Positions 1 through 64,000 of a stretch of 64,000 bases of DNA are shown in pieces. The stretch comes from Longimicrobiales bacterium (lineage in GTDB: Bacteria; Gemmatimonadota; Gemmatimonadetes; Longimicrobiales; Gaopeijiaceae), in contig OZ241892.1 of the NCBI GenBank assembly GCA_965203485.1, positions 2,688,001-2,752,000 on the forward strand, in the 5' to 3' direction. Position 1 is the first letter of the stretch. Every line of letters begins with the position of its first letter. A program made the translations under genes and the position numbers. Below the pieces are notes generated by a model. The model was not told the DNA's origin. It made no database searches and was given only the letters and a program-made list of their open reading frames with translations.

Positions 1-212
1 CGGTGGACCGCGGCTCGCCGACATCAGGGCCGCTGGCGTCCCAGCCCTCAAAGTCGTATGTTGCAGTGTTGCCGGACGTCGGCATCCCCCAACCCGTTCG
101 GATGCAGGAAGAAATGGATGCGCGGCGCGGCTCCGCCTCGACCAATCGCCGCTTCGGAGCGGCTGTCGCCGCCTCAACCCCCAACCACGACTTCGGCGCA
201 AGAGCACGTACC

Positions 213-1328
213 TTGGCAACCTCCCGGAGATTCACCATCTACCTCGCCGGCCCCATCAACGGCTGCAACGAGGGACAGAAGCACAACTGGCGCAGAATGG
301 TCAGGAAGAAGTACGCCGGCGACTTCGACTTCATCGATCCCAGCACCGACGACATGGCCTCCGCAGGCGCTAGCCCACGCGACTTGGTGGAGGCCGACGT
401 CAAGAACATCGAGCGCTCGGACGGCATCCTGGCCAACATGTGGCGCGAGTCCATCGGCACGACGCTCGGCATCGTGCACGCCTCGCGCAAGGACCGCCCC
501 GTCGTGGTCGCCGACCCGAACGGGTTGCGCCACCGAATGCTGGAGTTCTACGCCGACGCGACGGCGGACAACCCGCTTCGGGCCGCAAAGAGACTGCGCG
601 AAATCCTGCGGGCGGAAACGAGCTGGCACGTGCTCAAGTCCGGGGGACGCAGGGAACCGTTCACGCGGCGCAAGATCAGGTTGTCCGTCCAGCAGCTCTG
701 CCGGCAAGCCAACGCCGACGACCTCGGCGTCCCCGTCGTCGTCTTGTCTCAGGTCATGGAGATCCTGGCCAAGGGAGACCGCCGCATCGAGAACACGATC
801 GCCACGACGGACATCGGCGACGCCGTGCTAAGGGTCCTCAAGAGAATGGAGCGCAAGCGAGACCCCGACTTCTTGGGCCTCTCCAATCAATGGCGGCAGC
901 ATTCCCAGGACCGCCGCGTCGCCCATCCGCGCCGCCCGCAACCTCCCGCGCCCGGCCGGATTCGCGTCCGGATCATCTCTCGGAAGGCGCACAGCACAAT
1001 CTGGGGCAAGGCGATTCGCCGCATCGAAGACATTCCGTCCCCCGCCGCCCGGCGGGTACTGGACACCGTTCAGTCCGCCCCCGACGTGGCCGAGATCACT
1101 TTCGGCCCGTTCAGCAACAAGATGTCAAAGGTCTCATGCTGCGCCTCCGTCGCCGAGTCGGACACCCCATTCGTGATCGAGGGACGGCTGTTCGACCGAG
1201 GCGAAAAGGGCACGTTGCAGACGTTCCAGGTGCGGGTCCGGGACGCCGACGCGAAGGCGCAGGTCATGCACCACATCGCCAACGCCCTGAAACGAGGCGG
1301 GCTGTGGACCGGCCACGACGACATCTGA
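213..1328 (+). CDS. Multidomain protein: nucleoside 2-deoxyribosyltransferase-like domain + ATP-cone + DUF2103-like C-terminal domain
   Basis: IYLAGP...W...FIDP...D...I..SDGILA...SIGT (NDT/Rcl fold); VLKSGGRREPFTRRKI (ATP-cone start); C-terminal HST...ITFG...Q.F.V resembles DUF2103. Frame is open from base 3; TTG at 213 (MATSRRFTIYLAG) chosen as the likely start. Confidence 0.7.
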   Translation: MATSRRFTIYLAGPINGCNEGQKHNWRRMVRKKYAGDFDFIDPSTDDMASAGASPRDLVEADVKNIERSDGILANMWRESIGTTLGIVHASRKDRPVVVADPNGLRHRMLEFYADATADNPLRAAKRLREILRAETSWHVLKSGGRREPFTRRKIRLSVQQLCRQANADDLGVPVVVLSQVMEILAKGDRRIENTIATTDIGDAVLRVLKRMERKRDPDFLGLSNQWRQHSQDRRVAHPRRPQPPAPGRIRVRIISRKAHSTIWGKAIRRIEDIPSPAARRVLDTVQSAPDVAEITFGPFSNKMSKVSCCASVAESDTPFVIEGRLFDRGEKGTLQTFQVRVRDADAKAQVMHHIANALKRGGLWTGHDDI

Positions 1329-1394
1329 TTGCCGGGACCCCGTGCTACTCGTCCGACGTTCCGCCTTCAACTCCCCTTCCCCCTTGCTCCTGGC

Positions 1395-1424
1395 TTGACC
1401 GACCCTCCCCCGTCGCGTTATGAT
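1395..1424 (+). promoter_or_regulatory. Putative sigma70 promoter of the ATPase/nuclease pair
   Basis: TTGACC-N18-TATGAT about 60 nt upstream of ATG 1486. Confidence 0.55.
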
Positions 1425-1485
1425 TCCCCTCCCTCAGCGTCCTTGCTGACGGTGCCCGGCCAGCCATGCAACACCCTAGCCGTTC

Positions 1486-2877
1486 ATGATCTTTCGCTTC
1501 GAGAACATCGGCCCGATCACACGCGCTGATCTTGCGCTCGGCGATTTCACGATTATTGCAGGGCGCAACAACACGGGCAAGACCTACGCCGTCTACGCGC
1601 TCTACGGCTTTCTGAAGAACTGGCGTGCCCTCCGGACGTCCCGCACGCTCATTGCCCAACTCCCTCATCTTCGCCTGACGTCCTCCAAGCTCCATTCGCT
1701 CGCAAACGACCTGGCGACGTCGGGCACCGGTCGCATTTCCGTATCCGACAACGCGCTCATGAATGCACGATTCGTTCTCGTCGATCGACTGGCCTCGCAT
1801 TTCTCCGATGCCGGTCTCCCCGCCGTCTTTAGTTCTACTTCCGACGCCTTCGAGAACGCGAAGTTGCATATCGCGTTGAACGACGATCTCCCCGGCCATG
1901 GCTTTACGCCCGTAGACATTGAGACTCCCGGAAAGAATCGCCTGATCGCAGAATACAAGGACGGCCATATCGTCGTTTCGTTCGTGCTCGAGGGAAACAA
2001 TCACTACGGACCCCATGCCGTCGCACGAATGCTTTCACCGTTGCTATTCATATTCTTGTGTCCGCGATTTCCGCAACCGTTCATTCTTTCAGCCGAGCGC
2101 TTCGGAATATCGTTGTTCTACAAGGAACTTGATTTCACCAAGAATCAACTGCTTGACTTGCTCCAGAACATCGACGACCGAAGCAGATCTCCGTATCTAA
2201 TAATCGACAAGACGTTGAGCAGGTATTCGCAACCGATAAAAGACAACATCGAGTACACCAGAGGCTTGTCCGATCTCAAGCGCATGAAGAATTCACTGGC
2301 GGATCGCGAAGTGTTCAACGACGTCAGAGACATGATGGGCGGCGACTATCGCGCTACGGACGACGCCATCCGCTTTCGTTCGAAGACGAGAGGCAAGCGC
2401 AGATTCGACGTTCCGCTTCATCTTGCGTCCTCGTCTGTTCGCGGGCTGTCCGACCTGTACTTCTACCTTCGTCACAAGGCAACGGACAACGATCTTCTGA
2501 TTATTGACGAACCCGAAAGTCATTTGGATACTCGTAATCAGATTGCCGTTGCACGGCTGCTGTCTCGACTAGTGCGAATGGGCATAAGAATTCTTGTGAC
2601 TACGCACAGTGACTATCTTCTCAAGGAAATAAACAACCTCGTGATGCTTCATCAAGTCGCATCTGTCAATGGAGACGCAATTCGAGAATTCGGGTACACG
2701 GAGCAGGATGCCTTGGACCCCACGCGTGTGCTCGCGTACGTTGCGGACCGACATACACTGAAGAGAGCCACTGTGGATGAATACGGCGTCGATATGCCAT
2801 TGTTCGACGATGCTATTGATGACATAAATCATATATCCAATTCTTTGTCGGCGTTCATCGACACCAGCAAATCATAA
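1486..2877 (+). CDS. ABC-type (AAA_15/AAA_21-like) ATPase, putative defence-system sensor
   Basis: Walker A GRNNTGKT, signature-like SSSVRG, Walker B LLIIDEPESHL, H-loop TTHSDY; visibly AT-richer than the backbone. Confidence 0.9.
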   Translation: MIFRFENIGPITRADLALGDFTIIAGRNNTGKTYAVYALYGFLKNWRALRTSRTLIAQLPHLRLTSSKLHSLANDLATSGTGRISVSDNALMNARFVLVDRLASHFSDAGLPAVFSSTSDAFENAKLHIALNDDLPGHGFTPVDIETPGKNRLIAEYKDGHIVVSFVLEGNNHYGPHAVARMLSPLLFIFLCPRFPQPFILSAERFGISLFYKELDFTKNQLLDLLQNIDDRSRSPYLIIDKTLSRYSQPIKDNIEYTRGLSDLKRMKNSLADREVFNDVRDMMGGDYRATDDAIRFRSKTRGKRRFDVPLHLASSSVRGLSDLYFYLRHKATDNDLLIIDEPESHLDTRNQIAVARLLSRLVRMGIRILVTTHSDYLLKEINNLVMLHQVASVNGDAIREFGYTEQDALDPTRVLAYVADRHTLKRATVDEYGVDMPLFDDAIDDINHISNSLSAFIDTSKS

Positions 2878-2878
2878 T

Positions 2879-3454
2879 ATGGCCATGTCTTTCACCGATC
2901 AATTGCGTGATGTCCTGGAACCGAGGCGCCTGCTGATGCTCGAGCAAGGTGACGAAGACGGTTTAGCAAGGCTAGTCTTGAGGGACAGGCAATCCGAAGC
3001 GGTATTTGCGATTACCGCAATGCCGACTTCTGCGACTATTGTAAATTTTGATTCGATGAAGCACTTGGCGGGTATAAGGGAGACCAAGGGAAGCCAACTC
3101 AAGAAAATATGCGATTGCTTGATCGTCCTGCGCAACGACGAACGATATGAGGCCGTGCTGGTTGAGATGAAGAAGACGATGCGACATGGTGACGAGACCG
3201 CGAAAGAACAACTTCGTCGATCGTTGCCGCTATTGAAGTACTTGAAGAGCGTATGCGCGATCGAATATCGGAGCAAGCCGAGCGTGCGCGTGCACTACGC
3301 CGTCGTGGCCTACCAACGCAGCGACCGCTTTCCGAAGCAAGGGATTCGGAATTCGTTGGGGAGCCGGAGCGCCGACGAGGACTACGAAGGTATTCGGGTC
3401 AGGACGATCGTGGGATCTCCGACGACGGCGGCATCGTTGTGGACTGCGGACTGA
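2879..3454 (+). CDS. Hypothetical protein, putative PD-(D/E)xK-like nuclease
   Basis: Starts 1 nt after the ATPase stop; CDCLIV...LVEMK...AKEQL fits the D...ExK...Q restriction-endonuclease-like motif; AT-rich. Confidence 0.7.
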   Translation: MAMSFTDQLRDVLEPRRLLMLEQGDEDGLARLVLRDRQSEAVFAITAMPTSATIVNFDSMKHLAGIRETKGSQLKKICDCLIVLRNDERYEAVLVEMKKTMRHGDETAKEQLRRSLPLLKYLKSVCAIEYRSKPSVRVHYAVVAYQRSDRFPKQGIRNSLGSRSADEDYEGIRVRTIVGSPTTAASLWTAD

Positions 3455-3456
3455 TC

Positions 3457-6400
3457 GTGTCCGTGCGCACGGTGTGCGGGAAGACCGGCGGGACGTGGAC
3501 CGTTTGCCGGACAGTTCTTGTCGTCCTGGGCCTGCACTTGTCGTCCAGCGCCGCGGCCGCCCAGGGAGTGACCACCGGCGCCGTCGCCGGCTTCGTGCGG
3601 GACGCCGGCCAGCGGCCGATCGCGGGCGCGAGCATAACCGCAGTGCATGTGGAGTCGGGCACTCGCTACGTGGCGTCCAGCCGGTCTGGCGGCGCCTTTT
3701 CGTTGCCGAACATGCGCATTGGGGGGCCGTACCTGTTGTCGGCGGAGATGGTCGGGCACGCGACCGACGCCGAGGAGGAGGTGTTCGTGCTTCTTGGCCA
3801 AACCGTGCACGTCGACTTCATCCTGGAAGCCGAGGCCATTCGCTTGGCTGGCGTCGAGGTGACCGTGACGGCGGAGGAGCGTCGGCTCGCGGACCGCACC
3901 GGAGCCGCCACGTGGATCAGCCCTGACGAAGTGGCCGCCTTGCCGTCGGTCAAGCGCACGACGCGCGACTTGGTGCGCACCGACCCGCGCAACGACGGCA
4001 ACTTGTCGTTCGGCGGACGCAACTGGCTCTTCAACAACGTATCCCTGGACGGCTCCTACTTCAGCAACCCGTTCGGGCTGGACGATCCGGCGCCGGGCGG
4101 CCAGGCGAACGCCGAGCCCGTGCCCTTCGACGCGGTCGAGCAGGTGCACGTCTCAATCGCTCCGTTCGACGTGCGCGAAGGAGGCTTCACGGGCGCCAAC
4201 GTCAACACGGTGACCAAGAGCGGCACCAACGACTGGCGCGCGTCTGCCTACACGTTCGTGCGCAACGAGTCGCTGCTCGGCAACCGCGTCGACGGCAACA
4301 TCGTCTCGGCGCGCCCGGATCTGGCCTTCAACCAGTCGGGCGTCACGTTCTCGGGGCCGCTCGTGCGCAACAAGGTGCTGTTCTTCGTGAACGGCGAGAT
4401 CGAGCGGCGCGACGACCCAGGGACGGACTTCCTCGCCGACAGGGACGGCGTGGTGGACTTCGGCGAATCGCGGGTGCGCGCTTCGGTCATGGATTCGATT
4501 CGCGCCCGAATGATCTCCGAGTACGGCTACGATCCCGGCCCGTACGAAGGTTACGTGCACGAAACGGACAACGACAAGATGCTGGCCAAGCTGGACTGGA
4601 ACATCACCGGACGCCATCACCTTGTCTTCCGGTACAGCTACCTGAACGCTAGGCGAGAGCAAGGGCCGCATCCGTGGGCCATCGCGTTCAACAACACGGG
4701 CCGGGGCCCGAACGCGGCCTCGTTGCCCTTCCGCGACGCAGGCTACGAGATCAACAATCAGCTTAATTCGTTCGCGCTGGAACTCAACAGCCGGGGCGCT
4801 TCCTTCGCCAACCGCTTCTTCGCGAGCTGGAACCGCTTTCGCGACTTCCGCGTCCCCTTCAGCGCAGACTATCCGACGATCGAGATCGGCGAGGGCGGCA
4901 TCAGCTACACGACCTTGGGTCACGAACCCTTCTCGATTCGCAACATCGTGAACCAAGACGTCATTCAGTTGACGAACAACTTCACCCTGTATGCGGGCAT
5001 GCACGAGTTGACGGCGGGAGCCAACTTCGAGACGTTCGGTTTCGGCAACTCGTTCAACCTGTTCCGCCACGGGCTGTTCTTTCTGCCGTACTCGCTGTCC
5101 GTCGGCTCCACGTTCTCGTCGGTCGAGGAGTTCTTCGCCGGGACGGAGGGAGGCGCAAAGGACTTCGAGTCGATGATCGGCCGGGGACCCTACAAGGGCG
5201 AGAACACGGACGCGGGCCAGCTGTCGTTCTATGCGCAGGACAAGTTCGTCCTGGGCGGCCGCGTGACAGTGACCGCCGGGCTTCGCGTGGACATGCCGAT
5301 GTACTTCACCGATCCGGTGGACAATCCTTTCTCCAGAGGGCTCGCGGCCCGCGACCGCGACGGCAACCCCGAGATCGTCGACCAGAGCGCGTTGCCGGGG
5401 GCGACGCCGGTCCTCTCGCCGCGCGTCGGCTTCAACTGGGACGTCGCCGGAGACGGCTCGACCCGCGTGCGCGGCGGAACGGGCTTGTTCACCGGGCGGA
5501 TTCCGTTCGTCTGGCTGGGCAATGTGATCTCGAACCCCGGGGCCAACCCGAACATCTGGGCGCCCGGCACGAACGAGGACGTCCCGCAAGTCCGCACGGC
5601 CGAGAACACCGTCCTTCAGCAGTCGTTCGACCTGAACGCGCTGGACTCCGACTTCCGCTGGCCGCAGGTCTGGGTGACCGACGTGGCCGTCGACCAGCGC
5701 TTGGCGAAGGGTCTCGTCGGCACCGTCGAACTCGTCTATGGAAACGACGTCGCCGCCATCGTGGCGAGGAACGCCGACCTAGGCCCGCCGGTGCGGACCC
5801 TGCGCGACGGCCGTCCCTACTACGGCGGCGCGGGCGCGAACGAGCTGAACCCCGACGGCGGCGCCGGCATCTACGTGATGGACAACATCGACGACGGCTA
5901 CAACGCGAGCCTGTCGGCTCAGTTGCGCAAGTCGTTCGAGAACGGCGCCGGCGCGTCGCTGTCGTACGCCTTCACGCAGGCCAAGAACGCCCTCAAGTCG
6001 ACCGAGATCGCGTCGGTTCTCTGGCAGAACCTGCCGGTCCAGGGCGATCCCAACAACCCGCGTCTGTCGTGGTCCGAGTTCGGCCCAAGGCACCGGCTCG
6101 TGGCGACGGCCACGTACACGCACCGGTGGTCGGAGCGCTTCGCGACCCGCTTCGGCCTATTCGGCGAAGTTGCGCGGGGCGGACGCTTCACGGCGGCGGG
6201 CGGCAACCGCTTCTCGTTCGTCTACGCCGGGGACGTCAACGGGGACGGACAGGCCGGCAACGACCTCATCTACGTTCCGCGCAACCAAAGCGACATCAAC
6301 CTGGCCGACCCGGCCGACTGGCCGCTCCTCGACGCCTTCATCGAGCAGGACGAGTACCTGCGGGGACGCCGCGGCCAAATCGCCGAGCGCATGGGCGCGC

Positions 6401-6693
6401 TGGCCCCGTGGTTCGCCAACCTGGACATCCGCGTGCTTCAGGACATCGCCCTTGCGGGCCAGACTCTCCAGCTCAGCATGGACGCGCTGAACGTGGGCAA
6501 TCTCCTCAACAGCGGCTGGGGAGTGCGCAAGGTCGCCGACCCCAGCGCCACGTCGCCGCTGCGCCTGGTCGAGTTCGACGCGGCGGGCGAGCCCGTGCTG
6601 GACTTCGTCGGCCCCGCCAAGACCTTCGTCGCCGATCCCGGCATCTTCTCGCGCTGGCGCATCCAGCTGGGAGCGCGCGTGATCGTGGGATGA
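3457..6693 (+). CDS. TonB-dependent receptor (Oar-like, carboxypeptidase-regulatory N-domain)
   Basis: Signal peptide (SSSAAAAQ), G.V.D..P..GA.I N-domain, plug FDVREGGFTGANVNTVTKSGTN, beta-barrel ending RIQLGARVIVG; start GTG 3457 inferred. Confidence 0.9.
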   Translation: MSVRTVCGKTGGTWTVCRTVLVVLGLHLSSSAAAAQGVTTGAVAGFVRDAGQRPIAGASITAVHVESGTRYVASSRSGGAFSLPNMRIGGPYLLSAEMVGHATDAEEEVFVLLGQTVHVDFILEAEAIRLAGVEVTVTAEERRLADRTGAATWISPDEVAALPSVKRTTRDLVRTDPRNDGNLSFGGRNWLFNNVSLDGSYFSNPFGLDDPAPGGQANAEPVPFDAVEQVHVSIAPFDVREGGFTGANVNTVTKSGTNDWRASAYTFVRNESLLGNRVDGNIVSARPDLAFNQSGVTFSGPLVRNKVLFFVNGEIERRDDPGTDFLADRDGVVDFGESRVRASVMDSIRARMISEYGYDPGPYEGYVHETDNDKMLAKLDWNITGRHHLVFRYSYLNARREQGPHPWAIAFNNTGRGPNAASLPFRDAGYEINNQLNSFALELNSRGASFANRFFASWNRFRDFRVPFSADYPTIEIGEGGISYTTLGHEPFSIRNIVNQDVIQLTNNFTLYAGMHELTAGANFETFGFGNSFNLFRHGLFFLPYSLSVGSTFSSVEEFFAGTEGGAKDFESMIGRGPYKGENTDAGQLSFYAQDKFVLGGRVTVTAGLRVDMPMYFTDPVDNPFSRGLAARDRDGNPEIVDQSALPGATPVLSPRVGFNWDVAGDGSTRVRGGTGLFTGRIPFVWLGNVISNPGANPNIWAPGTNEDVPQVRTAENTVLQQSFDLNALDSDFRWPQVWVTDVAVDQRLAKGLVGTVELVYGNDVAAIVARNADLGPPVRTLRDGRPYYGGAGANELNPDGGAGIYVMDNIDDGYNASLSAQLRKSFENGAGASLSYAFTQAKNALKSTEIASVLWQNLPVQGDPNNPRLSWSEFGPRHRLVATATYTHRWSERFATRFGLFGEVARGGRFTAAGGNRFSFVYAGDVNGDGQAGNDLIYVPRNQSDINLADPADWPLLDAFIEQDEYLRGRRGQIAERMGALAPWFANLDIRVLQDIALAGQTLQLSMDALNVGNLLNSGWGVRKVADPSATSPLRLVEFDAAGEPVLDFVGPAKTFVADPGIFSRWRIQLGARVIVG

Positions 6694-6726
6694 CGACGAC
6701 GACGCGCGGCCCATCGCCCCGGCAAC

Positions 6727-6762
6727 AAGAAAAAAGCCTGCCCGCGCAAGGCGAACAGGCTT
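6727..6762 (-). terminator. Intrinsic terminator of the tRNA array
   Basis: Minus strand AAGCCTGTTCGC-loop-GCGGGCAGGCTT followed by TTTT, just downstream of the last tRNA. Confidence 0.7.
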
Positions 6763-6800
6763 GGGCGGGGGGTTTTGGGCCCCACTGAAGAAGCAGAGAG

Positions 6801-6884
6801 CGGAGGCGGAGGGACTCGAACCCCCAAGTGCTCGCGCACGCCGCATTTCGAGTGCGGTGCCTTACCAGTTAGGACTACGCCTCC
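6801..6884 (-). tRNA. tRNA-Ser(CGA)
   Basis: Cloverleaf; anticodon arm CCGCA-CT CGA AA-TGCGG; long variable arm; GGTTCGAGTCC. Confidence 0.95.
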
Positions 6885-6918
6885 AAGTGGTGCGGCCGGA
6901 TGGGTGTGCCGACCGAAA

Positions 6919-6992
6919 TCGGGGCGCCCGGATTTGAACCGGGGACCTCTGCGACCCGAACGCAGCGCTCTACCGGGCTGAGCCACGCCCCG
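6919..6992 (-). tRNA. tRNA-Pro(CGG)
   Basis: CGGGGCG acceptor; CTGCG-TT CGG GT-CGCAG; GGTTCAAATCC. Confidence 0.95.
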
Positions 6993-7125
6993 TGGTTTTT
7001 GGATGATTGCGGCATCGGTCTCGCGGAACCGCCGAGAACGCCCCGGACGTCGCCGCAAACGCCGCGGCGCTGTCCTTGTGGCAACCCGGCAACCCAGCGA
7101 TCCGGCGATCCCAGGAACACGAGAG

Positions 7126-7209
7126 CGGACGGGGTGGGATTCGAACCCACGCGGGCGGATGCCCACACGATTTCCAGTCGTGCGCCTTAAGCCACTCGGC
7201 CACCCGTCC
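7126..7209 (-). tRNA. tRNA-Ser(GGA)
   Basis: CACGA-CT GGA AA-TCGTG; long variable arm. Confidence 0.95.
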
Positions 7210-7273
7210 TCGGGACGCCCCCGGACCACGGCGCCGCCTGCGCGCCCAGCCCGGCGTCCTTCGGAACAGAAAG

Positions 7274-7358
7274 CGGAGGGAGTGGGATTCGAACCCACGT
7301 GGCCACATGGACCAACGCCTTAGCAGGGCGCCGCTTTTAGCCGCTCAGCCATCCCTCC
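7274..7358 (-). tRNA. tRNA-Ser(GCT)
   Basis: GCGCC-CT GCT AA-GGCGT; long variable arm. Confidence 0.95.
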
Positions 7359-7362
7359 CGAA

Positions 7363-7435
7363 TAGCCCCGCCTGGGCTCGAACCAGGACTCTTCTGATCC
7401 AGAGTCAGACGTGTTGCCAATTACACCACGGGGCT
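7363..7435 (-). tRNA. tRNA-Gln(CTG)
   Basis: TCTGA-CT CTG GA-TCAGA. Confidence 0.95.
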
Positions 7436-7458
7436 GTTGCCGGCGCCGAGGCGCCGAG

Positions 7459-7531
7459 AGCCACCGGTCGGACTTGAACCGACGACCCCGTCATTACGAG
7501 TGACGTGCTCTACCAGCTGAGCTACGGTGGC
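7459..7531 (-). tRNA. tRNA-Thr(CGT)
   Basis: CGTCA-CT CGT AA-TGACG. Confidence 0.95.
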
Positions 7532-7567
7532 GTGCCCGGCCCCCGCCGCGCTGGGCGAGGCCGGAAG

Positions 7568-7640
7568 TGGAGCCGAGGGGAGTCGAACCCCTGACCTCAG
7601 CATTGCGAACGCTGCGCTCTCCCAACTGAGCTACGGCCCC
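7568..7640 (-). tRNA. tRNA-Ala(CGC)
   Basis: GGGGCCG acceptor with G3:U70; CAGCG-TT CGC AA-TGCTG. Confidence 0.95.
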
Positions 7641-7653
7641 TGTTTCCACGAAA

Positions 7654-7727
7654 TGGGCGCGACAGGACTCGAACCTGTGACCTCCACGATGTCAACGTGG
7701 CACTCTAACCAGCTGAGCTACGCGCCC
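7654..7727 (-). tRNA. tRNA-Val(GAC)
   Basis: CCACG-TT GAC AT-CGTGG. Confidence 0.95.
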
Positions 7728-7750
7728 TTCTTCCGGCGGAGCCCGCGAAG

Positions 7751-7824
7751 TGCGCCCGGGAGGACTCGAACCCCCAACCCCCTGATCCGTAGTCAGGTAC
7801 TCTATCCAATTGAGCTACGGGCGC
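7751..7824 (-). tRNA. tRNA-Arg(ACG)
   Basis: CCTGA-CT ACG GA-TCAGG. Confidence 0.95.
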
Positions 7825-7886
7825 GCCCGTCCGGAGCAAAACGAGCGCCACAGCCGCTCGGCGCCGCCCTCCGTCTCTGCGTTCCA

Positions 7887-7970
7887 TGCCCACGACAGGA
7901 CTCGAACCTGTACGTCCTCTCGAACACTGGTCCCTCAAACCAGCCTGTCTACCAATTCCAGCACGTGGGC
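7887..7970 (-). tRNA. tRNA-Leu(GAG)
   Basis: CTGGT-TT GAG GG-ACCAG; long variable arm. Confidence 0.95.
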
Positions 7971-8028
7971 GGTCATCGCGGCCCCGCGCGAGAGGCCACG
8001 AGGCGCTCGCCGCCGGGAACCCGCGAAG

Positions 8029-8113
8029 TGCTCGGGGAGGGATTCGAACCCTCACGGGGTTAGCCCCCACAGGATCCTGAATCCTGCGCGTCTACCAATT
8101 CCGCCACCCGAGC
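8029..8113 (-). tRNA. tRNA-Leu(CAG)
   Basis: CAGGA-TT CAG GA-TCCTG; long variable arm. Confidence 0.95.
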
Positions 8114-8143
8114 TTGGCCGGGCCGCGACCCGGCGGCCGGCAG

Positions 8144-8216
8144 TGGAGCCGAGGGGAGTCGAACCCCTGACCTCCTGAATGCCATTCAGGCGCTCTCCCA
8201 ACTGAGCTACGGCCCC
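8144..8216 (-). tRNA. tRNA-Ala(GGC)
   Basis: CCTGA-AT GGC AT-TCAGG; G3:U70. Confidence 0.95.
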
Positions 8217-8296
8217 AGCATTGCCGGAAGCGACGCGAACTGGGAAGCCCGGTCCGCGATCGCTCTTGCGACCCTTGTTTTCAAACACCGCCTCAG

Positions 8297-8371
8297 CGGG
8301 GCTGACGGGACTCGAACCCGCGGCCTCCGGTGTGACAGACCGGCACTCTAACCGAACTGAGCTACAGCCCC
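8297..8371 (-). tRNA. tRNA-Asp(GTC)
   Basis: CCGGT-CT GTC AC-ACCGG. Confidence 0.95.
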
Positions 8372-8471
8372 CCGATCCCGTTTTGTCCGTGGAACTTCCC
8401 GGTCCGGCACGGCCGTTGCGCCGGCCCCCTTCCCCGGCTTGCACTGGCCGCCCCAGCCCCGGAAGCCCCGA

Positions 8472-8543
8472 TACCCTCACGGGGAATCGAACCCCGATCT
8501 CCACCTTGAAAGAGTGGTGTCCTAACCGTTAGACGATGAGGGC
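8472..8543 (-). tRNA. tRNA-Glu(TTC)
   Basis: CCACT-CT TTC AA-GGTGG. Confidence 0.95.
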
Positions 8544-8554
8544 GCCGCTCGAGG

Positions 8555-8628
8555 CAGGCCCGGAGGGACTCGAACCCCCAACCGCCGGTTTTGGAGACCG
8601 GTGCTCTACCAAGTTGAGCTACGGACCT
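8555..8628 (-). tRNA. tRNA-Trp(CCA)
   Basis: CCGGT-CT CCA AA-ACCGG. Confidence 0.95.
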
Positions 8629-8647
8629 GTCTTTCCCGCCTTCTCCA

Positions 8648-8720
8648 TGGCCAGGGGCGGAATCGAACCGCCGACACCGCGATTTTCAGTCGCGTGCTCT
8701 ACCAACTGAGCTACCTGGCC
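8648..8720 (-). tRNA. tRNA-Phe(GAA)
   Basis: CGCGA-CT GAA AA-TCGCG. Confidence 0.95.
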
Positions 8721-8858
8721 ATCCCCACGCCCGCCGACAAAAAACCGACCGGGCTGGTTCCGGCCACGGCCTCGCCGCCGCGCCCGTCCCAGAACCCTGG
8801 CCGGCCTGCCGTCCGAAGACCGGCGCCAACTCCGTGCGCCGTCGCCGAACGTGTCGAG

Positions 8859-8932
<74 letters not shown>

Positions 8933-8943
8933 GGAAGTCTCGA

Positions 8944-8973
8944 ATCGTAACACAAACGCCCGACGGCCGTCAA
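8944..8973 (-). promoter_or_regulatory. sigma70 promoter of the tRNA array
   Basis: Minus strand TTGACG-N18-TACGAT with extended -10 TG, 11 nt before tRNA-fMet. Confidence 0.7.
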
Positions 8974-9106
8974 CTCCCCCCACGCAGGCGCGGGCGCGGA
9001 CCGGTCTGGGAGCCCCGGCCGCGCCGGCGGGCGGCCGCCGAACCGGTTATCTTGGATGATGTGGGCGCCGCCGCAACCCGCCGAAGCGCGCGAAAGGAGG
9101 GCCGGA

Positions 9107-9397
9107 ATGACCGCCAAGCTGTCCGCGAAGGAAGTCAACGGCTGGACGGAGTCGCACTCGGGGTGGAAGTTCCGGGACAATGCGCTTCGCAAGACGTACC
9201 GGCTGCCGGGCTTTCGGGACTCGATCGTCTTCGTGAACCGGATCGCGACGATCGCCGACGAGCTGGACCATCACCCGGACATCCGCGTGCGGTTCGACCG
9301 GGTCACGCTGAAGCTGTGGTCGCACGATGCGGGCGGCGTCACCAAACGGGACACGGCGCTAGCCGAGCGCATCGACTTCGCGACTTCGGCGCGCTGA
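9107..9397 (+). CDS. phhB: Pterin-4-alpha-carbinolamine dehydratase
   Basis: DHHPDI and WSHDAGGVT motifs; RBS AAGGAGG before ATG 9107. Confidence 0.9.
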   Translation: MTAKLSAKEVNGWTESHSGWKFRDNALRKTYRLPGFRDSIVFVNRIATIADELDHHPDIRVRFDRVTLKLWSHDAGGVTKRDTALAERIDFATSAR

Positions 9398-10697
9398 GCG
9401 GACGGCCGCGACTAGAATCTCCAGGCCTCGCCGCATCTCGCCGGACTCGACGACGGCGGGCGGAGTGATCTGAACCACGTCGGCCGAGGCGCCGGCGGGA
9501 AGGACGATCAGCCCTTCGTCCAGCGCCAGCGCGGCCACCGCTGCGGCAGGCACGGGACCCACCCCGATCATCAAGCCGCGACCTCTGGCCCAGACGCCCT
9601 GCGGCAGCGCGCCGCGCAAGTAGGCCAGCGATTCCCGGCCCAACGCATCGGCTCTCTCCGCCAAGCTCTCGGTCCGAAGGGCGTCGAGAAAGCCGAGGCC
9701 CGCGGCGCACGCCAGCGGATGGCCCAGGAAGGTGGACGTGTGGACGGCTTCGCCCGACGAAGGCGCCCAGGCATCCATGACGCGCGCCGGGCCGCAGCAA
9801 GCCGAGAGCGGCAGGCCGCCGCCGAGCGGCTTGCCCAGGCAGACCAGATCGGGCACGACGCCGTCGTGCGAGCAGGCGAGGAGCGCGCCGGTGCGTCCGA
9901 GTCCGGTGAAGATCTCGTCGGCGATCAGGAGCGCCCCACGCGCCCGGGCCTCGGCGGCCAAGTCTTCGACGAAGCCGGGCGGCGGGAGGCGCACGCCGGC
10001 CCGGCCCTGGATCGGCTCGACGATCACGGCGCCGGCCCGGAGATCGCGAATCGCCCGCGCGGCCGCGTCCAGGCTGGTGGCCGCCTCGCTCGGCCTCCCG
10101 GGAAAAGGCGCAAAAGCGACGTGGTCCGCGAGGCGGCGGGTGAAGGGGCGGCGAAAGTGGTCGCGATGGGTGGCCGCGAGCGCGCCCAAGGCGAGGCCGT
10201 GGTACGCGCCCTCGAAGGCGACGACGCCCATGCGCCCCGTCGCGAGCTGGGCCGTCTTGAGCGCCGCCTCCACGGCGTCCGAGCCGCTCAAGCCGAGAAT
10301 CGCGCGGGCGTCCGGCCAAGGCATGAGAGCGGCGAGAGCCTCCAGGAACTCCACCTTCGATGCCGGCGGGTGCAGGTCGCCCATCCCGTGGACCAAGCGG
10401 CCTGCCTGGCAGGCGATGCGGCGGGCGACGAGCGGGTGCCTGTGGCCCGCGAGCGCGACCCCGAAGGCGCCGGAGAAGTCCAGGCGGCGGCGCCCGTCGG
10501 CGTCCACGACCGTGCAGCCCTCGGCCTCGGTCCAGAAGGGAGGAACCGGCTCCAGGCTGGTGATTCCCCGAGACTCGACGCGGGCAAGGCGGCGGGCCAA
10601 CTCGGCGCGGGCGCTGGTCTGCTTCGGGTCGCCGGGGACGCCCTGGCTACGGACCGGTCCTACGGAGCCGGCCGGTCTCCGCCCCCCGCAACGGTCG

Positions 10698-10705
<8 letters not shown>
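9359..10705 (-). CDS. Class III PLP-dependent aminotransferase (GabT/ArgD-like)
   Basis: SGSDAVE, AYHG, IVEPIQGRAG, IADEIFTGLGRTG, LGKPLGGG, HTSTFLGHP. Confidence 0.9.
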
Positions 10706-13909
<3,204 letters not shown>

Positions 13910-14479
13910 TTAGGATTGGATATTGTCCTCGATCCTCCTCGCCAACCTGTCGAAGTCCTCCGGGCACTTCTGGCGAATCGCTTGGACGTTGTGCGCCGCC
14001 TCCTCACCCAGGACCCTTCGGCCGCCACCAGGTCCCCTTTCCAAGCTACGTCGCCGGGCCAGCTCGTCAAAGTACTGTTCCTTGACGTCCAACTCCGCGC
14101 GAACCGTGGACCAACGCCAATCTCTCGGCAACTCCAACCCCGCGAGAACCCAAGTCTCCAGCTCTTCCCACGCGTTTTCCGCGAGGAACGTGGGCTTGGG
14201 TCCAAACTCCGCTTCAATAGCGGCCAAGCGTTGGCGGCGACCCTGTTTGCCGTCTCGGTCCACACAGAGAACGAACATGTCAACCATGCCGCGGTATCGT
14301 GCAACAATCTCGGCAATGCGGCTTGCCTTCAGCGCCTCGTTGACGCCTCCGAGTCGTGGATCCTGACACACGGCGATTTTCGCAGACCGGCGGCCCAAGG
14401 CATGCAACAAACGCGCCAGGATCGGTTTCAGAATGTACTGGTCCTTGCGAAAGTCTTCGGGAATGACAAGAATCTTCAC
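13910..14479 (-). CDS. TOPRIM-like (DUF4276/RloB-like) protein, putative nuclease partner of the ATPase
   Basis: GTG start overlaps the ATPase stop (GTGA); ILVIPED...D, FVLCVDRDG (DxD), EELETWVLA. Confidence 0.7.
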   Translation of the reverse strand: MKILVIPEDFRKDQYILKPILARLLHALGRRSAKIAVCQDPRLGGVNEALKASRIAEIVARYRGMVDMFVLCVDRDGKQGRRQRLAAIEAEFGPKPTFLAENAWEELETWVLAGLELPRDWRWSTVRAELDVKEQYFDELARRRSLERGPGGGRRVLGEEAAHNVQAIRQKCPEDFDRLARRIEDNIQS

Positions 14480-15843
14480 TCGCCTGCCTCCGATCCCGCC
14501 TTCGGTTCGTCCGTCGATGAGCTCAAGAAGACCGCGTCTTCCAGCCATCCAGCAGAATGCAAGGTGCCCAACCCTTGAGATTGTCGCAGTTCGCCAGCAT
14601 TGGGAAGATCGGCGACTTGCCGGACCAGCGCATCGTCCGTGTTCGGTCGCCTACATACTACGGCCGTATTCCCGAATCCACCGTCCCCGACCATGGCAAG
14701 CAACTCCGGAGAGTGTGTCGTCGTTACGACTTGTATCATGCCGTCGGCCGTTCGTTGTTCGATGAGTTCCAACAGCAGACGCAGGCGTGACGGATGAATG
14801 CCGTTGTCGATCTCCTCGAAGAAGTAGAGTCGCGTTCGATCCCTTCCAAAGAGTGCGGCTAGAACAGCCAGAAAGCGGAGCGTGCCGTCCGACGCGGAAT
14901 ACGCAGAAATCTTGCGACCGTTGGTTTCTTCTATAAGCAACTGGACCTTTCCGCTCACGGGATCGGTGGAAAATTCGAAGTCCTCCACGTCCATGGGCGT
15001 GAGCTCCCGCGTCCACTCTATCAATGCTTTTCTAGTATCGGCATCTTGGCAAATTGCTTTCAATGCCGTGGACAAGTTGTTGCCTTGATCTCCAAGAATC
15101 GTCTGTCCCGGAGGAGATGGTTCACGCATACGGTCCGGCGATGGATCCAGGAAACGCATTTCGGACAACGTACTAGCCACGGCATCGGCGCATTTCTTGT
15201 GAAGCCGTAGCACATGCTTGTGTTCGCGAAGTTGATTCAGGGCTGGTTGATCCGGCCTCACGGCTACCCTGTGTCCATATTTCTTCTGTCTTGCAGTCTT
15301 CCCCATTCGCAGGAGCAAGTGCGTCTCATCCTCCTGCCTTGCCACCGGATCGGGAGGCGCCGGATGACTCGTGTATATGCTCTCATCCCTGCCATCCGCT
15401 TCGACTCCTAGTGACGGAGGCCCGTGCCGCCCAAGGCGCTCCCGGGTGACGCGCAACTGCCCGGAAGACCATCGTCCCTCCACCGCGTTCACGGCCACTT
15501 CGTAGGTTGCCTCGCTCGGCCCATCGCTTCGCGGGTCCGCCAATCCCGCGACGTCCTTGATTCTCATTCCTGCTTCGACCGCGAACCCCGCCGTTCCCAG
15601 CCGCGCGATCTCGCTCGGCGCCCCGCGGACGCCACCCCACTGGGCTTCGCCCCCGGGCCCATACCTCCCGCCGAGGATCTCCGCCAACGTGTAGCCTCGT
15701 CCAACCCCGTGGAGGAACCGCAGGGCGTCGCGGACATTGCTCTTGCCGCTGGCGTTGGCGCCCGCAATAATCGTGAACGGCCCCATGCGCACGCGCTCAT
15801 CGACGAAGTTCTTGAAGTCGCGCAATCGAAGGGAGGTGATCAC
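14476..15843 (-). CDS. ABC-type (AAA_21-like) ATPase, putative defence-system component
   Basis: GANASGKSN Walker A, SDGT signature, FFEEIDNGIHP Walker B/D-loop, TTHSP. Confidence 0.9.
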   Translation of the reverse strand: MITSLRLRDFKNFVDERVRMGPFTIIAGANASGKSNVRDALRFLHGVGRGYTLAEILGGRYGPGGEAQWGGVRGAPSEIARLGTAGFAVEAGMRIKDVAGLADPRSDGPSEATYEVAVNAVEGRWSSGQLRVTRERLGRHGPPSLGVEADGRDESIYTSHPAPPDPVARQEDETHLLLRMGKTARQKKYGHRVAVRPDQPALNQLREHKHVLRLHKKCADAVASTLSEMRFLDPSPDRMREPSPPGQTILGDQGNNLSTALKAICQDADTRKALIEWTRELTPMDVEDFEFSTDPVSGKVQLLIEETNGRKISAYSASDGTLRFLAVLAALFGRDRTRLYFFEEIDNGIHPSRLRLLLELIEQRTADGMIQVVTTTHSPELLAMVGDGGFGNTAVVCRRPNTDDALVRQVADLPNAGELRQSQGLGTLHSAGWLEDAVFLSSSTDEPKAGSEAGE

Positions 15844-16271
15844 GTCTTCAGGGGGCCGGATCGTTCGTTTGCATGCTCATTCGCGGACGGGCGCCGCCTT
15901 TCTTGCTGAGCTCCAGCCATATCGTTCTCCGGGCTGTGCGGGGACGAATCGCCGTCGAAGAGGAGGCGTGCGAAGGTGGCCTGGCACGTTCACTGAGAAA
16001 ATAGCGACCATTGGCGCGGCGCGCGCATTCGCTTGTGGCGGAAGCTGACCATGGAACGGCCCGAACCCGCCGTGACGGACGGACCGTCCCACGGTGTACA
16101 ACGCTCGTGGATCGTGCTCCGCCGGACCACCGGGCCCCATCCCCACTCCCCCTCCACGAGCGGGGCATGGGCACGCTCCGACGTGGTTCGGGCATGTCCG
16201 ATTCCAAGCCGGCGGCCTACATTGGCCCTTCGTCCGTACTCGTCCTCGCAACCAGCTAGGAGCTTCTCCGC

Positions 16272-17873
16272 ATGGAACGTTCGCTGACACTTCCGCTGGC
16301 CCTCGCGGCCGCCCTGGCCGTTCCCGCGGCCTCCGCCGCCCAAATGGAACCCACGACTCCGCGCGGAGCGGAGGAGGGCGACGGCCCTCACGAGCGGCTC
16401 GTTCTGCGCGGCGCCACGATCATCGACGGCACGGGGGCCCCGCCGATGGGACCGGTGGACATCGTCGTGGAAGGCGACCGCATCGTCCAGATCCGCACCG
16501 TGGGCTTCCCTGGCGTGCCCATCGACGAAGACCGCCGGCCGTCGGGAGGAACGCGGGAGATCGACTTGACCGGCATGTACGTCATGCCCGGCTTCGTGGA
16601 CATGCACGCGCACACGGGCGGTTCCGGCAAGGCGCCCCAGCCGGAGTACACCTACAAGCTCTGGATGGGGCACGGGATCACCACGTCGCGCGGCGTGGGG
16701 CACGGGCCCATGATGTGGGCGCTCGGGGAGAAGGCCGCGGCCGCCCGCAACGAGATCGTGGCGCCGCGCATGTTCACGTACGCCCGTCCCGGCGAGGCGT
16801 GGGACGAGGGCCCGGTGGATTCCCCCGAGAAGGCGCGCGAGTGGGTGCGGTGGGCGGCCGAAGTCGATGTCGAGGGCGCCAAGATCGACGGCCTCAAGCT
16901 GACGGCGATGGATCCCGAGATCATGGCCGCCGCGATCGACGAGGCGCACGCGCACGGCCTGGGCTCGGTCGCGCACTTGGCGCAGACCGGCGTGGCCCGG
17001 ATGACGGCGCTGGACGCCGCCGAAGTCGGCCTCGACATGATGACGCACTACTACGGGCTCATGGAGTCGATGCTCACGGACTACAGCATCCAAGACTGGC
17101 CGCTCGACTACAACTACCAGAACGAGCAGCACCGCTTCGCCAACGTCGGCCGCCTGTGGTACCAAGCGGCGGAACCGGGCTCGGAGCAGTGGAACGCGCT
17201 GATCGACCGCTTTCTGGAGCTGGGCTTCGGCCTGGACCCGACGATGTCGATCTACGAGGCCAGCCGCGACGTGATGCGCGCCCGCGAGGCCGACTTCCAC
17301 GAGGAGTACACGCTGCCCAGCCAGTGGGAGTTCTACCAGCCGTCTCGGCGCGCCCACGGCTCCTACTGGTTCTACTGGACCAGCGAGGACGAGTATCACT
17401 GGAAGAGGTTCTTTCAGAAGTGGATGCATTTCCTGAACGATTACAAGAACGCGGGCGGGCGCGTCACGACCGGGTCTGATTCCGGCTTCATCTACAAGCT
17501 CTACGGCTTCGACTACATCCGGGAGCTGGAACTCCTGCGGGAAGCGGGATTCCACCCCGTCGAGGTCATCCGTTCGGCCACGTTGCACGGCGCCGAGGAG
17601 CTGCACGACCCGAAGGGCTTGCCCGTAGACTTCGGCATTCTGCGCCCGGGGCTCAAGGCCGACATGGTCGTGGTGGACGAGAATCCGTTGCAGAACCTGA
17701 AGGTGCTCTACGGCAACGGAGCGGTGAAGCTCAACGACGAGACCGGCGAAGTGGAACGGGTAGGCGGCATCAAGTACACGATCAAGGACGGAATCGTGTA
17801 CGACGCGAAGCGGTTGCTGGCCGACGTGCGGGAGATGGTCAGGAAGGCGAAGGAGGCGGCCGCGGTGTCGTAG
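16272..17873 (+). CDS. Secreted amidohydrolase-family protein
   Basis: Signal peptide; MPGFVDMHAH; GSDSG; G.L.PG.KAD.VV. Confidence 0.88.
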   Translation: MERSLTLPLALAAALAVPAASAAQMEPTTPRGAEEGDGPHERLVLRGATIIDGTGAPPMGPVDIVVEGDRIVQIRTVGFPGVPIDEDRRPSGGTREIDLTGMYVMPGFVDMHAHTGGSGKAPQPEYTYKLWMGHGITTSRGVGHGPMMWALGEKAAAARNEIVAPRMFTYARPGEAWDEGPVDSPEKAREWVRWAAEVDVEGAKIDGLKLTAMDPEIMAAAIDEAHAHGLGSVAHLAQTGVARMTALDAAEVGLDMMTHYYGLMESMLTDYSIQDWPLDYNYQNEQHRFANVGRLWYQAAEPGSEQWNALIDRFLELGFGLDPTMSIYEASRDVMRAREADFHEEYTLPSQWEFYQPSRRAHGSYWFYWTSEDEYHWKRFFQKWMHFLNDYKNAGGRVTTGSDSGFIYKLYGFDYIRELELLREAGFHPVEVIRSATLHGAEELHDPKGLPVDFGILRPGLKADMVVVDENPLQNLKVLYGNGAVKLNDETGEVERVGGIKYTIKDGIVYDAKRLLADVREMVRKAKEAAAVS

Positions 17874-18065
17874 CGGGACGGCGGGGCGCCCTCGAAGGGG
17901 GCTCCGGCGGCTTGGGGACCGCCGATTCCCGCCGCCGGAGGAAGACGCGCACGCTGCTCGCGAGGTCGCGGCGACCCCCGGAGGGCCGCGTCCGCACGGC
18001 AGGACCTGCGCTCCGGCGACCACTGCGCGCGCCTCGAGAAAGGTCGCGCCGACGCGAGTGGGCCG

Positions 18066-18389
18066 TCAGCCTCCGACGCGGACTTGCACGGCCGTGCCGT
18101 AGCACAGCATTTCGGCCGCGCCACGGCTGACTTGGGCGGACTGGAAGCGCACGCCGATCACCGCGTTCGCGCCGAGCGCCTTGGCCTCGTCGACCATGCG
18201 GTCGATGGCCTGCTCGCGGGCCTCGGCGAGCAACTTGGTGTACTCGTAGAGTTCGCCGCCGGCGATGTTGCGCAACGAAGCCATGAAGTCCCGCCCCAGG
18301 TGTCGCGCTCGTATCGAGCTGCCGCGAACCATCCCGTGCGTGCGCACGACAAAGTGACCGGCGATGCTCTCGGTCGTGGCGACGATCAC
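18066..18389 (-). CDS. YbjQ/UPF0145 family protein
   Basis: GMVRGSSIRARH...GGELYEY...AREQAIDRM...GANAVIG...YGTAV; GTG start overlaps the anti-sigma stop. Confidence 0.9.
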   Translation of the reverse strand: MIVATTESIAGHFVVRTHGMVRGSSIRARHLGRDFMASLRNIAGGELYEYTKLLAEAREQAIDRMVDEAKALGANAVIGVRFQSAQVSRGAAEMLCYGTAVQVRVGG

Positions 18390-18847
18390 CGGTGCACGTC
18401 CTTGTATGGATCGGTCTTGTAGTCCTGGAAGCGCGCGAACACGACCCCGGCCAGCAGGACGAGGACGCCGATGGCCACCGCGCTGGTCGCCAGCTTGGCG
18501 ACGATGGCCGTGGGCGACTTCGCGAACACCCACGCGCCGTAGCCCAGCCACGCCACGGCGCCGGAGACGACGAGCGTCCAGCCGAGCGGCTGCGTGATCC
18601 GCGTGCGGATCCGGTCCCAAGCCGATCCGCTGGTTCGGGGAGGGGCGAAGGAGAGGTCCTGCAACTGGGCCTTCATGCCCTTGAAGATAGCGATCTCGCG
18701 ACGCAGCTCGCTGGACTGGTCCAGCTTGCGCTGAACGGCCTTCCTCTCCTCGGGCGAGGCCTCGCCGTCCAGAAAGCGCATCAGCTCTTCGCGGCCCATG
18801 CCGCCGGGCCGGGCTACGTTCATTGCTCCAGTTGGTTCACGGTTCAT
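18386..18847 (-). CDS. Membrane-anchored anti-sigma factor
   Basis: LMRFLDGEASPEE (ZAS-like fold without Cys/His) plus two TM helices; coupled to the sigma gene (ATGA overlap). Confidence 0.75.
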   Translation of the reverse strand: MNREPTGAMNVARPGGMGREELMRFLDGEASPEERKAVQRKLDQSSELRREIAIFKGMKAQLQDLSFAPPRTSGSAWDRIRTRITQPLGWTLVVSGAVAWLGYGAWVFAKSPTAIVAKLATSAVAIGVLVLLAGVVFARFQDYKTDPYKDVHR

Positions 18848-19413
18848 GGATAGGTCACTCCGGCTTCGTGGAGCACGGCGGCGAACGCGCGCCGGGCGTG
18901 AAACAGCCGACTGGCCACCGTTCCCTCCGGGACATCCAGGATGGCCGCGATCTCCCCGTAGCGAAACCCCTCGATCTCCTTGAGCACGAGCACCTCTCGG
19001 TGATCTTCGTCGAGCTTCTCCAGAGCCCGCCACACGATTTCCTTCGCTTCCTTTCGTTCCAGCCTCCGCTCCGGACCGTCCTCCGGGTCGGCGGCCACCT
19101 CGGCGAGCGCTCCGTCGCCGAGGACTTCTACGCGGAACTGGGCTTGGCGGCGGCGCAACAGGTCGCGGCACTGGTTTCGCAGTATCTGGAAGAACCACGG
19201 TCCGAAGGGCCGCCTGAGGTCGAAGCGGGGGAGGGACCGCCACGCCTTGACGAAGGCGTCCTGCAGGGCGTCGCCGGCATCGTCGGCGTTGCCCGTCATG
19301 CCAAGCGCGATGCGCATGCCCCGCGGCTCGTAGGCCCTCACGATCGGTTCGAAGAAGCGAGCGTCGCCCGCCTTGCACTTGCGCAACAGCTCCCGCTCCG
19401 CGTCCGCGATCAA
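18844..19413 (-). CDS. ECF sigma factor (sigma70 group 4)
   Basis: DAGDALQDAFVKAW, FGPWFFQILRN, YGEIAAILDVPEGTVASRLFHAR. Confidence 0.93.
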   Translation of the reverse strand: MIADAERELLRKCKAGDARFFEPIVRAYEPRGMRIALGMTGNADDAGDALQDAFVKAWRSLPRFDLRRPFGPWFFQILRNQCRDLLRRRQAQFRVEVLGDGALAEVAADPEDGPERRLERKEAKEIVWRALEKLDEDHREVLVLKEIEGFRYGEIAAILDVPEGTVASRLFHARRAFAAVLHEAGVTYP

Positions 19414-19616
19414 GCGTCCTCCGTGTAGTCGGCTCGTCCTGGCAAATCTACGCTAGCGCGCACGGGACCCTTCATCGCAAGGGCGGCGCGACGGCTTGAT
19501 CTTTCTGGCGGATTCTCGCGGGCGGCGCAATGGCTGGATGTGGCGCGGCCAGGCTCCGGAGCCCATCTTGCCCCGGTTCTTTGCTACTGGACGACGGCGG
19601 AGCGCGGAGGCGCCAC

Positions 19617-21263
19617 ATGAAGGGACGGAACTGGAAGGGGATCGCCTTGACGACGGGCGGCCGTAGGCTGACTTGGGCAACCGCCGGACTGGCGGCGCTC
19701 GTTTGGCCCCACGTGCTGGCGGCCCAGAACGGGACCGGGATCGACTACCCGGCCGGCTTCGACGAGGACGCGAAGTACTACTCCGAGGCCGTGGGCCCGC
19801 TTCACCGCCCCATCGCCACCGCGTCGGCGGAGGCCCAGAAGTTCTTCGACCAGGGCCTGCAGATGCTCTACGCGTTCACGCCCTTGCGCGCCGCGCGCTC
19901 GTTTCGCCAAGCCCAGCGCGAGGACCCCGACTGCGCCATCTGCTACTGGGGCGAGGCTCTGGCCTGGGGCCCTTACCTGAACGGCCCGATGGGAGCCGAC
20001 GACGCCCCGCGCGCCCGCGAGCGCATCGACATGGCCCTGGAGCGCATCGATCACGCCAGCGACGTCGAAAGGGCGCTTATCGAGGCGCTGGATGTCCGCT
20101 ATGTGAAGGAACACGACGACGCCCAGCGAAAGTCCCTTGATTCGGCCTACGCCGACGCAATGGGCCGCGTGTACGCGCGCTTTCCGCACGACATGGAGGC
20201 GGGCACGCTGTACGGCGAGGCGTTGATGCTGCTGGAGCCGCGCCGGGGACGTTGGGACATCGACAAGCCCGCGGTCCGGCGGATCCACCGCGTGCTGGAG
20301 GCGGCGCTGGCCCGCGACGTCACGCACCCCGGCGCATGCCACCTCTATGTGCACGCCACGGAGCCGACGGTACGGCCCGACAAGGCGGAGTCGTGCGCGG
20401 CGCACCTGGGCCAGTCGATCCCAGGCGCGAGCCACATCCAGCACATGCCGTCTCACACCTACAACCGAGTGGGCCGCTGGGGCGACGCCGTGCGGGCCAA
20501 CTTGGCGGCTTGGCACACCGACCTGCGGGCGGACGCGGACCGGGCGTGGGCCATCTATCCGTCGCACAACCTCCACATGCTGCTCTTCGCGGCGTCGATG
20601 GACGGCCAGGGCGCCATAGCCGCGCGGGCCGGCAAGGACTACGGCAAGATCGTCCCGAACGGCGGCTTCTATCAGGCCATGACGCTGCTTCGGTTCGGAC
20701 GCTTCGACGACATCCTGGAACTCGATGCGCCGCCGGAAGGCGTCCTCCAGAGGGGGCTCTGGGACTTCTGCCGGGGATACGCCTACCTGCGCATGGGCGA
20801 GGCCGCGCGGGCGTCGGTCTACCTGGAGAGGGTCCAGCTCGCCGCAGAAGCCGATCCGGACGCGAGGTTCCGCGGACACCGCGCGGGCGACCTTCTGGAC
20901 ATCGTGGCGGCAATTCTGGAGGGAGAAATCCTGCGCGCCGAGGGACGGGACGGCGAAGCGATATCAGCGCTGGAAGGCGTCGTGGCGATCGAAGACGGAC
21001 TGCGCTACGACGAGCCGGAACCGCTCAACTTCTCGGTGCGCCACTGGCTGGGACATGCGTTGCTGGAGGCGGACCGGGCGGCCGAAGCCGAGGACGTGTT
21101 CCGGGCCGCGCTCGCGGATCACCCGCACAACGGCTGGTCGCTGCTGGGGCTTGAAGCCGCATTTCGCGCACAGGGGAAGGACGCGGAGGCGGCCGGTGCT
21201 CACGCCGAGTTCGAAGAGGCATGGGCCCGCGCCGACACCTGGATCACGGCGCCGGTCTTCTAG
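19617..21263 (+). CDS. Secreted TPR-repeat protein with His cluster
   Basis: Signal peptide; AQKFFDQGL, CAICYWGEALA, HLYVHATE, HIQHMPSHTY, TPR-like C-terminus. Confidence 0.8.
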   Translation: MKGRNWKGIALTTGGRRLTWATAGLAALVWPHVLAAQNGTGIDYPAGFDEDAKYYSEAVGPLHRPIATASAEAQKFFDQGLQMLYAFTPLRAARSFRQAQREDPDCAICYWGEALAWGPYLNGPMGADDAPRARERIDMALERIDHASDVERALIEALDVRYVKEHDDAQRKSLDSAYADAMGRVYARFPHDMEAGTLYGEALMLLEPRRGRWDIDKPAVRRIHRVLEAALARDVTHPGACHLYVHATEPTVRPDKAESCAAHLGQSIPGASHIQHMPSHTYNRVGRWGDAVRANLAAWHTDLRADADRAWAIYPSHNLHMLLFAASMDGQGAIAARAGKDYGKIVPNGGFYQAMTLLRFGRFDDILELDAPPEGVLQRGLWDFCRGYAYLRMGEAARASVYLERVQLAAEADPDARFRGHRAGDLLDIVAAILEGEILRAEGRDGEAISALEGVVAIEDGLRYDEPEPLNFSVRHWLGHALLEADRAAEAEDVFRAALADHPHNGWSLLGLEAAFRAQGKDAEAAGAHAEFEEAWARADTWITAPVF

Positions 21264-21355
21264 CGGAATTCGAAGACGCACCACCGGCTCGCGGGGCTTC
21301 CACGCGCGAACGGGCGCGGCCCCGGCCAGGTCGGCGGTGGGTCCGCCGCGCCCAG

Positions 21356-22723
21356 CTAAGGGCGCGTGCCCGGCACAACCACCGGGTTGCCGTCCTTCAC
21401 CAAGCCGACAAGCGGGGTTCGCCCGGGAACCCAGTAGCAGAGTTCGGCCAGGTCGCGCACCCCCCACAGGGCGAGGTCCGCGCGCTTCCCGACGGCCAGG
21501 ACGCCGGCGTCCGCGTCGACGCCCAGCGCCTTTGCCGCCGCCGAGGTCATGCCCAGCAACGCTTCCTCCGGCGTCAGCCCGAACAGCGTGCACGCCATGT
21601 TCAGAATCATGCCGACGTTCGTGAAGGGCGAAGAACCTGGGTTGGCGTCTGTCGCCACGGCCATGGGGACGCCCGCGTCCCGCAATGCCTGCACGGGCGG
21701 AACCCGGCGGGCGCGCAACGCGTGGGCCGCACCGGGAAGGAGAACGGCCGAGACGTCCGCTTCGGCCATGGCCTCGACGCCCTGCGGCGAGAGATGTTCC
21801 AGGTGGTCGGCCGAGTTCGCGCCGACCTCGGCGGCCAGCGCCCCGCCCCCGCCGTCGGAGAGCTGGTCGGCATGGACGTGGCCGCGCAGGCCCGCCGCGA
21901 TGCCTGCGCCCAGCACTGCACGGGCATCTTCCACCGAGAACGCGATTTTCTCGCAGAAGACGTCGACCCCCGTGGCAAGGCCGCGCTCGAGAGCCGCCGG
22001 CAGGACTTCGCCGATCACGAGATCGACATAGGCGGACCGCCGCCCCTCGTACTCCGGCGGAACCGCGTGCGCGGCGAGCAACGTGGGCGCGACGTCCACG
22101 GGCAACCCGCGGCCCGCCTCGGCCGCCGCTTCGAGCATCTTGAGCTCGGTGTCGACGTCGAGCCCGTAGCCCGACTTGATCTCGACCGTGGTCACGCCCC
22201 ACGCCCCCAGGTCGCCGAGCCGCGTCGCCGCGCCGTCGGCCAGCTCGCGCTGACTCGCCGCCCGAGTGGCGCGCACGGTGGACCGGATACCTCCCCCGGC
22301 CCGGGCGATCTCCTCGTACGACGCGCCGCGAAGCCTGCGCCGGAACTCGTCGGCGCGGCTGCCTGCGAAGACGAGGTGCGTGTGGCAGTCGATGAACCCC
22401 GGCGTAAGCCAGCCGCCCTGCAATTCGACAACTTGGACGCCGACGAGAAGATGCTCGGGCGGCAAGCACGCCGCCGGACCAATCCAGGCGATGCGGCCGT
22501 TCCGGGCAGCGACGGCCCCGTCTTCGACGATCCCCAGCAGCGGATCCGTCATGCACGCCAAGTCGGCGCCGACCCACACGCGGTCCCATTCGGGGGGACC
22601 CGCGCCGTCCCAAGACGCAGCCTCGTCGCCGCCGGCAGCGCCGCCGTTGCCGACGTTCCGTTCAGGGGGACCGGCGCCGTCGCCGGGCGCCGGCCGGCCA
22701 CCGCGTCCCGATGCGATATTCAT
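21356..22723 (-). CDS. hutI: Imidazolonepropionase
   Basis: PGFIDCHTHLVF, EIKSGYGL, DVFCE, HADQL, SADHLE, ATDANPGSSP; start inferred. Confidence 0.95.
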   Translation of the reverse strand: MNIASGRGGRPAPGDGAGPPERNVGNGGAAGGDEAASWDGAGPPEWDRVWVGADLACMTDPLLGIVEDGAVAARNGRIAWIGPAACLPPEHLLVGVQVVELQGGWLTPGFIDCHTHLVFAGSRADEFRRRLRGASYEEIARAGGGIRSTVRATRAASQRELADGAATRLGDLGAWGVTTVEIKSGYGLDVDTELKMLEAAAEAGRGLPVDVAPTLLAAHAVPPEYEGRRSAYVDLVIGEVLPAALERGLATGVDVFCEKIAFSVEDARAVLGAGIAAGLRGHVHADQLSDGGGGALAAEVGANSADHLEHLSPQGVEAMAEADVSAVLLPGAAHALRARRVPPVQALRDAGVPMAVATDANPGSSPFTNVGMILNMACTLFGLTPEEALLGMTSAAAKALGVDADAGVLAVGKRADLALWGVRDLAELCYWVPGRTPLVGLVKDGNPVVVPGTRP

Positions 22724-22891
22724 GCGTCCCGTTGCACGCGCCGCCACGGCCGTGCTCTCGCGGCGCGGCGCCGCGTCGCTTGGCCGCCGTCGGCCGACCC
22801 GCGCGTCGCCGCTCCAGGGGACGGCCGACGCAAGGCTCGCCATCTCCGTTCGCGTTCTCCGCGCCGGCGGCGTACGGGATGCGAGGCTCTC

Positions 22892-24415
22892 ATGACCGTT
22901 CAGCGCACACTCCGCTTCGACCGCCTCCTGGTCGCGGACCGGTGGGTCCACGACGCGCGAGTTCGGGTTGGGAGCGCCGGCTTGGTCGAAGCGGTCGAAG
23001 GCGACGGCACGGCCGCAGGGGCCGGCGGCGAAGACGGAGAGGCGGCAACGGGGCGTGGCGAGGGCGAGGGCTTGGGCTCGGGAAAGCGATTGCCGGTCGA
23101 ACACGCAAGGGGCTGGGCGGTCCCCGGCGTCCCCAACGTACACAGCCACGCGTTCCAACGCGCCATGGCGGGCTTGGCCGAAGGGCCGGCGAGGCGTTCG
23201 TTTTGGACGTGGCGCAACACGATGTACCGCTTTCTCGAGCGGCTGACGCCCGATCACGTCGAGGCGGTGGCCGCCCAGTTGTACGTCGAGCTGCTGAAGG
23301 CCGGCTTCACGTGCGTCGGCGAGTTCCACTACCTCCAGCACGGCCCGGGGGGGAGGCCCTACGCCGACCCGGGCGAAATGAGCCTAAGGATCCTCGTGGC
23401 GGCGTGCACCGCGGGCATCGGGCTGGTGCACATGCCGGCGGTGTACGAAGCGGGCGGCTTCGGCGGCGCGCCGATGGAGCCGGGCCAACGGCGGTTCCGT
23501 CTGGACTTGGACTCGGCGGTCCGGCTGCACGAGGACCTTTCCCAGGCGTTCTCGCGGTCGGGGTCCGGCCAGCGGCTCGGCTGGGCCGTCCACAGCTTGC
23601 GCGCCGTCTCGTCGGCGTCCTTTCGGCGGGCCGCGGCCCTCCTCGACGAGACCGGCGCCGCCCCCGTCCACATTCACGTCGCCGAGCAGAAGCGCGAGGT
23701 GGAGGAATGCGTTCGCGTCCGGGGCGCGAGCCCGGTCGCGTGGCTCCTTGCGAACGCGCCCGTGGACGACCGCTGGTGCTTGGTTCACGCTACGCACATG
23801 ACCAGTGGCGAAGCGACGGCCGTCGCGGACCGCAGAGCGACGGTCGGCCTCTGTCCCGCGACGGAGGCCAACCTGGGCGACGGACTCTTTCCGCTGGGCG
23901 AGTTCGCCGGTTGCGGCGGACGCTTCGCCGTGGGCACCGACAGCCACGTCTCCCGCTGCCCCGCCGAGGAACTCCGCTTGCTGGAGTACGGCCAGCGCCT
24001 GGTCCGGCGGCGGCGATTCGTCCTGCCGTCGCCGTCGCCGGAGGGCGTTCCGGGCAAAGCTGGCGCCCGGCGCCGCGCGACGGGCCGCTCCCCGCTGGAC
24101 GGCGCAGGCGGCACGCTTCTCTCCCACGCGTGGCAAGGCGGCGCGCAGGCCCTGTCCTGGAACGGAGGACACGTCGGCGCCGGCGCCCGGGCCGACTTCG
24201 TCGTCCTCGACGCGGAGCATCCCGCCCTGGCGGGGCGAGACGGACGCCAAGTCCTCGACTCCTGGCTCTTCTCGGGGACGGACAGCCCGGTCAAGGACGT
24301 GTTCGTCGGCGGCGAAGGGGTCGTGCGCGACGGACGCCACTTGCGCGAGGAAGAGGTCGCGCGCGCCTACCGGGAAGCCGTTGCATCGCTGGGACGGCCG
24401 CTCGGCAACGGTTGA
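22892..24415 (+). CDS. hutF: Formimidoylglutamate deiminase
   Basis: PNVHSHAFQRAMAGLAE, SFWTWR, EFHYL, HSLRAV, HIHVAEQ, CPATEANLGDG, GTDSH. Confidence 0.93.
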   Translation: MTVQRTLRFDRLLVADRWVHDARVRVGSAGLVEAVEGDGTAAGAGGEDGEAATGRGEGEGLGSGKRLPVEHARGWAVPGVPNVHSHAFQRAMAGLAEGPARRSFWTWRNTMYRFLERLTPDHVEAVAAQLYVELLKAGFTCVGEFHYLQHGPGGRPYADPGEMSLRILVAACTAGIGLVHMPAVYEAGGFGGAPMEPGQRRFRLDLDSAVRLHEDLSQAFSRSGSGQRLGWAVHSLRAVSSASFRRAAALLDETGAAPVHIHVAEQKREVEECVRVRGASPVAWLLANAPVDDRWCLVHATHMTSGEATAVADRRATVGLCPATEANLGDGLFPLGEFAGCGGRFAVGTDSHVSRCPAEELRLLEYGQRLVRRRRFVLPSPSPEGVPGKAGARRRATGRSPLDGAGGTLLSHAWQGGAQALSWNGGHVGAGARADFVVLDAEHPALAGRDGRQVLDSWLFSGTDSPVKDVFVGGEGVVRDGRHLREEEVARAYREAVASLGRPLGNG

Positions 24416-24484
24416 AGGATCAGGGGCGACCCGCGCGTCGCCCGAGACGGCAGGCGGATCGGCGGCGGCAAGCGGCGTCCCCGG

Positions 24485-26161
24485 TCAGTCCTCCCGGTGG
24501 TCCGGCGACCCGGCGGCGGGAATCTTGATCCCCGCCTCGCGGGCGGTCTCGGCAGCTTCGTCGTAGCCGGCATCGGCGTGGCGGACGACGCCCAAGCCTG
24601 GATCGTTCGTCAGCACGCGCTCGATCCTCGCGCGCATTTCGGGCGTGCCGTCGGCCACGAGGACCTGTCCGGCGTGCAGCGAGTTGCCGATCCCCACGCC
24701 GCCGCCGTGGTGGAACGACACCCAGCTCGCGCCGGACGCCGTGTTGAGCAGCGCGTTGAGGACCGGCCAGTCCGCCACCGCGTCCGATCCGTCCTTCATG
24801 CGCTCGGTCTCGCGATAGGGCGACGCCACGGACCCAGTGTCCAGGTGGTCGCGCCCGATGACGATCGGCGCTCCGACCTTGCCTCGGGCGACCAACTCGT
24901 TCATTGCGACGCCGAAGCGCGCCCGCTCCCCCTGGCCCAGCCAGCAAATGCGCGCGGGCAGGCCCTGAAAGGCCACTTGCTCGCGCGCCATGCGGATCCA
25001 CCTGCACAGGTGCTCGTCGCGCGGAAACATCTCCAGGACCAAGTCGTCCGTGCGGTGAATGTCGGCAGGCTCCCCGGAGAGGGCTACCCATCGAAACGGC
25101 CCCCGCCCTCGGCAGAACAAGGGCCGCACATAGGCCGGCACGAATCCGGGGTACGCGAAAGCGTCCTCGAATCCGGCATCCCGGGCGTAGCCGCGCAGGT
25201 TGTTGCCGTAGTCCAGGGCCACGGCGCCGCGCCGCTGCATCTCCACGATGGCTTCGCAATGGACGCGGATCGAAGCCATTGAACGCCGGCGGTACTCGGC
25301 GGGGTCGCGCTCGCGCAGCTCGGCCGCCTGCCCGACCGCCAGCCCGGCCGGTATGTAGCCGTTCAGCGGATCGTGGGCCGACGTCTGGTCGGTGACGACA
25401 TCGGGAACGATGCCCTCGTCCAGGAACGCCGGCAGTACCTCGGCGCAGTTGCCGACCAGCCCGACCGACAACGCCTTCTTCGCCCGCACTGCTTCGAGCG
25501 TCCAAGCAACCGCATCCGCGCGGTCGTGCGTCATCTTGTCGCAGTACCCCGTGGCGATCCTCCGTTCGATCCGGCAGGGATCGGCCTCCACCACCAGAAC
25601 GGCGCCCCCGTGCATCGTGGCGGCCAGCGGTTGCGCGCCGCCCATGCCGCCCATGCCGCCCGTGAGGATCCAGCGCCCGGCCAGTCGTCCCTCGAAGTGA
25701 GCCCGCGCCACGGCGCCGAAAGTCTCGTAGGTGCCCTGGAGGATGCCCTGCGTGCCGATGTATATCCACGAACCGGCGGTCATCTGGCCGTACATCGTGA
25801 GGCCCGCGCGCTCCAGCTCGCGAAAGCGCTCCCAGTCGGCCCAGCGTCCCACGAGGTTGGCGTTGGCGATGAGGACGCGCGGCGCGTGGGCGTGGGTGCG
25901 AAACACGCCGACGGGCTTCCCCGACTGAACGATCAGGGTCTCGTCGCCGTCCAGGACCTCGAGCGCGGCGACGATGGCGTCGAACGCCTCCCAGTTGCGC
26001 GCCGCCTTGCCCGTCCCCCCGTAGACGACCAGGCGGGCGGGGTCTTCGGCCACTTCCGGGTCCAAGTTGTTCATCAACATGCGGAGCGCGGCTTCCTGGG
26101 TCCACCCTCGGCACCGCAGGGCCGTTCCTCGCGGCGCCCGTACCACGCGTCCCCCGCTCAC
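24485..26161 (-). CDS. hutU: Urocanate hydratase
   Basis: [50 protein letters not shown] start after RBS. Confidence 0.97.
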
Positions 26162-26366
26162 CGATTCCCTCGCGGCCGACCCGCAGGCGCCGGGGCGCGG
26201 CGGCGCGGGTCCGTCAGTCCTCTCACCGCCGGCGCCGCACAGCCGAGCGCCTGGTCCCCGGCGCGAGGGAATCGCGGGGCGCGTCCGCCTGTCCTCCGCT
26301 CGCCAAGCCTCGCTTCCCAAGCCCGCCGGCGCCCGGCCCGCGGCGCCGCCTCCCGCGTTCTCCCAT

Positions 26367-27890
26367 TCATGGATTCCCTCCGTCGTCTTCGTGGAGCCGG
26401 GCCAACGCGCCGGCCCGCAACATCGAGGCCGCCACGTCGATGTCCGGACTCAAGCTGCGGTCCTCGTCCAGCGCCGCAATCCGGCTCCGCAACGTCCCCA
26501 CCGCGCGCTCGACCCCGCGCCCGGCCCGCAACGGCCGGTGGAACTCGACGGCCTGCGCCGCGCACAACAGCTCGACCGCCAGAACGACCTCCAGCATGCC
26601 GACGCTCCTGCGCAGCTTGCGCGCGGCCGCGAACCCCATCGAGACGTGATCTTCCTGGCCCGCGCTCGTCGGCACGGAGTCGATGCTGGCGGGCGCGGCC
26701 AGGACGCGCATCTCGGCCAGCGCGTCGGCCGCCGTGATCTGCGCCATCATGAAGCCGGAGCGCACGCCGGGGCGGGGCGTCAGGAAGGCGGGCAACCCCG
26801 AGAGCGCGGGATTGAGCAGGCGGTCGGTGCGCCGCTCGGAGATGGAAGCCAGGTCGGTGGCCGCGATGGCGGCCAGGTCCAGGCCCTGCGCGACGATTTG
26901 GGCGTGGAAGTTGCCGCCGCTCAGCACGGCGCCGTGGTTCGGCAGCACCAGCGGGTTGTCGGTCGTGGAGTTGGCCTCCACCTCGAGGACGCGGCGGACG
27001 TATGCGGCGGCTTCGCGGGCGGCGCCATGGACCTGCGGGATGCAGCGCAGCGAATAGGCGTCCTGGACGCGCGGGTCGCCGGCGCGGTGCGATTCGCGGA
27101 TCTCGGAGGCCGCCAGGAGGGCGCGCATCCGCCGGGCTGTCGCGATCTGCCCGGCATGCGGGCGCGCTTCGTGTATCTCGGCGCGAAAGGCGGCGGGCGT
27201 TCCCTTCAGCCCCTCCAAGGACGAGGCGCCCGCCACGTCCGCGGCGTCGATCGCCCGTTCCAGCCGCAAGAGCGCCAGGATGCCGACCGCCGTGGACGCC
27301 TGCGTCCCGTTGAGCAACGCCATTCCCTCCTTCTCGGCGAATTCCACGGCCTCGATCCCAACCTCGCCGAGCAGCTCGGCCGCCGGGGCGGTCCGTCCGT
27401 CCCGTTGCGCCGTTCCCTCGCCAGCCAGGACCAGCGCGGCGTGCGCAAGCGGCACCAGATCGCCGCTGGCCCCGAGCGAGCCGATCTCGGGAACGACCGG
27501 ATGCACCCGCCCGTTCAGCAGGTCCAGCAGACGTTCCACGACGACCGGGCGACACCCGGAATGGCCTCGCGCCAGGGTGTTGGCGCGCAACAGGAGCATG
27601 GCTCGGACTTCCGCTTCCGGCAAAGGCCTTCCGCTCCCGGCGGCGTGGCTGCGAACCAAGTTCCTCTGCAGCGCCCGGCGCTCGGACGGGGGCACCGGCT
27701 CGCTCGCGAGGGCTCCGAAGCCCGTGGTCACTCCGTAGACCGGCGCTCCGGTGGCCAGGATCGACTTCAGTTGCTCGTGCGACCGGCGCACCTTGGCCAG
27801 CGCGTCCGCTCCCAGGCGGACGGATTCGCCCGCTTCCGCCACCGCGGCGACCTGCTCGAGGGCCAGCCCGTGTCCTCGGATAGTGATCAA
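26367..27890 (-). CDS. hutH: Histidine ammonia-lyase
   Basis: [17 protein letters not shown] (MIO), [23 protein letters not shown]; start uncertain (frame open to 28034). Confidence 0.95.
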
Positions 27891-28411
27891 GGCGCGTCGT
27901 TCCGTTGCGGAGGCGGCTCTCGCCGGCCCGACGAAGCTCTCGACGGCCCCGAGCGTTGGGCCGGAGCCGCGCGCTCGTGGGCTCGGCATCGGCGACCGCG
28001 CCGAAATAGGGATCGGAACGGAGACGTGCCGCATCGGCGGAGGCGCACTAACTTACGGTTGCGCGCTCAAGCATGCCGTGCGCGGGCGGACGCAACAACA
28101 GGCGGGCCGCGGCGGACCTGGACGCCGAAGGGCATGCCGCACCGCGCTCGGACGCACCCGTCGGCGGCCGAACGTGCACATGGAGACGCGAGACACCTTC
28201 GGACAGACCATTGACCGTCCTCTCCAGACAGTACGCGGGGTTGCCCGCCGCGCGCCGACGCCGACGGCCTTGCGGCCACGCTCTCGCCACGAGGCAGGGT
28301 CCGGCCGCAACTGCGAAGCGCGGATCAAGGGCGGCCGCCGTTCTTCCTGCCCGGCGCGAGTCTGCCCGCGCGGTCGGGCGGGCGAGCTCCGCCGGGGCTT
28401 CTCAAATCCGC

Positions 28412-29359
28412 ATGGGGCCGTCCCGCGCGACGCCGGCGCCACGGCCCCGCCGACTGCCGTGGGTCTCGGTCGGCGGCGCGTGCCTTGCCTTCGGATGCTC
28501 GGGGCATGCCGGCGCCGCATCCGAAATCGAGAGCTTGCTGGCCGGCTACCGGGCGGAGATGGCCGCGGAGCTCGCGGAAGTGGTTGGATACGCGACCGGC
28601 CCGTTCGCAAAGGCGGATCCAGAGGGCGCGCTGGACAACTTGGTGGCCGACGCCGTCCTGCACGCGGCCCGGCAGGAGGTGGACGACACGGTGCATGCCG
28701 CATTGCTCAACGACGGCGGACTTCGCGTGCCCCTCCTGGCGTCCGGCCCCCTTCTGATGACCCACGCGTTCGAGCTGCTGCCCTTCAGGAACTACCTCAC
28801 GGTGCTCACGCTCTCGGGCGAGGAGATGGAGCGGCTTGCGGACGAGATCGCCGCCAGCCGGGGTGAGCCCGTGGCCGGCTGGACGATGATGCTGGACGGC
28901 GACGACGCCGTCGACGTGCGCGTTGGCGGCGAGCCGGTCGATCCCGCCCGCGACTACAAATTGGTGACGGTCGACTATCTCGTGGACGGCGGAGGCGCCC
29001 GGAGCCTCCTCTGGGACATCGACCCCAGCAAGCGCCGGGACGTGGGACTCTTGATTCGAGACGCCTTCGTACGCTATGTGAGCGAAATGCACGAAGTGAG
29101 CCCGGTCCTGGACGGGCGCATACGTTTCGTGGAAGCGCCCCGGGGATCCCGGAGCGCGCCACCTCGGGACGCGACGGAGTCCTCCACCACGATGCATCGG
29201 GACGGGCCGCCCGCAGTGCGGCCGCGTCCGGGAGCCCGCCATGCACGGCGTCGTCGAAGCACGGCGCACCGGCGGCGCACCGCGAATGGCCCGCGAACGG
29301 CCGGTCTCTCGGCGGCGCCTGGCGACTCGGACGCGGCGCCGGGACCAGCCGCGAGATGA
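28412..29359 (+). CDS. 5'-nucleotidase C-terminal (substrate-binding) domain, probable lipoprotein
   Basis: Lipobox-like LAFGC; LDNLVADA, NDGGLR, ELLPFRN, TVDYLVDGG, DGRI. Confidence 0.8.
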   Translation: MGPSRATPAPRPRRLPWVSVGGACLAFGCSGHAGAASEIESLLAGYRAEMAAELAEVVGYATGPFAKADPEGALDNLVADAVLHAARQEVDDTVHAALLNDGGLRVPLLASGPLLMTHAFELLPFRNYLTVLTLSGEEMERLADEIAASRGEPVAGWTMMLDGDDAVDVRVGGEPVDPARDYKLVTVDYLVDGGGARSLLWDIDPSKRRDVGLLIRDAFVRYVSEMHEVSPVLDGRIRFVEAPRGSRSAPPRDATESSTTMHRDGPPAVRPRPGARHARRRRSTAHRRRTANGPRTAGLSAAPGDSDAAPGPAAR

Positions 29360-30378
29360 ACCGCCGGCGCTTCGTCCGCCATGGGGGCATCGCCTGCGCA
29401 GGGGGCATTGTCGGCGCGGCCGGCCCCTCCGGCTTGGCCGCGGGCACGCTGCTTGGCCGACCGGCCGACGCCCGCATCCACGCCGGAGCGCGCGACGGGC
29501 CCGCGGACGCGTACGGGCGCAGGATCGCCGCTCCCGTTCGGCTCGTCGTCCTGCACACGAACGACACCCACTCCCGGCTGGATCCGTTTCCGCGCGACCG
29601 AGGCCCGTTCGCGGGACGCGGCGGCGCCGCCCGCCGACACACCCTGGTGCGGCGCGTTCGCGACGCCAACGAGCACGTCCTGCTGCTCGACTCGGGCGAC
29701 ATCTTCCAAGGCACGCCGTACTTCAACTACTTCGGCGGCGAGCCCGAGTTTCTCGTGATGTCGAAGATGGGCTACGACGTCGCGACGCTGGGCAACCACG
29801 ACTTCGATGCCGGCGTGGACGGCTTGGTGAAGGTGCTGCCCAAGGCGGCCTTCCAGTTCGTGTCCGCCAACTACGACTTCACGGGGTCGGCGCTCGACGA
29901 GTGGGTGGAGCCGTACGTGACTCGCAACTTCGGCGGCGTGAAGGTCGGCATCTTCGGACTGGGCATCGCCTTTGCGGGACTGGTGCTGGCGCGTCTCCAC
30001 GAGGGAGTGACGTATCGCGACCCGGTCGAGACGGCCCGGACAACGGCTCGCAAGCTGAAGGAACAGGGTTGCGCGTTCGTCATTTGCCTGTCGCACCTGG
30101 GCTACAGGTACAGCGACGTGTCGCGGCCGAGCGACCAAACGATCGCGGCCGCGGCGCCGGACATCGACCTTGTCCTGGGCGGACACACGCACACGTTCTT
30201 GGACCGCCCCGAGGTGTTCCCGAACGAATCCGGCCACGGAACCATGGTCGCCCAGGTGGGCTGGGGCGGCATGCGCCTGGGCCGCATCGACGCCGGGTTC
30301 GACCAAACGGGACGCTTCACCGGCTGGGCCGCCGACTCCGCCGACTGGGGGTACGACATCGACGAACGCCTGGACTGA
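29356..30378 (+). CDS. 5'-nucleotidase N-terminal metallophosphoesterase domain, Tat-exported
   Basis: NRRRFV Tat motif; HTNDTHS, DSGD, GNHDFD, LSHLG, GGHTH. Confidence 0.92.
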   Translation: MNRRRFVRHGGIACAGGIVGAAGPSGLAAGTLLGRPADARIHAGARDGPADAYGRRIAAPVRLVVLHTNDTHSRLDPFPRDRGPFAGRGGAARRHTLVRRVRDANEHVLLLDSGDIFQGTPYFNYFGGEPEFLVMSKMGYDVATLGNHDFDAGVDGLVKVLPKAAFQFVSANYDFTGSALDEWVEPYVTRNFGGVKVGIFGLGIAFAGLVLARLHEGVTYRDPVETARTTARKLKEQGCAFVICLSHLGYRYSDVSRPSDQTIAAAAPDIDLVLGGHTHTFLDRPEVFPNESGHGTMVAQVGWGGMRLGRIDAGFDQTGRFTGWAADSADWGYDIDERLD

Positions 30379-30402
30379 GCGAAGCGCGGCGCCGGACCGT
30401 CT

Positions 30403-31917
30403 CTACTTCGCCCCGTAGACGAAATCCTCCACTTCTCCGTGAATGCGGGCCACGGTCTCTTCCGACGGCGGCCGCGTGAACCGGGACACGCCCAGCGTCA
30501 CCACGAAGTTTGCAGCGACCGACCACAGCGCCTCGTGCACGCCCAGCGGCCGCACGAGAGCCCCGCCAGCCTCGACCAGGGGCAGTCCGAAGCCCGTCAC
30601 GTACAGAGTCGCGAGTCCCGTCGCCAGTCCCGCCACCACTCCCGTCCTCGTAGTGAGCCGCTTGCTCGGGAAGCAGACGCCGCAAACCGCGGGAAGCAGT
30701 TGCAGCGTGCCCGTCGCCGAAAGCGTCACCAGCCGCACCAGGAAGTCGAAGCTGTTCACCGTCAGCAAGTAGCTCACGACGAGCAGCCCGACGACGACGC
30801 AGCGGCCGAACGCCACGTAGTGGGCTTGGTTGCGGCGGGGGGCAACGTAGCGTTGGTACACGTCCCTCGTGAGGACGGTCATGTTGGAGTGCAGGATGGA
30901 GTCCAGCGTGGACATCGCCGCCGCCGTGGCCCCCGCAAGGATCAGGCCGGTGAGCCACGGGGAAGCGTGCTGAAACAGCAACTCGGGAAAGATGCGGTCC
31001 GGCCGTTCTAGTCCGGGCATCACCAGGGCGCCGCCGAGTCCCACGAATGCCGCCGGTATGAACAGCGTCATCAGATAGATGGGCGTGGTGGCGCCGAGGA
31101 TCTTGAGCGTGCGTCCCGAGGCCGCCGTGAAGTAGCGGATCATGATGTGCGGCTGAAAAACGACGCCGAACGACAGCGCAATCGTCATCCCCGCCCAAAC
31201 GCCGGGAGTGAACAGTCCCTCCGGCCCCGGCAAGCTGAGCAAGTCGGGCCTTTCGGCGGCCACTCGCCGCCAAAGCTCGACGGGTCCACCGAAAAGCTTG
31301 TACGTCAAGACGAGGGCGCCGGTCCAGACGGCTACGTACATCCACACTCCTTGGATGACGTCGGTCCAGTACACGGCGCGCAAGCCGCCGGCCATGAGGT
31401 ACGCCGCTGACACGAACAGCAGAATGGGCACCGCCAGCTCGAAGCTGATCCGATCTCCCGTGGACACCGAGAGGATGTACCCCAGCCCCGTCGCCTGGGC
31501 CTGGATGTACAGGATAGTGAAGAGCACCGACACGACCGCGACGATGACCCGGACGACTTCGCTCTCGTAGAAGTCGGCGAGCAGGTCGGCCGGAGTGACG
31601 TAGCCGAACTTCTTGCCCAGCGCCCAGATGCGCGTGCCCAGCACGTAGGTGACCGCACCCACGAGAACGGTCCACGTGCCCGCCGCCCAGAAGCCGATGC
31701 CGTGCTGGTAGAAGTAGCCGCCGGAGCCGAGGAACGCGAACGCGGAGTGATACGTTGCCACGACCGTCAGGTAGAGGACGACGATCCCGGCCTTCCTGCC
31801 GTAGAGCAGAAAGTCCTCGATCGTCTTGGACGTGCGCCTGCGGGCGATCTCGCCGATGATCAGGACCGCGACCAAGTAGGCGGCGACAAGCGTCGTCGCG
31901 ACGACCCAGGCTTGCAT
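30403..31917 (-). CDS. Sodium:solute symporter family protein
   Basis: Multi-TM protein; SAFAFLG, GGLRAVYWTDVIQG, AAAMSTLDS. Confidence 0.92.
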   Translation of the reverse strand: MQAWVVATTLVAAYLVAVLIIGEIARRRTSKTIEDFLLYGRKAGIVVLYLTVVATYHSAFAFLGSGGYFYQHGIGFWAAGTWTVLVGAVTYVLGTRIWALGKKFGYVTPADLLADFYESEVVRVIVAVVSVLFTILYIQAQATGLGYILSVSTGDRISFELAVPILLFVSAAYLMAGGLRAVYWTDVIQGVWMYVAVWTGALVLTYKLFGGPVELWRRVAAERPDLLSLPGPEGLFTPGVWAGMTIALSFGVVFQPHIMIRYFTAASGRTLKILGATTPIYLMTLFIPAAFVGLGGALVMPGLERPDRIFPELLFQHASPWLTGLILAGATAAAMSTLDSILHSNMTVLTRDVYQRYVAPRRNQAHYVAFGRCVVVGLLVVSYLLTVNSFDFLVRLVTLSATGTLQLLPAVCGVCFPSKRLTTRTGVVAGLATGLATLYVTGFGLPLVEAGGALVRPLGVHEALWSVAANFVVTLGVSRFTRPPSEETVARIHGEVEDFVYGAK

Positions 31918-32141
31918 CAGAGTCCCTTGCGCAGAGCCCAGAGCAGCACGCCGATCGCGGCCGCGTAGACTGCGAGCAGGTAGACGAACAGGAACGGCGC
32001 ACCCAATACCCAGGGCTCGATGCGGTCGGCCACGCCGTGCACCATGGGCGGCTGCGACAGAACCGCGCAAAGGAGGAAGCCGGCCACGGCAACGCGGCCG
32101 GCCCGCGTTCGCGGACGGCAATGGGATCGAAAGGGCGTCAC
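31917..32141 (-). CDS. Small membrane partner of the SSS transporter (DUF3311-like)
   Basis: Two TM helices with RIEPWVLGAPFLFVY; TGATG overlap with the symporter; start inferred. Confidence 0.7.
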   Translation of the reverse strand: MTPFRSHCRPRTRAGRVAVAGFLLCAVLSQPPMVHGVADRIEPWVLGAPFLFVYLLAVYAAAIGVLLWALRKGL

Positions 32142-32150
32142 GGGAAGACG

Positions 32151-32180
32151 ATTGTAGCCGAAGGGAGCGCTCGGCGGCAA
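32151..32180 (-). promoter_or_regulatory. Putative sigma70 promoter of the DUF3311-SSS operon
   Basis: Minus strand TTGCCG-N18-TACAAT. Confidence 0.5.
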
Positions 32181-32196
32181 GACGCGCGTGAACGGA

Positions 32197-32475
32197 CCGT
32201 CTCGTACCAAGGTAGAAACGTTCTTCGGCCCCTCCGCGGAGGGGCGCCAAGGACGAGTGAGGCGGGGCCGGTCACCTCATCGCTCGAGGCGAGAACGGCC
32301 GGGATCGCCGACGGTGTTGGACGCGGCACGCCGTGCGAGGCGCCGCTCCCGCCGGGCCCGTCGCGGATCTGCTCGCGCCACCGATGGTTCGGTCCCGGCT
32401 TCGGAGGCTTCGGACGTGGACGCGGCGGAGCCGGCGGCGCAACCCACGGCGCCGCGCGACGACGAAGACGGCCGC
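32197..32475. repeat. Degenerate intergenic repeat, copy A
   Basis: Blocks TCGTACCA...AGAAA, AAGGA..GTGAGGCG...CCGGTC and GCCGAC.GTGTTGGACGCGGC shared with copy B. Confidence 0.65.
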
Positions 32476-33046
32476 CGCGCGCGACCAACTCGTCCGTCTC
32501 CACGTCCGCCATCAGCCCCCCGGACCGAATGCCGCCGGAATGCGAATGCCGGCGGCGGCCGACGTGTCCATGTACTCGCCGCTCGAAGCAACGTCGGCGC
32601 GTCCGCCGGCGCCGCCGCGGCCCGCGCGAGCAGCCCAGATGCGCCTTTCGGAGTTCACCGCCACGTCTTGAATGACCGGAATCTGTTGGGTGAAGCTCGT
32701 CCGGCTCGCGGCTTCACGCTCGTAGCGCGCAAAACGCGTTGCTGATCGCGTTGACTTCCTCTCGAGAGCGGTGCGAAAGACCAAGGACAGCGGGTCGTGC
32801 AGATCGCTTCGCTTCTCGGCTCCGAAGTTCACTCTTCATTCTCGCCGTCGCGTCCAGAGGCGAAATCGGCCGCTCCAGAACAGCCGGCAACGGCGCCGGT
32901 GGTTGATATCATGTTGATGCGGCAGTATCGGGCAGAGGACTCCCAAGGTTCGTTGTTCCTTCTCCGACAGTCGTTGGCATTAGCCATGCGGAATGAATTC
33001 TCCATCGGCCCCCGAACACGAGCAACGACTTGTGTCCCAGATGCCC

Positions 33047-33250
33047 GGTGTCGTACCAGAGCAGAAATGTCCGGTCTTGGGGATGGGCGTGGGGTCCTGC
33101 GGCGCCTCTGCGAAAGGGCCTACTAAGGAAGTGTGAGGCGAGTCCGGTCGCCGCGCGGCGGCGGCGCCGACCGTGTTGGACGCGGCGAGCCGGACGAGGC
33201 GGCGCTCGCGCCGCGGCAACTGCCGCGCCCACGCGACGAAGCGGACGCGG
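33047..33250. repeat. Degenerate intergenic repeat, copy B
   Basis: Same ordered blocks as 32197-32475 with different spacers. Confidence 0.65.
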
Positions 33251-33436
33251 GGCGCGCCGTCGCCCCAGCCACGGGACCGGTTCAGTGGAGCGATGCCCCG
33301 GCAGCGGCGTTATTTTCCATTGGAACCGCGTGGCGGCGCACAGGCGCGCACCTCGAAGGTCGGCGGCGGACCGCTTCACGCGATGGCGCGCGACTCCCCT
33401 GGCGCGTCCGGCTCGCAGGTCTCGGAACAGCGCCGA

Positions 33437-35290
33437 ATGACGGAATCCATCTTCGCCGCCAAGCCGTTGGCCGCCGCCGCGATCTTGGCCGTGCTCTGGG
33501 CCCTCGAAGGCCTGATTCCGATGTTCGAGGGCCGTCGGCGCCGGACGCGGCACGGGGCGGCCAACGTGGCGCTGGGCTTGGCCAACGCCGCCGTCGCGGG
33601 CGTCGTGTTCGCCGGCGCCACGCTGGCGGCGACCGCCTGGGCCCGCGAGAACTCCTTCGGCGCGCTTCACTGGCTGGGACTGGGCGGCGCAGCCGCGGCC
33701 GTGGCGGCCTTCGTGCTCATCGATCTGTGGCAGTACGCTTGGCACCGCCTCAATCATCGGTTGCCGGCGCTCTGGCGATTCCACGCCGTCCACCATGCCG
33801 ACCGCGATCTGGAAGCGACCTCGGGCCTCCGCTTCCACACCGGCGAGATCGTGCTTTCGTCCGCGGCGCGCCTCCTCGTGTTCCCGGCCCTCGGCGTGAG
33901 CATCGGGCACGTGCTGCTCTACGAGGCCGTCCTGTTGCCGGTGATTCTCTTCCATCACGCCAACGTGCGCATGTCCGAAGCGTTCGACCGCCGCCTGCGA
34001 TGGCTCGTCGTGACGCCGCGCATGCACTGGGTGCACCACAGCCGCCGCCGCGTGGAGACCGATTCCAACTATTCGAGCGTGTTCTCCGCCTGGGACCGCG
34101 TCTTCGGCAGCTTCCGCTTGGTGGGCGACCCCGGCGGCTTGCGCTTGGGGCTGGACGGGACGACCGCGCGCGACTGGAGATCGCTTCCCGGGATGCTGGC
34201 GATGCCGTTTCGGAGAGGTGCGGCGAGGACGGGCGGGGAGCCGCGGCGCCTGCGCGGCGACGAACGACCGGCGGGGCCGGCGCCCGGAGCCGGCCGGGCT
34301 AGGCCGCCCGTCCAGGCGCGCGGGGGGCGCGACCCCGAAGCCACGAGTTCGGCGCGCGCGTTCGCCCCGGCTTCCGTGTCCAATCTGGCCTGCGGGTTCG
34401 ACGTCTTCGGCTTGGCGCTCGAACAGCCGGGCGACGTCGTGGAAGCGAGCTTGGCGGCCGGGCGGGGCGTCGTCTCCGTCTCGGCCGTCGGCGACGGAGG
34501 GCGCCTGCCGCCGGAACCCACGCGCAACTCGGCTGCGATCGCCGCCCAGGCGGTACTGGACCGGGCCGGGAGCCGGGCAGGGGTGTCGCTGGTCGTGCGC
34601 AAGGGGATTCCGTTGGCTTCGGGGCTCGGCGGAAGCGCTGCGAGCGCGGTCGCCGGGGCGGTCGCGACGGACGCGCTGCTGCAAGCCGGCTTGGACCGGC
34701 AGGCGCTCTTGGAATGCGCGCTGGCCGGGGAAGCGCAGGGATCCGGAGCGGCCCACGCAGACAACGTCGCGCCGGCGCTGCACGGGGGCTTCGTGCTCGT
34801 CCTTCCCGGGCCGTCGCCCCGAGTCACGCCCATTCCCACGCCGGCAGGGTTGGCCGTAGCGGTCGCCCGCCCCGACGTCGAGATCGAGACCTCGCGCGCC
34901 CGCGAAGTCCTCGGCGACACGATCGCCCTGGAGCAGGGAATCCGGCAGTGGGCGAACACCGCCGGCCTCGTAGCCGGACTCTACAGCGAGGACTGGGACC
35001 TCCTGCGCCGCTGCCTCGAGGACGCGGTAGCCGAACCCGCGCGCGCAACCTTGTTGCCGGGGCTCGCGGCGGCGAAGACGGGCGCGCTGGAGGCGGGAGC
35101 GTTGGGGGCGGGGCTGTCGGGCTCGGGCCCCTCGACCTTCGCGCTCTGCCGGGACGCCGACGGGGCCGAGCGGGCGGGCCGCGCGATGGTTCGGGCGTTT
35201 CGCCGGGAGGCCGGCCTGGACGCCGACTTGGTGATCTCGGCCACCGCCACTGCCGGGGCGCGGCTGATCGCCGGCGAGCCGCAATCGTGA
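33437..35290 (+). CDS. thrB: Sterol desaturase/fatty-acid hydroxylase family domain fused in frame to homoserine kinase
   Basis: His boxes HRLNH, HAVHH, FHH, HWVHH, then PASVSNLACGFD, PLASGLGGSAAS, HADNVAP, SGSGPS; the fusion may be an indel artefact. Confidence 0.8.
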   Translation: MTESIFAAKPLAAAAILAVLWALEGLIPMFEGRRRRTRHGAANVALGLANAAVAGVVFAGATLAATAWARENSFGALHWLGLGGAAAAVAAFVLIDLWQYAWHRLNHRLPALWRFHAVHHADRDLEATSGLRFHTGEIVLSSAARLLVFPALGVSIGHVLLYEAVLLPVILFHHANVRMSEAFDRRLRWLVVTPRMHWVHHSRRRVETDSNYSSVFSAWDRVFGSFRLVGDPGGLRLGLDGTTARDWRSLPGMLAMPFRRGAARTGGEPRRLRGDERPAGPAPGAGRARPPVQARGGRDPEATSSARAFAPASVSNLACGFDVFGLALEQPGDVVEASLAAGRGVVSVSAVGDGGRLPPEPTRNSAAIAAQAVLDRAGSRAGVSLVVRKGIPLASGLGGSAASAVAGAVATDALLQAGLDRQALLECALAGEAQGSGAAHADNVAPALHGGFVLVLPGPSPRVTPIPTPAGLAVAVARPDVEIETSRAREVLGDTIALEQGIRQWANTAGLVAGLYSEDWDLLRRCLEDAVAEPARATLLPGLAAAKTGALEAGALGAGLSGSGPSTFALCRDADGAERAGRAMVRAFRREAGLDADLVISATATAGARLIAGEPQS

Positions 35291-36621
35291 GGCTGGTCAG
35301 CGTCGGTGGCAGGCAGCAGGCAGGAACCTGGTCGTTTCGCGACGCGCTCTTCCTCGGCCAAGCTCCCGGCGGCGGCCTGTTCGCGCCCGCGTCGCTACCC
35401 CCGTTGTCGGGCGCGCAGCTCGACGCGCTTCGGCAACCGCAGTCGTTCGCGGCGCGCTCGCGGTTGCTGGCCGTCCATCTGCTGGGCGGGGAGGTGGCCG
35501 CGGACATCCTCTCGCGCGCCGTGGAGAAGGCGTTCGACTTCCCCGTGCCGCTGGTCCGCGCCGACGGGCGCGCTCGCGTCCTGGAACTGTTTCACGGACC
35601 CACGTGCGCGTTCAAGGACGTGGGCGCCCGCTTCATGGCGGAAATGACGGCAGCGCTGCGGTCGCCGGACGCCCCCCGGACGACGGTGCTGGCGGCCACG
35701 TCCGGAGACACGGGCGGCGCCGTGGCCCATGCCTTTCACGGCGTCGCCGGCACGCGCGTCGTCGTCCTCTATCCGCGGGGCAGGGTGAGCCTCCGGCAGG
35801 AGGCGCAGTTCGCCGCGCTGGGCGGCAACGTGACGGCGGTCGCCGTCCGCGGCGACTTCGACGATTGCCAACGCTTGGCCAAGCAGGCCTTCGCCGATGC
35901 CGCCCTCCGCGCCGACGCTCGACTCACCTCGGCCAACTCGATCAACATCGGCCGGTTGCTGCCGCAGATGTTCTACTACGCTCACGCGTGGGCCGAGTTG
36001 CCCGAGTCCGCCCGCGACCGGGACGTCGTGTTCTCGGTGCCGTCCGGCAACTTCGGCAACTTGGCGGCCGGCCTCATGGCCCGGGCCATGGGCGTTCCCA
36101 TCGCCGGCTTCGTGGCCGCAACGAACGCGAACAGCGTAGTGCCGGACTACTTGGCGTCGGGAGCCTACGACCCGCGCCCCGCGACGCCGACCGTCTCGAC
36201 CGCGATGGACGTGGGCAATCCCAGCAACTTCGCGCGCATCCTGCACGGGTTCGGCGGCGACTTGCAGGCGTTGCGCGAGGTCGTCGCCGGTTCCGCGTGG
36301 ACCGACCACGAGACGCGCGAGTGCATTCGGCGCGAATGGCGCGACCGGGGCGTGGCTCTCGATCCGCATACGGCGGTCGGACTGCTGGGGTTGCGGCGCG
36401 AGCTCGCCCGGCGCAGACGAACTTCGGGGGTCGCCCTGGCCACGGCCCATCCGGCCAAGTTCGCCGATGTGGTGGAGCCCCTGACGGGCTGTCCCGTCGC
36501 CGTGCCCCAAGCCATGCAGCGGTTGCTCGATCTGCCCCGCCGCTCGGTCGCCGCGGAGCCCAAGCTGGACGCGCTTCGCGACATCTTGGCTTGGGCCCCC
36601 AGCGCCGCCCGGTCCCCGTGA
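35287..36621 (+). CDS. thrC: Threonine synthase
   Basis: LELFHGPTCAFKD, ATSGDTG, SANSINIGR, VPSGNFGN, TAHPAKF; GTGA overlap. Confidence 0.96.
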   Translation: MRLVSVGGRQQAGTWSFRDALFLGQAPGGGLFAPASLPPLSGAQLDALRQPQSFAARSRLLAVHLLGGEVAADILSRAVEKAFDFPVPLVRADGRARVLELFHGPTCAFKDVGARFMAEMTAALRSPDAPRTTVLAATSGDTGGAVAHAFHGVAGTRVVVLYPRGRVSLRQEAQFAALGGNVTAVAVRGDFDDCQRLAKQAFADAALRADARLTSANSINIGRLLPQMFYYAHAWAELPESARDRDVVFSVPSGNFGNLAAGLMARAMGVPIAGFVAATNANSVVPDYLASGAYDPRPATPTVSTAMDVGNPSNFARILHGFGGDLQALREVVAGSAWTDHETRECIRREWRDRGVALDPHTAVGLLGLRRELARRRRTSGVALATAHPAKFADVVEPLTGCPVAVPQAMQRLLDLPRRSVAAEPKLDALRDILAWAPSAARSP

Positions 36622-37349
36622 ACCTCGATGCCTTCGAGAGCGCTTCGCACAAAGCGTTCGAAGGCATTCCCGCGCAGTACCGCGACGGCGTGGCCGGGCT
36701 CGTCGTGCGGCGCGACCCGGCGCCCCACCCGCGCTTCCCCGCCGTCTACACGCTGGGAGAATGCGTCACGGAGGCATATCCGTCCGACTGGAGCGGCCCG
36801 GAGACGGTGCGCTCCGTGGTCGTGCTACACTGGGGCTCGTTTCGCGCCCTGTCCCGCGCCGACGCCGCGTTCGACTGGCGCGAGCAGATCTGGGAGACCC
36901 TCGTCCATGAACTCCGCCACCACCTGGAGTCCCTCGCCGACCAAGACGACCTCCACGGCGTGGACTACGCCATGGAACAGACGTTTCTCCGCGACGAAGG
37001 AGAGGACTTCGCGCCGGACTACTACCGTCACGGCGACCGCATCGGGCCCGGCACCTACGCCGTGGAGGACGACGTCTACATCGAACAGCGATGGAGCGCC
37101 GCCGACCTCGCGGCTTCCCGGGCGGTCCGGTTCTCGTGGGGCGGGCGAACGTACGCGGTCCCTGCGCCGCCCGAGCTCGGCGACGTGCACTTCCTGTCCG
37201 TCACAGCCGGCGTGCCCTCGCCTCCGTTCCTGGAACTGGCCCTGGTGCGCCGTCCCGAGTCGTGGCGCGAGAGAATCCGGCAAGCGCTGGCGAGATCGCG
37301 TTCCGGCCGCGTCCTCGAGTCGGAGGCGGCCGCGGAGCCCGTGGACTGA
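36618..37349 (+). CDS. Zincin-like metallopeptidase with C-terminal extension
   Basis: IWETLVHELRHH (HExxH); GTGA overlap with thrC. Confidence 0.78.
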   Translation: MNLDAFESASHKAFEGIPAQYRDGVAGLVVRRDPAPHPRFPAVYTLGECVTEAYPSDWSGPETVRSVVVLHWGSFRALSRADAAFDWREQIWETLVHELRHHLESLADQDDLHGVDYAMEQTFLRDEGEDFAPDYYRHGDRIGPGTYAVEDDVYIEQRWSAADLAASRAVRFSWGGRTYAVPAPPELGDVHFLSVTAGVPSPPFLELALVRRPESWRERIRQALARSRSGRVLESEAAAEPVD

Positions 37350-37399
37350 CGCGCCCGCCCACGGCGCCGCCGGCGCGCTCGGCGGGTCGGCCGGCCGCG

Positions 37400-38719
37400 T
37401 CATCTCCGCCGGGCTACGGCCGCGCAAGCTCGCGCGAGGCGGGCGAGGGCTTCGGCGGTCTCGTCTTCCGAGATCAGCAGCGACGGTCCGAGCCGAATTA
37501 CGTGGCCCTGCAGGCCGCCCAGGCCGATCAACAGCCCTTCGTCCTTGGCCGCGTGAACCAGGTTGTCGGCCAAGCCGGGGGCAGGCTCCTTCGCGTCGCG
37601 GTCCTCGACCAGCTCCATCGCCTGCATGAGGCCGAGGCCCCGGACGTCGCCGATCCACGCGTGCTCCCGCGCCAAGCCCAGCAGGCCGTCGCGAAGCTGC
37701 CGGCCCCGGGTTGCGGCGCGGGCCGGCACGTCCTCGGCCTCCATGACGCGCAGGGTCGCGTCCATCGCCGCCATGCAGACGGGGTTGCCGCCGAAGGTGG
37801 AGATGGTCTTGCCGCGCCAGCTGGCCGACACGTCCGCCCGGGCGGTCACCGCGCCCACGGGCATGCCGCCCGCGATCCCCTTGGCGGTGATCATGATGTC
37901 GGGCTCGACGCCCCAGTGCTGGATGCCGAACCACTGGTCTCCGGTGCGCCCGAACCCGGCCTGAACTTCGTCGGCGACGAAGAGGCCGCCGTAGGAGCGG
38001 ATGATTCCCGCCATCCGCTGGAAGTACCCCTCGGGCGGAACGATGTAGCCGGCCGCTCCCTGCACGGACTCGGCCACGAAAGCGGCGGGGCGGCCGTTCG
38101 TGGTCGTCTCTATCACCTCCACGAGATCCTGGGCGTGCGCCTCCACCAGCTCCTCGTCCGATCCAGCGCCGAACGGGGACCGATAGGGATAGGGCGAAAG
38201 TGCGTGCGTGACTCCGGTGACCGAGCTGGGCAGCACGCGCCAGGGCGCCTGGGCCGTCAACGAAGCCGCCATGCTCGTGCGTCCGTGATAGGCGCGGCGC
38301 AACGCCACCACCTCGGTGCGGCCCGTGTGCAGCCTGGCCGTGGCTAGCGCAGTCTCGACGGCCTCCGTGCCGCTGTTGAGGAAGAAGGTGCGCGTCAGCC
38401 GTCCCGGCGCGATCTCGGCCAGCCGCCGCGCCGCCCGCGTCTGCGGCTCGTTCACGTAAAGAGTGGACACGTGGCCGAGGAGCCCGGCCTGCTCGCGCAC
38501 GGCGGCCACGACCGCCGGATGGCAGTGGCCCAGGGACACCGACAATATCCCGGCGAACAGGTCCAGGTACTCGCGGCCGCCGAAGTCCTCGACCCAGCAT
38601 CCCGATCCCCGGGCCAGCGCCAGCGGCTCGTCGTAGAGCGGCCGGACGCAGTCGAACAGGTGCGCCCGCTGCGCTTCCAGCAACTCCGCGCCGCGGGCCC
38701 GCGCCGGCTCCGGCCTCAC
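37400..38719 (-). CDS. Class III aminotransferase (beta-alanine/AGXT2-like)
   Basis: YLDLFAGI, NSGTEA, AYHGRT, ADEVQAGFGRTG, TAKGIAGG, TFGGNP; coupled to mmsA. Confidence 0.9.
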   Translation of the reverse strand: MRPEPARARGAELLEAQRAHLFDCVRPLYDEPLALARGSGCWVEDFGGREYLDLFAGILSVSLGHCHPAVVAAVREQAGLLGHVSTLYVNEPQTRAARRLAEIAPGRLTRTFFLNSGTEAVETALATARLHTGRTEVVALRRAYHGRTSMAASLTAQAPWRVLPSSVTGVTHALSPYPYRSPFGAGSDEELVEAHAQDLVEVIETTTNGRPAAFVAESVQGAAGYIVPPEGYFQRMAGIIRSYGGLFVADEVQAGFGRTGDQWFGIQHWGVEPDIMITAKGIAGGMPVGAVTARADVSASWRGKTISTFGGNPVCMAAMDATLRVMEAEDVPARAATRGRQLRDGLLGLAREHAWIGDVRGLGLMQAMELVEDRDAKEPAPGLADNLVHAAKDEGLLIGLGGLQGHVIRLGPSLLISEDETAEALARLARACAAVARRR

Positions 38720-40167
38720 CACCGCGAGATCACGACCTTCTGGTCGGTGTAGAAGGCTACGGCGTCCTTGCCCTGCGCCTTCAGGTCGCCGTAGAACGAG
38801 TTGCGCGCGCCCCCGAAGGGAAAGAAGGCCATCGGGGCGGCGACCCCGACGTTGACCCCCAGCATGGAGATGCCCGCCCGGTAGCGGAATTCTCTCGCCG
38901 ACCGCCCCGACCGCGTGAAGATCGACGCGGCGTTGCCGTAGGGACTCGCGGCCAGCATGTCCAGGGCGCCGTCCAGGTCGGGCGCGCGCATCAGGCCCGC
39001 CACGGGACCGAAGACCTCTTCGCGGCCCAGCGGCGTGTCGCAGCCGACGTCCTCGAACACCGTCGGGCCGAGCCAGTGGCCGCGCGGATACCCCGGGACC
39101 TCGGCGGACCTGCCGTCCAGCAGAAGACGGGCGCCGTCGCGCTCCCCCTGCTCGATGAAGCCGACCACGCGGTTGCGGTGCGCGCCCGAAATGACCGGCC
39201 CCATGTCCGCGTCCTCCTCCAGGCCGTAGCCCACGCGCAACGACGCCGCTCCGTCGAGGACGCGCTCGCGCACGGGTTCGTAGGACTCGCCCACGCCGAC
39301 CACCACCGAGCCCGCCAAGCAACGCTGGCCCGCGCACCCGAACACCGAGGCGACCACGGCCTGCGCCACCATGTCGGGGTCGGCGTCCGACAGTACGATC
39401 ATGTGGTTCTTGGCGCCCCCGAGCGCCTGCACGCGCTTGCCCGCCGCCGCCGCCCGCTGGTAAACGCGCCGCGCCACCGGGCTGGAGCCCACGAGAGAGA
39501 CGCCGGCGACGTCCGGGTGCTCGACCAGCGCCTCCGCCGCCGCGCCGCGTCCGTGCACGACGTTGAGCACGCCCGGCGGCAACCCGGCCTGGACCGCCAG
39601 CTCCGCCACGCGCTGGTGCGCCAGCGGATCCTGCTCGCTCGGCTTCACGACGACCGTGTTGCCCGCCGCCACCGCGTAGGGCCAGAACCACATCGGCACC
39701 ATCACCGGGAAGTTGTAGGGCGTGATCACGGCGAAGACTCCGACCGGTTGACGCACCGTCTCGCAGTCCACGCCGGCGGCCACGTCCTCGAGCGCGTCCC
39801 CCATCATCAGCGACGGCATTCCCGCCGCGTGCTCCACGTTCTCGATCGCGCGCTGCAGTTCGCCGTCCGCTTCGGCCAAGTTCTTGCCGTGCTCGCGGGT
39901 AAGGCTGCGGGCCAGCTCGCCGCGACAGCCGTCGAGGAGCGCCTGGAGCCGAAACAGCACGCGGGCGCGCTCGGCGACGGGCCTGCGGCGCCACTCGGGG
40001 AAGGCGTCGCGGGCGGCGCCGACGGCTCGGTCCACGTCCGCCCTGCCGGACTCGGGCACGCTGCCCAGAGTCTCGCCCGTGCCGGGGTCCTCGACCGCGA
40101 CGCGCGTTCCCGCGTCGGGGACGGCCCACTGGCCGCCGATCAGGTTGGGAGCGACGACTGGCTTCAT
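38716..40167 (-). CDS. mmsA: CoA-acylating (methyl)malonate-semialdehyde dehydrogenase
   Basis: ITPYNFP, KPSEQDP, QALGGAKNH, GCAGQRCLA, EEVFGP, PMAFFPFGG. Confidence 0.93.
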   Translation of the reverse strand: MKPVVAPNLIGGQWAVPDAGTRVAVEDPGTGETLGSVPESGRADVDRAVGAARDAFPEWRRRPVAERARVLFRLQALLDGCRGELARSLTREHGKNLAEADGELQRAIENVEHAAGMPSLMMGDALEDVAAGVDCETVRQPVGVFAVITPYNFPVMVPMWFWPYAVAAGNTVVVKPSEQDPLAHQRVAELAVQAGLPPGVLNVVHGRGAAAEALVEHPDVAGVSLVGSSPVARRVYQRAAAAGKRVQALGGAKNHMIVLSDADPDMVAQAVVASVFGCAGQRCLAGSVVVGVGESYEPVRERVLDGAASLRVGYGLEEDADMGPVISGAHRNRVVGFIEQGERDGARLLLDGRSAEVPGYPRGHWLGPTVFEDVGCDTPLGREEVFGPVAGLMRAPDLDGALDMLAASPYGNAASIFTRSGRSAREFRYRAGISMLGVNVGVAAPMAFFPFGGARNSFYGDLKAQGKDAVAFYTDQKVVISRW

Positions 40168-40519
40168 GGGAGGACGCTGGGCGGCGAGGGAAGGGGAAGG
40201 CGTGCCGGCGCGCGCCGACGGACCGCTTGACCGCGGAACCGATTGCAAGCTGTCCCGGCGCAGCGACGGAGCGCAAGTACGTCGAACCGAAGCGGAAACG
40301 TCCTTCCGCTTGCCGGCGGCGGAAGCGCGGATCGCCCGCGAGACGCGCGTTCGACGCCGACCCTGCAGCGCTGTCCAAGCAGACGTGCCGGCCCGCCTGG
40401 CGAGCGATCTCGCGGCAACGGCCGCCGAACGCAACCGGAACCGCGCAGCCCGGCCGAGAGCGCACCGACTACGGGCTCCGCCGCGTCCAGCCCGGATCGT
40501 CCCCGGCGATATTTCGACA

Positions 40520-42184
40520 ATGATCAAGCTCGCGTCACCTCCGCGCGCGGCGAGGACAGGCGCCGGCCCGGGCCGCGCGCTGCGCTTCGCCGCGTGGGCG
40601 GCCGGCGCGCTGGCCTTCGCCCCGTGCGTTGCGCTGGGCCAGGCGACGGCGTACGTGCCGAACCTGGATCCCGCGTACGAGGACCTCGCCGTTCTCGTGG
40701 CCGCCGGCATCGTGAAGCAGGCTCTCGGCGGCCATGGCCCCAGCTCGCGAGCCGCCTTTGGCCGGTGGGCCGCCGAAGCGGCGCGGTCGTTGGAGGAACG
40801 CGGCGGGGCGGCGGCGGCCGTCGAAGAAGCGGCGGCGCGGCTGGCCAGGCGCTTCGGGCCGGACGCAGGTGAACGCGGCGGCGGGCCTGGGCGCGCGGCT
40901 GCCGCGGCGGTCGCCGGCGCGTCCGCCGAGATCTGGGCCGCCCGGTCGCCGTCTCGCCCTCTCGGGCCGGGCGCCGCCAGTCAGATCAAGGGCATCCTGA
41001 ACCCGTTGCTGAACGGCAACCAAGGCGGGCCTGCGATCGACGGCTGGACCGCCGCCGCCGCATTCTCCGTGGAAGCGGAGGCCGGACGGCTGGCCGTCCG
41101 CGTCACCCCCCAAGCCTGGGTGGCCCATTCGGCGGACGGCCGAACGAACGCGGCTTCGGCAACCCTCTTCGACGGTTACGCCAGGGCCGTCTTCGGCCCG
41201 GCCGCCCTCGACGTCGGCCGCAACCACGCCATCTTGGGACACGGCCGAGCCGGGGGGACCGTGCTCTCGGACAACCCGCGCGGGCTCGACATGGTCCGCG
41301 TCGCCTCCGAGCGCCCGTTTCGGCTTCCCGGCGGTCGCTGGGGCCTCTGGCGAGCTTCCGCGCTAGTGGCCCGCATGGAGTCGAACCGCGACACGCCCCG
41401 CAGCCTGCTGGCGGTCTTCCACCTCGGCCACCGTCCCGTCCCGGCGTTCGAGTGGGGCTTCGTGTACCTGAACCACCAAGCGGGCGAGGGAGCGCCCAGC
41501 GGCACTTTGCTGGCCCGGTTGGCCGACCTGCTGCTGCCGGTCAGGGGTGGCACGATCGAAGTTTCCGACAAGGCGGGCGGCGGCCACGCGCGCGTGACGA
41601 TCCAACGCGCGAAGACGCAGCTCTACGTGAATTTCCTGGCCACGGACCTGCGCCGGGACTGGCGGCAGTTCCTCCGGGGATATTGGCGCGACGCCCTTTG
41701 GACGGCCGGCGCGAGCGCCCGCGGGCTGGGCGGCGAAGGAAGGCTCGACCTCTGGACCGAAGCGCGGCACGCCGGCCCTCTCGTGCACACGCATCACCAG
41801 TTCACGTCCGGCCTCACGCTGGACGGCAGGGTGATCGGCGACCCGCTCGGCCCCAACGCGTGGAGCGTCGCGGCGGGCGCGGCTTGGCGGGCCGCCGGGT
41901 GGACGAGCCGCCTCTCGGTCGCGCGCGAGCACTACTCGGCCGACGAATGGCGGTTGCGTCGCGAACCGGGCAAGGCCCGCCGCCAGTGGGCCCGCATCGC
42001 CGACAACGAGGACGAAGTGCGCCTGCGCCTCGTCGTCGACTGGCGCCGCCTCCCTGGCGCGGGCGGCGTCGAGACCGCCCTTCGTCTCGCCTACGAACGG
42101 GTAGGCAACTTCGCGTTCGACGGAAGCAACCGGGACAACTTCGTAATGCGCCTATCGTTCGGCTTCCGACCGCGAGGCGCGTAG
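40520..42184 (+). CDS. Capsule assembly Wzi-like outer-membrane protein
   Basis: Signal peptide; GR...LGHGRAGGTVLSDNPR; YTH-like HTH...G.T..G..IG.PLG; beta-barrel C-terminus. Confidence 0.7.
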   Translation: MIKLASPPRAARTGAGPGRALRFAAWAAGALAFAPCVALGQATAYVPNLDPAYEDLAVLVAAGIVKQALGGHGPSSRAAFGRWAAEAARSLEERGGAAAAVEEAAARLARRFGPDAGERGGGPGRAAAAAVAGASAEIWAARSPSRPLGPGAASQIKGILNPLLNGNQGGPAIDGWTAAAAFSVEAEAGRLAVRVTPQAWVAHSADGRTNAASATLFDGYARAVFGPAALDVGRNHAILGHGRAGGTVLSDNPRGLDMVRVASERPFRLPGGRWGLWRASALVARMESNRDTPRSLLAVFHLGHRPVPAFEWGFVYLNHQAGEGAPSGTLLARLADLLLPVRGGTIEVSDKAGGGHARVTIQRAKTQLYVNFLATDLRRDWRQFLRGYWRDALWTAGASARGLGGEGRLDLWTEARHAGPLVHTHHQFTSGLTLDGRVIGDPLGPNAWSVAAGAAWRAAGWTSRLSVAREHYSADEWRLRREPGKARRQWARIADNEDEVRLRLVVDWRRLPGAGGVETALRLAYERVGNFAFDGSNRDNFVMRLSFGFRPRGA

Positions 42185-42238
42185 ACGCGGCGCTCCATCC
42201 TTCCCCGGCGCTCCGGCAGGACCCGCCGGGTCCCTGCG

Positions 42239-43966
42239 CTAGCCGGCGAGGTAGCCCTTTCGCCGAACGTGCTCTAAGATTCTGTCCGCGGCCTCGGCGG
42301 GCGACGTGTCCGTGCCGTCGATCACGATCTCCGCGTCCCCGGGCGCCTCGTAGGGGTCCGAGACTCCCGTGAACTCCTTGATCATCCGGGCACGGGCACG
42401 GGCATAGAGGCCCTTGCGGTCCCGCCGCTCGCAGACCTCGATGGGCGTGGACACGTACACCAGGAAGAATCCCCCGGCCGCCTCGACCATTCGGCGCGCC
42501 TCCTTGCGGGCGTCGTCGTAGGGGGCGATGGGCGCGCAGATGGCCGCGCCCCCGTTCTTGGTGATCTCGCTGGCGACGAACGCCGTGCGGCGGATGTTGA
42601 GATCTCTGTGCTCGCGCGAGAAGCCCAACTCGCTCGACAGGTGCTTGCGCATCACGTCGCCGTCGAGAAGCGTGACGGGCCGCTGGGCGACTTCGAGCAA
42701 CTTGACCATCAGCGCGCCCGCGATCGTGCTCTTGCCCGCCCCGGACAGGCCGGTGAGGAACAGCGTGAAGCCCCGCTCGCGCCTAGGCGGGAAAGTGCGC
42801 CTCAACTCCGCCTCGACCGCCGGCAACGTGAACCAATCCGGCAACGCCTCTCCCGCGCGCAGACGCCGCCGCAGCTCGGTCCCCGACAACTCTTCCGTTC
42901 GCTCGCCGGCCGGCACCTCGCCCAGCGCAAGAGCCTTGCCCCGCGAAGGCACGTAGACCATTTCCTCGCTGGCGCAGAGCGCGATCCCCAACTCGGCCTC
43001 GTGCTCCCCGACCGCGTCCCGGGCCTCCTCGGGCGCGTAGAAGGGCACACCGGACGAGTCGCGCCCCGGCCCAGCATGGTCCCGGCCCACCACGAAGTGC
43101 GTGCAGCCGTAGTTCTTGCGCACGATCGCATGCCACACCGCCTCGCGCGGCCCGGCCATGCGCATTGCCAGCGGCAACAGCGAGAGCAAGGCCGTTCCCG
43201 GCGCGTACGCGGACATCGCGGCCCGGTAGCACCGCACGCGCGTGAAGTGGTCGATGTCGCCCGGAGCGGACGTCCCGACGGTGGGATGGACCAGCAGCTT
43301 GGCGCCCGCGGCCGCCGCGGCGCGCTTGGAGAGCTCCACGTGGACCCGGTGCATGGGATTTCGGGTCTGGAAGCCGACCACCCGGTCCCATCCCTTGGCC
43401 CGGAAGAGCGAGCGCAATTCGGCCGGGGTCCGGCGCAACTCCTCGTAGTCGTAGTGCACCAGCGGTCCCAGGCCTTCGACCCGTCCGCCCACGTAGGCCG
43501 TCGCCGCCTTCGCCAAGCGGCGCGCCCAAGGATGCTCGGCAAGATTCGCGGACGGTCCGCCGCGACGGCTCGCCAGCAACGCCTGCGCTTCCGCTTCCAC
43601 GTCCGGCTCCCAGACATCGTCCACGTGCTGGACGGCCACGATGTTGCCTTGGGCGTCGCGCAACGCGACCACGTCGCCACGCGAGAGCTTCTCCGCCAAG
43701 CCGCGCGGCACGGCCAGCGTCACAGGCACCGGCCAGAGCGTGCCGTCGGCCAAGCGCATTCTCGACAGAACGCTTTCGTAGTCCGTGCGCCCCATGAAGC
43801 CGCGCAACGGAGAGAAGGCCCCCGTGACGAGCAATTCCAAGTCGCACAAGGCGTGCTCGTCCAGGTCCCACGACCAGCGCCAGTCCAGGACGGCGTCGCG
43901 CATCTCCCGGCGGCGCTCGGCGGTAGCGCGCAGGTCGACCAGGACGCCGCCGTGGGGAGCGATCAC
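42239..43966 (-). CDS. sat/cysC: Bifunctional sulfate adenylyltransferase / adenylylsulfate kinase
   Basis: GAFSPLRGFM, FQTRNPMHRVH, AGPREA, GRDHAG; TGLSGAGKST, LDGDVMR, EFTGVSDPYE. Confidence 0.95.
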   Translation of the reverse strand: MIAPHGGVLVDLRATAERRREMRDAVLDWRWSWDLDEHALCDLELLVTGAFSPLRGFMGRTDYESVLSRMRLADGTLWPVPVTLAVPRGLAEKLSRGDVVALRDAQGNIVAVQHVDDVWEPDVEAEAQALLASRRGGPSANLAEHPWARRLAKAATAYVGGRVEGLGPLVHYDYEELRRTPAELRSLFRAKGWDRVVGFQTRNPMHRVHVELSKRAAAAAGAKLLVHPTVGTSAPGDIDHFTRVRCYRAAMSAYAPGTALLSLLPLAMRMAGPREAVWHAIVRKNYGCTHFVVGRDHAGPGRDSSGVPFYAPEEARDAVGEHEAELGIALCASEEMVYVPSRGKALALGEVPAGERTEELSGTELRRRLRAGEALPDWFTLPAVEAELRRTFPPRRERGFTLFLTGLSGAGKSTIAGALMVKLLEVAQRPVTLLDGDVMRKHLSSELGFSREHRDLNIRRTAFVASEITKNGGAAICAPIAPYDDARKEARRMVEAAGGFFLVYVSTPIEVCERRDRKGLYARARARMIKEFTGVSDPYEAPGDAEIVIDGTDTSPAEAADRILEHVRRKGYLAG

Positions 43967-44090
43967 CCGGGCGCCCCGGTCCGTCGGGTGCGCGGCGCCG
44001 CCCTGGTCCGCGCGCGCCGGGCCCGACCGAGTCGGCCGCCGGGGGCGATCTCCCGAAGGCTCCTCGCCCCCATGCGGCGGCCCCCCGGCT

Positions 44091-45323
44091 TCAAGGCCCC
44101 GAATCGCCTCCGCCGGACGCCCCTCCCGCAGTGCCCACGGACCCGGCGGACACGTACCCCGCCGCACCGCCGTCCAGAAGCACGCGGTACCAGGCCCCGG
44201 CGGCGCCGACCACCCTCACCGCCGCGCCTGCCGACAGTTGCAGGAGAACTCCCGCGGCGCGCTCCGGGGCAACGCGCAACTCCGCTGTCCCGGCCGTGAC
44301 GCGCGCGCGGGCGCCCAAGAGGCCGGCGTCGGCGGCCTGCACGGGAAGCCGCCCCCCCGGAGGCCGCAGGAACGGCGCCGGGTCCACTGCTCCCTCGCCG
44401 CGCCGGTAGATGCCGAAATGAAGGTGCGGGGGCGTCGTGCGCGCGTTGCCGGTATTGCCGACGAGGCCCAGCGTGTCGCCGGTCCGCACTTCTTGGTTGC
44501 GTTGCACGGTCTGGCTGTCCAGGTGCGCGTAGTACACGCTGGCGTGGCGCAGGGTGTCGCGCACCCACACGACCTTGCCGCCCAACTCGGTAGTTTCCAC
44601 CCTGGAGACTCGGCCGGGCGTCGCGGACAGGACCGGCGTGCCGCGGGGCGCGAAGATGTCCACGCCCCGGTGTAGGCGGCGCCCGCCGTCGCGCGGGGCG
44701 CCGAACACGCTGCCGATCGCCCGCATCCCTCGTCCTTCCACCGGAAAGCCGAACTGGGCTTCCTGCCTGATCGTAACCCGGTAGGAGCCCCCTCGCAACA
44801 GTTCCGGCTGCAGGCGCAACAGGTAGGTTCCGCCTCGCCAGGGCTGGTGTACGTAGGCCAGCGGCGTGGAGTCCGACGAAAAGACCGGCCGAAGGGGATT
44901 GTCCGGCTCGTCGGCCTCGCGAAAGAGATCGAAGAAGACTCGCGCCTCCGAGCCCGCGTCCATCTCGATTTCGACCAGCAGCTTGCGTCCGCGCGGCAGG
45001 TCCACCCGGTAGCCCGCCGCCCCGGGCGCCTCCGCGGTGACGAAGCCGCTCTCTTGAAAGGGCATGGCCACCGCCGCGGCCGACTCCACGGCTCGGCGCC
45101 CGGCCGCCACCCAGTCGCGCACGAGCGCCGTCTCCGCGAGTCCGGCTTCCGCAAGCCCGGCCTCGTACGCTTCTCTCGGCGTCATGTCCCTGAACCGGTC
45201 GCGAAAGCGCGCCGAGGACTCGCAGGCGCCCGCCGCCAAGACGACGGCCGGCGCCACACATCGAGCCAGCGGCCCGGCCGCGCCGCCGCCCCATCCCGCC
45301 ACGCGACGGGCCCACCGCCTCAA
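44091..45323 (-). CDS. M23 family peptidase lipoprotein with C-terminal SH3-like domain
   Basis: Lipobox LAAGAC; HRGVD, YYAHL, PPHLHFGIY; WYRV...GYV SH3b; TTG start overlaps the pckA stop. Confidence 0.88.
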   Translation of the reverse strand: MRRWARRVAGWGGGAAGPLARCVAPAVVLAAGACESSARFRDRFRDMTPREAYEAGLAEAGLAETALVRDWVAAGRRAVESAAAVAMPFQESGFVTAEAPGAAGYRVDLPRGRKLLVEIEMDAGSEARVFFDLFREADEPDNPLRPVFSSDSTPLAYVHQPWRGGTYLLRLQPELLRGGSYRVTIRQEAQFGFPVEGRGMRAIGSVFGAPRDGGRRLHRGVDIFAPRGTPVLSATPGRVSRVETTELGGKVVWVRDTLRHASVYYAHLDSQTVQRNQEVRTGDTLGLVGNTGNARTTPPHLHFGIYRRGEGAVDPAPFLRPPGGRLPVQAADAGLLGARARVTAGTAELRVAPERAAGVLLQLSAGAAVRVVGAAGAWYRVLLDGGAAGYVSAGSVGTAGGASGGGDSGP

Positions 45324-46936
45324 GGCTCCGTCCCTGCGGCTCCCGCTCCCGTAGCGGTCACGGGAGCCGCCGCGGACGGCGCGCCGCCGAAGCGCGCAAA
45401 GTTCTCGCTGAACATGGCCGCCAACCGTTGCGCGGCCTCGTCGTAGGCGGATCCGTCGGCCCAAGCGCGGCGCGGCGACAACACCTCGCCCGGCACTCCC
45501 GGGACGCGCTCGGGCACGCTCATCCCGAACGCCGGGTCGCGCGTCGCGGGCACGCCGTCGAGCGCCCCGTTCAACGCCGCCTCCACCATCGCCCGCGTGT
45601 GCTCCAAGCGGATTCTCTCGCCCACGCCGTAGCCGCCCGCCGTCCACCCCGTGTTGACGAGCCAAACCCGTGCTCCGTGAGTCCGAATCTTCTCGCGGAG
45701 CAACTCCGCGTACACGGTGGCGCGACGCGGCAGAAACGGAGCGCCGAAGCATGCGCTGAAGGTGGCCCTAGGCTCGGTCACGCCGCGTTCGGTTCCTGCG
45801 ACCTTGGCCGTGTAGCCCGACAAGAAGTGGTACATGGCCTGCTCCGCGTCCAGCTTGGCGATGGGCGGGAGCACGCCGAACGCGTCGGCGGCCAGGAAGA
45901 AGACGTTGCGGGGATGGCCGCCCATGCCGCTCTCCACCGAATCGAGCATGAAGTCGATGGGGTAGGATGCCCGGGTGTTCTCGGTCAGCTTGCCGCAGTC
46001 GTAGTCCACCTCGCGCGTGCGCTCGTCCAGCCAGACGTTCTCCAGGATCGTCCCGAACATCCTCGTCGCCCGGTAGATGCCGGGCTCGCCTTCCAGAGAG
46101 AGCCGGATCGTCTTGGCGTAGCACCCGCCCTCGAAGTTGAAGACGCCGTCGTCGCTCCAGCCGTGCTCGTCGTCGCCGATCAGCTTGCGGCCCGGCGCCG
46201 CCGACAGCGTGGTCTTGCCCGTGCCCGACAACCCGAAGAAAAGGGCCGTGCCGCCGTCCGCCCCGACGTTGGCCGAGCAGTGCATCGGCAGCACGCCCCG
46301 CGCAGGAAGAAGAAAATTGAGCACCGAAAAAACCGACTTCTTGATCTCGCCCGCGTACGCCGTGCCGCCGACAAGCACCTCTCGCTTCTCGAAGTCGATC
46401 ACCACGAAGGCGCCCGAGCGGGTCCCGTGGCGGGAAGGCGTCGCCTCGAAGGACGGAGCATGATGAACGGTGAAGCGCGGTCGCAGTCCCAGCTCGCGCC
46501 CGGGCGGCAGACGGCGGAGCATGTTGTAGGCAAAGAGGTCGTGCCAAGGGCTCTCGGACACGACGCGGACTTCGATTTGGTAGCGTTCGTCGGCCCCGGC
46601 CAGCGCGTCGCGCACGTAGAGCGGCCGCTTCTCCAAGTGCTCGCGAACATGGCGCCTGAGTACCGCATAGTCGTCCGCGTCGAACGGCCGGTTGACCGAG
46701 CCCCAGTCGATGTCGCCGGCCGCCTCGCCGACGCGCACGATGAAGCGGTCGTCGGGAGAACGGCCGGTATGGGGAGCGGTCGTGGTGACCATGGCGCCGC
46801 CGCGCGCGATCCGTCCGGCTCCCGCCCGCACGGTCTCCTCGTAGAGTTGCGATGGGCTCAGGTTCCTGTGAACGGGCCCGCGCGGCATCCACCCGGGAGC
46901 TACCGCATCGAGTTTCTCAGTGGCCAAGGAAGCCAA
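45320..46936 (-). CDS. pckA: Phosphoenolpyruvate carboxykinase (ATP)
   Basis: HTGRSP, YAGEIKKS, MHCSAN, GLSGTGKTTLS, LIGDDEHGW, NFEGGCYAK. Confidence 0.97.
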   Translation of the reverse strand: MASLATEKLDAVAPGWMPRGPVHRNLSPSQLYEETVRAGAGRIARGGAMVTTTAPHTGRSPDDRFIVRVGEAAGDIDWGSVNRPFDADDYAVLRRHVREHLEKRPLYVRDALAGADERYQIEVRVVSESPWHDLFAYNMLRRLPPGRELGLRPRFTVHHAPSFEATPSRHGTRSGAFVVIDFEKREVLVGGTAYAGEIKKSVFSVLNFLLPARGVLPMHCSANVGADGGTALFFGLSGTGKTTLSAAPGRKLIGDDEHGWSDDGVFNFEGGCYAKTIRLSLEGEPGIYRATRMFGTILENVWLDERTREVDYDCGKLTENTRASYPIDFMLDSVESGMGGHPRNVFFLAADAFGVLPPIAKLDAEQAMYHFLSGYTAKVAGTERGVTEPRATFSACFGAPFLPRRATVYAELLREKIRTHGARVWLVNTGWTAGGYGVGERIRLEHTRAMVEAALNGALDGVPATRDPAFGMSVPERVPGVPGEVLSPRRAWADGSAYDEAAQRLAAMFSENFARFGGAPSAAAPVTATGAGAAGTEP

Positions 46937-47004
46937 CCTTTGCGGGCGAGACGCGGCTCGCTCGGGGGCGGGACGCGCCCCGCCGTGTTCTATTGAAGAC
47001 GGAG

Positions 47005-47033
47005 ATTATTGCTCCGGCGGCGGCGGCGGTCAA
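47005..47033 (-). promoter_or_regulatory. Putative sigma70 promoter of pckA
   Basis: Minus strand TTGACC-N17-AATAAT. Confidence 0.5.
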
Positions 47034-47216
47034 CCGCGCCCAAGACGGCGAACGGCAGACCGTCGCTCGACGAAACTCCAGCCCGGCTCCGACTTGCTCC
47101 CGACACCGCGAGCGAACCCCCTGGTCCGGCGTCCGCCCGGCTCGGCGAACCCAGCCGCGCACGCACTCTCGCGTTCGCTCTGCCGGCGGCGGCCGCCTTC
47201 GCACTTGCGACAGCCG

Positions 47217-49136
47217 ATGGACGGTTGCGCCTCGGTTTCCTCGCGTTCGCCGTGCCGGCAACGGCCGCCCTCGCCCGCCCAGGAAACTAACATCCGGCGA
47301 GCGCGCCTCCTCCGCCGACCCGCTTTCTCGTGGCCGACCGCGCTGGCCGCGGCCGCGCTTGCGCCGGCTCTGGCCGGCGCCGCGCCCATCTCCGCTTCCG
47401 CCCAAGACGAGCCCGCCCCGTGTCCAGGTGGAAGGATCCGCAACGTGACCGTGGACAACCACTCCATCTTCGACATCGACGAGATCGATCCCTCCCACCG
47501 CTTTCGCCGCTGGTTCTTTTCGCTCGCCAACCGCGCGCACCGGCGCACTCAGCCGAGCTTCATCCGCAACGAGCTGCTGTTCAAGGAAGGCGACTGTCTG
47601 GACTCCCTCCTGCTCGACGAGTCCGAGCGCATCCTCCGTTCCTACCGCTTCATCGCCGACGCGGACGTCCACGTCGCCGAGGTGGGCGACGCGATCGTCG
47701 ACGTCGAGGTCCGGACGCAGGACGAATGGTCGCTGGAAATCAACGTCCGGCCCGAACTCGACGACGGGTTTCGCATCTCGCGGGTCGCGATCGCGGAAGA
47801 AAACCTGCTGGGGACCGGAACTAGGCTGTCCCTCTTTCGGCATGCGCACCGCGACCGGCACGACTTCGGAGCCGCGTGGCAGACGCCGCGACTGGCCGGA
47901 ACGCGGCTCGACGCCCAGCTCACCGGCGGAACGACGCGGTCGGGACGCTTCTTCGAGGAGACGCTGGCCTATCCGTTCGTGGCCGAAGTGGGCACCTTCG
48001 CCTTCGCCGAAACGGTGTCGCTGCGGCAAGACTACTTCGCGTACGCGGCACCCGCCGAGGCGCCCTACGAACGGGTGATGCTGCCCTTGGAGACCATCCG
48101 CGTTCACGCCACGGCAGCGGCGCGGGTGGGAAGCCCGGGAGACTTCACGGTGCTGGGCGCCGGCATGTCGTGGGAGGACCTCGGCTTCGGAGGATTCCCG
48201 GAGGGGCTGGCCACCGCGGCCGGCGACGATCTGGTCTTGCTGGCCGACGACGACTCGCTCGTCGCCGGGGCAGTCGCCCGCCAAGTACGGCCGGCGCGCT
48301 ACCTTCGGCTGAACGTCATGGGCGGCAAGCGCAACATCCGCTACGTGACGCGCCGGGGTCTCGACGCCATCGCCGGCGAGCAGGACATCCGGACTGGAAT
48401 CCAGGCGCTGGGCGGCCTCGCCGTCGAGCGGCGGTGGACCGGAGACCGGGGAAGCGCGAGCCACGGAATGCGGGGGCACGCGTTTCTGTTCGCCGGCGCC
48501 GCTGGGCCGCGCTGGGTCTTCAGTTCCGAGTTCGGCATCGAGGGGGCTTGGCAGTTCCGCGAGGGGGCCGCCAGCGACATCCTGGCAGAGATCGACGTTC
48601 ACTTCTACTGGCAGCCGAACGGCGGCTCTCGCCACACCTTGGCGACCAGCTTCTACGCCGCCGGCGGCTGGCGCGTCGCTCGTCCGTTCCAGCTGACGAT
48701 CGGCGGCCCCCACCGCGTTCGCGGATACGGCCGCTACGAATTCCCGGGCGGCCGGGCAGCGGTCGTGAACGTGGAGGACCGGATCCTCCTCGGCGGCCCG
48801 CTGGCCGACGCGGTGGACCTGAGCTTGGCGGTCTTCCTGGACGCCGGAGTCGCGTGGCGGGGCGACGCTCCCTTCGGGGCCGACTCCGGCGTGCGCGCCG
48901 CCGTGGGCGCTGGTCTCCGGGTCGGCTTCCCCGCGGGAACCCAGAGGCTTCCCCTTCGTCTGGACGTCGCGGCGCCGATAGAGCCCGGAGGACTCGGCTC
49001 GCTTCGCTACCGCATTGGCGTATCTGCGGCGGCCAGTCTCTTCGAGGGGCCGGGCGACCTCCAAACCAGCCGCAGCCGCGCCCCCAGTCCGGCGCTCGGC
49101 CTAGGCGGCAGGTCCGAAGGAGCCGGCCGCTTCTGA
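47217..49136 (+). CDS. Omp85/BamA-TamA family outer-membrane protein
   Basis: POTRA-like TQPSFIRNELLFKEGD...ESERILR; EENLLGTG; VRGY; FLDAG; GAGLR; start uncertain. Confidence 0.82.
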   Translation: MDGCASVSSRSPCRQRPPSPAQETNIRRARLLRRPAFSWPTALAAAALAPALAGAAPISASAQDEPAPCPGGRIRNVTVDNHSIFDIDEIDPSHRFRRWFFSLANRAHRRTQPSFIRNELLFKEGDCLDSLLLDESERILRSYRFIADADVHVAEVGDAIVDVEVRTQDEWSLEINVRPELDDGFRISRVAIAEENLLGTGTRLSLFRHAHRDRHDFGAAWQTPRLAGTRLDAQLTGGTTRSGRFFEETLAYPFVAEVGTFAFAETVSLRQDYFAYAAPAEAPYERVMLPLETIRVHATAAARVGSPGDFTVLGAGMSWEDLGFGGFPEGLATAAGDDLVLLADDDSLVAGAVARQVRPARYLRLNVMGGKRNIRYVTRRGLDAIAGEQDIRTGIQALGGLAVERRWTGDRGSASHGMRGHAFLFAGAAGPRWVFSSEFGIEGAWQFREGAASDILAEIDVHFYWQPNGGSRHTLATSFYAAGGWRVARPFQLTIGGPHRVRGYGRYEFPGGRAAVVNVEDRILLGGPLADAVDLSLAVFLDAGVAWRGDAPFGADSGVRAAVGAGLRVGFPAGTQRLPLRLDVAAPIEPGGLGSLRYRIGVSAAASLFEGPGDLQTSRSRAPSPALGLGGRSEGAGRF

Positions 49137-49284
49137 CGCCCTTGCCGGGGCCATCCCCAGCGCATCGTCGGGCGGCAGGCGGCGAGTCCGGGGAAGCAGC
49201 CCTTCCGGCTGACCGACGTCCTCGCCGAAGGCGGCCCCCAACACGCTGTGGACGCGCCGCGCGGAGACGCCGTATCTTTCGAGG

Positions 49285-51555
49285 ATGTCGACGAGCCGAA
49301 GCCGGTTGCATGCGGCACGGGGGGTTTGCGCCGCGCCCGCCGTCCTCGCCGCCCTGTGCCTTTCGGCGCATGTCGAAGCGCAGCCCGCGCCAGCCGCCGG
49401 CCACGGGGGCGCCTACTTGGACCCGCAAGCCCGGCGGCTCGTCCAGGGAGCGAGAGGCGCCCGGGACTCGGCGTCGCTCGCGCTGGAGTCCTACGCGGTC
49501 CGCGCCCGCGAGAGGCACCTGTGGCAGTTCGACGCCCCGCGATCGAGCTACGTGATCCAGGACTACCAGCAGGAGTACCGCTTCCGTTGGGCCCGAAACG
49601 ACGCCGCCGTGATGCGAATGGACGCCTACTGGATTCTCCACTCGTCCCTGGCCGGCGACCCGCCCTACGGCGCGGGAATGCAGGCCGCCGTCAAGCGAGG
49701 CCTCGATCCGTACCGAAGCCCCTTTCGCTTCGCCCTGGCGATGTTGCCGGAGACCGTCGGCGCCGCGCCGGAAACGGGCAAGCCGGAGTTCGTTTCGCCC
49801 CTCGACTCGGGGGCCGAGCAGTTCTACCGCTACCGCTCCGGCGACACGGTCACCGTGTCGACGCCCGGCGGCCAGACGGTTCGGGCCGTTGCCGTCAACG
49901 CCGTGCCGAGGCGCCGGGCGGTCCGTTTCGTCTCGGCCGTCCTGTGGATCGAGGCGGAGTCCTTCGGCTTGGTGCGCCTCGCGTTTCGCCCAGCAAAGCC
50001 GATCGACTCGGAACTCGTCTGGTGCGTCGTTTGCGAAGGCGGGGGCGGTCCCAGAGTCTTGGTCGACCTGGCGGGCGGCGCGGAAGGAGCGCCGGGCGAT
50101 GCGAGCCAAGCGCCGGGCGGCGGCGGCAAGTCCGCGCCCGGGGTCCTCGGCAGGCTCGCGAACGCCGCGCTTCGCTCCGCCATGCCCAGGATGGAGCTCG
50201 GCGTCGCGGCCGTGGTGGCCGACTACGCGCTCTGGGATTCCCGGCATTGGTTGCCTCGGTCCATGACGCTCGAGGCGTCCATGGCGCCGGTCGACGAATT
50301 CGTGGCCAACGACGAGCTGCGCGAGACGTCGGGAGGCGTCTCGTCCCAGGTCGTCTTCGATGTCGAGGAGATCCGCGAGCGGGGCGCCGACCCCGAGACG
50401 GCGCTCGAGGTCGCCCGCCGCTGGCAGGAGCCCGAAGACCATGTGGACGAGGCAGGACGGCCCGACCCGGCCGCGACGTGGACCCTCCGGCCTCCGGATT
50501 CGCTCGCGCGACTGCGGAACCGTTTCGCCGGCGCCCTCTGGGACGAAGAGTCGTTGCACGGCGACGGCGCGACGGAACGGATGGCGTCGGAGCTGGCGGC
50601 CATCGAGGGCGAAGCGGGCGAGGACGCCGTCTTCGAGACCAGCCCATGGAGCTTCGAGCCGCCGCTGCTCACCTTGCGGCTGCTCGGGTACAGTCGCGAC
50701 GAGGGATTCTCGGCCGGCACGCGCATTTGGCGGCGGTTTCCCTGGGGCCGCGCGGTAGTCTCCGCCCGAATCGGAACGAAGCTGACCGAACCGCGAGCGA
50801 CGTTCGCGGTCGAGCGCGAATTCCCAGACTGGCGCGTGCGGGTCTCGGCCTATCACGACCTGCGTCCGGCCGCGATGGCGCTGGATTTCGGCGCCGTCGA
50901 AGGCCGAGCCGCCCGCTGGTACGCCGCCGACGGAATCGCTCTTCGGGCGGCGCCCGCAAGACGCAACCGGGCATTCCTGTCGCTTCGCGTGTTCGCCGAG
51001 CGGCACGACGAATCGGGGCCCGGCGCACACGCGACTCGTGCCGGCGCCGCGGGCGCCTGGACGCCGTGGTGGGGCGGCCGCGCGGGCCGTCTGCTCCAAG
51101 GCGGCGGCGAGTTGTCGGTCGAGGGCGCCGTTGGCCGCGGGCGCCTGCTCCGGATCGCCGCCACCGCCGCCGTCGTCGTCGGCCGAGACCGTCCGTGGTC
51201 GTTCGCGGCCGAGGGCGGCGGCGCCCGCACCTGGAGCCGCTCCCGCCGCGCCGACCCGTGGTTGCTCGACGGGTCCGGCGACTGGTTGCGGGGCCATCCG
51301 CCCCTGCTGCTTCCCGGGGCCGTCGTCTGGCGTGGACGCGCCGACGCTCAGCGACGCCTGTGGTTCGTCCGGCTCTCCGCCTTCGCCGATTGGGCCGTCG
51401 TCCGCGGGCACGACTTCGGCTCCGCCGGGGCGGGCCTCGTCTGGCCCGGCGGAATCCGCTTCGACGTCGCAAGGAAACTGGCCTTGGAGCCCGCGGGCGT
51501 CGTCCCGGCGCGACCAAAATGGCGCACCTACCTCCGCTTCGACACTCGCTTCTGA
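49285..51555 (+). CDS. Hypothetical secreted/outer-membrane beta-barrel protein
   Basis: Signal peptide (AHVEAQ); long ORF with backbone codon usage; C-terminal YLRFDTRF beta-signal. Confidence 0.7.
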   Translation: MSTSRSRLHAARGVCAAPAVLAALCLSAHVEAQPAPAAGHGGAYLDPQARRLVQGARGARDSASLALESYAVRARERHLWQFDAPRSSYVIQDYQQEYRFRWARNDAAVMRMDAYWILHSSLAGDPPYGAGMQAAVKRGLDPYRSPFRFALAMLPETVGAAPETGKPEFVSPLDSGAEQFYRYRSGDTVTVSTPGGQTVRAVAVNAVPRRRAVRFVSAVLWIEAESFGLVRLAFRPAKPIDSELVWCVVCEGGGGPRVLVDLAGGAEGAPGDASQAPGGGGKSAPGVLGRLANAALRSAMPRMELGVAAVVADYALWDSRHWLPRSMTLEASMAPVDEFVANDELRETSGGVSSQVVFDVEEIRERGADPETALEVARRWQEPEDHVDEAGRPDPAATWTLRPPDSLARLRNRFAGALWDEESLHGDGATERMASELAAIEGEAGEDAVFETSPWSFEPPLLTLRLLGYSRDEGFSAGTRIWRRFPWGRAVVSARIGTKLTEPRATFAVEREFPDWRVRVSAYHDLRPAAMALDFGAVEGRAARWYAADGIALRAAPARRNRAFLSLRVFAERHDESGPGAHATRAGAAGAWTPWWGGRAGRLLQGGGELSVEGAVGRGRLLRIAATAAVVVGRDRPWSFAAEGGGARTWSRSRRADPWLLDGSGDWLRGHPPLLLPGAVVWRGRADAQRRLWFVRLSAFADWAVVRGHDFGSAGAGLVWPGGIRFDVARKLALEPAGVVPARPKWRTYLRFDTRF

Positions 51556-51637
51556 CGAGCGCTCGCCGCCGTCTCGGGCTTGCCGCGCTCCGCGTCGGCC
51601 CGTGGCGGGCGGCCCGAACCGGCCGCGCGGCAAACAT

Positions 51638-51667
51638 TTGACTTCGGGGCGCTCTCGTGGTTAAGAT
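51638..51667 (+). promoter_or_regulatory. Putative sigma70 promoter of the sigma factor gene
   Basis: TTGACT-N18-TAAGAT. Confidence 0.5.
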
Positions 51668-51806
51668 TGTCTTCCATTTTCTCGCCCGGACGGGTCGGAA
51701 CGACCTGTAGCCGCGCGGGATTCAGAAACAGCCGTTCCGGCATCCGTTGCCGGGATCGCCGGGGTGCGGGGCGCCAATCGATTCACTTCAAGCCAGGAGG
51801 ACGGAG

Positions 51807-52679
51807 TTGTTCGCAAGCTCGGGCGGTGTCGATTCCTTCGATCAGTACCTTCAGGATGTCGAGCGGTACCCCTTGATTTCCGACCCGGAGGAGGAGCGGG
51901 CCCTCGCCAGGCGCGCCCGAACAGGAGACAAGGAGGCCGCCGAGCGACTCGTGACGGCGAACCTTCGCTTCGTGATCTCGTACGTGAAGAAGTACCAGGG
52001 ACGCGGCCTCGCGCTCGCCGAGCTGGTCTGCATCGGCAACGAGGGCCTGCTCAAGGCCGTCAAGAAGTTCGACCCCGACAAGGGCGTCAAGTTCATCTCC
52101 TACGCGGTCTGGTGGATTCGCCAGACGGTGCTGCAGGCGCTGGCCGAGCAGACCCGCTCGGTGCGGATCCCGCTCAACCAGAACTCCAACCTCGCCCGCT
52201 TGGCGCGGACCAACACGGCCCTGATGCAGAGGCTCGGCCGCACGCCGACCGACCAGGAACTCGCCGACGAAATGAGGGAGCCCCTCGAGACGGTGCGGTC
52301 GCTTAGGCGCGTCGCGGCGGCCGAAGTCAGCTTGGACGCTCCCGTCGACCGGGCCGACAACGACAGCGCCACCCTCATGGACCGGTTCGTGGACAGCGAC
52401 GAGGACGACATCGAGGAAGCCGTCGAGACGAGCGCGCGCCGACAACACCTCGAGCGCATGTTCGACGACTACCTGACGGAGCGCGAACGCAAGATCCTCT
52501 ACCTCTACTACGGCCTCGACGACGGCGAGGAGCACACGCTCGAGGAGATCGGATCGTTGCTGGGCGTGACCCGAGAGCGCATTCGCCAGATCCGCAACCG
52601 CGCCTTCGAGAAGCTCCAGGAGAGCCCCCAGGGCGAGGCCCTCCGGGGTTTCTGGCCCACCAGCGGAAGGGCATCCTAG
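51807..52679 (+). CDS. RNA polymerase sigma70 factor, RpoD/SigA family lacking region 1.1
   Basis: LVTANLRFV, GNEGLLKAVKKFDPDKGVKFISYAVWWIRQ, TLEEIG..LGVTRERIRQI; RBS AGGAGG before TTG. Confidence 0.93.
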   Translation: MFASSGGVDSFDQYLQDVERYPLISDPEEERALARRARTGDKEAAERLVTANLRFVISYVKKYQGRGLALAELVCIGNEGLLKAVKKFDPDKGVKFISYAVWWIRQTVLQALAEQTRSVRIPLNQNSNLARLARTNTALMQRLGRTPTDQELADEMREPLETVRSLRRVAAAEVSLDAPVDRADNDSATLMDRFVDSDEDDIEEAVETSARRQHLERMFDDYLTERERKILYLYYGLDDGEEHTLEEIGSLLGVTRERIRQIRNRAFEKLQESPQGEALRGFWPTSGRAS

Positions 52680-52833
52680 AGCAGCCGTCGAGCCGCGACG
52701 GGACGGCCGCCCAGGGAGGGGATGCCTGCAACGGCCGACGCGGCTTGCGCACGGAAGCAAGCGCCAGCCGCCCCGGCCGCCCGGCCCGCTCGCGACGCTG
52801 AACCGGCCGCCCGAGCAACGCCGGCCCCGTCGG

Positions 52834-53181
52834 TCAGCCGTCTTGCGCCTCCTCGCCCCGGGGCGTGAGCATCACCATCTCTCTCCCACGCACCTCCGCC
52901 GTGGGGATCGTCACGCCGTCGCGCTCGTACGAGTCGTACTGCAGATAGCCCTCGACGAACAGCCGGTCGCCCCGCGACACGTAGTCCTCGGCCACCTGCG
53001 CGAGACGGCCCCACAGCACGATGCGGTGCCAGTCCGTGCGCTCCTCGGGCTCTTCCCCGCCGGTGCGCCAGTTGGTCGCGAGCGACAAGCGCGCCACCTT
53101 CGCGCCCGCGCTCGTCGTGCGCACGTCGGGGTCGCCTCCGACGTTGCCGACGAGGATCACCTTGTTGACTGAACGGCTCAC
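52834..53181 (-). CDS. ssb: Single-stranded DNA-binding protein (short form)
   Basis: SVNKVILVGNVGGDP, LATN, TDWHRIVLW, VEG.L; RBS GGAGG before GTG. Confidence 0.93.
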   Translation of the reverse strand: MSRSVNKVILVGNVGGDPDVRTTSAGAKVARLSLATNWRTGGEEPEERTDWHRIVLWGRLAQVAEDYVSRGDRLFVEGYLQYDSYERDGVTIPTAEVRGREMVMLTPRGEEAQDG

Positions 53182-53358
53182 TGCTGGCCTCCATTCCTGG
53201 TTGCGTCCGGGCGGCCCGGCGTCCTCGCGTGGTCGGGTGCGCCGCCGGTCCGGCTCCAATGGGATGGAGTGAAAGATGAGCCGGGAGGCGGGACGCCTAC
53301 ATGGTCGAATGGGACAGCCGTCGCGAGGCGGGCCACGCCGCCCCGGAGACCGAAGGCG

Positions 53359-56121
53359 TCACCCCTTGCAGTCCAGCCAAGTCGGCCCGGAGCCGGTGTC
53401 GACGCGGAGCGGCACGGCAAGCTCGCAAGCCGACTCCATCTCGGCCACGACGATCGCGGCCATGTCGCCGACGCGCGCCTCCTCCACTTCGAAGACGAGC
53501 TCGTCGTGCACCTGGAGGAGCATGCGCGCGCCGTCGTCGTCCCCCAGCGCGTCCGCCAGCCGCACCATCGCCGTCTTGACGAGGTCGGCCGCCGTGCCCT
53601 GAATCGGCGTGTTCTGGGCCACGCGCTCTCCAAACTGGCGCACGTTCCAAGACTTGGCCTTGAGTTCGGGCACGTAGCGGCGGCGTCCCATGAGCGTCTC
53701 GACGTACCCGCGCTCCTTCGCCTGCTCCACCTGCTCGTCCAGGTAGCGTCGCACTCCGGCGAAGCGTTCGAAGTACTGGGCGATGAACTCCCTTGCCGCC
53801 TCCTGCGATATCCCCAGCGCCCGGCCCAACGAGAACGGGCCTTGGCCGTAAAGGGTTGCGAAGTTGACCGTCTTGGCCTGGTCGCGCATTCGACCGGTGA
53901 CGTCCTCCACCGCCACGTCGAAGATGATCGCGGCCGTCTCGCGGTGGACGTCCTTGTCGGCCTCGAACGCGGCCACGAACACCGGATCGCGGGAGAAGTG
54001 CGCCAGGATGCGCAGCTCGACCTGGGAGTAGTCGGCCGTGAGGAGCAACGAGCCGGACCGCGCCACGAAGCCGCGCCGGATCTCGCGTCCCGCCGCCGTG
54101 CGGACGGGGATGTTCTGAAGGTTGGGATCGGACGACGACAGCCGGCCGGTGGCGGCGATCGTCTGGTTGAAGGTGGTGTGCAGCCGACCCGTCTCCGGGT
54201 CGACGAGAGACGGCAGGGCATCCACGTAGGTGCCCCGCAGCTTCTCCAGTCGCCGGTAGTCCATCAGGAGCCGGGGCAGCTCGTGGCCGGCCACGGCGAG
54301 CTCTTCCAGCACCGACGAGTCCGTCGAAGGACCGGTCTTGGTCCGCTTCAGCACGGGCAGCTCCATCCTCCCGAAAAGGATTTCGCGCAACTGCCGGGTC
54401 GAGTTCAGGTTGAACTCCGTGCCTGCGACGCGATGCGCGTCGTCGCGGACCAAGCCGAGCTCGCGCCCGAGTCGCTTGCTCTCCCGGCGGAAGAAGGCCG
54501 CGTCGATCGCCACGCCGGCCGTCTCCATATCGGCCAGCGCCGAGACCAACGGCATCTCCATCTCCACGAACAGATGGTCGAGCGCGTGGCCGGCGAGCTG
54601 CTTGCCGAACCGTTCCCAAAGGCGCAGGGGAAGATCGGCCCGCTCGCACGCGAAGCGCAGCGCCTCCGCTGGGGTCGCGTCGCCGAAGCTCCTTCGCTTG
54701 CGGCCGACGCCCAGCAACCCGCTTTCCGAGACGGGTTCCACGCCGAGCAGGCCGCCGGCCACCGCATCGAGGTCGTGGCTGCGCCGCCCCGGGTTCAGCA
54801 GGTAGGACGCCACCATGACGTCCTTGAAGGGGCCGGCCAGCGCCAAGCCGGCGCGACGGCACGCGACGATCGAACGCTTGATGTCGTGGCCGACCTTCGC
54901 GATCGACCGGTCCGCCAGCAAGTCGCGCAACGGCTGGAGTTCGGGACCGTCGGGCGGAACCAGATTGGGGGCGTCCCCGCCGTCGCCGTTTCCGTCGTCG
55001 GCGCCAAGGCCCAGTCCCGTTCCGCTTCGATGGCCGAACGGCAGGTAGCAGGCGCTTCCGGGCGCCGCCGAGACGGCGATCCCCGCCAAGCGGCCGCGCA
55101 ACGGCTCCAAGGTCTCCGTCAGCGCCGCGATTCCGGCCGTTCCGCTGCGGCGACAGGCGGCCACGAGGCTGGCCAGCTCGCCGGGGCCGGTGGCGAGCTC
55201 GTACTCGGCCCTGGCGGCCTCCGCGCCCGACCGCCCCGGCCCGAGCATCCCCAACAACGAAGAGAATTCCAGCTCGAGGAACATCTCGCGCAACCTGTCG
55301 TCGTCGGGCGGGCCCGCGCGGAGAGCCTCGATCTCCACCTCCACCTCCACGTCCGTGCGGATCGTCACCAACTCGCGCGACAGCAGCACCTTGTCGCGGT
55401 TCTCGGACAGCGACTCGGCGACGTTCCTGGACTTCACCTCGCCTAGGCGGTCCAGCAGCGCTTCCAGCGATCCGAAGTCGTTCAGGAGCCGGACGGCCGT
55501 CTTTGGTCCCACGCCGCGAGCGCCGGGCACGTTGTCCGACGCGTCGCCTACCAACGCCAAGTAGTCGACCACGCGGGACGGGCCGACGCCGAGCTTGCCG
55601 GCGGCGTTGGTCTCGTCCACCCACTGCTCTCCCGCCCCCGACCGGCCCGGCTGGTACAGCCTCACGCCCGGTCCCACCAACTGGTAGAAGTCCTTGTCGC
55701 CCGACACGATCACGGAATCGACGGCTCCGGCCCGAGCGCGCCGGGCCAGCGTCCCGATCACGTCGTCCGCCTCCCACCCTTCGACCTCCACGACGGCAAG
55801 CCCGAGGCGCCCGGCGATTTCGCGGATGCGGGGCAGGCTTTCCCGCAACTCGTCCGGCATCTTCTTGCGCGTCGCCTTGTACGCCGGATAGAGCTCTTCG
55901 CGGTGACTGCGGCCCGAATCGAAGACGACGGCGACGTACTCGGGCGCGTGATCCCGGCGCAGGTCGAGGAGAAATCTGGCGAAGCCGAAGGCCGCCGACG
56001 TGTTCTCGCCCCGCGAGTTGGTCAGGGGATTGCGCGCGAAAGCGAAGTGCGCCCGGTACGCGAACGCATAGGCGTCGACCAGAAACAAGCGCGGCCGGGA
56101 CGCGTTCTGGGCGCTCTCCAT
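53359..56121 (-). CDS. polA: DNA polymerase I
   Basis: 5'-3' exo EADDVIG/GDASDN; TGRLSSSDPNLQNIP; DYSQVELR; AKTVNFATLYG; LQVHDEL. Confidence 0.97.
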   Translation of the reverse strand: MESAQNASRPRLFLVDAYAFAYRAHFAFARNPLTNSRGENTSAAFGFARFLLDLRRDHAPEYVAVVFDSGRSHREELYPAYKATRKKMPDELRESLPRIREIAGRLGLAVVEVEGWEADDVIGTLARRARAGAVDSVIVSGDKDFYQLVGPGVRLYQPGRSGAGEQWVDETNAAGKLGVGPSRVVDYLALVGDASDNVPGARGVGPKTAVRLLNDFGSLEALLDRLGEVKSRNVAESLSENRDKVLLSRELVTIRTDVEVEVEIEALRAGPPDDDRLREMFLELEFSSLLGMLGPGRSGAEAARAEYELATGPGELASLVAACRRSGTAGIAALTETLEPLRGRLAGIAVSAAPGSACYLPFGHRSGTGLGLGADDGNGDGGDAPNLVPPDGPELQPLRDLLADRSIAKVGHDIKRSIVACRRAGLALAGPFKDVMVASYLLNPGRRSHDLDAVAGGLLGVEPVSESGLLGVGRKRRSFGDATPAEALRFACERADLPLRLWERFGKQLAGHALDHLFVEMEMPLVSALADMETAGVAIDAAFFRRESKRLGRELGLVRDDAHRVAGTEFNLNSTRQLREILFGRMELPVLKRTKTGPSTDSSVLEELAVAGHELPRLLMDYRRLEKLRGTYVDALPSLVDPETGRLHTTFNQTIAATGRLSSSDPNLQNIPVRTAAGREIRRGFVARSGSLLLTADYSQVELRILAHFSRDPVFVAAFEADKDVHRETAAIIFDVAVEDVTGRMRDQAKTVNFATLYGQGPFSLGRALGISQEAAREFIAQYFERFAGVRRYLDEQVEQAKERGYVETLMGRRRYVPELKAKSWNVRQFGERVAQNTPIQGTAADLVKTAMVRLADALGDDDGARMLLQVHDELVFEVEEARVGDMAAIVVAEMESACELAVPLRVDTGSGPTWLDCKG

Positions 56122-56302
56122 GGGCTGTCCTCGCGTGTCGGCGGCGGGGACGCTTCGGCCAACGGGATCTGCCGGCCGGAAGGCGGGCGCACGCGCGGCC
56201 GGGCCGCTTCTAGGCCCTGTCGCGGCATGCCGGGCGGCTACGCCGACGCCGCCCCCGCGTGACGCCCGCGATCAGAAGCAGGCCGCAACGGCGTCCAAGC
56301 GG

Positions 56303-56503
56303 CTAGGCGCGGAGCACCTGCGTCGCTTGAAGGCCGCGGTCGGTCGCCTCAACCTCGAACTCCACCTCTTCGCCTTCGGCCAGCGTTCGGAAGCCTTCGC
56401 CCTGGATGGAGCTGAAGTGAACGAAAACATCTTCTCCAGCAGGCTGGGCGATGAAGCCGTAGCCCTTCGAGTCGTTGAACCACTTCACCTTCCCTCTTGC
56501 CAT
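56303..56503 (-). CDS. Cold-shock protein
   Basis: [32 protein letters not shown]. Confidence 0.95.
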
Positions 56504-56566
56504 TTGCCGTTCCTCCGGAGTGACTGAAAACCGCGGGCCCGCGGGCCCTGCTTGGACGAGCCGATC

Positions 56567-56595
56567 ATCATGGGACGAGCGAGCGCCGGGGTCAA
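56567..56595 (-). promoter_or_regulatory. Putative sigma70 promoter of the cold-shock gene
   Basis: Minus strand TTGACC-N17-CATGAT. Confidence 0.45.
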
Positions 56596-56649
56596 GCAAC
56601 CGGCGCGTGGGGGCATTCTCGTTTCAGCCCAGCCTGATCGAGGTCTCGT

Positions 56650-59147
56650 TCACCGGTTGCGAGCGGCCGCATCCGGATCGGAGGGGCGTTCGTCGCCGTA
56701 GAGCCACGCGTACAGCGCGCGGTTGCGCACGACGTTCTTGACGTAGGCGCGGGTCTCGAAGAACGGAATGCGCTCGGTGAAGCGCCGGGCGTCGGCAACC
56801 TCGGGAAACCGCCGCCAGCGGTTGGCGCGGGTCGGGCCGGCGTTGTAGGCCGACAGGACCAAGGGGATGTCGCCGTCGTAGCGCTCCATGAGTTCGGCGA
56901 GAAAGAGCGCGCCCAAGTGGACGTTGATCTCCGGCACGGTCAGGAAGCCGCGGTCGAACCCGAGCGGCCCCGCGGCGCGGGCGAGCTGCGCGCCGGTGGC
57001 CGGCACCACCTGCATGAGGCCGACCGCCCCGGCGGGCGACACCGCTCGGGGTCGAAGGCGCTCTCCTGGCGGATCAGGCCGGCTACCAAATGGGGATCCA
57101 GGCCCAGCTCCGCGGAGCGCGCCTCCACGAGTTCGCGGTGCGGGAAGGGAAAGACCAGCCTCAGCAACGGGAGGTCCCAGGCCCTTCCTCGGCGTCGCAG
57201 CTCCCAACCGAGCGTGATCGCGTCGCGCGGGCGGCCCGCCCCCCGGAGCGCGACGGCCAGCGCGAACAGGCGTTCGGCCGAAGCCTCCGCCGCGGACCTC
57301 GTTCGCTCGACGTGCGCGGCGGCGGCCTCGTGAAGACCGGAGGCGTCCAGCATCGCCAGCACGTCCATCTCGCGCGCCAGCCACGACGGAGGCGGGGGCG
57401 CCGCGTCCCCCTCGAGCGACGTCGGCCGCGGCGGAAGCAGGACGCCCTCGAGGGCCGCCGAGACGTCCGCGCCGCCCGGCGGCCGACCGGGATCGCGCCC
57501 GTCGGCCGCGCTGAGGAAGGCGTAGTAGGAGAGAGGACTCTCACGGCGTATCCGCGCCAAGCGGGCGCGCGCGAACGCGGTGTCGCCGACCTCGGTCGCG
57601 GCCTGGGCGGCCCAGAACGCCGCCTCCTCCCAGCGGCGTCCCTCCGGGAACTCGGCCAAGTAGGCGTCGAAGACCGCCAGCGCCTCTTCGGCTTCGCCCC
57701 GCGCCAAGTGAATCTGGCCCCAGCGCATGCGGGCCAAGCCCGCCCGGTCGGCCGAAGGGGAGGCCGCGACGACTTGCCGGTAGCCCGCCAGCGCCTCCAG
57801 CACGCGCCCGGAGTCCTGGTGGTCGTCGGCCCGGAAGAAAACGACGTCCAGCGCCTGCCGGCTGGACGGAAAGCGTTCGACGAGCCAGCCCTCCACCGTG
57901 CTCGCGTCGCCGTGCCGGCCTTGGCGGCGGCGCACGCCCGCCCACGCCGAGAGAGCGCGCGCGGCGGTTTCCGCGTCCTCGGACTCGGCCAGCCGTCTGT
58001 ACTGGCCTATCGCGTCGCCGCGGGCGCCGCTGCCCGCCAGCGCGCGGGCTCGCGACAGCCGCTCGCTCTCGGAGAGCTCGGCGCCGGCTTCGACGGCCGC
58101 GTTCCAGGCCAGACCCGCGGTGCCGAACTCGCCTCCGTTCCCCAGCGCGGACGCCATGCGCCGAAGAACCGCCGGGTCCAGATCTCGGCCGTGGGCCCGC
58201 AACGCCTTGGCCGCCGCCAGGGCCGCCGCTCCCCGGGTCGTCGTCCCGACCACGTCCGCCGCCGAGGCCACGGCGCCAACCGTGTCGGCCAGGGCCAACC
58301 GGTAGCGCCACCGCCGAGCCGCCAGGTGCACGCGCGAAGGCGGTCCCGCGGCGGCAGGCGCGATTTCGCCGAGCACGGCCAAGGCGGCCGCCGTGTCGCC
58401 CGCCGCGGCCCATGCGTCCACGACGAGGCTCCACCCGCGGCGCCGAACCGATCGGTCGCGGACATGCTCACGGACCCGGCGGGTCGCCTCGGGCCGCCCC
58501 GTCGCCGCGAGGGACCGCGCCGCTTCGAGGGCGGTCCAGTCGGCCGCCACGGGCGCGAACGATCGCAAGGTCGCAAGGGCGTCCTCGGTTTCGGCGGCCG
58601 GGCGTCGCGCCGCACCAGCGCGAATCCAACGCGAGAGAGCGGGCGCGCGACGCGGATCGCGGGGCGCAACGGCGTCGAGAAAGCGCGCCAGCGCGGCCTC
58701 GGCGTCCTCGTCGCCTCCGGTTTCGGCCAGCGCCGTCCCCAGGAGGAGCCAGTGCTCGAGGGGTGGCTCCCGCTGGCCCTTCTCGCCGGACGAAAGAGCC
58801 GCCACGACGCCTTCCCAGTTGCGCCAGCCCGCCTCGGCCTCCGCGAGAAAGACGCGGTCCCGCACCGCCACGGCGCTTTCGGCCTCGGCAAAGGCCGCGC
58901 GCAATTCCAAGCTCGCCTGCCAGTGCCGCCCGGCCGCCAGCAACCCACGAACGGACTCGGAGGCAACGCCCTCCTGGCCTGCGGCGTCCCCTGCGAGGAC
59001 CGACGAGCCCAGAAGCGCCGCGGCCGCCAGCAAGACGGCGGCCGGGACGGGCCCGCCGACGCGGGCCGCCCGGGCGTCGCCTGCGAATCCGGCCGTCGGC
59101 AAGATGCGGCCGGGACGGGTCCGCCGACGCGGGCCGACGCCCAGCAA
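56650..59147 (-). CDS. slt: Soluble lytic transglycosylase with TPR repeats; one frameshift near 57050
   Basis: TPR region and IRQESAFDP in one frame; AVSPAGAVGLMQ, AYNAGP, ETRAYV in the next; one missing base in a C run joins them. Confidence 0.85.
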
Positions 59148-59306
59148 CAGGGCCAGTTGTTCGCCTAACGCGGGTCGGGCGGCGTGCTGCCCGGCAGGTT
59201 GATCAAGCCGCCGTTCGCCGACAAGGCGTTCGCTCCAACGCTGATCCCGTCCGCGTCCACGTCCGTCCGCGCGCGGCCGGTGGCCGTCCCGCCGGGTGCG
59301 TGCCGC

Positions 59307-59990
59307 CTAGCTTGCCGCCGGAGTCGGCCGGCCGGCCTGCATCGAGAACAGCGTGTCGATCATCTTCTGGGCGGATTCCTCCATGTCCACTACCAGGTGG
59401 TCGATTCTCGACACGAAGTAGTTGTGGGCGATGCTCACGGGAATGGCGATCGCCAAGCCGGCAGCCGTCGTCGTCAGCGCGACCTTGATTCCTTCGGCCA
59501 CCGTCTGCGCGTCCACTTCGCCCGCCAATTGGATCGCTTGGAAGGCTTCGATCATCCCCAACACCGTCCCCAGGAAGCCGAGCAACGGAGCCACGTTGGT
59601 GAGCGTCGCCAGCACGACCAAGCCGCTCTCGAGCTTGCTGAGCTCGATGAGCCCGCGATTCTCAATGGCCTTGATGACGCGGTCGGTGCCCTCGTCGCAC
59701 CGCTCCAATCCCGCATAGAGGATGTTGGCCGCGGGAGAATCGGACTCGCGCGTGGTCTCGAGGGCTTCGTCCACGCGCTGCTGCGTGAGGAGTTCGTCCA
59801 CGTTCTTGACCGTCTTGCGCGTCGAGCTGCTCTTGGACAGCAGGTCGAAGAACTTCCAGACGATGACGACGAAGCCCACCAGCACGCACAGAGCCAGCGG
59901 CCACGCCATGCCGCCGGCGTCGGTCCACGCCTGCTGAAGACGCTCGCCGAGGGAAAGATCCGGCCCTTCCAGACCCGGAACCTGAATCAT
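59307..59990 (-). CDS. MotA/TolQ/ExbB proton channel protein
   Basis: APLLGFLGTVLGMI, GIKVALTTTAAGL, IAIP. Confidence 0.92.
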   Translation of the reverse strand: MIQVPGLEGPDLSLGERLQQAWTDAGGMAWPLALCVLVGFVVIVWKFFDLLSKSSSTRKTVKNVDELLTQQRVDEALETTRESDSPAANILYAGLERCDEGTDRVIKAIENRGLIELSKLESGLVVLATLTNVAPLLGFLGTVLGMIEAFQAIQLAGEVDAQTVAEGIKVALTTTAAGLAIAIPVSIAHNYFVSRIDHLVVDMEESAQKMIDTLFSMQAGRPTPAAS

Positions 59991-60124
59991 CGCCTCGTGG
60001 ATTCTTGCAAAGCTGACCAAGGGAACCTCCGGCTTTCGCCCAGTTCAGATGATGACGGTTGCGACGCCGCGCACCGGCGTGGCAGTAAAGTTCGGGCAGA
60101 CGGGACCGAAACGCAAGGGCGCCC

Positions 60125-60154
60125 ATAGTGGCCGAGGCGACTGGTCCGCGTCAA
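60125..60154 (-). promoter_or_regulatory. Putative sigma70 promoter of the exbB-like gene
   Basis: Minus strand TTGACG-N18-CACTAT. Confidence 0.4.
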
Positions 60155-60269
60155 GCTGCGCCGCTCGCGCCCCGAGCCGGCCCGGTTCGTCTGCAAAGAC
60201 GCGACCCTCCGTGCGCGCGCCGACGCGGCGACATCGTTCGGGCCGCCCGGTCGAGCCCGCGCAACCTTG

Positions 60270-61097
60270 TCAGTGCGCGCGCCGCCACGTCCACTCCGGA
60301 GAACGATACCTGTCCTCGAGGCGTCCCGCCAAAGCCAGTTCCGGCTTCGACCAGGATCCGCGTGTCCACGTCCCGCCCAGACGACGCTCGAAGCCTTTGG
60401 CAAAGGCGTCCACCAAGCGGCTCCACGACGGCCTCTCCTCGAGCAGGTCCGCCAGCGTCGTGCACCGAGCGTCCTGGTCCAGCGACTGCCGGCCGTTCGC
60501 TCCGGGCGCAAGCAGGGCCCGCTGGTCGGCCAGCAAGAGGATCGATCCGTGCTGGAGCATCGCGTCCCCGATGCGCGCCTGCGCGCTGCCCGCGAGCTTG
60601 CATCCGTTCACCACGACCTCGCCGCTCGCCGATCCGAAGAAGCACGGCCCAGCGCCGGGACCCGGCGCCCCGTTCCCCGCTTCCCCAGGGCTCTCGGCGC
60701 ATCGGGCGTCCACGCCGAGCCGGCGCAACCCGTCCACCAGCCCCTCGTTGATCCGGCGGTAGGCGTCGCGCAGGCCGCCGAGCGCGCGCAACGGCGCCAC
60801 CACCGAATAGGTCATCTCGCCGTCGTGGATCACCGCGCGTCCGCCGGTCGGACGGCGAACAGCATCCAGATCGGGGCGCTCGCGCAACAGCCGCCGGTAG
60901 GAGACGGTCACCGGTTCGTTGCGGCCGAACGAGAGCGCGGCCGGCTCCCAGCGATAGAACCGGAGCGTGCCGCTCCCCGTGGCCGGACTTGACGCCAGCG
61001 CGTGATCGCGGGCCATGTTGACCGGGCCGGGCCGGGCTTCGTCCACCAGAATTCGCCAGTCCAGTTCCCGCTCCTCTTCCTCGCGCACCTCGGCCAC
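60270..61097 (-). CDS. Lipoate-protein ligase / octanoyltransferase (LipM/LplA-like)
   Basis: NMARDHAL, LRFYRW, RRPTGGRAVIH, PCF, KLAGSAQ, LQHGSI. Confidence 0.88.
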   Translation of the reverse strand: MAEVREEEERELDWRILVDEARPGPVNMARDHALASSPATGSGTLRFYRWEPAALSFGRNEPVTVSYRRLLRERPDLDAVRRPTGGRAVIHDGEMTYSVVAPLRALGGLRDAYRRINEGLVDGLRRLGVDARCAESPGEAGNGAPGPGAGPCFFGSASGEVVVNGCKLAGSAQARIGDAMLQHGSILLLADQRALLAPGANGRQSLDQDARCTTLADLLEERPSWSRLVDAFAKGFERRLGGTWTRGSWSKPELALAGRLEDRYRSPEWTWRRAH

Positions 61098-61167
61098 TCC
61101 CCGTTTCGGACTCGCCCGTCTCGCCTCGCGTCGCCCCGCCGTCGCCGCCCGGTCGCCCAAGGCCCGT

Positions 61168-61854
61168 TCAGAGGGCCAGCACGTCTCCCGGAGCCATGAC
61201 GTGGACTCGGGCCCTGTCGCCGACGAGCGCTCGGAACCGCTCGGGATCCTGCTCGATCACCGGCCACGTGTCGTAGTGCATCGGCACGACGATCTCGGGC
61301 TCGATGAGCTCCACGGCGCGGGCGGCGTCCTCCGGCCCCATCGTGAAGTTGTCGCCGATCGGCAGAAGGGCGACGTCCACCTGGCCCCGCAGAAGCTGCA
61401 TGTCGAGCGTCAGGCCCGTGTCGCCTGCGTGATGGATCCGCTTGCCGTCCACGTCCAGCACGAGTCCGGCGGCGCTGGTCGTGAAGCGGCCGCTCTCGTC
61501 TCCGTGCACTTGGCCGCCGTGGACCGCCGCGGTCATCTTCACGCTCCCGAACGGAAAGGCGAAGCGGCCGCCGACGTGCATGGCGTGCGTTCGGACGATG
61601 CCCTGCGACTCCGCGAACGCCGCGATCTCATAGCTGCCGATCACTGTCGCCCCCGTCTCGCGCGCCAGCGGGATCGCGTCGGCGAAGTGGTCGGTGTGCC
61701 CGTGCGTGCACAGCACGTAGTCCACGCGGCCCGCCTCCGAACGCTTGATGTTCGAGACCGGGTTGTCGTCGAAGAAGGGATCGACGACGAGGCGCGTGCC
61801 GTCGCCGGCTTCGATCGTGAACGTGGCGTGTCCGTGAAAGACGAGGCGTGCCAT
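61168..61854 (-). CDS. Metallo-beta-lactamase-fold hydrolase (UPF0173)
   Basis: FHGHA, THGHTDH, HAGDT, LPIGDNFTM, PMHYDTW. Confidence 0.92.
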   Translation of the reverse strand: MARLVFHGHATFTIEAGDGTRLVVDPFFDDNPVSNIKRSEAGRVDYVLCTHGHTDHFADAIPLARETGATVIGSYEIAAFAESQGIVRTHAMHVGGRFAFPFGSVKMTAAVHGGQVHGDESGRFTTSAAGLVLDVDGKRIHHAGDTGLTLDMQLLRGQVDVALLPIGDNFTMGPEDAARAVELIEPEIVVPMHYDTWPVIEQDPERFRALVGDRARVHVMAPGDVLAL

Positions 61855-61882
61855 GGCTTCTGTTGTCTCCCCAAGCAAGGGC

Positions 61883-64000
61883 TTATGCGCGGGCGGGCGC
61901 TCCCGCTTCGTAGGCGTCGAGAGGCGGACAGGCGCACACCAAGTTGCGGTCGCCGGCGGCGTTGTCGACGCGGCCCACGAAGGGCCAGAACTTGTGCTGC
62001 GCCTGCCAAGGGGCCGGAAAGACGGCCCGGCGCCGCGAGTAGCCGTGGGACCATTCGCCGGCAACGACGGCTTGCGCGGTGTGGGGCGCATTCTTGAGAA
62101 GGTTGTCGTCTCGGTCCTGGCGGCCGTCCTCGATTTCGGCGATCTCGCCCCGGATCGCGACGAGCGCGTCGCAGAAGCGGTCCAGCTCCGCCTTCGACTC
62201 GCTCTCGGTGGGCTCGATCATGATCGTCCCCGGCACCGGAAATGCCATCGTCGGAGCGTGAAAGCCGTAGTCCATGAGACGCTTCGCCACGTCCTCTTCC
62301 GTGACGCCGGCCGACTTCCTGAACGGACGAAGATCGATGATGAACTCGTGCGCGACGCGGCCGTTGCCGACGCCCCACCAGTACAGGATGTCGAAGTGGG
62401 ACTCCAGGCGCACGGCCATGTAGTTGGCGGACAGAATCGCGGTGCGCGTCGCCTCGGCCAAGCCGGTCCGCCCGAGCAGGGCGACGTAGGCCCACGAGAT
62501 CAAGAGGATGCTGGCGCTGCCCATGGGCGCCGCCGCCACCGGCCCCGACGCCTCCGGCGGCGTTCCGGGATCGAGCGGGTGACCCGGAAGGTGCGGCGCC
62601 AGCTCCGCGCTCGCGCAGATCGGCCCCATGCCGGGACCGCCGCCGCCATGAGGAATCGCAAAGGTCTTGTGCAGGTTGATGTGGACGACGTCGGCGCCGT
62701 AGTCGCCGGGACGGCAGAGACCGACCTGCGCGTTGAGGTTGGCGCCGTCGAGGTAGACGTAGCCGCCGTGCTCGTGGACGATGGCGCAGATGTCGCGGAT
62801 ATCGGCTTCGAAGACGCCGTGAGTGGACGGATACGTCACCATGATCGCGGCCAGCTGGTCGCTGTGGGCGGCCGCCTTCGCCGCCAAGTCTCGCGTGTCC
62901 ACGTTGCCGCGCTCGTCGCAGTTGACGACCACGACGTTCATGCCGGCGAGCACGGCGCTGGCCGGGTTGGTCCCGTGGGCCGACGACGGAATCAGGCAGA
63001 CGTTGCGGCCCGCCTGTCCGAGCGCCTTGAGCCGCGCGCGGATCACCAGCAGGCCGGCGAGTTCGCCCTGGGCGCCCGAGTTGGGTTGCAGCGAGACCGC
63101 GGGAAGCCCGCTGATCTCGGCCAGCCAGCTTCGCAGTTCGCGCGCGATCCGCTCGTACCCCTTGGCCTGTTCGGCGGGCGCGAACGGGTGAAGCCCGCCG
63201 AACTCGGGCCACGTCACCGGCGTCATCTGGGTGGTGGCGTTGAGCTTCATCGTGCAGGAGCCGAGCGGGATCATGCTCGTGTTGAGCGACAGGTCGCGGG
63301 TCTCGAGGCGGTGGATGTAGCGCAGCATTTCCGTCTCGGAGCGATGCGAGTTGAAGACGGGATGCTCCAAGTAGGGCGTCTCGCGCCCCAGCGGCGGCGC
63401 GTATCGGCCCGGGTCGAAGGGCTCGGCCCGCGGCGCCCCGAACGCGTCCAGCAGGTCGGCCAAGTCGCCTTCGTCGACGGTCTCGTCCAGCGCGACGCCC
63501 AAAGTGCCGTCGCCGAAGTCGCGCAAGTTGATGCGCTTGCGCGCCGGGCGTCCACCACCGCCCCGGAGCCGGTGGCCGGGCGGACGCGCACCGTGTCGAA
63601 GAAGTCGGCGTGAACGAGCGAGTGGCCCGCCGCGGCCAACCCTCGGGCGAGGGTCGCCGTCTGGGCCCGCACGCGCTCGGCGATGCCGCGAATCCCCCGC
63701 GGGCCGTGGTACGCCGCGTACATGCCCGCCATGACGGCCAACAGAACCTGCGCCGTGCAAATGTTCGACGTCGCGCGCTCGCGCCGGATGTGCTGCTCGC
63801 GCGTCTGCAGCGCCATCCGCATCGCCGGGGCGCCGTGGCGGTCGGTGGACACGCCGATGATGCGTCCGGGCATGGCGCGCTTGAATTCCTCGCGGCACGC
63901 GATGTACGCCGCGTGCGGTCCGCCGTAGCCCATGGGCACGCCGAAGCGCTGCGTGGCGCCGACGGCCACATCCGCGCCGAACTCGCCCGGCGGCGCCAGC
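61883..64000 (-). CDS. gcvP: Glycine dehydrogenase (decarboxylating) P protein, 5'-truncated by the window edge, frameshift near 63545
   Basis: [17 protein letters not shown] in one frame; [36 protein letters not shown] in the other. Confidence 0.93.

Follow-up and report, generated by a model that had tools for sequence, protein, structure and literature searches.

A putative nucleotide-sensing protein family joining a glutamate-less NDT-fold domain and an ATP-cone to exchangeable output domains

The gene and its locus

In this study, we analysed the gene at positions 213..1328 (+ strand) of a 64,000-nucleotide stretch of a Longimicrobiales genome, referred to here as the window. The open reading frame is a real and conserved gene: about 200 homologues were retrieved, the nearest relatives coming from Longimicrobiales (Gemmatimonadota) MAGs, and the start Met occupies column 1 in 109 of the 116 alignment rows (the query with 115 of the 120 homologues listed, the self match and four partial sequences being left out). 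The 371-aa product consists of a pseudo-NDT domain, an ATP-cone, a linker and a DUF2103-like domain. Three modules within this single frame had been read in the preliminary description, and fold and profile searches together with an AlphaFold2 model (mean pLDDT 89, pTM 0.64) recovered an NDT fold, an ATP-cone and a third domain, all ordered, with a linker (915..962, +) that is disordered at aa 237-250 (pLDDT below 50). The dN/dS per domain was 0.11-0.32 (two relatives compared), and that of the linker was about 1 in the single unsaturated comparison, with L001, so that its sequence is barely constrained. No CARF domain was matched in the protein by Pfam or PADLOC, the fold of its N-terminal domain being that of NDT, and PADLOC did not match the protein to HEC-07.

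The Longimicrobiales site of the gene lies between a repeat-rich gene, which we take to be hydrolase-like, and an outer-membrane receptor gene, and the GC3 of the gene (0.88) is similar to that of this resident downstream receptor gene. In the window it is followed by an ABC-ATPase and nuclease pair of the PD-T4-4/PDC-M47 type (1486..3454, +; PADLOC, E 1e-105), to which it had previously been linked. The same strand and a distance of only 157 bp would suit an accessory subunit of this PD-T4-4-type system; against this, the pair has its own sigma-70-like promoter match ahead of the ATPase gene (1395..1424, +; 10/12, a consensus match only) and foreign codon usage (GC3 0.64 and 0.67 versus 0.88), a second copy of it lies 550 kb off (G000:C1:2137342-2139304; 51% and 35% identical), and the ATPase occurs in none of the other loci examined for the gene, a homologue being found elsewhere in the genome in three of five related genomes. 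The accessory role is thus very improbable and already largely refuted: the pair is a separate recent insertion and no partner of the gene. It was inserted at a small hotspot that also accepts a Schlafen/AlbA_2 gene, which lies directly upstream of our gene here and directly downstream of it in the closest relative (L001). The copy here, just upstream of the window (G000:C1:2686731-2687990), also carries HATPase_c_4 and is 73% identical to L001:11152-12567. The window ATPase was also considered as Menshen NsnB, an identity rejected because its PD-T4-4 score is much the better one. On the minus strand, 3.3 kb past the pair, lie 17 clustered tRNA genes (6800-8932). Some 20 to 12 kb ahead of the window, a low-GC stretch presumably carries an IS3-like transposase, MazG-like, UDG-like and Mrr-like genes and a second AlbA_2-like ORF; this stretch is likely a defence island, and two hydrolase-like genes separate it from the gene.

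A probable sensor module with a lost nucleophile

The pseudo-NDT domain (225..614, +; aa 5-134) matches nucleoside deoxyribosyltransferases and (d)NMP glycosidases of the DNPH1/Rcl/MilB type in fold searches, sharing their flavodoxin-like NDT fold. Using a profile that bridges the fusion family and its stand-alone relatives, aligned to rat Rcl, we found that Asp62, Ser80, Gly82 and Gly86 fall on the Asp, Ser, Gly and nucleophile Glu of Rcl. Tyr10, Asp62, Ser80 and Gly82 are kept in all 116 rows, and the replacement of the catalytic Glu that the preliminary description noticed in this one protein (Gly86, codon GGC, 468..470, +) proved to be a family-wide trait, with Gly in 115 of the 116 aligned homologues. 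According to the available part of PMC10603095, the triad of DNPH1 is Y24/D80/E104 and S98 contacts the phosphate, the Tyr favours deoxyribose (MilB has Phe there), and substitution of the Glu leaves DNPH1 and MilB able to bind uncut substrate (PMC10603095; 4ohb). Since the deoxyribose-favouring Tyr and the phosphate-binding Ser are kept, the predicted ligand of the pocket is a dNMP.

The nucleophile site is Gly across the classes of output domain found behind this module, namely in 188 of 190 members with a DUF2103-like tail, 19 of 24 with a BECR-type tail, 10 of 10 with a Rossmann-like tail, and both members each with RelE-like and with histidine kinase and receiver outputs. In five BECR-tail members the residue is instead Glu, Asp or Ser; a quick tree (midpoint root, SH-aLRT support only) places those with Glu or Asp in a nested subclade, pointing to a secondary change at the site. 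Members with a Rossmann-like tail do not conserve Asp62. In the stand-alone phage NDTs closest to the fusion family, the catalytic Glu is present in 47 of 47 full-length sequences (44 by pattern search and three more from the printed sequences, with two truncated sequences set aside), and the loss of Glu is thus specific to the fusion lineage. These come from 49 viral loci (L067-L115) that share the fusion-family motif and encode stand-alone NDTs; such NDT/DNPH1-like proteins of 120-180 aa with an intact Glu are widespread on viral contigs.

The ATP-cone (618..914, +; aa 136-234) exceeds the curated Pfam cut-off for PF03477 and superposes on the cones of ribonucleotide reductase (RNR) and NrdR in fold searches. 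Its Val140, Lys142, Glu148 and Lys154 correspond to NrdR V48, K50, E56 and K62 and are retained in 115, 112, 107 and 107 of the 116 rows, respectively. In NrdR, as described in the part of PMC9110341 available, mutation of these four residues impairs nucleotide binding and alters the oligomeric state. With ligand-binding residues kept in both the pseudo-NDT domain and the cone, the earlier proposal of two nucleotide-binding modules is supported, as a prediction from conserved residues. Retron Ec86 has an NDT-fold defence protein that acts as an active effector bound to RT and msDNA; the NDT of the window, in contrast, is without the nucleophile, and no reverse transcriptase was found among the 124 immediate neighbours scanned. 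We read the NDT domain as a probable sensor and not as a retron-like effector, and consider it highly likely that the N-module (pseudo-NDT plus ATP-cone) senses nucleotides without being catalytic.

Tail swapping became evident when the N-module was used as the sole query. After deduplication, it was fused to a DUF2103-like domain in 190 proteins, to a coiled coil and BECR-type domain in 24, to a coiled coil and Rossmann-like domain in 10, to a RelE-like domain in two and to a histidine kinase and receiver in two, with 11 truncated, counts that mirror the search strategy and not true abundance. Among the 13 BECR-type tails scanned by PADLOC, nine match HEC-07 and seven of these also NsnC, whereas L053, L055, P0235 and L182 match neither; the best E values for BECR/RelE-type tails reach 6e-16 for HEC-07 and 1e-12 for NsnC. 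In P0250 and P0251 the N-module is joined to HATPase_c and receiver domains, in a sensor position. A domain pair that is coupled to RNases in one set of proteins and to a kinase in another is most readily taken as a sensor; the DUF2103-like tail, found behind CARF elsewhere and here in the place of the RNases, is most readily taken as an effector. Because the N-module swaps its tails and the tail swaps its inputs, both halves are modular, and the proposal that the C-terminal domain is a controlled effector is borne out to the extent that domain swapping marks it as an exchangeable unit. The kinase-receiver and Rossmann-like fusions imply that toxicity of the output is not obligatory. A pseudo-NDT domain is joined to kinase/receiver domains in P0250, P0251 and P0252, with the ATP-cone in the first two, probably as a hybrid kinase sensing nucleotides. 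In one lineage (L009:10001-14398; P0236) the gene continues in frame into the downstream outer-membrane receptor gene, giving a 1466-aa record with nine member sequences, probably by loss of the stop.

The DUF2103-like tail (963..1310, +; aa 251-366), delimited by alignment and by profile and fold searches, has an invariant His260 and Gln336, and gave neither a confident PDB match nor a PADLOC match. We take its His-Ser-Thr motif to resemble that of DUF2103. The DUF2103 label fails against the Pfam model: PF09876 had no match at E up to 1 across the genome itself, and it was absent for the query and among the best 25 of 43 families for the 116 members. In remote comparisons, hhalign gave a probability of 0.4 with a single weak PF09876 member (L198), and the broad profile was unmatched. 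The tail does fit the looser 'DUF2103-like' class of Cas_APE2256/CARF7 fusions, in that the tail profile matches three such proteins (P0181, P0215 and P0232; E 4e-10, 4e-5 and 6e-4) and profile-profile comparison with the CARF7-fused set, picked by the same search, reached 99.4%. A DUF2103-like domain is the effector in Menshen NsnC and also occurs beside Cas_APE2256 (PMC12065111).

Distribution and genomic neighbourhood

Hosts of the gene belong to eight named phyla, which are intermixed in the tree, and several of them bear sponge-symbiont names. It is present in three of 41 near relatives, all of one genus, absent from all 38 sampled genomes of other genera of the family and order, and found in at least two of 401 genomes of the phylum. 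In seven Longimicrobiales genomes it sits at one locus, in a clade spanning 48-81% identity and with host-like codon usage, and this residence is stabler than that of many defence genes. No partner gene recurred across unrelated hosts among the loci compared, and the gene is solitary. In 6 of the 63 genome loci the N-module is distributed over different reading frames, for which assembly error is possible.

The preliminary description placed the gene beside defence-like genes, and we compared neighbours predicted by a composition heuristic, scanning 124 of 177 with duplicates and syntenic Longimicrobiales flanks dropped. Of the 76 immediate neighbours in genome loci, 18 belonged to defence, TA or RM families, compared with 9 of 104 control genes lying beyond 6 kb (p 0.006). 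The count became 19 of 93 when dropped neighbours were re-added by our own reading (p 0.024), and 23 of 124 for all neighbours scanned, with a p of 0.036, or of 0.098 counting two ambiguous control matches. The categories behind these values were set after the matches were viewed, and related loci are not independent. Most neighbours are metabolic or without a family, about four fifths not being defence genes. The enrichment beside defence genes (about 20-24% versus 9%) looks real but is modest.

Relation to known systems and proposed mechanism

The (d)NMP N-glycosidases DNPH1/Rcl, MilB/BcmB and phage DmtZ share with the family the fold and, in register, the Tyr, the Asp and the phosphate-binding Ser-x-Gly, but here Glu is replaced by Gly family-wide, a new invariant Asn-Met-Trp-x-Glu precedes the Ser, and a cone and an output domain are fused. 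Unlike the cones of NrdR and ribonucleotide reductase, this one has no zinc ribbon or reductase attached and lies between a pseudo-enzyme and a predicted toxin. The sensor-effector layout and the tail pool of BECR/RelE and DUF2103-like domains recall the CARF7_DUF2103 and CARF7_RelE effectors and Menshen NsnC (inactive PIN plus effector), the last likewise having a dead enzyme as its N-domain; here, in contrast, there is no CARF or PIN domain, CRISPR locus or NsnA/NsnB, and the solitary gene shows neither the conserved partners of a three-gene Menshen operon (NsnA DUF262 plus NsnB ATPase) across loci nor an adjacent NsnA. HEC-07 is likewise a one-gene system and its RelE-type RNase tail is homologous to the BECR tails of the relatives, but the N-terminal domains differ and the window protein has a DUF2103-like tail. 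In the accessible part of bioRxiv 2024.01.29.577857, HEC-07 is among the seven of nine systems that protect E. coli. PUA-Cal-HAD, a defence triggered by m6-dAMP, resembles the proposed logic, as far as its available description goes, in that an effector responds to a dNMP released when phage infection causes chromosome breakdown, and it indicates that a dNMP-surge type of trigger exists in nature; its folds are unrelated, it is multi-gene and its output is dNTP depletion. Thus the family works like known ligand-gated sensor-effector proteins and belongs to none of those compared, its sensor module being new, as are the N-module fusions to BECR/RelE-type, Rossmann-like or kinase and receiver outputs. 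PADLOC and NCBIfam have no model for the fusion family. No description of the architecture was found in the full-text literature, a search that largely excluded subscription journals and bioRxiv supplements and leaves room for a mention in a comparative-genomics table, and term searches found no ATP-cone in the main text of PMC13056530, in the available text of PMC3710099 or in one supplement of PMC13069673.

We propose, with a probability of roughly 0.55, that the gene encodes a self-contained nucleotide-gated one-gene toxin, probably anti-phage. The pseudo-NDT domain is predicted to bind a deoxynucleoside monophosphate and the cone ATP or dATP; phage-driven DNA breakdown or dNTP overproduction would likely shift the dNMP and ATP/dATP pools, the oligomeric state would change, as it might by analogy with NrdR and ribonucleotide reductase cones and with dimeric DNPH1, and the tail would be switched on and arrest the cell, most likely through RNA cutting, a chemistry suggested by the BECR/RelE RNase slot that the tail occupies. 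That the output serves defence is rather likely, and the phage trigger is a putative one; a dNMP/dATP surge as the signal is a tentative proposal. Similarly tentative is the wider generalisation to an undescribed class of one-gene immune sensors without a messenger synthase, in which a dead dNMP glycosidase and an ATP-cone would jointly read dNMP and dATP/ATP in the host pool as a sign of infection and switch on outputs that can be exchanged, including an enzyme whose fold has yet to be solved.

Several observations speak against the toxin reading. Most neighbours are metabolic, the Longimicrobiales locus is stable, and the tail lacks a catalytic assignment as well as a PADLOC match; the kinase-receiver and Rossmann-like outputs, the loss of Asp62 in the Rossmann-tail class and the five BECR-tail members with Glu, Asp or Ser at the site point the same way. 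The long stay at one locus, the kinase and receiver fusions, the four fifths of neighbours outside defence and the sensing of ADP and AMP by the NrdR cone (PMC9110341, available part) would also suit a phage-unrelated regulator that reads AMP/dNMP and ATP/dATP when the cell starves or is under symbiotic stress and then induces dormancy or regulates genes, its tail binding RNA or protein instead of killing. Such a regulator is unlikely given the intermixed host phyla, the scarcity of the gene in other genera and in the phylum, the exchange of tails with HEC-07/NsnC-type RNases and the CARF7 fusions. The near-invariant Glu79 (198 of 201 rows of a wider set) could have a chemical role, and Glu79, Asn75 and Trp77 are invariant in all 116 rows, as are Tyr10 and Asp62, which would fit a still enzymatic NDT domain that uses Glu79 or water as nucleophile and depletes nucleotides as a cone-controlled effector; NDT domains serve as effectors in other conflict proteins, according to the available portion of PMC3710099. 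However, Glu79 aligns with the Rcl Pro that precedes the phosphate-binding Ser, seven residues from the nucleophile position, the early-branching L051, L052, P0250 and P0251 combine Gly at the nucleophile site with a Pro in place of Glu79, and this reading does not account for the exchange of tails for RNases and kinases, which makes this enzyme highly improbable. Only slightly less improbable is an integrated decoy or modified-base sensor, in which the pseudo-NDT would have arisen from phage-type dNMP glycosidases and would associate with an incoming phage NDT subunit, or bind the modified dNMP made by such phages, and fire the tail. Viral NDTs that share the N-terminal motif and keep the Glu are the nearest stand-alone relatives retrieved, DNPH1-type enzymes form dimers whose active sites span the two subunits (PMC10603095, as available), phage DmtZ is an NDT-family dAMP hydrolase of Z-DNA synthesis (PMC12884076, as available), and PUA-Cal-HAD is a precedent for modified-dNMP sensing, as far as described; but bacterial stand-alone copies exist too (L065, L066; H1), and the closeness to phage NDTs is partly selection, since the viral search used the motif of the fusion family itself.

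What sets off most bacterial defences is still to be learned, and few cases of direct nucleotide-pool sensing are on record. The nucleotide-gated toxin proposed here is a compact one-gene test case that offers a predicted ligand pocket, defined residues for mutation and natural controls, namely the Glu-bearing stand-alone relatives and the BECR-tail versions with a recognisable RNase; if it holds, it would bring the ATP-cone, a module familiar from NrdR and ribonucleotide reductase, into immunity. The DUF2103-like domain is also made testable, and may explain uncharacterised CARF7 and Menshen effectors. In addition, this tail was found in about 320-aa proteins with another N-domain (P0188, P0201, P0207, P0208, P0218, P0231 and P0234), which have no PADLOC match and are NsnC-like in size and layout, and behind a YaaA-like/DUF6884 N-domain in P0196, P0197, P0209, P0211, P0214, P0219, P0220, P0223, P0224 and P0233, a second sensor-effector family.
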